Part shown: positions 1 through 7,421 of the stretch, piece after piece | Layout: each line of letters starts with the position of its first letter | How positions within the stretch are numbered: position 1 is the stretch's first letter | IMG/VR virus record: IMGVR_UViG_3300017469_000123 | Location: 1 to 7,421 of that record | Length of the DNA: 7,421 bases | Direction: 5' to 3' (one strand) | Program-made: the position numbers and the translations under genes | The notes under the pieces: generated by a model | Database searches by the model: none | Told to the model about the DNA's origin: nothing | Seen by the model: only the letters and a program-made list of their open reading frames with translations

Positions 1-1724
1 TTTATCTGCTCGAAAAGAGAGTTAGCTTGCATAGCGGAAGACATTGCGTTCTTTAACACCCTAAGAGCTTCAGTATAGTTGTTCATTAAAGCCAAGAAGT
101 ATGCTGATGGTGAACTGGCATTTACCTGTTGAGTTACGAGTGTGTTTACAGTGTTCAAGTAATCTAGTGTTTGTTGGGTCTTCTCAAGCCCTGACAGATA
201 AGTTTGCACCTGGGTTTGGTAGTTTTGTGCAATTTCAAACAGCTGTTTGGCGGAACTTTGCATATCATAGCTCTCGCTCGAACTTAACAACTGCAGAGCT
301 TGCGATATATCGCTTAGAATCGTATCCTTATTCGCTAGAATTGTTTTAATGGAGGACGATGTGTTGTTTTGTGGTGGCGTAAGCAATTGCTGAGCTTCTG
401 CTAACAACTGCATAGCTTGCGATATGTTCTTTGCGTCTTGGATATCACCCTGGACTGACTGCAAATTCATTTGAAGATATTGAGAAGCCCTTTCCAAAAC
501 CTGGTAGTTCTGCTGAAGAACCTGATACACGCTGTTGAAGTATTGAGAAAGAGAAAGGAATGTTTGTGTTGAAGGTGGTCTGGGTAATTGCTGTAAGCCC
601 TCCAAAATCGTAAAACCTTGAATATATGAAGTTAAATTTATGTTAATATCGTTCTGTTGTGCTATTTGCGAAGCTTGTTGTAGATATTGAACAGCCTCAG
701 AATAATTTCCACTTTGTGCTTCTTGTTGTCCTTTTTGTATATCTTCAAGTGTTTGCAGGTAAGCAGTGTATTTAGTATACATTCCCTGGACAGTTTCGGA
801 TAACGAACTTGCCAAACTTGATAACGGTGTATTGTCAGCGTTAACATTCTGCAATTGAATCTGTGCCTGTTTTATAAGGTTTATTGCACTCTGTATTGCA
901 GACGTTGAATTTCTATTCTGTTGTGCAATATTCTGTGCATTAACTAGCAGAGTGACTACACTCAGAAGCTGAGAGCTGACCTGTTCAGACTGTTGGTAAT
1001 CGTTTGCAAGAGATGAAAAACCATTGTAATAACCTGATGCTTCTGTAGCGTACTGTGATGCAGTGGCGAAGAACGATTTTAATGTTTGCAGGTATTGTTG
1101 TAACTCCTGTAATGTTATTTCTCCCTGTGGTGGTTGTGGGAACGCAGGTATCTTAGCTAAGTAAGAAACAGCTGTTGTTACGTCTTCAAGCCTCTTGTCG
1201 CTGATGTTATTTTGTTGTGCTAATTGCAGGGCTTGCTGAAGATACTGATAAGCTTCTGCGAAGTTTGCTTTTTCCAGTTCACTGTTAGCATTATTAATGT
1301 ATTGTCCTATCTGTTGTAGTGCCTGCACTGTCTGTATTTGTTGCTGTATTTGCGTTACGTTGATTACATTCGGGTATTGTTGGGCTATTTGTAGAGCTTG
1401 CTGAAGGTTACTCAAAGCAGTGTTGTAATCATCGTTCTTCAATGCCTCGTTTGCAGAATTGAAAAGCTGAATAACATTGATGTAAGCGAAATAAGGCTGT
1501 AAGTTAATGTTCGGGCTTAGCTTTTGTGCATTCTGCAAATCGGTTAATGCCTGGTTGACGTTACCGTTCTCTGCGTCATTAATTGCTTGTTGGACATATA
1601 TTAACGCTTGGATTTTTTGTGCAGTTTGAGTTAAACCGTTTTGTTCTGCTAATTGCAGGGCTTGTTGGTATTTGTCCTCAGAGAGTAACTGGTTTATCTG
1701 TTGTGTGATAGGATTAGCACTCAT
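1..1724 (-). CDS. Giant Gln-rich TPR-like alpha-helical repeat protein, probable virion/tail protein (3' end outside window)
   Basis: Manual translation from ATG at 1724 gives 574 codons with no stop to the window edge: MSANPITQQINQLLSEDKYQQALQLAEQNGLTQ...NFAEAYQYLQQALQLAQQNN...GNYSEAVQYLQQASQIAQQND...NAMSSAMQANSLFEQI. In-frame TGA upstream at 1737-1739; TATA box 24 bp upstream. Very large helical virion proteins are typical of bicaudaviruses (family knowledge); function is inferred. Confidence 0.9.
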   Translation of the reverse strand, partial: MSANPITQQINQLLSEDKYQQALQLAEQNGLTQTAQKIQALIYVQQAINDAENGNVNQALTDLQNAQKLSPNINLQPYFAYINVIQLFNSANEALKNDDYNTALSNLQQALQIAQQYPNVINVTQIQQQIQTVQALQQIGQYINNANSELEKANFAEAYQYLQQALQLAQQNNISDKRLEDVTTAVSYLAKIPAFPQPPQGEITLQELQQYLQTLKSFFATASQYATEASGYYNGFSSLANDYQQSEQVSSQLLSVVTLLVNAQNIAQQNRNSTSAIQSAINLIKQAQIQLQNVNADNTPLSSLASSLSETVQGMYTKYTAYLQTLEDIQKGQQEAQSGNYSEAVQYLQQASQIAQQNDININLTSYIQGFTILEGLQQLPRPPSTQTFLSLSQYFNSVYQVLQQNYQVLERASQYLQMNLQSVQGDIQDAKNISQAMQLLAEAQQLLTPPQNNTSSSIKTILANKDTILSDISQALQLLSSSESYDMQSSAKQLFEIAQNYQTQVQTYLSGLEKTQQTLDYLNTVNTLVTQQVNASSPSAYFLALMNNYTEALRVLKNAMSSAMQANSLFEQI

Positions 1725-1738
1725 TATATATAACTCTC

Positions 1739-1755
1739 AAACAGCTGTTTAAAAA
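1739..1755 (-). promoter_or_regulatory. Archaeal TATA box (TTTTTAAA, 1755-1748) overlapping palindrome AAACAGCTGTTT (1739-1750); probably a leaderless transcript
   Basis: Minus strand reads AATAACTTTTTAAACAGCTGTTTGAGAGTTATATATAATG. TATA-to-ATG spacing of ~24 nt fits Sulfolobales leaderless mRNAs. Confidence 0.75.
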
Positions 1756-1785
1756 GTTATTAGATTCTCGTCTCCTCCCACTCTG

Positions 1786-2112
1786 CTATCTTTCACGTAA
1801 AAACCAGTAGATAAACGCCAGACCAATGAGCATCGCGAACACTGTAATATCAAAAAACGGGTATGCAATAATGCTGTATAATATTAGCAATACATTGTAT
1901 TGTTGGGAATAATACTGCGGTTGGTTCAGGGTAAATGTAGAATTAGCTATCTGTATCGAATCTTTTGTGCTATTTGTATATATCATTGAAGAGTTAGAGA
2001 TGATGAGAGTCTGTTTACTTATAAGGTTAAAGAACGGGAAAGCTACGAATACTAACATTGTAGCTAACGCAAAAAATACTACTGCTGTAGTTATGGACGG
2101 TTTCAATTGCAT
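1786..2112 (-). CDS. Small 2-TM membrane protein (108 aa), candidate minor virion glycoprotein
   Basis: N- and C-terminal hydrophobic segments flank an S/T/N/Q-rich loop with three N-x-S/T sequons (NSS, NST, NST). SD-like GGTGAT lies just upstream of the ATG (GGTGATTAATCATG). Confidence 0.85.
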   Translation of the reverse strand: MQLKPSITTAVVFFALATMLVFVAFPFFNLISKQTLIISNSSMIYTNSTKDSIQIANSTFTLNQPQYYSQQYNVLLILYSIIAYPFFDITVFAMLIGLAFIYWFLRER

Positions 2113-2114
2113 GA

Positions 2115-2369
2115 TTAATCACCTTCTTCCCTTATTGATGATGCTATAATAAAAATGATAGCTACAACTATGCCTATTCCAAGCCCATACATCCAGTAGT
2201 TTATGTACGGGACAAAACTTGTGTAAGCAGTATGTATATCTGCGGAGACTACATGTGAAATATTGTTCGTAGGCTGAACAGTTTTAGACACTTGAGACTG
2301 TGCAACATTAAAATTATTGAAAATATACACAAGAAGACCGAAAACTATAATGAATATTATCGTAAACAT
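2115..2369 (-). CDS. Small 2-TM membrane protein (84 aa as called; ~105 aa if initiated at ATG 2431 with a -1 shift)
   Basis: Two hydrophobic helices with a loop carrying an N-I-S sequon. The frame stays open upstream to 2435 (GFFSDLATALRSSISFIVIA-M), but the SD-equipped ATG at 2431 is one base out of frame. Confidence 0.8.
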   Translation of the reverse strand: MFTIIFIIVFGLLVYIFNNFNVAQSQVSKTVQPTNNISHVVSADIHTAYTSFVPYINYWMYGLGIGIVVAIIFIIASSIREEGD

Positions 2370-2431
2370 GGCTATAACTATGAACGAAATAGATGAACGT
2401 AACGCTGTTGCTAGATCAGAAAAAAACCCAT

Positions 2432-2797
2432 TTAATCACCCATGTTCAAAAGTTGAGATTCTTCAAAGCCATTCGCCCACTCTTCTAACGTTTGCAATAG
2501 CCCGCGTTTTTTAGCTTCCTTAAGTATTTCTTTCCTAACGGAGTGTGGCACGGGTTCGCCGTCCGGTATACCGTTTTCTTTTATTTTATCTTTGATTAGA
2601 AGGACTAGGTCATGTAACGCTTTCTTTAGGGGTGGGAAGGCGTCAGACCACGCCTCGTCCCCTGCGATTTTTAGCGTTACTTCTGGGTAATTTATTTCAC
2701 CTTTTTCGAATAATAGAAAGTCATGTAGTGCGTCCCTGGCATACTTCTCTGGATGTAAGTCGTCGAACTCAGATTTAACCCAATTTGACCAGTTCAT
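2432..2797 (-). CDS. ATV p131-like four-helix-bundle virion protein (bicaudavirus 'coat'/nucleocapsid family), 121 aa
   Basis: Motif FEKGEINYPEVTLKIAGDEA closely matches the ATV p131 segment as I recall it (FENGQLGYPEVTLKLAGEEA). ATG 2797 is preferred over TTG 2809, which overlaps the operator and lies at or upstream of the expected TSS. Confidence 0.8.
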   Translation of the reverse strand: MNWSNWVKSEFDDLHPEKYARDALHDFLLFEKGEINYPEVTLKIAGDEAWSDAFPPLKKALHDLVLLIKDKIKENGIPDGEPVPHSVRKEILKEAKKRGLLQTLEEWANGFEESQLLNMGD

Positions 2798-2808
2798 TTT
2801 TCCACACA

Positions 2809-2837
2809 AAACATATGTTTGAGTTGTGGTTAAAAAA
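2809..2837 (-). promoter_or_regulatory. TATA box (TTTTTTAA, 2837-2830) followed by palindrome AAACATATGTTT (2809-2820)
   Basis: Read directly; the palindrome lies between TATA and start codon. Confidence 0.75.
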
Positions 2838-2840
2838 TAT

Positions 2841-5096
2841 TTAGATCTTGAAGCCCTGCTTTACCATTTCAAGTATCTTCTTAGCTTTTTCCTCTTCGCC
2901 CTGCGTTAATTTACTAATATTTTGGTTCATCAGCTGTTCTTTCTTTAATTCAGACAGATAGTTGTAATAGTTAACAAGAGCGAACAGTGTACCGAATAGA
3001 TTGATTAATTGTATTCTGTACTTTGGATTCCTTCCAGTTTCCTTTGCAACATTATCTATGAACTTGTCCTTAAGTGTCTCGGGGAACGCTGATAACTCTT
3101 GCCTCGCCTTGTACAAGCAGATTTCATCCTCTTCCGAGCATATCCCTAGTAGTTTAACTATAGTTTTGAACACCTGCATGTCGAGGGTTGAGGGGCTTAT
3201 AGTAGTTTTAACAATTAACGCACCGTACTGATCGTCAAAAGCTTTCTTTGCAAAATTCAAAAGTGATTTTAATTCCTGCAATTGCCCTTCATTTGCTTGG
3301 TTGAGGTCGAAGTCATTTATCCTTAGTATAGCATACTTGCGGTCTGGCGATAACCCATTAACCGACCCGACCAACAACGTGTTATTTTTATCTACAAACA
3401 AGGGTAACGAGAGACCTGCAGACCGTAGCTCTGTAAAAGCGTCAACAAGGTCTTGAAGGTATTTAAGCTTCTGAGGGTCGGCATTCTTAAGGTTCTGTAT
3501 ACTTTCGATCATGCCGTAACTCTTATTCTCGAACAAATTTGTGAATGAGAAGATCAAATAGGCATCCTTGTATAATTGCACCATGGCACTCAGTTCTTTT
3601 TGATACCTCTCGAACTCGTCTGGGCTTAACGGTCTGATGACTCTTAAGTCTAACACTTGATCGGGAGCGAAAGAGTCTAACAGCTGTATAAGATAATTTT
3701 GTCTAAGTTCTGCGAATACATTAGATAAAACGCTCCTGGTAGTCTCTTCTACAACGCTTCCCTGCTTGTACGTAACTTTCTTGCTTGAAGATTTGTATTC
3801 AGATGGGAATTTGGTGACTAACGCCAAGACGGTAGTAGGGAGAACGCTGGCGTTGTTAGTCTCTAACAGTTCTAGTATCCTGTTCCAATTCTTTTGTAAC
3901 TCGTTCCAGACCTTTTCAGCAAACTCTTCACGCTCTTTTCTGCTTAAAGATTCCCCTTGCCTTATGCCGTATCTGTTTAAGTATGGTCTTAGCCAATCTG
4001 GAATGTATAGTGAAAGTTCCATATTGAGCACTTTTTCTAATTCTAATTTATTTTGCTCAATATTACTATTTTCTACCGCATTCTGTTGTTCCTGAGCTTG
4101 AGGAGCGGGGGTCTGTTGAGGAGTACCTTGCTGTTGAGGGGTAGCTTGAGGAGTGGGAACCTGTTGAGGTTGAGGATTACCGAAAACTATTACATCATTT
4201 TTTTCGAGATTGATTACACGTTCGTTTCCTGTGAGATATTGCGAATAGTTTCCTTTCGGTAAAAGTACCGCAGGAGAAGATCCATATGTGCCTATAACCG
4301 CTTCTGCAATAAGATCAATCGGTAACTTTTCAAGGAATTTTTGTAACTCAGGACTCTCAACATTTTCACTAGGTATAAATTCTGCTGGTGGTATGGTAAC
4401 GTTGCCATGATTTTGTTGGTACTGAGATAGCAGGAAATCGGAAATTTCATTTACAATCCCCTTGGGGATGAGTATAATGTGCGGGTATAAGTCCTTCCTG
4501 AAGGAAGTGTGAATCGCATATGCGGTATAGAAATTTTCTCGGAGTGCAGGATTAACGGATTCTAATGTTTGAATTAACGTCTTTACTTTTGCCTCAGCTG
4601 ATTTCGTTTCTTCTTCTGATTTGCTGTTACCAAATGGAACTTTTGGATATAGGTGGATCACATCAAAAACAAAACCTTTACTTGTAACACCTTCTATTAC
4701 ATTAACATTCATAGTCTTCTCATAAAGCGAAAAACCATATGCATCGATTACCTTGCTGACATTACCTAAATTGAGGTGTATAGTCTTTTCTTTATTCTCT
4801 TCGCCATATTTCACTTCTATGTCATCTGGGTTCTTGATGGGATTTCTCCCTTCCGGAGTACTTACTTTAAGTATAAATGGCATATATCCTTGCGAGTTCA
4901 CAAAACTAAATGTTGCCATAGGCTGATAGTTAACTAATGTTAATGATCCGTCAAACTTCTTTGACGCTTCTTTGCCAAATGCAAAATCTCTACTAGATGC
5001 CAAGAACTTAGAAAAAACCTTGACGAGATAGTCATCTAACGGAACGAGCGAAGGTGAAGCATTCGAAGCTGAAGCCAAAGCATTGTTACTACTCAT
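2841..5096 (-). CDS. Hypothetical 751-aa two-domain viral protein (alpha/beta N-half, P/Q/T linker, helical C-half)
   Basis: Long ORF with its own TATA box and SD-like GAGTGATG (5110-5103). No Walker A, MIDAS or nuclease motif recognised. Confidence 0.9.
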   Translation of the reverse strand: MSSNNALASASNASPSLVPLDDYLVKVFSKFLASSRDFAFGKEASKKFDGSLTLVNYQPMATFSFVNSQGYMPFILKVSTPEGRNPIKNPDDIEVKYGEENKEKTIHLNLGNVSKVIDAYGFSLYEKTMNVNVIEGVTSKGFVFDVIHLYPKVPFGNSKSEEETKSAEAKVKTLIQTLESVNPALRENFYTAYAIHTSFRKDLYPHIILIPKGIVNEISDFLLSQYQQNHGNVTIPPAEFIPSENVESPELQKFLEKLPIDLIAEAVIGTYGSSPAVLLPKGNYSQYLTGNERVINLEKNDVIVFGNPQPQQVPTPQATPQQQGTPQQTPAPQAQEQQNAVENSNIEQNKLELEKVLNMELSLYIPDWLRPYLNRYGIRQGESLSRKEREEFAEKVWNELQKNWNRILELLETNNASVLPTTVLALVTKFPSEYKSSSKKVTYKQGSVVEETTRSVLSNVFAELRQNYLIQLLDSFAPDQVLDLRVIRPLSPDEFERYQKELSAMVQLYKDAYLIFSFTNLFENKSYGMIESIQNLKNADPQKLKYLQDLVDAFTELRSAGLSLPLFVDKNNTLLVGSVNGLSPDRKYAILRINDFDLNQANEGQLQELKSLLNFAKKAFDDQYGALIVKTTISPSTLDMQVFKTIVKLLGICSEEDEICLYKARQELSAFPETLKDKFIDNVAKETGRNPKYRIQLINLFGTLFALVNYYNYLSELKKEQLMNQNISKLTQGEEEKAKKILEMVKQGFKI
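4083..4175. repeat. Low-complexity degenerate repeats encoding PQPQQVPTPQATPQQQGTPQQTPAPQAQEQQ
   Basis: ctgttgagg at 4113, 4131 and 4161; 27-nt direct repeat 4095-4121 vs 4143-4169 (23/27 identical). Confidence 0.8.
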
Positions 5097-5109
5097 TTTT
5101 TACATCACT

Positions 5110-5146
5110 CAAACATATGTTTGCTTGTAGTTATTAAAAACTTTTC
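5110..5146 (-). promoter_or_regulatory. BRE-like GAAAAG + TATA (TTTTTAATAA, 5140-5131) followed by 14-bp palindrome CAAACATATGTTTG (5110-5123)
   Basis: Read directly upstream of the 751-aa ORF. Confidence 0.8.
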
Positions 5147-5149
5147 TTG

Positions 5150-5200
5150 GTGACCTCCCTCCCCGCTCTGAAGGGCGAGGTTTGCCGTTCGCTTTGTCGG
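5150..5200 (-). mobile_element. Minimal IS200/IS605-derived non-autonomous element (PATE-like, fused left/right end, single hairpin)
   Basis: Minus strand: TTTAA|CCGACAAAGCGAACGGCAAACCTCGCCCTTCAGAGCGGGGAGGGAGGTCAC. It is a GC-rich island with the CCTCGCCCTTCAGrGCGGGGAGG hairpin typical of Sulfolobales IS605 ends, a TTTAA target on the 5' side, a TCAC-type 3' end and no target duplication. The end sequences are compared from memory. Confidence 0.7.
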
Positions 5201-6037
5201 TTAAATTATGTGGAGACCGAATATTACTGCTAACAACATCATCCCCACTATACCGAGCACGAAGTATAACATTATCCTGTTCATTGATTGCACACGCTTA
5301 CTCTCATTCTGCAACTTCAATAACTTCACTAAATTTGCATTCATCTCCTTAACCGTCGTGGGTATCGTGCTTAATATCTCCAACTCTTGCGATAGTCGAC
5401 GGTTAAGCAACAATTTAGGGTCAACAGCGATAGAAAGTTTTGTGGAAGGAGAGAGCGTTATAGCACCGGTAATCATCTTTTTGACCTTAGCCAACTGTGC
5501 TAGTAAGTCTGGTTCCGCTGTATCATACTCAGACACAGGTATCGATGTTTCTAACGTCTCTAATCTTATCGCATATGGCATTGTGTTGTTTTTCCTTATT
5601 GTGATCAACAACGGTCTATGCATCTTCCCGTATTGTATCATCCCGACCATGGATTCCGAGGTGACCGGGACAATTAGCTCTTCGCCTGTAACTGGGTCAT
5701 GGACTGTGTACAACGACGGCGATAATTTTTCGCCTACGTATAGTTGAGCAGACCTAGTAGATATATCAACGTTGACAACTACAACGTCACTATTCTTAGA
5801 GCGACGGATTTGCCTTATTAGCCCATTTCTTATGGGGTCTTTCATATACGACCTTCTGAACGTTACGTATACAACAATAAATACTACAAATAGTATACCT
5901 AGAGCGATAAAAATGTAAACATATGGCGGAGATAATAGCATTCGAAATAACGAGAAAACTGTAACTTGTTGAGCTTGTGTGTGTGGGGCTACAGTGTTTG
6001 TCAAACTTATGTTTGAAGACGGTGTTTTCAGTGCCAT
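5201..6037 (-). CDS. Membrane protein with N- and C-terminal TM helices and a pre-C-terminal coiled coil (278 aa)
   Basis: TM1 YVYIFIALGILFVVFIVVYVTF; TM2 IMLYFVLGIVGMMLLAVIFGL. Start moved from GTG 6097 to ATG 6037 because TTTTAAAA (6066-6059) lies ~22 nt upstream of it. Confidence 0.85.
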   Translation of the reverse strand: MALKTPSSNISLTNTVAPHTQAQQVTVFSLFRMLLSPPYVYIFIALGILFVVFIVVYVTFRRSYMKDPIRNGLIRQIRRSKNSDVVVVNVDISTRSAQLYVGEKLSPSLYTVHDPVTGEELIVPVTSESMVGMIQYGKMHRPLLITIRKNNTMPYAIRLETLETSIPVSEYDTAEPDLLAQLAKVKKMITGAITLSPSTKLSIAVDPKLLLNRRLSQELEILSTIPTTVKEMNANLVKLLKLQNESKRVQSMNRIMLYFVLGIVGMMLLAVIFGLHII

Positions 6038-6087
6038 GTTAATATCTTGGCAGAAGGGTTTTAAAAGAAGAAGGAAGCGAAGTCGCG

Positions 6088-6094
6088 AAAAAAA
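6088..6094 (-). terminator. Putative oligo-U terminator of the capsid gene
   Basis: T7 tract ~20 nt after the capsid stop, followed by a pyrimidine-rich stretch; typical of Sulfolobales terminators. Confidence 0.5.
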
Positions 6095-6114
6095 CACGTG
6101 CTTGACTTAGAGTT

Positions 6115-6588
6115 TTAACCAGTCTTGAATTTCTCCATTATTATGGATATTATACCTGCCGCGATGAGTACTATCCCTGTCACACCTAACAGCACGTACA
6201 GCGTCGGGAAGAAGCTGAAGAACGATACCATACCGTTTACGAGTGGGTGGGTCAAGTTATATGCCAACGTTCCTGGTGACGGATTGCTTATTGCTGAGGC
6301 AGTAGCTGTGGCGAAGATAGACAGAATGAGACCAGATAGTCCTATTATTACACCGACGATTAGGAGGGCTATTGCTATCGTCGGGATATCAAACCCATTG
6401 GTTCCGAACGTTACTCTGACTAATGACCCTGCTACTCCTGGTTCATGAATTCTAGTCGCTTTCTTTATTTTTGGTATATGAACACTATTTGCCTTTGGTG
6501 TACGAACGTTAATTACCTTGAACATTTTTGCTTTTTTACCACCTGCTCCTACTGATTTCACTGACGGAACGACTACCGAAACCGACAT
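6115..6588 (-). CDS. Major capsid protein of spindle-shaped virus type (hydrophobic two-helix hairpin, SMV1-like), 157 aa
   Basis: Basic N-terminal extension (11 K/R and 1 E in the first 50 aa), then two long hydrophobic helices (IPTIAIALLIVGVIIGLSGLILSIFA; FFPTLYVLLGVTGIVLIAAGIISII) joined by a loop with an N-L-T sequon. This matches the established architecture of bicaudavirus/fusellovirus MCPs. Confidence 0.8.
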   Translation of the reverse strand: MSVSVVVPSVKSVGAGGKKAKMFKVINVRTPKANSVHIPKIKKATRIHEPGVAGSLVRVTFGTNGFDIPTIAIALLIVGVIIGLSGLILSIFATATASAISNPSPGTLAYNLTHPLVNGMVSFFSFFPTLYVLLGVTGIVLIAAGIISIIMEKFKTG

Positions 6589-6601
6589 TTTGCTTCGTGT
6601 A

Positions 6602-6633
6602 AAACATCTGTTTGAGGTATTAATAAACTTTTC
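6602..6633 (-). promoter_or_regulatory. BRE-like GAAAAG + TATA (TTTATTAATA, 6627-6618) followed by palindrome AAACAGATGTTT (6602-6613)
   Basis: Read directly upstream of the capsid gene. Confidence 0.8.
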
Positions 6634-6754
6634 GCTTCACTATTTCTGGTCTGGGAAAAGGTCTCAGCTCCACAGGCACTGGGGGTGGCTCCCACCCCGA
6701 GCGATATAAAAATTGTATAAAAAATTTGGAATTTGGTATGGGTTTGGGCTTCAT
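6620..6754 (-). CDS. Possible 44-aa Pro-rich microprotein (MKPKPIPNSKFFIQFLYRSGWEPPPVPVELRPFPRPEIVKRKVY)
   Basis: Open from ATG 6754 to TAA 6620; preceded by ATATAAAT (6790-6783) and the operator palindrome. Short enough to be a chance ORF. Confidence 0.3.
   Translation of the reverse strand: MKPKPIPNSKFFIQFLYRSGWEPPPVPVELRPFPRPEIVKRKVY
6654..6703 (-). mobile_element. Relic resembling the 3' tail of a Sulfolobales tnpB / 5' part of the omegaRNA scaffold
   Basis: GC-rich CGCTCGGGGTGGGAGCCACCCCCAGTGCCTGTGGAGCTGAGACCT translates as RSGWEPPPVPVELRP, like recalled TnpB C-termini (GWEPPxVPVELRPLP). It contains a 7-bp hairpin at 6682-6698. Confidence 0.55.
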
Positions 6755-6763
6755 TATTCCGTC

Positions 6764-6804
6764 AAACAGATGTTTAAGAAAGATTTATATTTCCTGATCA
6801 GGAA
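6764..6804. promoter_or_regulatory. Possibly bidirectional TATA (ATTTATAT, 6783-6790) flanked by two different palindromes: AAACAGATGTTT (6764-6775) and TTCCTGATCAGGAA (6791-6804)
   Basis: Read directly; on the + strand a purine-rich BRE-like AAGAAAGA precedes TTTATAT. Confidence 0.7.
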
Positions 6805-6823
6805 TTTTGTAATTAGGGTAAAA

Positions 6824-7421
6824 ATGGAACCAGGAGAAATAGCTGGGATCGTAATAGATAGAGTAGTAGATTATTGCCGAAATAACTCCGGAGACACTAC
6901 ACTTCAATGTATGGAATACCATAGTCCAGACCAGTTAGACGTGTTCATAGACGGATATCTTACAGAGGAAGAGGATAATGAACTTGAAAAAGAGATAGAA
7001 AATTCAGACAGCTTCTGGGATGAGCTAAGAAAGCAGTACGACAAGTTGTGGGGTCAAGAGATTGGTGCAATACTCGGTAATTCCCTAGCCGATACATTGT
7101 CATTGTTATATGAAAATATAATACAAAATGATGAGCTTGATGATGCAAGGAAAGCTAGACGCCTAAAAGCTTATGCCGAGGTATTAGATGGGTTCGGTGA
7201 TGCGATTAAGCGTGCATTACAAGAGAGGAAGCCACTAAGTGAGAGAGATTTGGATTACTGGTACACAAAGTTAGGTGATTCTGCATTCGGAGTCAAAAAC
7301 TATAACTATTACGAGGAAATTGGCTATGATCTTGGCTATTATGATACGTTAGACGACAATGACAAATTAGAGGTATTAAGCATTTTGCTAGATGAGGTAG
7401 GTAATGTGTTGTACGACATAG
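6824..7421 (+). CDS. Highly acidic helical hypothetical protein (3' end outside window)
   Basis: 199 open codons from ATG 6824: MEPGEIAGIVIDRVVDYCRNNSGDTTLQCMEYHSPDQLDVFIDGYLTEEEDNELEKEIENSDSFWDELRKQY...LLDEVGNVLYDI; 47 D/E versus 19 K/R by manual count. Confidence 0.9.
   Translation, partial: MEPGEIAGIVIDRVVDYCRNNSGDTTLQCMEYHSPDQLDVFIDGYLTEEEDNELEKEIENSDSFWDELRKQYDKLWGQEIGAILGNSLADTLSLLYENIIQNDELDDARKARRLKAYAEVLDGFGDAIKRALQERKPLSERDLDYWYTKLGDSAFGVKNYNYYEEIGYDLGYYDTLDDNDKLEVLSILLDEVGNVLYDI

What the first reader, a model, noticed from the sequence alone, without database searches (positions are those of the whole stretch)
1739..6775. Palindrome AAACAnnTGTTT marks nearly every promoter of the structural module: a candidate single-regulator late-gene regulon
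Seen: perfect copies at 1739 (GC centre), 2809 (TA), 5111 (TA), 6602 (TC) and 6764 (GA), all in short intergenic gaps. Read on the minus strand, each overlaps the TATA box or lies within ~10 bp downstream of it. Arms are invariant and the centre variable, the signature of a dimeric binder such as an RHH or wHTH protein. A rough chance estimate assuming ~62% AT is ~0.02 copies per window, against 6 seen including the one at 237. Established: binding between TATA and TSS usually represses archaeal transcription. Inference: one switch keeps virion genes off during the carrier or early state. No candidate regulator is encoded in this window, and I know of no description of this motif.
Basis: partly seen in the sequence, partly recalled or inferred. 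Interest (0 to 1): 0.78.

Follow-up and report, generated by a model that had tools for sequence, protein, structure and literature searches.

The report
Genome-wide palindromic operator of monocaudaviruses
The palindrome is real and strongly conserved, but it is a genome-wide site of about 30 copies per SMV1-like virus, with a shared ACAGCTGT core in the two-tailed virus ATV. It most likely binds a still unknown dimeric protein, and it is not a switch specific to late virion genes.

Summary
All six AAACAnnTGTTT copies are at the stated coordinates, against 0.02 expected by chance. The window is an SMV1-like monocaudavirus fragment, about 88% identical to SMV1.

- **Position in the window.** Four copies lie between a TATA-like box and the start codon of gp09, the RIP-like gp06, gp05 and the capsid gene gp03. 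One lies upstream of the TATA box of a rightward gene. One is inside a gene.
- **Extent.** SMV1, SMV3 and SMV4 each carry 28-31 exact copies across all modules, including inside genes and in gaps between convergent genes.
- **Motif shape.** The centre is restricted to GC, TA, GA or TC. The arms extend to cTcAAACAKMTGTTTgAg.
- **Conservation.** Intergenic arms are 99-100% conserved between viruses, against 78-85% for the flanks.
- **Shared core.** ACAGCTGT occurs 44 times in ATV (0.9 expected), 38 in ATV2 and 9 in ATSV. It is not enriched in STSV1, STSV2, SIRV2 or SSV1.
- **Timing.** Published SMV1a RNA-seq shows these virion genes are early or always on, which contradicts a late-gene repressor.

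My best reading is a set of operator sites for a virus-lineage-specific dimeric DNA-binding protein that acts on most transcription units, broadly like stoperators. The binder is unidentified. The candidates gp43 (winged helix) and gp50 (tandem RHH) each failed one co-occurrence test. I found no prior description of the motif.

The parts
237..248 (.). Exact motif copy (GC centre) inside the gp09 virion-protein gene. It encodes K-Q-L-F in frame.
   Evidence: Exact in SMV1 and SMV2, one mismatch in SMV3 and SMV4.
1166..1177 (.). One-mismatch copy that keeps the ACAGCTGT core, inside gp09.
1739..1750 (.). Exact copy (GC centre) in the gp09 promoter. Its last three bases are part of the TATA box, and it ends 14 nt before the ATG.
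   Evidence: Exact in SMV1, SMV3 and SMV4.
1748..1755 (-). TATA-like box TTTTTAAA of gp09 (minus strand), overlapping the motif.
   Evidence: Read directly. Its spacing to the ATG fits a leaderless transcript (inference).
2809..2820 (.). Exact copy (TA centre) in the promoter of the gp06-gp07-gp08 unit. It lies 9 nt downstream of TATA and ends 11 nt before the ATG.
2830..2837 (-). TATA-like box TTTTTTAA of the gp06 (RIP-like) unit.
   Evidence: Conserved in SMV1, SMV3, SMV4 and SMV2.
3678..3689 (.). Weak copy (two arm mismatches, core ACAGCTGT intact) inside gp05.
5111..5122 (.). Exact copy (TA centre) in the gp05 promoter. It lies 8 nt downstream of TATA. It is followed by a Shine-Dalgarno-like GAGTGATG and ends 14 nt before the ATG.
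5131..5140 (-). TATA-like box TTTTTAATAA of gp05.
6059..6066 (-). TATA-like box TTTTAAAA of gp04, about 25 nt from the ATG at 6037, with no motif between them.
6092..6103 (.). One-mismatch copy (AAACACGTGCTT) between the gp03 stop codon and the gp04 TATA box.
   Evidence: Exact in SMV1 (TA centre) and SMV4 (CG centre), absent in SMV3.
6602..6613 (.). Exact copy (TC/GA centre) in the promoter of gp03, the major capsid protein according to PMC12199143. It lies 4 nt downstream of TATA and ends 13 nt before the ATG.
   Evidence: Exact even in SMV2.
6618..6628 (-). TATA-like box of gp03 (GTTTATTAATA on the minus strand).
6764..6775 (.). Exact copy (GA/TC centre) lying 8 nt upstream of the TATA-like box (6784-6791) of the rightward gene that starts at 6824.
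   Evidence: The same arrangement is kept in SMV3. The leftward 44-aa ORF is not conserved.
3..1724 (-). N-terminal 574 codons of the very large virion protein (SMV1 gp09 homologue).
2432..2797 (-). Gene of the ATV ORF145/RIP and P131 family (SMV1 gp06 homologue).
   Evidence: (PDB 7oq4 chain Z, E 3.9e-10).
2841..5096 (-). gp05 homologue, an abundant virion protein.
   Evidence: PMC12199143.
6115..6588 (-). gp03 homologue, a membrane-type major capsid protein.
   Evidence: PMC12199143.
6824..7420 (+). Rightward gene of unknown function (homologous to SMV3 gp02 and ATSV gp81). It runs off the end of the window.

Best explanation
The palindrome is the binding site of a sequence-specific, two-fold symmetric DNA-binding protein. 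The full consensus in this virus group is cTcAAACAKMTGTTTgAg, with the core ACAGCTGT shared with ATV, ATV2 and ATSV.

The sites form a genome-wide set of about 30 exact copies per 50 kb, roughly one per transcription unit plus copies inside long genes and at gene ends.

**What I infer for the window.** Four sites cover roughly positions -27 to -1 of the gp09, gp06, gp05 and gp03 promoters, between or overlapping the TATA box and the predicted start site. Occupancy there should block TBP/TFB or RNA polymerase and turn those units down. At other promoters the site lies at or upstream of the BRE, where the same protein could repress or activate.

The copies inside genes and in convergent gaps would act as roadblocks or boundary sites. 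This is comparable to the stoperators of temperate mycobacteriophages.

**What is shown and what is inferred.** The statistics, the conservation and the positions are shown. Protein binding, the sign of regulation and the identity of the protein are inferred. The protein is probably virus-encoded.
For: **Enrichment**
- Window: 6 exact copies against 0.02 expected; core 8 against 0.55.
- SMV1: 28 exact copies plus 19 with one mismatch, against 5 expected.
- It is by far the commonest 5-N2-5 palindrome in SMV1, SMV3 and SMV4; the next best has 3-4 copies.

**Selection**
- Intergenic arms are 98.8% identical between SMV1 and SMV3 and 100% between SMV1 and SMV4. The flanks are 77.7% and 84.5% identical (p about 1e-16 and 1e-12).
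- Centres change between orthologous sites while the arms do not.
- Arms of the copies inside genes are 91-93% identical, against 80-84% for their flanks.
- ATV sites are 98.5% conserved in ATV2, against 89.4% for the flanks.

**Symmetry and extent**
- The half-site logo extends three bases outward, and the centre is restricted to K/M. This fits a dimer covering about 18 bp.

**Promoter association**
- In SMV1, 17 of 28 copies lie in the 12% of the genome that is non-coding (p 1e-9).
- In ATV, 16 of 44 lie in the 8% that is non-coding (p 1e-7).
- Spacers from the motif to the ATG cluster at 9-16 nt.

**Lineage specificity**
- The core is enriched in ATV (44 against 0.9), ATV2, SMV1, SMV3, SMV4, ATSV and five metagenomic SMV-like contigs.
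- It is not enriched in STSV1, STSV2, SIRV2 or SSV1, which infect the same hosts.
- The flanks differ by viral lineage, not by host genus.

**Promoter class**
- The motif never co-occurs with the separate early/anti-defence promoter class.

**Established knowledge**
- Archaeal regulators bound at or downstream of TATA repress. The effect of TrmBL1/Tgr and SurR depends on where the site lies.
Against: - No binding protein is identified.
- No transcription start sites are mapped, so the positions relative to the start site are predictions.
- The motif-bearing virion genes are highly expressed from 0.5 h after infection in SMV1a (PMC12199143). Any repression is therefore partial, or confined to a state not sampled there.
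- The position relative to TATA is heterogeneous. In ATV the core mostly lies just upstream of TATA or just after stop codons.
- Many copies lie inside genes (28 of 44 in ATV), which is unusual for a plain promoter operator.
- The SMV2 record has only 3 exact copies although it encodes both candidate binders.
Confidence: 0.55

Rival explanations
1. One repressor binds these sites specifically at structural (late) promoters and keeps virion genes off during an early or carrier state.
For: - Four window sites lie between TATA and the start codon.
- All seven abundant virion-protein genes are behind a site: gp03, gp05, gp06, gp09, gp11 and gp24, plus gp23 in the gp24 unit.
- The early/anti-defence promoter class lacks the motif.
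- SMV1 encodes an integrase, and a dormant state has been suggested (PMC12199143).
Against: - Sites also serve non-structural units and occur inside genes and in convergent gaps.
- RNA-seq shows these genes are early or full-time, with the capsid gene highest at every time point.
- The motif-bearing genes fall into at least two different temporal clusters.
Confidence: 0.1
2. A positive tag for viral promoters. A factor bound at the palindrome recruits or stabilises the transcription machinery on viral units. It might, for example, let them escape the virion-borne RNA polymerase inhibitor RIP. This would resemble the phage promoter-specificity switches.
For: - Motif-bearing genes are the most highly and earliest expressed.
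- In ATV, and at several SMV promoters, the site lies at or just upstream of the BRE/TATA, the usual place for archaeal activators.
- The viruses that carry the motif all carry RIP-family genes.
- Sheppard et al. asked how ATV promoters stay active in the presence of RIP, and reported finding no site (PMC5123050).
Against: - In the SMV1-like viruses most promoter copies cover about -15 to -1, where a bound protein should clash with RNA polymerase (established for archaeal promoters).
- A promoter tag does not explain the copies inside genes or in convergent gaps.
- STSV1 and STSV2 also carry P131/RIP-family genes but lack the motif.
Confidence: 0.15
3. The sites are not mainly transcriptional. 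They could serve a genome-organising, segregation or packaging protein, or act as boundary sequences that favour modular recombination between related viruses.
For: - Density is high and fairly even, at about one site per 1.2-1.7 kb.
- Many copies lie inside genes.
- Copies lie at gene ends and in convergent gaps.
- These genomes are mosaic.
- An IS200/605 copy abuts a site in SMV1.
Against: - There is a strong preference for promoter-proximal positions with a narrow spacing to start codons.
- The 2-bp centre is too short for a tyrosine-recombinase crossover region, and no serine recombinase is shared by these genomes.
- The homology breakpoint in the window (6659) does not coincide with a site.
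Confidence: 0.12
4. The motif is a core promoter element read by the basal machinery itself (a variant initiator or proximal promoter element), or a terminator.
For: - In one class of promoters the motif ends about where the start site is predicted.
- TA-centred copies are almost all in that class. In SMV1, 10 of 11 TA-centred copies are intergenic against 6 of 12 GC-centred (Fisher p 0.07).
Against: - The distance to TATA varies from overlapping to 10 nt downstream, and in other promoters the site lies upstream of TATA.
- The SMV2 record keeps TATA and spacing at the orthologous promoters while the palindrome there carries 1-3 mismatches.
- Host-like and other viral promoters lack it.
- The T-run is only 3 nt long, and the palindrome cannot form a stable hairpin.
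- No Rfam family matches the window.
Confidence: 0.04

Closest known systems
Stoperators of Cluster A mycobacteriophages (L5 gp71 repressor) and the dispersed C1 operators of phage P1. From my own knowledge, not tested here.
   Same: About 25-35 near-identical short sites are spread through a ~50-kb temperate viral genome. Most lie in short intergenic gaps next to gene starts, some elsewhere. One protein can therefore act on nearly all transcription units and block read-through.
   Different: Stoperators are asymmetric and oriented with transcription, and they are bound by a known immunity repressor. Here the site is a perfect palindrome, the host is an archaeon with TBP/TFB promoters, the binder is unknown, and the genes concerned are strongly expressed during productive infection.
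Position-dependent archaeal regulons: the TGM motif of TrmBL1/Tgr and the SurR site of Thermococcales. From my own knowledge.
   Same: One palindromic motif occurs at many promoters. It lies downstream of TATA in some and upstream of BRE/TATA in others, so one factor can repress some units and activate others.
   Different: Those are cellular metabolic regulons with tens of sites in 2-Mb genomes and few copies inside genes. Here the density is about one site per 1.5 kb of a viral genome, and the core is shared across a virus family.
aCcr1-box bound by the cellular aCcr1 protein and its viral RHH homologues ATV gp29 and SMV3 gp63 (PMC9976878).
   Same: It is a short palindromic site between TATA and the start codon. 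It is bound by a small RHH protein that these same viruses encode, and binding represses.
   Different: The sequence is different: A(T/G)G(A)TA(G)A(T/G)TACN. Its known targets are host genes such as cdvA. In SMV1 and SMV4 the viral RHH gene itself is driven by the other (early) promoter class.
Early/anti-defence gene regulatory sequence of SMV2, SMV3 and SMV4 (PMC11065993).
   Same: It is a virus-specific conserved promoter sequence with an inverted repeat, proposed to be a repressor site, in the same genomes.
   Different: It has a different inverted repeat (CTAAC-N2-3-GTTAG in SMV1, SMV3 and SMV4; TCTGCCT...AGGCAGA in SMV2) fused to a GCAGAAA BRE and TATA box. It serves only 1-4 promoters per genome and never occurs with AAACAnnTGTTT.
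Operators of archaeal-virus regulators: SvtR (SIRV1), F55 (SSV1) and AvtR (AFV6). From my own knowledge.
   Same: Small virus-encoded RHH-type proteins bind sites that overlap core promoter elements of viral genes.
   Different: Those act at a handful of promoters. None is known to have about 30-45 copies per genome, or copies inside genes.

Membership tests
Transcription-factor operator at archaeal promoters | Dyad symmetry with invariant arms, conserved at orthologous promoters beyond the background rate | tested here: met
Transcription-factor operator at archaeal promoters | Non-random placement relative to TATA boxes and start codons | tested here: met
   Placement is non-random, but there are several classes: downstream of, overlapping and upstream of TATA.
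Transcription-factor operator at archaeal promoters | A cognate DNA-binding protein that binds the site | not testable with these tools
   Only candidates by co-occurrence were found. gp43/ORF98a is a winged-helix protein and gp50 is a tandem RHH protein. Each failed one test.
Late-gene regulon | Sites confined to late or structural promoters | tested here: not met
   Sites also serve the gp13, gp14, gp16, gp24/25, gp32, gp38, gp45/46 and gp51 units, and they occur inside genes.
Late-gene regulon | Target genes share a late expression profile | tested here: not met
   Literature only: PMC12199143. gp05, gp06 and gp09 are early; gp03, gp11 and gp24 are full-time/late.
aCcr1-box | Matches the published 9-bp consensus | tested here: not met
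   One search compared
Early/anti-defence promoter motif (PMC11065993) | Inverted repeat overlapping a strong GCAGAAA BRE plus TATA box | tested here: not met
   The two sets of promoters do not overlap.
Stoperator-like dispersed operator set | Tens of near-identical sites spread over the whole viral genome, mostly in short intergenic gaps | tested here: met
Stoperator-like dispersed operator set | Asymmetric sites oriented with transcription and bound by the immunity repressor | tested here: not met
   The site is a palindrome. The binder and any immunity function are unknown.
Core promoter element (BRE, TATA, initiator or proximal element) | Fixed distance to the TATA box and start site at all promoters, and present in host promoters | tested here: not met
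   variable position; absent from host fragments and other viruses
Structured RNA or intrinsic terminator | A stable hairpin followed by a T-run, or a match to a known RNA family | tested here: not met
   no Rfam match; neighbouring GC-rich elements do not fold better than shuffles. A palindrome with a 2-nt centre cannot form a stable stem-loop.
Restriction-modification target | Palindromic target that is avoided in the viral genome | tested here: not met
   CAGCTG is enriched 4-6 fold, not avoided, in ATV and in SMV1, SMV3 and SMV4.

The most novel reading that the evidence does not exclude
The large tailed spindle viruses related to ATV and SMV share an ancestral self-marking system. An ACAGCTGT-core palindrome occurs every 1.2-1.7 kb and is read by a virus-encoded factor. 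That factor would set viral transcription units apart from host ones, for example by keeping them active or insulated while the virion-delivered inhibitor RIP shuts down RNA polymerase globally. Its flank specificity would co-evolve within each viral lineage. This would be an archaeal counterpart of the phage promoter-specificity switches.
Probability: 0.1. Interest if true: 0.85.

Novelty: new variant of a known kind. Interest (0 to 1): 0.62.

Why it matters
[quoted passage not shown] The authors who characterised ATV RIP reported that they found no binding sites in ATV promoters (PMC5123050).

A single conserved palindrome that marks most transcription units in ATV, ATV2, the SMVs and ATSV gives a concrete handle. 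It defines short probes for pull-downs, sites to mutate in the now tractable SMV1a / S. islandicus REY15A system, and a test of whether chronic or temperate archaeal viruses use a stoperator-like global control.

It also separates two promoter classes in these genomes, the early/anti-defence class and the palindrome class. That helps with annotation: several RefSeq start codons in SMV1 look wrong when judged against the motif.

Tried and rejected
- **aCcr1-box.** The published consensus is different.
- **Early/anti-defence motif of PMC11065993.** I read the SMV2, SMV3 and SMV4 promoters directly. The inverted repeat is different and the promoter sets do not overlap.
- **Phyletic search for a binder present in SMV1, SMV3 and SMV4 but absent from SMV2.** It returned only two families.
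  - gp01/gp02: no family match, acidic, looks HicB-like.
  - gp44: a Phd-like antitoxin. Its family is widespread in hosts, rudiviruses and ATSV, and four host loci carry no motif.
  - The premise also weakened. SMV2-like metagenome contigs keep 7-13 core copies per 17-20 kb, so the SMV2 record, which contains Ns, is an outlier.
- **gp43/ATV ORF98a.**
  - It has a winged-helix topology, although Foldseek gave E of at least 0.25.
  - It is present in every motif-bearing genome and absent from motif-free ones.
  - A site follows the gene in ATV, SMV1, SMV3 and SMV4.
  - However, homologues 72-77% identical lie in integrated conjugative elements that show no enrichment.
- **Tandem-RHH gp50.** It is homologous to the N-terminus of ATV gp28 and to ATSV gp35. 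It gave no hit in the first 50 kb of ATV2, and it gave hits in motif-free STSV1.
- **RNA or terminator readings.** No Rfam match, and the neighbouring GC-rich elements do not fold better than shuffles.
- **Literature searches on the motif letters.** They found no archaeal or viral description.
- **Not done.** I could not scan host genomes for the motif, because the collection scans need at least 14 specified bases. I could not read the SMV1a RNA-seq data or the paper's supplementary tables.

Full report
**What the window is**

- The 7421-base window is a whole IMG/VR contig.
- It is the reverse complement of the start of SMV1-like genomes. It is 88% identical to SMV1 and SMV1a, 87% to SMV4 and 80% to SMV3.
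- Annotation transfer, ORFs and family matches give these leftward genes:
  - 3-1724: the N-terminus of the giant virion protein gp09.
  - 1786-2112: gp08.
  - 2115-2369: gp07.
  - 2432-2797: a member of the ATV ORF145/RIP and P131 family (gp06).
  - 2841-5096: gp05.
  - 5201-6037: gp04.
  - 6115-6588: gp03, which PMC12199143 calls the major capsid protein.
- A rightward gene starts at 6824. It is shared with SMV3 and ATSV.

**Checking the observation**

AAACAnnTGTTT occurs exactly six times, at the stated coordinates. Shuffles give 0.02 copies.

Read in the direction of the leftward genes:

| Copy | Relation to the TATA-like box | Distance from motif end to ATG |
|---|---|---|
| 1739 | shares its last three bases with TTTTTAAA | 14 nt |
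| 2809 | 9 nt downstream | 11 nt |
| 5111 | 8 nt downstream | 14 nt |
| 6602 | 4 nt downstream | 13 nt |

- With the usual ~26-nt spacing from TATA to the start site, gp09 looks leaderless, with the motif at about -27 to -15.
- The other three promoters would start at or just after the motif. That gives short leaders that contain Shine-Dalgarno-like GTGA or GGTG. These start sites are predictions, not mapped.
- The copy at 6764 lies next to a 44-codon leftward ORF that SMV3 does not conserve. SMV3 keeps the same motif 8 nt upstream of the TATA box of the rightward gene. I assign this copy to the rightward gene.
- The only promoter without an exact copy, gp04, has a one-mismatch copy 25 nt upstream of its TATA box. 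That copy is exact in SMV1 and SMV4.

So 'nearly every promoter in this stretch' is correct.

**The motif is wider than described**

- SMV1 has 28 exact copies, SMV3 has 31, SMV4 has 30 and SMV1a has 27.
- SMV1 has another 19 copies with one mismatch. Exact and one-mismatch copies together are expected 5 times.
- No other 5-N2-5 palindrome exceeds 4 copies.
- The centre is GC, TA, GA or TC in 83 of 89 copies.
- The three bases outside each arm are biased to c-T-c and are almost never G at -1. The full site is about 18 bp.

**The motif is under selection**

| Comparison | Identity of arms or core | Identity of flanks |
|---|---|---|
| SMV1 vs SMV3, intergenic sites | 98.8% | 77.7% |
| SMV1 vs SMV4, intergenic sites | 100% | 84.5% |
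| Sites inside genes | 91-93% | 80-84% |

Centres change between orthologous sites while the arms stay fixed.

**Distribution in SMV1-like genomes**

- In SMV1, 17 of 28 copies lie in the 12% of the genome that is non-coding. This count corrects the gp11 start, which SMV3, SMV4 and SMV1a annotate downstream of the motif.
- About 40% of copies in SMV1, SMV3 and SMV4 are followed within 25 nt by the ATG of an ORF of at least 50 codons. The spacers cluster at 9-16 nt.
- Sites precede structural genes (gp03, gp05, gp06, gp09, gp10, gp11). They also precede gp13, gp14, gp16, the divergent gp24/gp25 and gp45/gp46 pairs, gp32, gp38 and gp51.
- The position relative to TATA varies:
  - downstream: gp03, gp05, gp06, gp11, gp13, gp14, gp51;
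  - overlapping: gp09, gp16;
  - immediately upstream, or between divergent TATA boxes: gp10, gp24/25, gp45/46, gp04.
- Other copies lie inside genes (four in gp09) or in convergent gaps. One of these is a 22-bp perfect palindrome at the gp43/gp44 junction.
- TA-centred copies are nearly all of the TATA-downstream promoter class. About half of the GC-centred copies lie inside genes (p 0.07).

**A wider family**

The 8-bp core ACAGCTGT, observed against expected:

| Genome | Observed | Expected |
|---|---|---|
| ATV, whole genome | 44 | 0.9 |
| ATV, first 50 kb | 33 | 0.84 |
| ATV2, first 50 kb | 38 | not computed |
| SMV1, SMV3, SMV4 | 22-33 | about 0.7 |
| ATSV | 9 | 0.84 |
| SMV2 | 6 | 0.5 |
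| STSV1, STSV2, SIRV2, SSV1 | 0 | 0.15-1.0 |

- 15.6 kb of host DNA fragments also contain no copy.
- The flanks differ by lineage: aAgaACAGCTGTtcTt in ATV and atCACAGCTGTGat in ATSV.
- ATV sites are 98.5% conserved in ATV2, against 89.4% for their flanks.
- In ATV, 16 of 44 sites lie in the 8% of the genome that is non-coding.
  - Eleven of these are within 11 nt of a stop codon.
  - At least five lie 1-12 nt upstream of the next gene's TATA box.
  - Three lie in convergent gaps.
- SMV1-like metagenome contigs carry 13 exact copies per 16-18 kb. SMV2-like contigs carry 7-13 core copies per 17-20 kb, with GC or GA centres only.
- The low count in the SMV2 record (3 exact copies, with degenerate remnants at orthologous promoters) is therefore an outlier, not a property of its lineage.

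**Comparison with published work**

- The SMV1a time course (PMC12199143) classes gp05, gp06 and gp09 as early, and gp03, gp11, gp23 and gp24 as full-time/late. gp03 is the top transcript at all times. This contradicts a switch that holds virion genes off early in infection.
- The aCcr1-box has a different sequence (PMC9976878).
- The early/anti-defence promoter motif of PMC11065993 is a different inverted repeat fused to a strong BRE/TATA. It is present at 1-4 promoters per genome and never together with this palindrome. These genomes therefore have at least two promoter classes.
- Sheppard et al. reported finding no obvious binding sites in ATV promoters (PMC5123050).
- Searches on the motif letters found no archaeal description. 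The 2006 ATV genome paper was not available to me.

**Who binds the site**

This is unresolved.

- **aCcr1-like RHH genes.** They are present in SMV1-4, ATV and ATSV, and unannotated in SMV1. Their known box is different.
- **gp43/ATV ORF98a.**
  - It models as a small winged-helix protein (pLDDT 88-94 over residues 1-60). The top Foldseek hits are all winged-helix domains, but none is significant.
  - It is 46-60% identical between ATV and the SMVs.
  - It occurs in every motif-bearing genome tested and in none of the motif-free ones.
  - A site follows the gene in ATV, SMV1, SMV3 and SMV4.
  - However, close homologues lie in integrated conjugative elements that show no enrichment.
- **gp50, the tandem-RHH protein.**
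  - It lies just upstream of the structural module and has no site in its own promoter.
  - It has no cellular homologues in the search.
  - It aligns over both RHH units with ATV gp28 and with ATSV gp35.
  - However, it gave no hit in the first 50 kb of ATV2, and it gave hits in motif-free STSV1.
- **gp01/gp02 and gp44.** I rejected these.
- **Virus or host factor.** A virus-encoded binder is favoured. Other viruses of the same hosts lack the motif, and the flanks follow viral lineage rather than host genus. A host factor is not excluded.

**Verdict**

- The most likely reading is a genome-wide operator set for a lineage-specific dimeric DNA-binding protein. The sign of regulation and the binder both remain to be determined.

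Noticed in passing
window 2432-2797 (-): This gene, labelled 'major head protein' in RefSeq relatives, matches the ATV RNA polymerase inhibitory protein RIP best (PDB 7oq4 chain Z, E 3.9e-10). ATV P131 comes next (3faj). The window therefore does encode a likely global transcription factor, but not a sequence-specific one.
   Followed up: partly
L004 (SMV1) 41820-41960 (-), antisense to annotated gp40: An unannotated aCcr1-like RHH gene, 70% identical to SMV4 gp58 over 43 aa. It is driven by the early/anti-defence type promoter at about 42013. The annotated gp40 looks like a shadow ORF.
   Followed up: partly
L004 (SMV1) gp11 (16772-17233) and gp43 (43683-44096): The RefSeq start codons appear too far upstream. 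A TATA box plus the motif lie inside the annotated 5' end of gp11. SMV3, SMV4 and SMV1a annotate shorter proteins for both genes. The C-terminus of SMV1 gp43 also departs from the rest of its family, and it runs through a 22-bp perfect palindrome.
   Followed up: partly
L004 (SMV1) 62-614; L021 (SMV1a) 62-358: SMV1 gp02 is a partial duplicate of gp01, an acidic protein that looks HicB-like. The duplicate is missing in SMV1a. The gp01 family is present in SMV1, SMV3 and SMV4 but not in the SMV2 record.
   Followed up: partly
window about 5160-5200; L004 near 22430, 27040-27062, 47990 and 48400: A GC-rich element (GGGCGAGG-yTTG-yCGTTC...) recurs just upstream of several motif-bearing promoters. 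It also forms the end of the SMV1 IS200/605 copy, which directly abuts a motif copy at 27062. It may be an IS-end or MITE-like remnant. The window copy does not fold better than shuffles.
   Followed up: partly
SMV1, SMV3, SMV4 and SMV2 genomes, e.g. L004 42013 (-) and L009 36734 (-), 46032 (-), 47993 (+): A second promoter class, with CTAAC-N2-3-GTTAG fused to a GCAGAAA BRE and a TTTAAATA box. It matches the early/anti-defence regulatory sequence of PMC11065993 and is never found together with the AAACAnnTGTTT motif.
   Followed up: yes
window 6620-6754 (-): A 44-codon ORF just downstream of the 6764 copy. It is not conserved in SMV3 and is probably not a gene.
   Followed up: partly
L033-L035 (S. 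islandicus and S. acidocaldarius chromosomes): Homologues of the viral gp43/ORF98a winged-helix protein lie in integrated conjugative elements, next to TraG/VirB4-like genes. These elements show no enrichment of the palindrome.
   Followed up: yes
L005 (ATV) 16504 and 16517: Two ACAGCTGT cores lie only 13 nt apart inside ATV gp35. ATV2 has a mismatch in the first and keeps the second.
   Followed up: no
window 650-1670 (-): The N-terminal part of gp09 is built of repeated Q/L-rich units of about 55-190 codons (repeat families D1, D2 and D4).
   Followed up: no
L018 (SMV2 record): The SMV2 record contains many Ns, and several structural genes look truncated. Its closest metagenomic relatives (L037, L039, L040) keep many more motif copies than the record itself.
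   Followed up: partly

Follow-up and report, generated by a model that had tools for sequence, protein, structure and literature searches.

A small gene of the Sulfolobus monocaudaviruses (SMV1 and relatives), gp07, predicted to encode a two-helix membrane protein, very probably requires a shift of the reading frame by -1 on a run of seven T just after its start codon. About 50 distinct related viral sequences retain this break unchanged, which suggests a deliberate expression control rather than an error. The window analyzed here, a 7,421-nt IMG/VR fragment, derives from the virion-gene block of an SMV1-like virus: as judged by megablast, it is 87-88% identical over 90% of its length to SMV1 and SMV1a, and 80-87% identical to SMV3 and SMV4. 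All genes of the block run on the minus strand: the MCP gp03 (6115-6588), gp04, gp05 (2841-5096), gp06, the two small membrane proteins gp07 and gp08, and the start of the giant Q-rich gp09. A 2025 paper identifies gp03 as the MCP and lists gp05, gp06 and gp09 among the abundant virion proteins, without mention of gp07 (PMC12199143).

The gp06/gp07 junction and its relatives

On the minus strand, gp06 ends in GGT GAT TAA, and ATG GGT TTT TTT CTG ATC TAG follows with no spacer, reading MGFFLI*, while the 84-aa ORF that is usually annotated lies in the -1 frame. The features of the junction are:

2432-2797 (minus): gp06, a P131/RIP-family virion protein gene starting at ATG 2797 (an ORF finder lists TTG 2809); Pfam PF22238 RIP_P131-like, E 1.6e-11; phrog_10676, E 1e-47; orthologue of SMV1 CDF81333 / SMV1a gp06. 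Its last codons supply the Shine-Dalgarno (SD) sequence of the next gene.
2435-2440 (minus): SD-like GGTGAT, 3 nt upstream of the ATG, with only the TAA stop (2434-2432) between; the same GGTGATTAA..ATG junction precedes gp08 at 2112. A role as 5' stimulator of a -1 shift is inferred.
2429-2431 (minus): start codon of gp07 in the zero frame.
2420-2429 (minus): shift site G_GGT_TTT_TTT, with overlapping heptamers G_GGU_UUU and U_UUU_UUU in zero-frame phase; the T7 run is 2420-2426.
2418-2426 (minus): T7CT, a match to the Sulfolobus-virus terminator motif TTTTTYT, 5 nt after the gp06 stop codon; a probable intrinsic terminator or attenuator overlapping the shift site, its function inferred.
2411-2413 (minus): zero-frame stop TAG, ending the 6-aa product MGFFLI of ribosomes that do not shift.
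2370-2419 (minus): N-terminal extension of gp07 read in the -1 frame, (S)DLATALRSSISFIVIA, upstream of the annotated Met.
2115-2369 (minus): the 84-aa ORF as usually annotated (SMV1a gp07), corresponding to the C-terminal 84 residues of the 105-aa product; stop TAA at 2117-2115.
1786-2112 (minus): gp08, the next small two-helix membrane protein gene (phrog_21133, E 1e-64), whose ATG is coupled to the gp07 stop through GGTGATTAATCATG.

Translation of the -1 frame from 2429 gives GFFSDLATALRSS..., continuous with the 84-aa ORF. This frame is open back to GGG (2429), reading GFFSDLATALRSSISFIVIAM..., is closed two codons further up by a TGA, and holds no ATG, GTG or TTG before Met-2369. ATG 2431 and ATG 2369 are 62 nt apart, and no GGTGA-like motif precedes the latter. 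The sequence-only reading had described this arrangement correctly in every element, including the coordinates, although it did not state that the feature lies on the minus strand.

To evaluate whether the break is conserved, we read the orthologous site in SMV1, SMV1a, SMV3 and SMV4, in SMV2 (72% identical in protein), in 11 IMG/VR loci and in 53 metagenome loci, the last found with peptide patterns, one of which lies far from the site. The census covers 67 sequences, 52 of them unique over 370 nt. Of these, 49 carry [A/G]TG GGT TTT TTT CTG A with the conserved ORF in the -1 frame; two (metagenome loci L034 and L064) carry T7 followed by CCTTGA, a 2-nt insertion that puts the ORF in the +1 frame; and one (L052, of the same lineage as L072) reads ATG GGT TTT TTC TCT GAC and is in frame. 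All 51 unique sequences with an uninterrupted run have exactly T7, none has T8 or a bare T6, and a direct search of IMG/VR with a T8 pattern returned no hit. The 16-nt string ATGGGTTTTTTTCTGA, T7 included, occurs at the orthologous place in SMV1, SMV1a, SMV2 (with GTG), SMV3 and SMV4 and in about 60 metagenomic contigs, far more than expected by chance. The start codon is ATG in 51 of the 52 unique sequences and GTG, still a start codon, in SMV2, where the same change turns AAT into CGT in the ORF frame. The zero-frame stop is not strictly conserved, as four unique relatives run on to a 17-aa zero-frame peptide, and the peptide itself is therefore unlikely to be functional.

A T7 conserved together with a broken frame in orthologues had been named beforehand as the observation that would support recoding, and this is what the relatives show. 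The proposal of a -1 frameshift or slippage immediately after the start codon is thus supported. The alternatives that the sequence-only reading had called equally possible, a homopolymer sequencing error or a recent 1-bp deletion, are rejected, and phase variation, which it had also raised, is not supported. Homopolymers are error-prone and hypermutable, and one SMV3 record has an N in the run; however, T7 is identical in isolates sequenced a decade apart and in contigs from many independent metagenomes and platforms, no length polymorphism was found, and the ORF is intact at 104-105 codons in every unique relative whose contig spans it and is under purifying selection, which also argues against a pseudogene. 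Logan contigs from three metatranscriptome runs and one DNA run of hot springs, placed on positions 1600-3400, list no indel at 2420-2426, but the listed contigs end at the variable gp06/gp07 junction, none bridges the run by 31 nt or more, and contigs drop minor variants.

Ordinary initiation in the -1 frame, at the GTG inside GGTGAT or at a non-canonical codon, is very unlikely. The GTG inside GGTGAT, which the SMV1 GenBank record uses as its start (108 aa), is in frame in SMV1, SMV4 and six other unique sequences, and gene callers pick it or a TTG. A GGTG core is present in all 52 unique relatives, but its distance to the start codon takes every value from 5 to 9 nt, so that the phase is not conserved; in 41 of the 49 sequences, the window among them, the GTG is out of frame or cut off by a stop, no canonical start exists in the ORF frame, and the frame opens only at TTA AAT GGG. 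Moreover, the GTG is itself the SD and has no SD of its own, and the residues it would add (VIKD, VTKY, LRN...) are not conserved.

Coding signal upstream of Met-2369

To determine whether the stretch upstream of Met-2369 evolves as coding sequence, we built a FastTree tree of 47 sequences from the downstream part of the gene only. On this tree, Fitch counts for the 48 nt between the run and Met-2369 are 62, 32 and 5 changes at codon positions 3, 1 and 2 of the -1 frame, respectively (binomial p 2.4e-9 for the excess at position 3). Replacements are conservative (L/I, S/A, S/T and I/L/V), and G1, F2, F3, D5, L6, A9 and R11 are invariant in 19 diverse sequences. An antisense ORF, 2317-2514 (plus), shares its third positions with the sense frame and is open across the region, which makes the periodicity alone ambiguous. 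We reject this ORF as the explanation, since the 32 changes fall on its second codon positions, its residues change radically (N/I/K/S, I/R/K/M), and its ends are not conserved.

The strongest single result comes from a word-index protein search, which returned two proteins that begin MGFF by standard decoding. The first (P0020, locus L071) is 67-68% identical, reads ATG GGC TTC TTT GAA GAT with no T-run and no internal Met, follows the same kind of SD, and has the gp05 orthologue as its upstream gene. The second (P0005, locus L072) is the form in which the run is T6-C. The ATG is therefore the start codon, and the protein begins M-G-F-F-(S/E)-D-L...R, exactly as a -1 shift on T7, or a U8 mRNA, would give. 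Both in-frame lineages lack a full gp06, but two T7 lineages lack it too, and a link between an intact gp06 and the frame break is suggestive only.

The site itself also appears to be under selection. On the same tree, the 16 nt ATGGGTTTTTTTCTGA show a single change, the ATG to GTG in SMV2; the four positions inside this stretch that are silent in the ORF frame show none, against about 15 expected, whereas neighboring third positions changed 2-9 times, 3.9 on average in the adjacent extension (P about 2e-7). TTC is the commoner Phe codon in this virus (52 vs 39), so codon bias does not make the run, and the in-frame orthologue L071 uses other codons (GGC TTC TTT). A tract this mutable would not stay at exactly seven through that much divergence unless T8, T6 and interrupted forms were selected against.

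These observations make it unlikely that no recoding occurs and that the real protein is the 84-aa product from Met-2369, with MGFFLI* as a short coupling or leader ORF, T7 only a terminator, and the upstream conservation due to other constraints. In favor of that view, Met-2369 is conserved in all relatives but L071, so that an 84-aa product may also be made, and T7CT has an independent rationale as a terminator. Against it, Met-2369 has no SD, two lineages are in frame from the upstream ATG, a terminator would work as well with T8, which is never seen, and an 84-aa form would start directly inside the hydrophobic helix.

Possible ribosomal and transcriptional routes to the -1 frame

We propose that translation starts at ATG 2431, which directly abuts the stop codon of the abundant virion-protein gene gp06, and that after Met-Gly-Phe-Phe the ribosome moves to the -1 frame on G_GGU_UUU_UUU, where tandem or P-site slippage of tRNA-Gly/tRNA-Phe would re-pair perfectly, to give the 105-aa product MGFFSDLATALR... 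We estimate a probability of roughly 0.85 that some recoding at T7 is required, and of only 0.45 that it is ribosomal. The anatomy of the site, its conservation, the coding selection on the trans-frame N-terminus and the natural in-frame orthologues are established by the sequence comparisons, whereas the production of the trans-frame polypeptide from an unedited mRNA, and hence the slipping of the ribosome rather than RNA polymerase, as well as the efficiency and the purpose of the shift, are inferred. The role as a low-copy minor virion protein put forward by the sequence-only reading likewise remains inference.

In support of a ribosomal shift, G_GGU_UUU is listed among the most efficient -1 heptamers, for eukaryote-type ribosomes (PMC5009743), and Sulfolobus ribosomes perform -1 frameshifting at about 10% in vitro on A_AAA_AAT (PMC1616953). 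The phase of the heptamers is not independent evidence, however, as it follows automatically from the loss of one T in ATG GGT TTT TTT TCT. No conserved downstream stem-loop or pseudoknot was found, either by folding the single sequence (z 0.46) or by folding the alignment (-5.98 kcal/mol, with a compensatory change at only 1 of 16 pairs). The only candidate stimulator is the initiation SD:anti-SD helix, 5-12 nt upstream of the heptamers, which resembles the dnaX arrangement, although a stimulating role is inferred; a GGTG(A/G) core is always present, but being also the initiation SD, its presence proves nothing about stimulation. A rare-codon pause at CTG was rejected, since CTG is the joint-rarest Leu codon but is not rare (23 of 236).

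Alternatively, and only slightly less probable in our view, host RNA polymerase could stutter on the seven template A's, a weak rU:dA hybrid at 75-80 °C at a terminator-like pause site, and add one U in a fraction of read-through transcripts, whose standard translation would give the same protein, MGFFSDL.... The site is a pure homopolymer whose length, not only its codons, is frozen, and the invariant CT after T7 fits the terminator motif TTTTTYT (PMC9608457) as well as any ribosomal context; T-stretches ending at C are archaeal termination sites (PMC7237163). The motif occurs at only three loci on the coding strand of the window: this one, one in gp05, and a T7 21 nt after the MCP stop. In the SMV1 genome, sense-strand runs of T7 or longer occur only 3 times inside CDS, compared with 9 on the antisense strand and 11 in intergenic DNA, several of the latter just after virion genes, including T7 runs after gp03 and gp04. 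The polymerase is therefore expected to pause here, and T7CT probably also terminates many gp06 transcripts. The variant L034/L064, which keeps T7 but needs a +1 shift, that is, one U fewer, is easier to explain if run-length heterogeneity arises in the RNA, because slippage yields both longer and shorter runs; yet this is a young variant, 98% identical to a normal relative, and may simply be defective. Against transcriptional slippage, a run of seven is shorter than the roughly 9-bp hybrid and shorter than all well-documented cellular-RNAP slippage sites (A9/T9), for which runs of about 9 give efficient slippage in bacteria (PMC1088944, PMC5009743), and no case is known for archaeal RNAP. This threshold is known for bacteria only, and the efficiency depends on the organism and may extend to shorter runs (PMC1088944), so that the shorter run lowers the idea but does not exclude it.

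A terminator role explains why a T-run is kept, but not why it is T7 rather than the in-frame T8, and the broken frame must itself be selected. The most economical reading is a fixed attenuator: the shift being obligatory, ribosomes that do not slip would stop after 6 codons, which would keep gp07 far below gp06 and uncouple a small hydrophobic protein from the strong transcription and translation of gp06. An unlikely but not excluded variant is that T7CT is a dual-use element, an intrinsic terminator at which the polymerases that read through have, as a mechanical consequence of pausing on the weak U:A hybrid at 80 °C, inserted one U. Only read-through transcripts would then encode gp07, and termination efficiency and recoding would be physically coupled, setting the gp06:gp07 ratio in one 9-nt element; this would be the first programmed transcriptional slippage by an archaeal RNA polymerase and the first terminator-coupled recoding signal.

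The predicted protein and related recoding systems

The 105-aa product has two hydrophobic stretches, at about residues 15-38 and 84-97, and is predicted by AlphaFold2 to fold as a helical hairpin (H2-47, H57-103; pLDDT 72.5), in which the extension forms one helix with the first hydrophobic stretch. The model has no PDB match, the protein belongs to no Pfam family, no similarity to gp08 or to the MCP gp03 was detected, and tblastn at E 10 found no homologue outside SMV-like viruses; the ESM Atlas gives only a sub-threshold VP1-like lead at 0.75. A role as a membrane or minor virion protein is inferred. The protein matches phrog_22665, a family of unknown function (E 9.4e-49), but the 84-position profile covers only residues 21-104, since the family is built from the truncated annotation. 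Databases carry either the 84-aa form (SMV1a, SMV2-4, phrog_22665, ESM Atlas) or the GTG-started 108-aa form (SMV1), and both are probably wrong; a shift at T7 would correct the annotation of this gene in every deposited SMV genome, in PHROGs and in the ESM Atlas.

The closest known system is the α-L-fucosidase gene fucA1 of Sulfolobus solfataricus, from the same host clade and with the same translation machinery, in which a -1 shift on a homopolymer-based heptamer (A_AAA_AAT) is required for any functional product (PMC1616953). fucA1 shifts in mid-gene between two long ORFs, has a putative stem-loop and rare codons nearby, and was shown by MS and mutagenesis; in gp07 the shift would come at codons 2-4, 6-12 nt after the start codon, without detected structure, in a virus and with a 6-aa zero-frame product, and the evidence is comparative only. 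In E. coli dnaX, an SD:anti-SD helix about 10 nt 5' of a homopolymeric heptamer stimulates -1 slippage, whereas Thermus thermophilus dnaX reaches the same outcome in a thermophile by transcriptional slippage at A9 (PMC5009743). In dnaX the SD is internal, a 3' hairpin also acts, and both products are functional in a set ratio; here the SD is the initiation SD itself, its spacing varies, no hairpin was found, and the zero-frame product is a throw-away hexapeptide. The tail-assembly-chaperone frameshifts of tailed phages and haloarchaeal tailed viruses (HVTV-1, HCTV-1/2/5) are likewise conserved -1 shifts in a viral structural gene block, and are the only frameshifts so far proposed for archaeal viruses (PMC8211752); they make a C-terminally extended second protein in a fixed ratio, in Caudoviricetes of Euryarchaeota, while the gp07 site lies at the N-terminus, is obligatory, and occurs in a spindle-shaped crenarchaeal virus with no relation to tail chaperones. 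The Ebola virus GP editing site (7 A) and potyvirus P3N-PIPO (GA6) use runs of 6-7 identical bases, at which one extra base in a minority of transcripts is needed to make a membrane protein whose over-expression is harmful, and PIPO was long taken for ribosomal frameshifting until RNA was deep-sequenced; those sites rely on viral RNA-dependent RNA polymerases on RNA templates, whereas here the multi-subunit DNA-dependent RNAP of the host would have to slip. Finally, T7CT resembles archaeal oligo-T intrinsic terminators (TTTTTYT in Sulfolobus virus SSV1) in lying on the sense strand a few nt after the stop of an abundantly expressed gene, like the T7 after the MCP gene, but a terminator does not need a broken frame, and here the motif lies inside the first codons of the next gene and coincides with the frame break.

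Recoding in Archaea is documented for one cellular gene, fucA1, and predicted for a few haloarchaeal tailed viruses (PMC8211752), and among the papers searched none links monocaudaviruses with a frameshift in this gene. SMV1/SMV1a is a cultured model with a genetic host, a strand-specific RNA-seq time course of SMV1a-infected S. islandicus REY15A (BioProject PRJNA1170361, named in PMC12199143), DNA reads (PRJNA1169678) and virion proteomics (PMC4886783, PMC9018610). A frame shift conserved across a whole clade of crenarchaeal spindle-shaped viruses would be the first in Sulfolobales viruses, and of an unusual design: it would be obligatory, lie at codons 2-4 next to the initiation SD, have no detected RNA structure, and overlap a terminator motif.

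Variation in gp06 and its putative promoter

We first considered the gene preceding gp07. The features of this region are:
2432-2797, gp06, the gene for the abundant P131/RIP-like virion protein
2798-2841, minus strand, segment containing a putative TATA box right after the gp05 stop

Comparison with related contigs (L032/L069/L070, L011-L013/L022/L025/L027, L052/L072 and L071), together with loose ends among the aligned contigs of hot-spring runs, shows that gp06 is dispensable or variable in nature: in one form it is precisely deleted, with its promoter fused to the gp07 ATG; another is a 50-aa form in which window ~2441-2697 is replaced by a GC-rich hairpin element; a third is a 27-aa C-terminal remnant; and in L071 the gene is absent altogether. 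The sequence TTTTTTAACC, located right after the gp05 stop, looks like the TATA box of a gp06 promoter, and the same element directly precedes gp07 in the gp06-less contigs L032 and L071.

T-runs at gp07 and elsewhere

Two slightly different contigs, L034 (positions 400-470) and L064 (positions 790-860), keep ATG GGT TTT TTT but have CCTTGA in place of CTGA, such that the ORF is in the +1 frame and the zero frame reads MGFFP*. In gp07 they are 98% identical to a normal T7/-1 relative (L031), and they may represent either a young defective variant or evidence that the run supports shifts in both directions.

Two further T7 runs were found on coding strands:
window 6088-6094, minus strand, a second T7 on the coding strand, 21 nt after the stop of the MCP gene gp03
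SMV1 genome 33216-33222, sense strand, T7CT, 64 nt into CDS 33152-33823

The first of these is probably the terminator of gp03. The GTG-6097 start assigned by ORF finding to ORF 5201-6097 runs through this T7 and is probably spurious. The SMV1 orthologue is 279 aa in length and starts at the ATG near 6040. The second is one of only two other sense-strand T7 runs inside an SMV1 CDS, and it too is T7CT. The CDS in which it sits overlaps the preceding transporter-like CDS by 14 nt, and the run could reflect a mis-called start downstream of a terminator, or constitute a second candidate site for recoding.

Putative CRISPR spacers matching gp07 and neighbouring genes

The region of interest is:
window 2340-2377, stretch matched by metatranscriptome pieces (also near 1683 and 2869)

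In two metatranscriptome runs, X16 and X20, the pieces that match 2340-2377 are flanked on both sides by GCTAATCTACTATAGAATTGAAA(G), which looks like a Sulfolobales CRISPR repeat. Based on this observation, hosts in these springs seem to carry, and transcribe, spacers against gp07 and neighbouring genes.

What the first reader, a model, noticed from the sequence alone, without database searches (positions are those of the whole stretch)
5150..5205. A ~51-bp minimal IS605 element: left-end start, one hairpin, right-end finish
Seen: a GC-rich insert beginning exactly after TTTAA, whose TAA is the stop of the 278-aa gene, and ending at GGTCAC just before the next BRE/TATA, so nothing is disrupted. 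Established: IS200/IS605 elements insert 3' of a short motif without target duplication, and TTTAA is the TAM reported for a Sulfolobus islandicus TnpB. Inference: recombination between the similar left- and right-end hairpins deleted tnpA/tnpB. The scar may still be mobilised in trans (PATE/REP-like), may shield the site from TnpB cutting of the empty allele, and may act as a 3' hairpin or insulator between the two genes.
Basis: partly seen in the sequence, partly recalled or inferred. Interest (0 to 1): 0.65.

Follow-up and report, generated by a model that had tools for sequence, protein, structure and literature searches.

The report
Solo-hairpin remnant of an IS200/IS605 transposon
The GC-rich 49-base stretch between two genes of this hot-spring archaeal virus is the shrunken remnant of an IS200/IS605 "jumping gene", reduced to its two tips and one hairpin; this kind of remnant is already known from salt-loving archaea, so it is a correct but fairly ordinary find.

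Summary
The window is a fragment of an SMV-like bicaudavirus of Sulfolobales, about 83% identical to SMV4 and SMV1. The GC-rich stretch is real. It lies on the gene-sense (minus) strand between the TAA stop of the 278-aa gene and the promoter of the 751-aa virion-protein gene.

It belongs to a repeated family of 47-51-nt elements (alignment A2; window 44/49 identical to the best copies). Copies occur in SMV1, SMV3 and thermoacidophilic archaeal genomes. Each copy has:
- the first ~17 nt of the left end of a full-length IS200/IS605 element;
- one subterminal hairpin;
- the last ~10 nt of the right end (window: TCAC where IS609 has TCAA).

Repeat-mediated deletion between hairpins is seen directly twice:
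- SMV1a lost the SMV1 transposon by a deletion whose junction lies inside two hairpin copies.
- This same spacer shows an empty, a full-length and a 48-nt form of another TnpB element.

Corrections:
- The element probably starts 2-3 nt after TTTAA.
- The family's conserved 5' flank is TGA, never TTTAA.
- No TTTAA|CAAG empty allele exists. The element replaces the ancestral T-rich spacer.

Equivalent 52-bp "terminal-only PATEs" were described in Haloquadratum in 2011. The proposed shielding and terminator roles are untested.

The parts
5204..6037 (-). 278-aa gene (P0001), homologue of SMV1 gp04, annotated there as 'conserved archaeal viral membrane protein'. Its stop TAA is at 5203..5201, inside TTTAA at 5205..5201.
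   Evidence: no Pfam hit
5181..5198 (-). Left-end-derived arm (GACAAAGCGAACGGCAAA). The first 1-2 nt may instead be flank. CC at 5200..5199 is flank.
   Evidence: Matches the start of full-length IS200/IS605 left ends in SMV1 and in Caldisphaera, Nitrososphaeria and Acidilobus. Family alignment A2. Flank statistics.
5161..5180 (-). Subterminal imperfect palindrome. 5' arm CCTCGCCC at 5180..5173, loop TTCA at 5172..5169, 3' arm GAGCGGGG at 5168..5161. One pair is broken by a private G-to-A change.
   Evidence: Consensus 8-9 bp stem in 15 copies. The same hairpin lies at right ends of IS609, Haloferax TnpB, pMGB1, ATV and SMV1 elements.
5150..5160 (-). Right-end tail AGGGAGGTCAC. TCAC at 5153..5150 is the homologue of the IS608/IS609 cleavage site TCAA and of the TCAG in family members.
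   Evidence: S. islandicus IS605 right ends finish in TTCAC
5130..5149 (-). Promoter of the downstream gene: CAAGAAAAG plus the TATA-like TTTTTAATAA at 5140..5131. Nearly invariant in all alleles.
5110..5123 (.). Palindrome CAAACATATGTTTG between the TATA-like box and the ATG. Context only, not part of the element.
   Evidence: 6 copies in the window against 0.02 expected
2844..5096 (-). 751-aa gene (P0002), homologue of SMV1 gp05, an abundant virion protein.

Best explanation
Window 5198..5150 (minus strand, about 47-49 nt) is a 'terminal-only' derivative of an IS200/IS605-family insertion sequence of the lineage resident in SMV1. It keeps the first ~17 nt of the left end, one subterminal hairpin, and the last ~11 nt of the right end, including the cleavage-site homologue TCAC.

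Most likely history (inferred):
1. A full-length or tnpB-only element inserted on the gene-sense strand just downstream of the stop codon of the 278-aa gene.
2. A repeat-mediated deletion (slippage or homologous recombination) then joined its left-end hairpin to a directly repeated hairpin downstream. That partner was either its own right-end hairpin or the older right-end relic that nearly all alleles carry just before CAAG.
3. The deletion removed tnpA/tnpB and the T-rich ancestral spacer in one step.

The product lacks any coding capacity and is too short to supply a TnpB guide-RNA scaffold. It is best regarded as a tolerated scar in one of the few places where this compact viral genome accepts insertions. 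It may still be a substrate for TnpA supplied in trans. Like its relatives, it is a short direct repeat that can seed further deletions and rearrangements.

Shown: homology to left and right ends; family membership; hairpin-to-hairpin deletions in relatives. Inferred: the order of events at this site; present inertness.
For: - Identity of the virus: 83% nucleotide identity to SMV4/SMV1 with the same gene order.
- Family: the 51-mer hits SMV3 and SMV1 intergenic copies (E 1e-5). There are 14 further copies in viruses and in Caldisphaera, Marsarchaeota, Nitrososphaeria and Acidilobus genomes. The window is 44/49 identical to the best of them.
- Left-end origin of the 5' arm: the SMV1 annotated IS200/IS605 begins GACAAATGAACGACAAG followed by the hairpin. 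Its tnpA scores Y1_Tnp 5.6e-43 and its tnpB OrfB_IS605 4e-39. Host genomes show the same start followed by a TATA box and tnpA/tnpB.
- Right-end origin of the hairpin and tail: the SMV1 right end reads GGGAAC, hairpin, AGGAAGTCAG. pMGB1/ATV, Haloferax TnpB and Klebsiella IS609 right ends read the same way and end in GTCAG or GTCAA.
- Size series in hosts: 1.8 kb (tnpA+tnpB), 1.5 kb (tnpB only), 0.25-0.39 kb, 47 nt.
- The deletion mechanism seen directly:
  - SMV1a equals SMV1 minus ~1.9 kb, with the junction inside the shared CCTCGCCCT of two hairpin copies. The loss of the IS is reported in PMC12199143.
  - In this same spacer, L060 is empty, L068/L074 carry a 1.47-kb TnpB-like element and L064 carries its 48-nt solo-hairpin form at the same point.
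  - L008 is a mini built from a different (ATV-type) left end.
- Minis carry right-end-type, left-end-type or hybrid hairpins, so crossover points differ and formation is recurrent.
- One clean 44-45-nt insertion without target duplication: SMV1 mini 2 against SMV3/SMV4.
- The core 5158-5195 is highly multi-copy with heterogeneous flanks in hot-spring metagenome contigs.
- Prior description of the same process: PMC3119063.
Against: - No full-length element of this left-end type, and no simple empty allele, was found at this exact site among about 35 alleles. The in-situ history is therefore inferred by analogy.
- The window's left flank reads CCG(A) where 30 of 32 copies have T before GA.
- The right end finishes in TCAC, not the family's TCAG.
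- The hairpin in this copy is slightly degraded and not thermodynamically exceptional.
- No tnpA lies in the 7.4-kb fragment, which is only ~14% of a genome.
Confidence: 0.85

Rival explanations
1. The 47-49-nt element arrived already in its minimal form, mobilised in trans by a TnpA from a co-resident IS (REP- or PATE-like transposition of a single-hairpin unit). It was not formed by decay of a full-length copy at this site.
For: - The family is multi-copy in several genomes. Copies within a genome resemble each other more than they resemble sampled full-length ends. The two SMV1 minis share GATAAAT and AGGAGGTCAG, against GACAAAT and AGGAAGTCAG in the resident IS; three Marsarchaeota minis share one arm.
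- SMV1 mini 2 is a clean 44-45-nt insertion.
- The core is hugely over-represented in metagenome contigs.
- Dyall-Smith et al. inferred possible mobility of 52-bp forms.
Against: - Simple insertion would leave the ancestral T-rich spacer and the hairpin relic on either side, as in L079. In the window both are gone, so extra deletions are needed.
- The known TnpA mechanism uses two hairpins, one per end. Mobility of a single-hairpin unit has not been shown.
- The varied crossover types show that many minis arise independently.
Confidence: 0.25
2. It is a solo right end left by an arbitrary 5' truncation: the last ~50 nt of a tnpB gene and its right end, with no left-end material.
For: - Frame 2 of the 51-mer reads like a TnpB C-terminal tail (my reading).
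- Haloferax and Azotobacter right-end regions match query positions 5-43 and 14-45.
Against: - The arm GCGAACGGCAAA matches left ends of the thermoacidophile family at 11/12. It matches the Haloferax right end at 8/12 and the SMV1 right end at 4/12.
- All 15 minis begin at the same position as full-length left ends (GAYAAA) and are followed immediately upstream by unrelated DNA. Random truncation would not give this.
Confidence: 0.05
3. It is a virus-owned regulatory hairpin (a 3' stabiliser, terminator or insulator between the two genes) whose likeness to IS ends is incidental or the result of domestication.
For: - It sits on the sense strand just 3' of a stop codon and 5' of a promoter, as does the SMV3 copy.
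- Nearly all alleles keep some hairpin-like relic plus (T/A)CAG just before CAAG, even where the upstream gene differs (L072, L078).
- One metatranscriptome contig contains the core.
Against: - The spacer sequence is not conserved among alleles, while the promoter beside it is almost invariant.
- Folding energy equals that of shuffles.
- SMV1 copies lie antisense to their neighbours.
- Other alleles carry oligo-T tracts after the stop, which the element has displaced. From general knowledge, archaeal termination relies on such tracts.
- Homology to IS ends is extensive and specific.
Confidence: 0.05

Closest known systems
Terminal-only 52-bp PATEs of Haloquadratum walsbyi (derived from ISHwa23 and HqIRS46; Dyall-Smith et al. 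2011, PMC3119063)
   Same: - About 50 bp long, with no ORF, no inverted terminal repeats and no target duplication.
- Consist of the fused termini of an IS605-type element with one near-terminal palindrome.
- Formed by repeat-mediated deletion between the two palindromes.
- Possible mobility inferred from strain-specific insertions.
   Different: - Different host lineage (haloarchaeal chromosome, against a virus of thermoacidophilic Thermoproteota) and a different parent IS.
The IS200/IS605 element resident in SMV1 (annotated mobile_element, HG322870 25272-27062; called ISC1467-like in PMC3839810)
   Same: - Left end starts GACAAATGAACGACAAG followed by the hairpin.
- Right end is hairpin plus AGGAAGTCAG.
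- Same virus family.
   Different: - It is 1.8 kb, with tnpA (Y1_Tnp) and tnpB, and has two hairpins.
- The window element has lost everything between the hairpins and differs at several positions. It is closer to the Marsarchaeota and Nitrososphaeria minis (44/49) than to the SMV1 copies (40-41/49).
IS608/IS609 right end (Helicobacter / Enterobacteria)
   Same: - Nearly the same right-end hairpin (CCTCGCCC TTCA GGGCGGGG), followed by about 10 nt ending in TCAA. The window ends in TCAC.
- Single-strand 'peel and paste' family logic, with no target duplication.
   Different: - Bacterial and full length.
- From general knowledge, the target is TTAC and the left cleavage site lies 19 nt from the hairpin. 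Here the arm is about 17 nt and the conserved flank is TGA.
REP elements and RAYT (TnpA-REP)
   Same: A single short hairpin with a conserved flanking oligonucleotide, multi-copy and intergenic, related to the IS200/IS605 Y1 transposase system (general knowledge).
   Different: - REPs are host-domesticated and associated with a dedicated RAYT gene. They do not consist of fused left-end and right-end tips.
- No RAYT was examined here.
SMN1/SMN2 non-autonomous elements of Sulfolobus, SMV1 and pMGB1
   Same: Non-autonomous elements without inverted repeats, thought to be mobilised by the IS200 transposase and present in SMV1 and pMGB1.
   Different: - They are described as carrying small putative ORFs, so they are much longer.
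- Their relation to the 47-nt minis was not tested.

Membership tests
IS200/IS605-derived non-autonomous element (PATE, terminal-only form) | Subterminal imperfect palindrome homologous to those of IS200/IS605 ends | tested here: met
   BLASTN-short hits and direct comparison with right ends of SMV1, pMGB1, ATV, Haloferax TnpB and IS609. Consensus stem in 15 copies.
IS200/IS605-derived non-autonomous element (PATE, terminal-only form) | 5' tip homologous to a left end and 3' tip homologous to a right end of a full-length element | tested here: met
   The arm matches left ends that are followed by a TATA box and tnpA/tnpB. The tail AGG(G)AGGTCA(C/G) matches right ends.
IS200/IS605-derived non-autonomous element (PATE, terminal-only form) | No terminal inverted repeats and no coding capacity | tested here: met
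   Read directly from the sequence: 47-49 nt, and the ends are unrelated to each other.
IS200/IS605-derived non-autonomous element (PATE, terminal-only form) | Insertion without target-site duplication | tested here: inconclusive
   Met for a sister copy: SMV1 mini 2 against the empty sites in SMV3 and SMV4. No empty allele exists for the window's own copy.
IS200/IS605-derived non-autonomous element (PATE, terminal-only form) | Conserved short target motif immediately 5' of the left end | tested here: inconclusive
   The family shows T-G-A at or just before the start (T in 30/32, G in 29/32). The window has C-G-A. Three host copies (L091, L124, L134) also read CGA by eye; the stricter tally captured 2 copies with C at that position. 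TTTAA is not the flank in any copy.
IS200/IS605-derived non-autonomous element (PATE, terminal-only form) | A cognate Y1 transposase (TnpA) available in trans | tested here: inconclusive
   None in the 7.4-kb window, which is 14% of a genome. Present in SMV1 and in hot-spring archaeal genomes carrying the same left end.
IS200/IS605-derived non-autonomous element (PATE, terminal-only form) | Actual mobility (excision and integration by TnpA) | not testable with these tools
   Only indirect evidence: multi-copy with heterogeneous flanks.
TnpB guide-RNA (omega/reRNA) locus | A scaffold long enough to load TnpB, followed by a guide | tested here: not met
   Only about 30 nt of right-end-derived sequence remain. 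SisTnpB7 loses activity when the CDS-derived scaffold is below 113 nt (PMC11043419). No Rfam family was matched.
S. islandicus REY15A-type IS605 (TAM TTTAA, right end TTCAC) | Left end directly 3' of TTTAA; right end ending in TTCAC | tested here: not met
   The element is offset 2-3 nt from TTTAA and ends in GTCAC. Its arm and hairpin belong to the SMV1-type family, whose flank is TGA. The REY15A-like type is represented at this spacer by the L023 element instead, which ends in GTTCAC.

The most novel reading that the evidence does not exclude
The 44-51-nt single-hairpin units are themselves active transposons. They would be the smallest mobile DNA known, moved by IS200-type TnpA in trans between Sulfolobales viruses, plasmids and phylogenetically distant hot-spring archaea (Marsarchaeota, Caldisphaera, Nitrososphaeria). 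Their scattered direct repeats would be a main driver of deletion and module shuffling in bicaudavirus genomes, as in SMV1 to SMV1a and in the alleles with a different upstream gene joined at the hairpin.
Probability: 0.25. Interest if true: 0.6.

Novelty: new member of a known kind. Interest (0 to 1): 0.35.

Why it matters
- It explains why one short spacer is hypervariable while the genes and the promoter around it are strongly conserved. The spacer is a repeatedly used landing and decay site for IS200/IS605/TnpB elements; at least four element types were seen among about 35 alleles.
- It shows that 'terminal-only' remnants, so far described in Haloquadratum, are also common in viruses and genomes of acidic hot springs.
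- It gives a concrete molecular account of how SMV1a lost its transposon: deletion between two hairpin copies, not TnpA excision.
- For annotation, these ~48-nt repeats mark former TnpB/IS insertions and likely recombination break-points.
- For TnpB biology, they offer natural substrates to ask whether one hairpin is enough for TnpA.

Tried and rejected
- Folding 5130-5215 as RNA and as DNA on both strands gave z-scores near 0. Structure alone gives no signal.
- The Rfam scan at E<=1 gave only a sub-threshold HgcC match (19.6 bits against a gathering score of 50, E 0.39). I treat it as noise from the GC-rich hairpin.
- An exact hairpin pattern was too strict and missed SMV3. It was replaced by fuzzy matching on fetched genomes.
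- The bacterial hits of the 18-mer scan in genome contigs lack the hairpin and are chance.
- Public runs: no run holds more than 24% of the window's words, and no contig bridges the element with both flanks. The reads therefore gave neither an empty nor a full-length allele of this exact virus.
- I tried to derive guide/cleavage-site pairing rules for the left boundary by analogy with IS608. The result was ambiguous, so the boundary is left uncertain by about 2 nt.
- A possible covariation was noted but not tested further: GAAT with TCAA in IS609 and Haloferax, against GAAC with TCAG in Sulfolobales.
- The large protein searches, structure prediction and complex prediction were not used, because the question is about non-coding DNA.

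Full report
**What the window is.** The 7.4-kb window is an IMG/VR fragment, about 14% complete. It comes from a virus close to the Sulfolobus monocaudaviruses: positions 4600-5800 are 83% identical to SMV4 and SMV1 and 74% to SMV3, with the same gene order. The genes read on the minus strand.
- The 278-aa ORF (6037..5204, P0001) is the homologue of SMV1 gp04, annotated there as 'conserved archaeal viral membrane protein'.
- The 751-aa ORF (5096..2844, P0002) is the homologue of gp05, an abundant virion protein.

**The observation.** On the minus strand the stop TAA (5203..5201) lies in TTTAA. It is followed by a 51-nt GC-rich stretch ending in GGTCAC (5200..5150). Next come CAAGAAAAG, a TATA-like TTTTTAATAA (5140..5131), the palindrome CAAACATATGTTTG (5123..5110) and the ATG at 5096.
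- The stretch is real, but it is not extra length.
- In SMV1, SMV1a, SMV3 and SMV4, in 14 IMG/VR loci and in 27 metagenome loci, the spacer is 39-59 nt when it holds no element (TTTAA to the TATA-like box). The window's spacer is 60 nt.
- Those other spacers are T-rich and end in a degenerate hairpin followed by (T/A)CAG.
- The stop region and the promoter are almost invariant, while the spacer is unalignable.
- No allele reads TTTAA|CAAGAAAAG.
- The fold of the window's stretch is no better than that of shuffled sequence, and Rfam gives nothing.

**What it is.**
- *Database matches.* BLASTN-short with the 51-mer finds an intergenic copy in SMV3 (85% over 48 nt, E 1e-5) and another in SMV1 (90% over 40 nt). 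It also finds sites immediately 3' of tnpB genes in ATV, in plasmid pMGB1 and in a Haloferax plasmid, and sites inside the IS609 tnpB fragments of many Klebsiella plasmids.
- *Right ends.* Read side by side, these right ends are GGGAA(T/C), then the hairpin CCTCGCCC-TTCA-GGGCGGGG, then AGGA(T/G)GTCA(A/G). The window has the same hairpin with one private change, followed by AGGGAGGTCAC.
- *Left end.* The annotated IS200/IS605 of SMV1 begins GACAAATGAACGACAAG, then the hairpin, then a TATA box. Its tnpA scores Y1_Tnp 5.6e-43 and its tnpB OrfB_IS605 4e-39. Its right end is of the type just described.
- *Architecture.* The window element therefore has a left-end arm, one hairpin and a right-end tail.
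- *Host genomes.* A scan of genome contigs for the arm plus the first hairpin arm found the same two classes in Caldisphaera, Acidilobus, Marsarchaeota, hot-spring Nitrososphaeria, Thermocladium and Metallosphaera. One class is left ends followed by a TATA box and tnpA/tnpB. The other is 47-51-nt minis followed by unrelated DNA.
- *Similarity and size series.* Fifteen minis align over their whole length (A2). The window is 44/49 identical to the best of them. Host genomes show the size series 1.8 kb, 1.5 kb, 0.25-0.39 kb and 47 nt.
- *Metagenomes.* In hot-spring metagenome contigs the core 5158-5195 is covered 10-300 times more than its flanks. The sequences on either side are heterogeneous, as expected for a dispersed repeat.

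**How it arose.** Three observations bear on this.
1. *SMV1a.* The laboratory derivative reported to have lost the IS200/605 transposon (PMC12199143) did not lose it by excision. It carries a ~1.9-kb deletion. The junction lies inside the CCTCGCCCT shared by a decayed hairpin beyond the right end and a mini beyond the left end, both in the same orientation.
2. *The same spacer in other viruses.* L060 is an empty site. L068 and L074 carry a 1.47-kb element at that point, with a 374-aa protein whose only Pfam hit is the TnpB-type TNB domain (2.4e-7). L064 carries a 48-nt form made of that element's first 12 nt, one hairpin and its right-end tail.
3. *A mini with a different left end.* L008 and its relatives carry a mini whose arm is the left end of a different IS type (the ATV and L023 type) joined to the same right-end tail.

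Minis also differ in whether the hairpin is of right-end, left-end or hybrid type. Crossovers therefore fell at different points, and the form arises recurrently.

For the window itself no full-length parent was found. The element abuts CAAG exactly where other alleles carry their hairpin relic plus TCAG, and the T-rich spacer is missing. The most economical history is therefore:
- insertion near the stop codon, as in L023, where a 412-aa TnpB element sits after TTTAC;
- then one deletion between the new left-end hairpin and a downstream hairpin.

This last step is inference.

- The literature point is right for S. islandicus REY15A IS605: insertion site and TAM TTTAA, right end TTCAC.
- This element belongs to another sub-family. 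Among 32 copies the base before GA is T in 30, the G is present in 29, and none has TTTAA.
- The window has CC or CCG between TTTAA and the element. The apparent fit with TTTAA is best explained by the stop-codon context.
- The exact left boundary is uncertain by about 2 nt. The single informative empty site (SMV1 mini 2 against SMV3 and SMV4) shows a 44-45-nt insertion without duplication.

**Function.**
- Nothing indicates a role for the virus. The spacer is not conserved, and the SMV1 copies lie antisense to their neighbours.
- The element has displaced the oligo-T tract that other alleles have after the stop. The first T5 downstream is now the TATA-like box itself, so read-through into the virion-protein gene is conceivable but untested.
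- A guide-RNA role is unlikely, because only ~30 nt of right-end sequence remain against at least 113 nt needed by SisTnpB7.
- The 'shield' idea is logically sound, since the element separates any 5' motif from the downstream target. It presupposes a TnpB programmed with this flank, and I found no sign of one.

**Comparison with what is known.** The closest description is the 'terminal-only' 52-bp PATE of Haloquadratum walsbyi. It is formed by repeat-mediated deletion between the two near-terminal palindromes of ISHwa23 or HqIRS46, and mobility was suggested by six strain-specific insertions (PMC3119063). PATE-like elements are also noted in Geobacillus, and SMN2 elements in SMV1 and pMGB1. 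In the searches I ran I found no description of these ~48-nt forms in Sulfolobales viruses or thermoacidophiles. I rate the finding as a new member of a known kind.

**Verdict.**
- Interest is moderate to low.

Noticed in passing
window 237-248, 1739-1750, 2809-2820, 5111-5122, 6602-6613, 6764-6775: The palindrome AAACA-NN-TGTTT (often CAAACAnnTGTTTG) occurs 6 times against 0.02 expected. At 5123..5110 it sits between a TATA-like box and the start codon; the other five copies were not individually checked against TATA boxes and start codons. The same motif stands in SMV1 and SMV3 promoters. This is an operator-like position, so it is probably the binding site of a viral or host regulator.
   Followed up: partly
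L023:2258-3675 (= L013, L071); L027:2481-3952 (= L012, L068, L074); L064; L008/L067/L084/L079: The gp04-gp05-like spacer is an insertion hot spot. At least four different IS200/IS605/TnpB-type elements or their minis occupy it in different viral contigs. They include a 412-aa TnpB element after TTTAC and a 1.47-kb element carrying a 374-aa TnpB-like gene.
   Followed up: partly
L027:2481-2620: The left ~170 nt of the 1.47-kb element are GC-rich and look highly structured, upstream of an AT-rich promoter-like stretch. This may be a non-coding RNA or an unusually long left end. A small ORF that looked AbrB-like by eye lies between this region and the TnpB-like gene. I could not confirm it, because my coordinates gave stops.
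   Followed up: no
SMV1 HG322870 25205-25224 and 27130-27165; SMV1a PQ221053 24133-24173: SMV1a's loss of the IS200/IS605 element is a ~1.9-kb deletion between two directly repeated hairpin copies. It is not a transposase-mediated excision. The published description only says that the transposon was lost.
   Followed up: yes
L072, L078, L082, L085 (metagenome contigs): A different gene lies upstream of the same hairpin relic, (T/A)CAG and gp05-type promoter. This suggests module exchange with a break-point at the hairpin.
   Followed up: no
SMV1 HG322870 22415-22455 (SMV1a 21299-21339): A further left-end-like fragment of the same family (88% over 41 nt). It may be the end of an SMN2-type element.
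   Followed up: no
window 4095-4181 (P0002 about aa 305-335): A Gln/Pro-rich low-complexity linker encoded by short tandem-like repeats in the virion-protein gene.
   Followed up: no
IS609/Haloferax against pMGB1/SMV1 right ends (L039, L040, L033, L031): The four bases 5' of the hairpin and the terminal four bases change together: GAAT with TCAA, against GAAC with TCAG. This fits the known guide/cleavage-site pairing of IS608-type ends.
   Followed up: partly

What the first reader, a model, noticed from the sequence alone, without database searches (positions are those of the whole stretch)
6620..6790. tnpB-tail/omegaRNA-like relic with its own promoter-plus-operator directly upstream of the capsid gene
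Seen on the minus strand: TATA (6790-6783), operator (6775-6764), ATG 6754, a 44-codon ORF containing RSGWEPPPVPVELRP, a 7-bp GC hairpin (6682-6698), GTGCCTGTGGAGCTGAGACC, then GTGAAGCGAAAAG merging into the capsid BRE/TATA. From memory, Sulfolobales tnpB 3' ends read ...GTGCCTGTGGAGCTGAGACC...TGAAGCAGGAAG, the region that yields the omegaRNA. The terminal right-end hairpin and guide are absent. Inference: inert debris, or a domesticated small RNA such as a guide-less decoy for TnpB, a structured capsid-mRNA leader or a transcriptional-interference RNA, or a de novo microprotein.
Basis: partly seen in the sequence, partly recalled or inferred. Interest (0 to 1): 0.62.

Follow-up and report, generated by a model that had tools for sequence, protein, structure and literature searches.

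The report
Dead transposon guide-RNA fragment in virus
About 50 bases just upstream of the capsid gene of this Sulfolobus spindle virus are a real but truncated leftover of the guide-RNA region of a TnpB transposon, most likely an inert scar at a spot where related viruses often gain and lose DNA.

Summary
The similarity to tnpB 3' ends, recalled from memory, is real. Window 6702-6653 (minus strand) matches the 3' tails of tnpB in ATV, ATV2, pNOB8 and pHGQ25, and copies in 22 of 325 Sulfolobales-order genomes. The best match is 86% over 50 nt, to about 230-nt tnpB-less (MITE-like) copies that hold the exact 20-mer. My covariance model of this family's omegaRNA-like scaffold scores the window 37 bits (E 3.5e-7). 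Only about 48 of 119 scaffold positions are present: the first hairpin and the 5' strands of two long-range helices. Their partners, the invariant purine block, the UUCA-loop hairpin, the right end and the guide are missing.

The downstream gene is the SMV1-type major capsid protein. The TATA box and operator are real but older than the fragment. They belong to a conserved divergent control region. In relatives a 690-880 nt stretch with an accessory gene follows that region, and it is deleted here. ORF44 is a chance chimera.

The junction was found in no other viral or metagenome contig. No run holds this virus, so transcription is untested. Verdict: an ordinary transposon-derived scar with no sign of domestication.

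The parts
6653..6702 (-). Relic of the omegaRNA-coding 3' tail of an IS200/IS605 (IS1341-type, ATV ORF409-like) tnpB element. It corresponds to about the first 48 of 119 scaffold positions. The right boundary (6661-6653) is blurred by microhomology with the viral backbone.
   Evidence: blastn (86% over 50 nt to L040/L041/L061; L062 89% over 44 nt); alignments A2 and A4; covariance model R1 37.3 bits, E 3.5e-7; TnpB residues 367-389 only
6682..6698 (-). P1 hairpin of the scaffold (7 bp, 3-nt loop), intact.
   Evidence: In the family this helix shows compensatory changes: G-C replaced by C-G or U-G in 6 of 34 copies.
6660..6679 (-). It holds the 5' strands of the long-range helices P2a (CCUGU) and P2b (GCUGAG). 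Their 3' partners are absent from the window.
   Evidence: Exact 20-mer in host copies L040, L041, L044 and L062; pair table
6703..6713 (-). 11-nt filler of unknown origin between the viral backbone and the relic. It ends in TTTAT followed by ATC, the same left junction as the orphan copy in viral contig L023.
   Evidence: TTTAT is the TAM reported for solo-tnpB elements of S. islandicus (PMC10640517).
6714..6727 (-). TATA-like remnant of the promoter of the accessory gene that is deleted in this virus. T6 (6724-6719) and T5 (6712-6708) tracts overlap or follow it.
   Evidence: Alignment A3. In L013 the matching TATA lies about 37 nt before the ATG at which phrog_14939 homology begins.
6620..6754 (-). 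ORF44, a chimeric open frame. Codons 1 to about 13 are conserved intergenic sequence. The next codons are filler and then the relic, read in the TnpB frame. The rest is capsid-promoter sequence.
   Evidence: Relatives have 38- and 52-codon ORFs of unrelated sequence from the same ATG, or no ATG at all.
6763..6790 (.). Conserved TATA box (6783-6790) and palindromic AAACA-N3-TGTTT motif (6763-6775) of the divergent control region. Direction of firing is unresolved.
   Evidence: Invariant columns in A3; motif enrichment 13 versus 0.35 expected; 26-nt inverted repeat with the capsid promoter core (I1)
6791..6804 (.). 14-bp perfect palindrome TTCCTGATCAGGAA between the shared TATA and the + strand gene. 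It is semi-conserved in relatives.
6602..6635 (-). Capsid-gene promoter: BRE (includes GCGAAAAG), TATA at 6627-6618 and operator at 6614-6602.
   Evidence: Near-identical in SMV1, SMV4, L010 and L013; same layout as the promoter at 5150-5111 (D1)
6115..6588 (-). Major capsid protein gene (157 aa, hydrophobic).
   Evidence: PDB 7RO2, E 8.6e-84; PMC10589707; strongly represented in hot-spring metatranscriptome contigs
6824..7420 (+). Divergent gene (phrog_16992, function unknown), open at the window end.
   Evidence: homologs in L010, L013, L019, SMV3 and ATSV

Best explanation
Window 6702-6653 is a non-functional internal fragment of the omegaRNA-coding 3' tail of an IS200/IS605-family (IS1341-type, ATV-ORF409-like) tnpB element or one of its tnpB-less derivatives.

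It marks a deletion and recombination junction in a hypervariable slot between a conserved divergent control region and the capsid-gene promoter. In relatives this slot holds a 690-880 nt stretch with an accessory gene (phrog_14939), followed by a conserved 42-nt element. Here both are gone. What remains is 11 nt of filler and about 48 nt of transposon sequence, joined to the capsid promoter through a short microhomology.

The fragment keeps only the first hairpin and unpaired half-helices of the scaffold. It therefore cannot fold into or act as an omegaRNA. ORF44 is an accidental read-through. The upstream TATA and operator are older viral control elements, not parts of the relic.

Shown: identity, extent, truncation, lack of conservation, and synteny. 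Inferred: the order of events (insertion then deletion, or capture of a fragment during break repair) and the lack of function.
For: 1. Identity.
- same-strand matches at tnpB 3' ends and in tnpB-less copies.
- model R1, 37 bits.
- TnpB residues 367-389 and nothing else of tnpB in the 7.4 kb.

2. Truncation.
- The family structure comes from 34 copies: 30 predicted pairs, 15 with compensatory changes.
- The window lacks the 3' strands of P2a and P2b, P3, the invariant UGAAGCAGGAAGC block, the P4 UUCA hairpin and the GTAGYTCAC right end.
- The fold of 6705-6589 is not exceptional (z = -1.2).

3. Slot variability.
- Homology to relatives covers 6884-6730 and 6659-6561 only.
- Between those blocks relatives have 120 nt (SMV3) or 690-880 nt with a gene.
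- The conserved 42-nt element is absent from the window.

4. This transposon family litters related viruses.
- Full tnpB genes in ATV, ATV2, L022 and L024.
- An LE+RE MITE of about 108 nt, present twice in L010.
- Right-end relics in L010, L015, L016 and L017; weaker (12.6 bits) in L019. An 11-nt right-end-like piece in SMV3 was seen by eye only.

5. Singleton.
- The left junction was found only in L023's own contig among the metagenome records.
- The right junction was found in no viral contig.

6. ORF44.
- All four substitutions in the eight codons shared with L013 and L019 are non-synonymous.
- The ATG is absent in L010 and SMV3.
Against: - Transcription could not be tested. No public run holds this virus (shares at most 0.11), so a transcript through the relic is not excluded.
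- The TATA/operator/ATG 6754 spacing (about 32 nt from TATA centre to ATG) equals that of the capsid promoter, so the module could fire towards the relic.
- A second viral contig (L023) has an LE-less copy that starts at the same scaffold position after a TTAT. This hints that such modules may be more than random debris.
- The junctions rest on one metagenome assembly.
Confidence: 0.8

Rival explanations
1. Cis-acting leader. The deletion placed one or two upstream promoters (TATA 6790-6783 with operator; TATA-like 6727-6714) in tandem with the capsid promoter. Some capsid mRNAs would then carry a 100-170 nt leader holding the GC hairpin, which could alter stability or translation.
For: Promoter-like elements are present and conserved. 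The upstream operator is the same motif as the capsid operator, so the two would be co-regulated. The hairpin is stable.
Against: T6 and T5 tracts at 6724-6719 and 6712-6708, typical archaeal termination signals (own knowledge), lie before the relic. There is no conservation. The capsid promoter itself is intact and the same as in viruses without the relic. The whole-leader fold has z = -1.2.
Confidence: 0.07
2. Assembly artefact. The contig joins two different virus genomes, or two places, through a shared high-copy repeat k-mer, so the relic junctions do not exist in one molecule.
For: The relic is a high-copy repeat in the same habitats: contig depth over 6660-6737 is 300-17000 in four runs. 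The two flanks differ sharply in similarity to L010, 95% versus 76%. No independent contig confirms either junction.
Against: A repeat-mediated chimera needs transposon sequence to continue on at least one side in each parent. Here both sides of the 50 nt are viral backbone or filler. That would require two independently truncated copies with identical sequence. Mosaicism is usual in these viruses.
Confidence: 0.06
3. Guide-less decoy or competitor RNA. It would bind host TnpB, or pair with host omegaRNAs, and blunt TnpB activity during infection.
For: Host-type omegaRNA pieces are very abundant in hot-spring metatranscriptome contigs, so TnpB ribonucleoproteins are probably common in the hosts. 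The relic keeps the first hairpin and conserved single-stranded bases.
Against: It lacks about 60% of the scaffold, including every conserved 3' element. In solved TnpB-omegaRNA complexes the 5' part of the scaffold is the dispensable part (own knowledge). It is a singleton, and no transcript is shown.
Confidence: 0.03
4. De novo microprotein. ORF44 would be translated from a near-leaderless mRNA started by TATA 6790-6783.
For: The TATA-to-ATG spacing matches the other viral promoters. The ORF is open for 44 codons.
Against: Relatives have unrelated 38- and 52-codon ORFs, or no ATG, at this spot. All changes in the shared codons are non-synonymous. T-tracts fall within codons 11-16. There is no Pfam hit. 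The 3' third of the ORF is capsid-promoter DNA.
Confidence: 0.03

Closest known systems
omegaRNA / sotRNA of IS200/IS605 (IS1341-type) tnpB elements of Sulfolobales and their viruses and plasmids (ATV ORF409, pNOB8, SisTnpB-type elements)
   Same: Same sequence family, same strand and same reading frame as the last ~40 codons of tnpB. The first scaffold hairpin and the conserved bases after it are kept.
   Different: Only about 40% of the scaffold is present. There is no tnpB, no left end, no right end and no guide, and it is not at a transposon boundary.
PATE/MITE derivatives of IS200/IS605 elements (left end joined to the omegaRNA region and right end), as in host copies L040/L041/L062 and the ~108-nt element in viral contig L010
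   Same: The closest sequence match is to such tnpB-less copies (86% over 50 nt, exact 20-mer). Like them, the fragment begins at the 5' edge of the scaffold.
   Different: PATEs keep both transposon ends and a complete scaffold. This piece has neither end.
HgcC family RNA (Rfam RF00062), with the RE-like UUCA tetraloop motif of sotRNAs (PMC4615843)
   Same: Same general class: a structured RNA from tnpB 3' ends.
   Different: No Rfam hit at the finding. The sub-threshold HgcC hit in the window is a different piece at 5137-5270.
Orphan LE-less scaffold in viral contig L023 (4512-4620)
   Same: Same left junction (TTAT, then ATC, then the scaffold start) and the same 5' sequence (84% over 57 nt).
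   Different: The L023 copy is complete to the last hairpin (110.7 bits against 37.3 bits) and lies in a different genomic context in a different bicaudavirus.

Membership tests
Functional omegaRNA/sotRNA of an IS200/IS605 tnpB element | Sequence homology to the scaffold-coding 3' tail of tnpB, on the tnpB strand | tested here: met
Functional omegaRNA/sotRNA of an IS200/IS605 tnpB element | Complete scaffold: both strands of the long-range helices, the invariant UGAAGCAGGAAGC block and the terminal UUCA-type hairpin | tested here: not met
   Only about model positions 1-48 are present. The model aligned the rest with large deletions.
Functional omegaRNA/sotRNA of an IS200/IS605 tnpB element | Right transposon end (GTAGYTCAC) followed by a guide | tested here: not met
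   Absent. The relic runs directly into capsid-promoter sequence shared with SMV1, SMV4 and L010.
Functional omegaRNA/sotRNA of an IS200/IS605 tnpB element | Adjacent tnpB gene, or a cognate TnpB in the same genome | tested here: not met
   Only TnpB residues 367-389 match in the 7.4-kb window. The rest of the virus genome is not available.
Functional omegaRNA/sotRNA of an IS200/IS605 tnpB element | Expressed as a discrete RNA | not testable with these tools
   No run holds this virus. RNA contigs overlapping 6659-6702 have host-type flanks.
Curated RNA family (Rfam 15) | Hit at gathering score | tested here: not met
   No hit in 6590-6830 even at E up to 10. Rfam also fails to recognise the intact copies of this family.
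PATE/MITE of IS200/IS605 | Left end and right end flanking a short interior | tested here: not met
   No left-end similarity in the window and no right end.
tnpB pseudogene fragment | In-frame similarity to the TnpB C-terminal peptide | tested here: met
   15 of 22 identical residues to ATV TnpB 367-388.
Archaeal BRE/TATA promoter with operator, as the relic's own control region | TATA and operator specific to, or co-inherited with, the relic | tested here: not met
   Both are conserved in relatives without the relic. The motif is virus-wide.
Archaeal BRE/TATA promoter with operator, as the relic's own control region | Mapped transcription start towards the relic | not testable with these tools
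   No suitable RNA data.

The most novel reading that the evidence does not exclude
Bicaudaviruses may carry LE-less, tnpB-less omegaRNA modules. These start exactly at the scaffold's 5' edge, right after a TTTAT-like TAM and next to viral TATA/operator elements. The copy in contig L023 is structurally complete. It could be a virus-borne orphan guide RNA that borrows host TnpB, by analogy with virus-borne mini-CRISPR arrays. The window's piece would be a decayed copy of such a module rather than random transposon debris.
Probability: 0.06. Interest if true: 0.7.

Novelty: new member of a known kind. Interest (0 to 1): 0.2.

Why it matters
It matters little on its own. It is one more transposon scar in a virus family already known to carry tnpB elements.

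It is useful in three ways:
- It is a worked example that a sequence match recalled from memory was correct while the functional reading was not.
- It marks a recombination hot spot directly upstream of the capsid promoter of SMV-type viruses.
- It led to an omegaRNA-like scaffold for the ATV-ORF409-type TnpB family, supported by covariation. Rfam does not recognise this family.

The side observation of a complete orphan scaffold in another bicaudavirus contig (L023) is the only part that might lead to something new.

Tried and rejected
- **Rfam.** Permissive thresholds over the window and over intact family members gave nothing at the finding. There were only sub-threshold HgcC hits elsewhere.
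- **GTGAAGCGAAAAG as a second transposon block.** Rejected. It is the capsid promoter BRE, present in SMV1, L010 and L013 (two changes in SMV4), all without the relic, and it resembles the BRE of the promoter near 5145.
- **Looking for the relic in relatives.** Twelve SMV-like viral contigs lack it. An exact left-junction scan of metagenome contigs found only L023's own contig. A right-junction scan of viral contigs found nothing.
- **Expression.** The best public runs hold at most 11% of the sampled words. Laid contigs over 6659-6702 carry host-type flanks and say nothing about this virus.
- **The relic at 6702-6653 and the hairpin piece at 5208-5151 as two halves of one split element.** Rejected for two reasons. 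SMV1, SMV3 and SMV4 share the gene order without either piece. The 5208-5151 piece is a complete copy of a separate ~49-nt host unit with its own 5' boundary.
- **tRNA or att-site fragment.** No tRNA-like gene was found.
- **Accessory gene as a DUF4065/SocA-like antitoxin** (my first guess from its sequence). There is no Pfam hit, only phrog_14939 of unknown function.
- **ATG 6754 as the ancestral start of the accessory gene.** Rejected. phrog_14939 homology begins at a downstream ATG that has its own TATA.
- **The 20 nt after L023's scaffold as a guide against other viruses.** It matches only the homologous ATPase-gene end of L023's relatives, as expected for plain flanking sequence. Not pursued further.

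Full report
**What the window is.** The 7421-nt window is a fragment of an IMG/VR viral contig. It is related to Sulfolobus monocaudaviruses: 88% identity to SMV1 and SMV1a and 87% to SMV4 over positions 1-6659 (1-6651 for SMV4), and 80% to SMV3. Megablast homology to SMV1 and SMV4 stops at about 6659/6651, inside the finding.

The region 6589-6823 is a divergent intergenic region. The gene at 6588-6115 (minus strand) is the major capsid protein, with E 8.6e-84 to PDB 7RO2. It is the hydrophobic capsid protein described for SMV1 and ATV in PMC10589707. The P131-like 'major head protein' of the database annotation is a different gene, at 2432-2809. On the other side a + strand gene starts at ATG 6824 (phrog_16992).

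**Checking the observation.** All listed features are at the stated coordinates.

**Is it tnpB-derived?** Yes, on several independent lines.
- A sensitive blastn of the intergenic region against phage and plasmid records hit annotated tnpB genes of ATV, ATV2, pNOB8 and pHGQ25. It also hit a non-coding spot in pIT3. Matches span 33-47 nt at 85-94% identity.
- In every tnpB case the match is on the tnpB strand, about 80-113 nt before the stop codon.
- 22 of 325 genomes in the Sulfolobales order match. Many matches lie at the ends of full-length tnpB genes. Others keep only the tail.
- The best matches lie in elements of about 230 nt with no tnpB (L040, L041, L061 at 86% over 50 nt; L062 at 89% over 44 nt).
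- The only part of TnpB detectable in the window is residues 367-389.

**Anatomy of the intact family.** I aligned 34 copies. RNAalifold gave 30 predicted pairs, 15 of them with compensatory changes. The scaffold has these parts, 5' to 3':
- a 5' hairpin, P1;
- a conserved single strand;
- two long-range helices: P2a (CCUGU pairing with GCAGG) and P2b;
- a variable hairpin, P3;
- an invariant UGAAGCAGGAAGC block;
- a terminal hairpin, P4, with a UUCA-type loop;
- the right end, GTAGYTCAC, after which the copies diverge (the guide).

This matches the published picture of sotRNAs/omegaRNAs at tnpB 3' ends with an RE-like UUCA tetraloop (PMC4615843), and of S. islandicus TnpB elements (PMC10640517). 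Rfam does not recognise this family.

**What the window retains.** A covariance model built from 30 copies scores the window 37.3 bits, E 3.5e-7. Only about the first 48 of 119 positions are really present. That is P1 plus the 5' strands of P2a and P2b. Everything needed to close those helices is missing, as are the conserved 3' elements, the right end and the guide. The predicted fold of the possible leader is unremarkable (z = -1.2).

It is the same in SMV1, L010 and L013, and differs at two positions in SMV4; all four lack the relic.

**Context in relatives.** Twelve SMV-like viral contigs were fetched through the capsid protein. They share two blocks with the window: 6884-6730 and 6659-6561. 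What lies between the blocks differs:
- SMV3 has about 120 nt.
- L010, L012, L013 and L019 have 690-880 nt. In L010, L012 and L013 this holds a 162-196 aa accessory gene (phrog_14939). L019 has a truncated copy plus a small repressor-like gene.
- All of these also have a conserved 42-nt element just before the capsid promoter. That element is absent from the window.
- The window has only 70 nt: a remnant of the accessory gene's TATA, 11 nt of filler, and the relic.

The right junction shows a short microhomology between the relic and the viral backbone. The slot is therefore a hot spot of gain and loss, and the relic marks a deletion and recombination junction.

The same transposon family has left other traces in these viruses:
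- full tnpB genes in ATV, ATV2, L022 and L024;
- a MITE of about 108 nt, present twice in L010;
- right-end relics in L010, L015, L016 and L017, weaker in L019, and an 11-nt right-end-like piece in SMV3 seen by eye only.

**The promoter and operator.** The 13-nt palindrome is strongly enriched: 13 hits against 0.35 expected. It sits 9-14 nt before the start codons of the minus-strand genes. I inferred the start of the gene after the capsid gene from the motif and from the MITE insertion site in L010.

The copy at 6775-6763 and the TATA at 6790-6783 are conserved in relatives without the relic. They therefore belong to the viral control region, not to the relic. Their direction is ambiguous:
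- The spacing to ATG 6754 equals that of the capsid promoter.
- The better BRE faces the + gene.
- A 14-bp palindrome lies between the TATA and ATG 6824.
- The ATG 6754 context forms a 26-nt inverted copy of the capsid promoter core.

T6 and T5 tracts lie between ATG 6754 and the relic. In archaea such tracts usually terminate transcription (own knowledge).

**ORF44.** In relatives the same ATG opens unrelated 38- and 52-codon ORFs, or is missing. All four substitutions in the eight shared codons change the amino acid. The accessory gene's family homology begins at a downstream ATG that has its own TATA.

**Conservation and expression.** Exact scans found the window's left junction only in L023's own contig, and the right junction nowhere. 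No public run holds this virus; the best share of sampled words is 0.11.

I laid one DNA run and three metatranscriptome runs on 5100-7421. Very deep short contigs overlap only 6659-6702. Their flanks are of host tnpB/MITE type, not the window's. This shows that the host family's RNA region is abundant in such samples. It gives no information about the relic itself. These are contigs, so strand and ends are unknown, and DNA carry-over is possible. The capsid gene of relatives is well represented in the RNA runs.

**Conclusion.** The evidence favours an inert scar (about 0.8). Small probabilities remain for a cis effect on capsid transcripts, an assembly chimera, a decoy RNA or a microprotein.

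**A side lead.** Viral contig L023 holds a complete LE-less scaffold (110.7 bits). It begins at the same position after a TTAT, and it replaces about 32 nt that are present in its relatives. This is the basis of the low-probability 'virus-borne orphan guide RNA' reading.

Noticed in passing
window 5151-5208 (minus strand): A second transposon-derived piece lies right after the stop codon of the gene downstream of the capsid gene. It is a complete copy of a ~49-nt unit ending in a UUCA-loop hairpin and GAGGTCA. The piece is absent from SMV1, SMV3 and SMV4 at this spot. The unit is present in 83 of 325 Sulfolobales-order genomes, with up to 83 candidate copies per genome and unrelated flanks. 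It gives a sub-threshold Rfam HgcC hit (19.6 bits) and very high DNA contig depth in run X1.
   Followed up: partly
window 236-249, 1738-1751, 2808-2821, 5110-5123, 6002-6015, 6602-6614, 6763-6775: A virus-wide palindromic motif, CAAACA-N-TGTTTG-like, gives 13 hits against 0.35 expected. Mostly it sits between the TATA and the start codon of the structural genes, so it is probably the binding site of a viral or host regulator of late genes.
   Followed up: partly
window 6791-6804: A perfect 14-bp palindrome, TTCCTGATCAGGAA, lies between the shared TATA and the + strand gene. It is semi-conserved in L010, L013 and L019, and may be a second operator.
   Followed up: no
L010 2345-2390; L013 2390-2432; also SMV1, SMV3, SMV4: A conserved ~42-nt element (TTATTTCTGYCTAACTGG...CCCTATTCA) lies just upstream of the capsid promoter in all relatives examined. 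It is deleted in the window. Its function is unknown.
   Followed up: no
L023 2450-4640 (IMGVR_UViG_3300005861_000260): A complete tnpB-less, LE-less omegaRNA-like scaffold lies at 4512-4620. It starts right after a TTAT beside a viral TATA/operator, about 540 nt downstream of a 508-aa TnpB-like ORF of another family, with an opposite-strand gene in between. Relatives L087-L089 have about 32 unrelated nt at this spot instead.
   Followed up: partly
L010 3021-3128 and 442-534; L021: A left-end-plus-right-end MITE of about 108 nt from the same transposon family is inserted between the capsid gene and the next gene, and again about 2.6 kb away. This points to recent transposition into SMV-like genomes.
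   Followed up: partly
window 6659-6702, in runs X5, X19, X23: Hot-spring and mat metatranscriptome contigs of host-type omegaRNA pieces have depths of about 300-17000, against 10-700 for neighbouring viral genes. This suggests the scaffold RNA of this TnpB family is highly abundant in situ. The data are contigs only and the strand is unknown.
   Followed up: no
window 2432-2809 versus 6115-6588: RefSeq annotation of SMV1, SMV3 and SMV4 calls the P131-like protein the 'major head protein'. The true capsid protein homolog (PDB 7RO2) is annotated as a hypothetical membrane protein (PMC10589707).
   Followed up: yes
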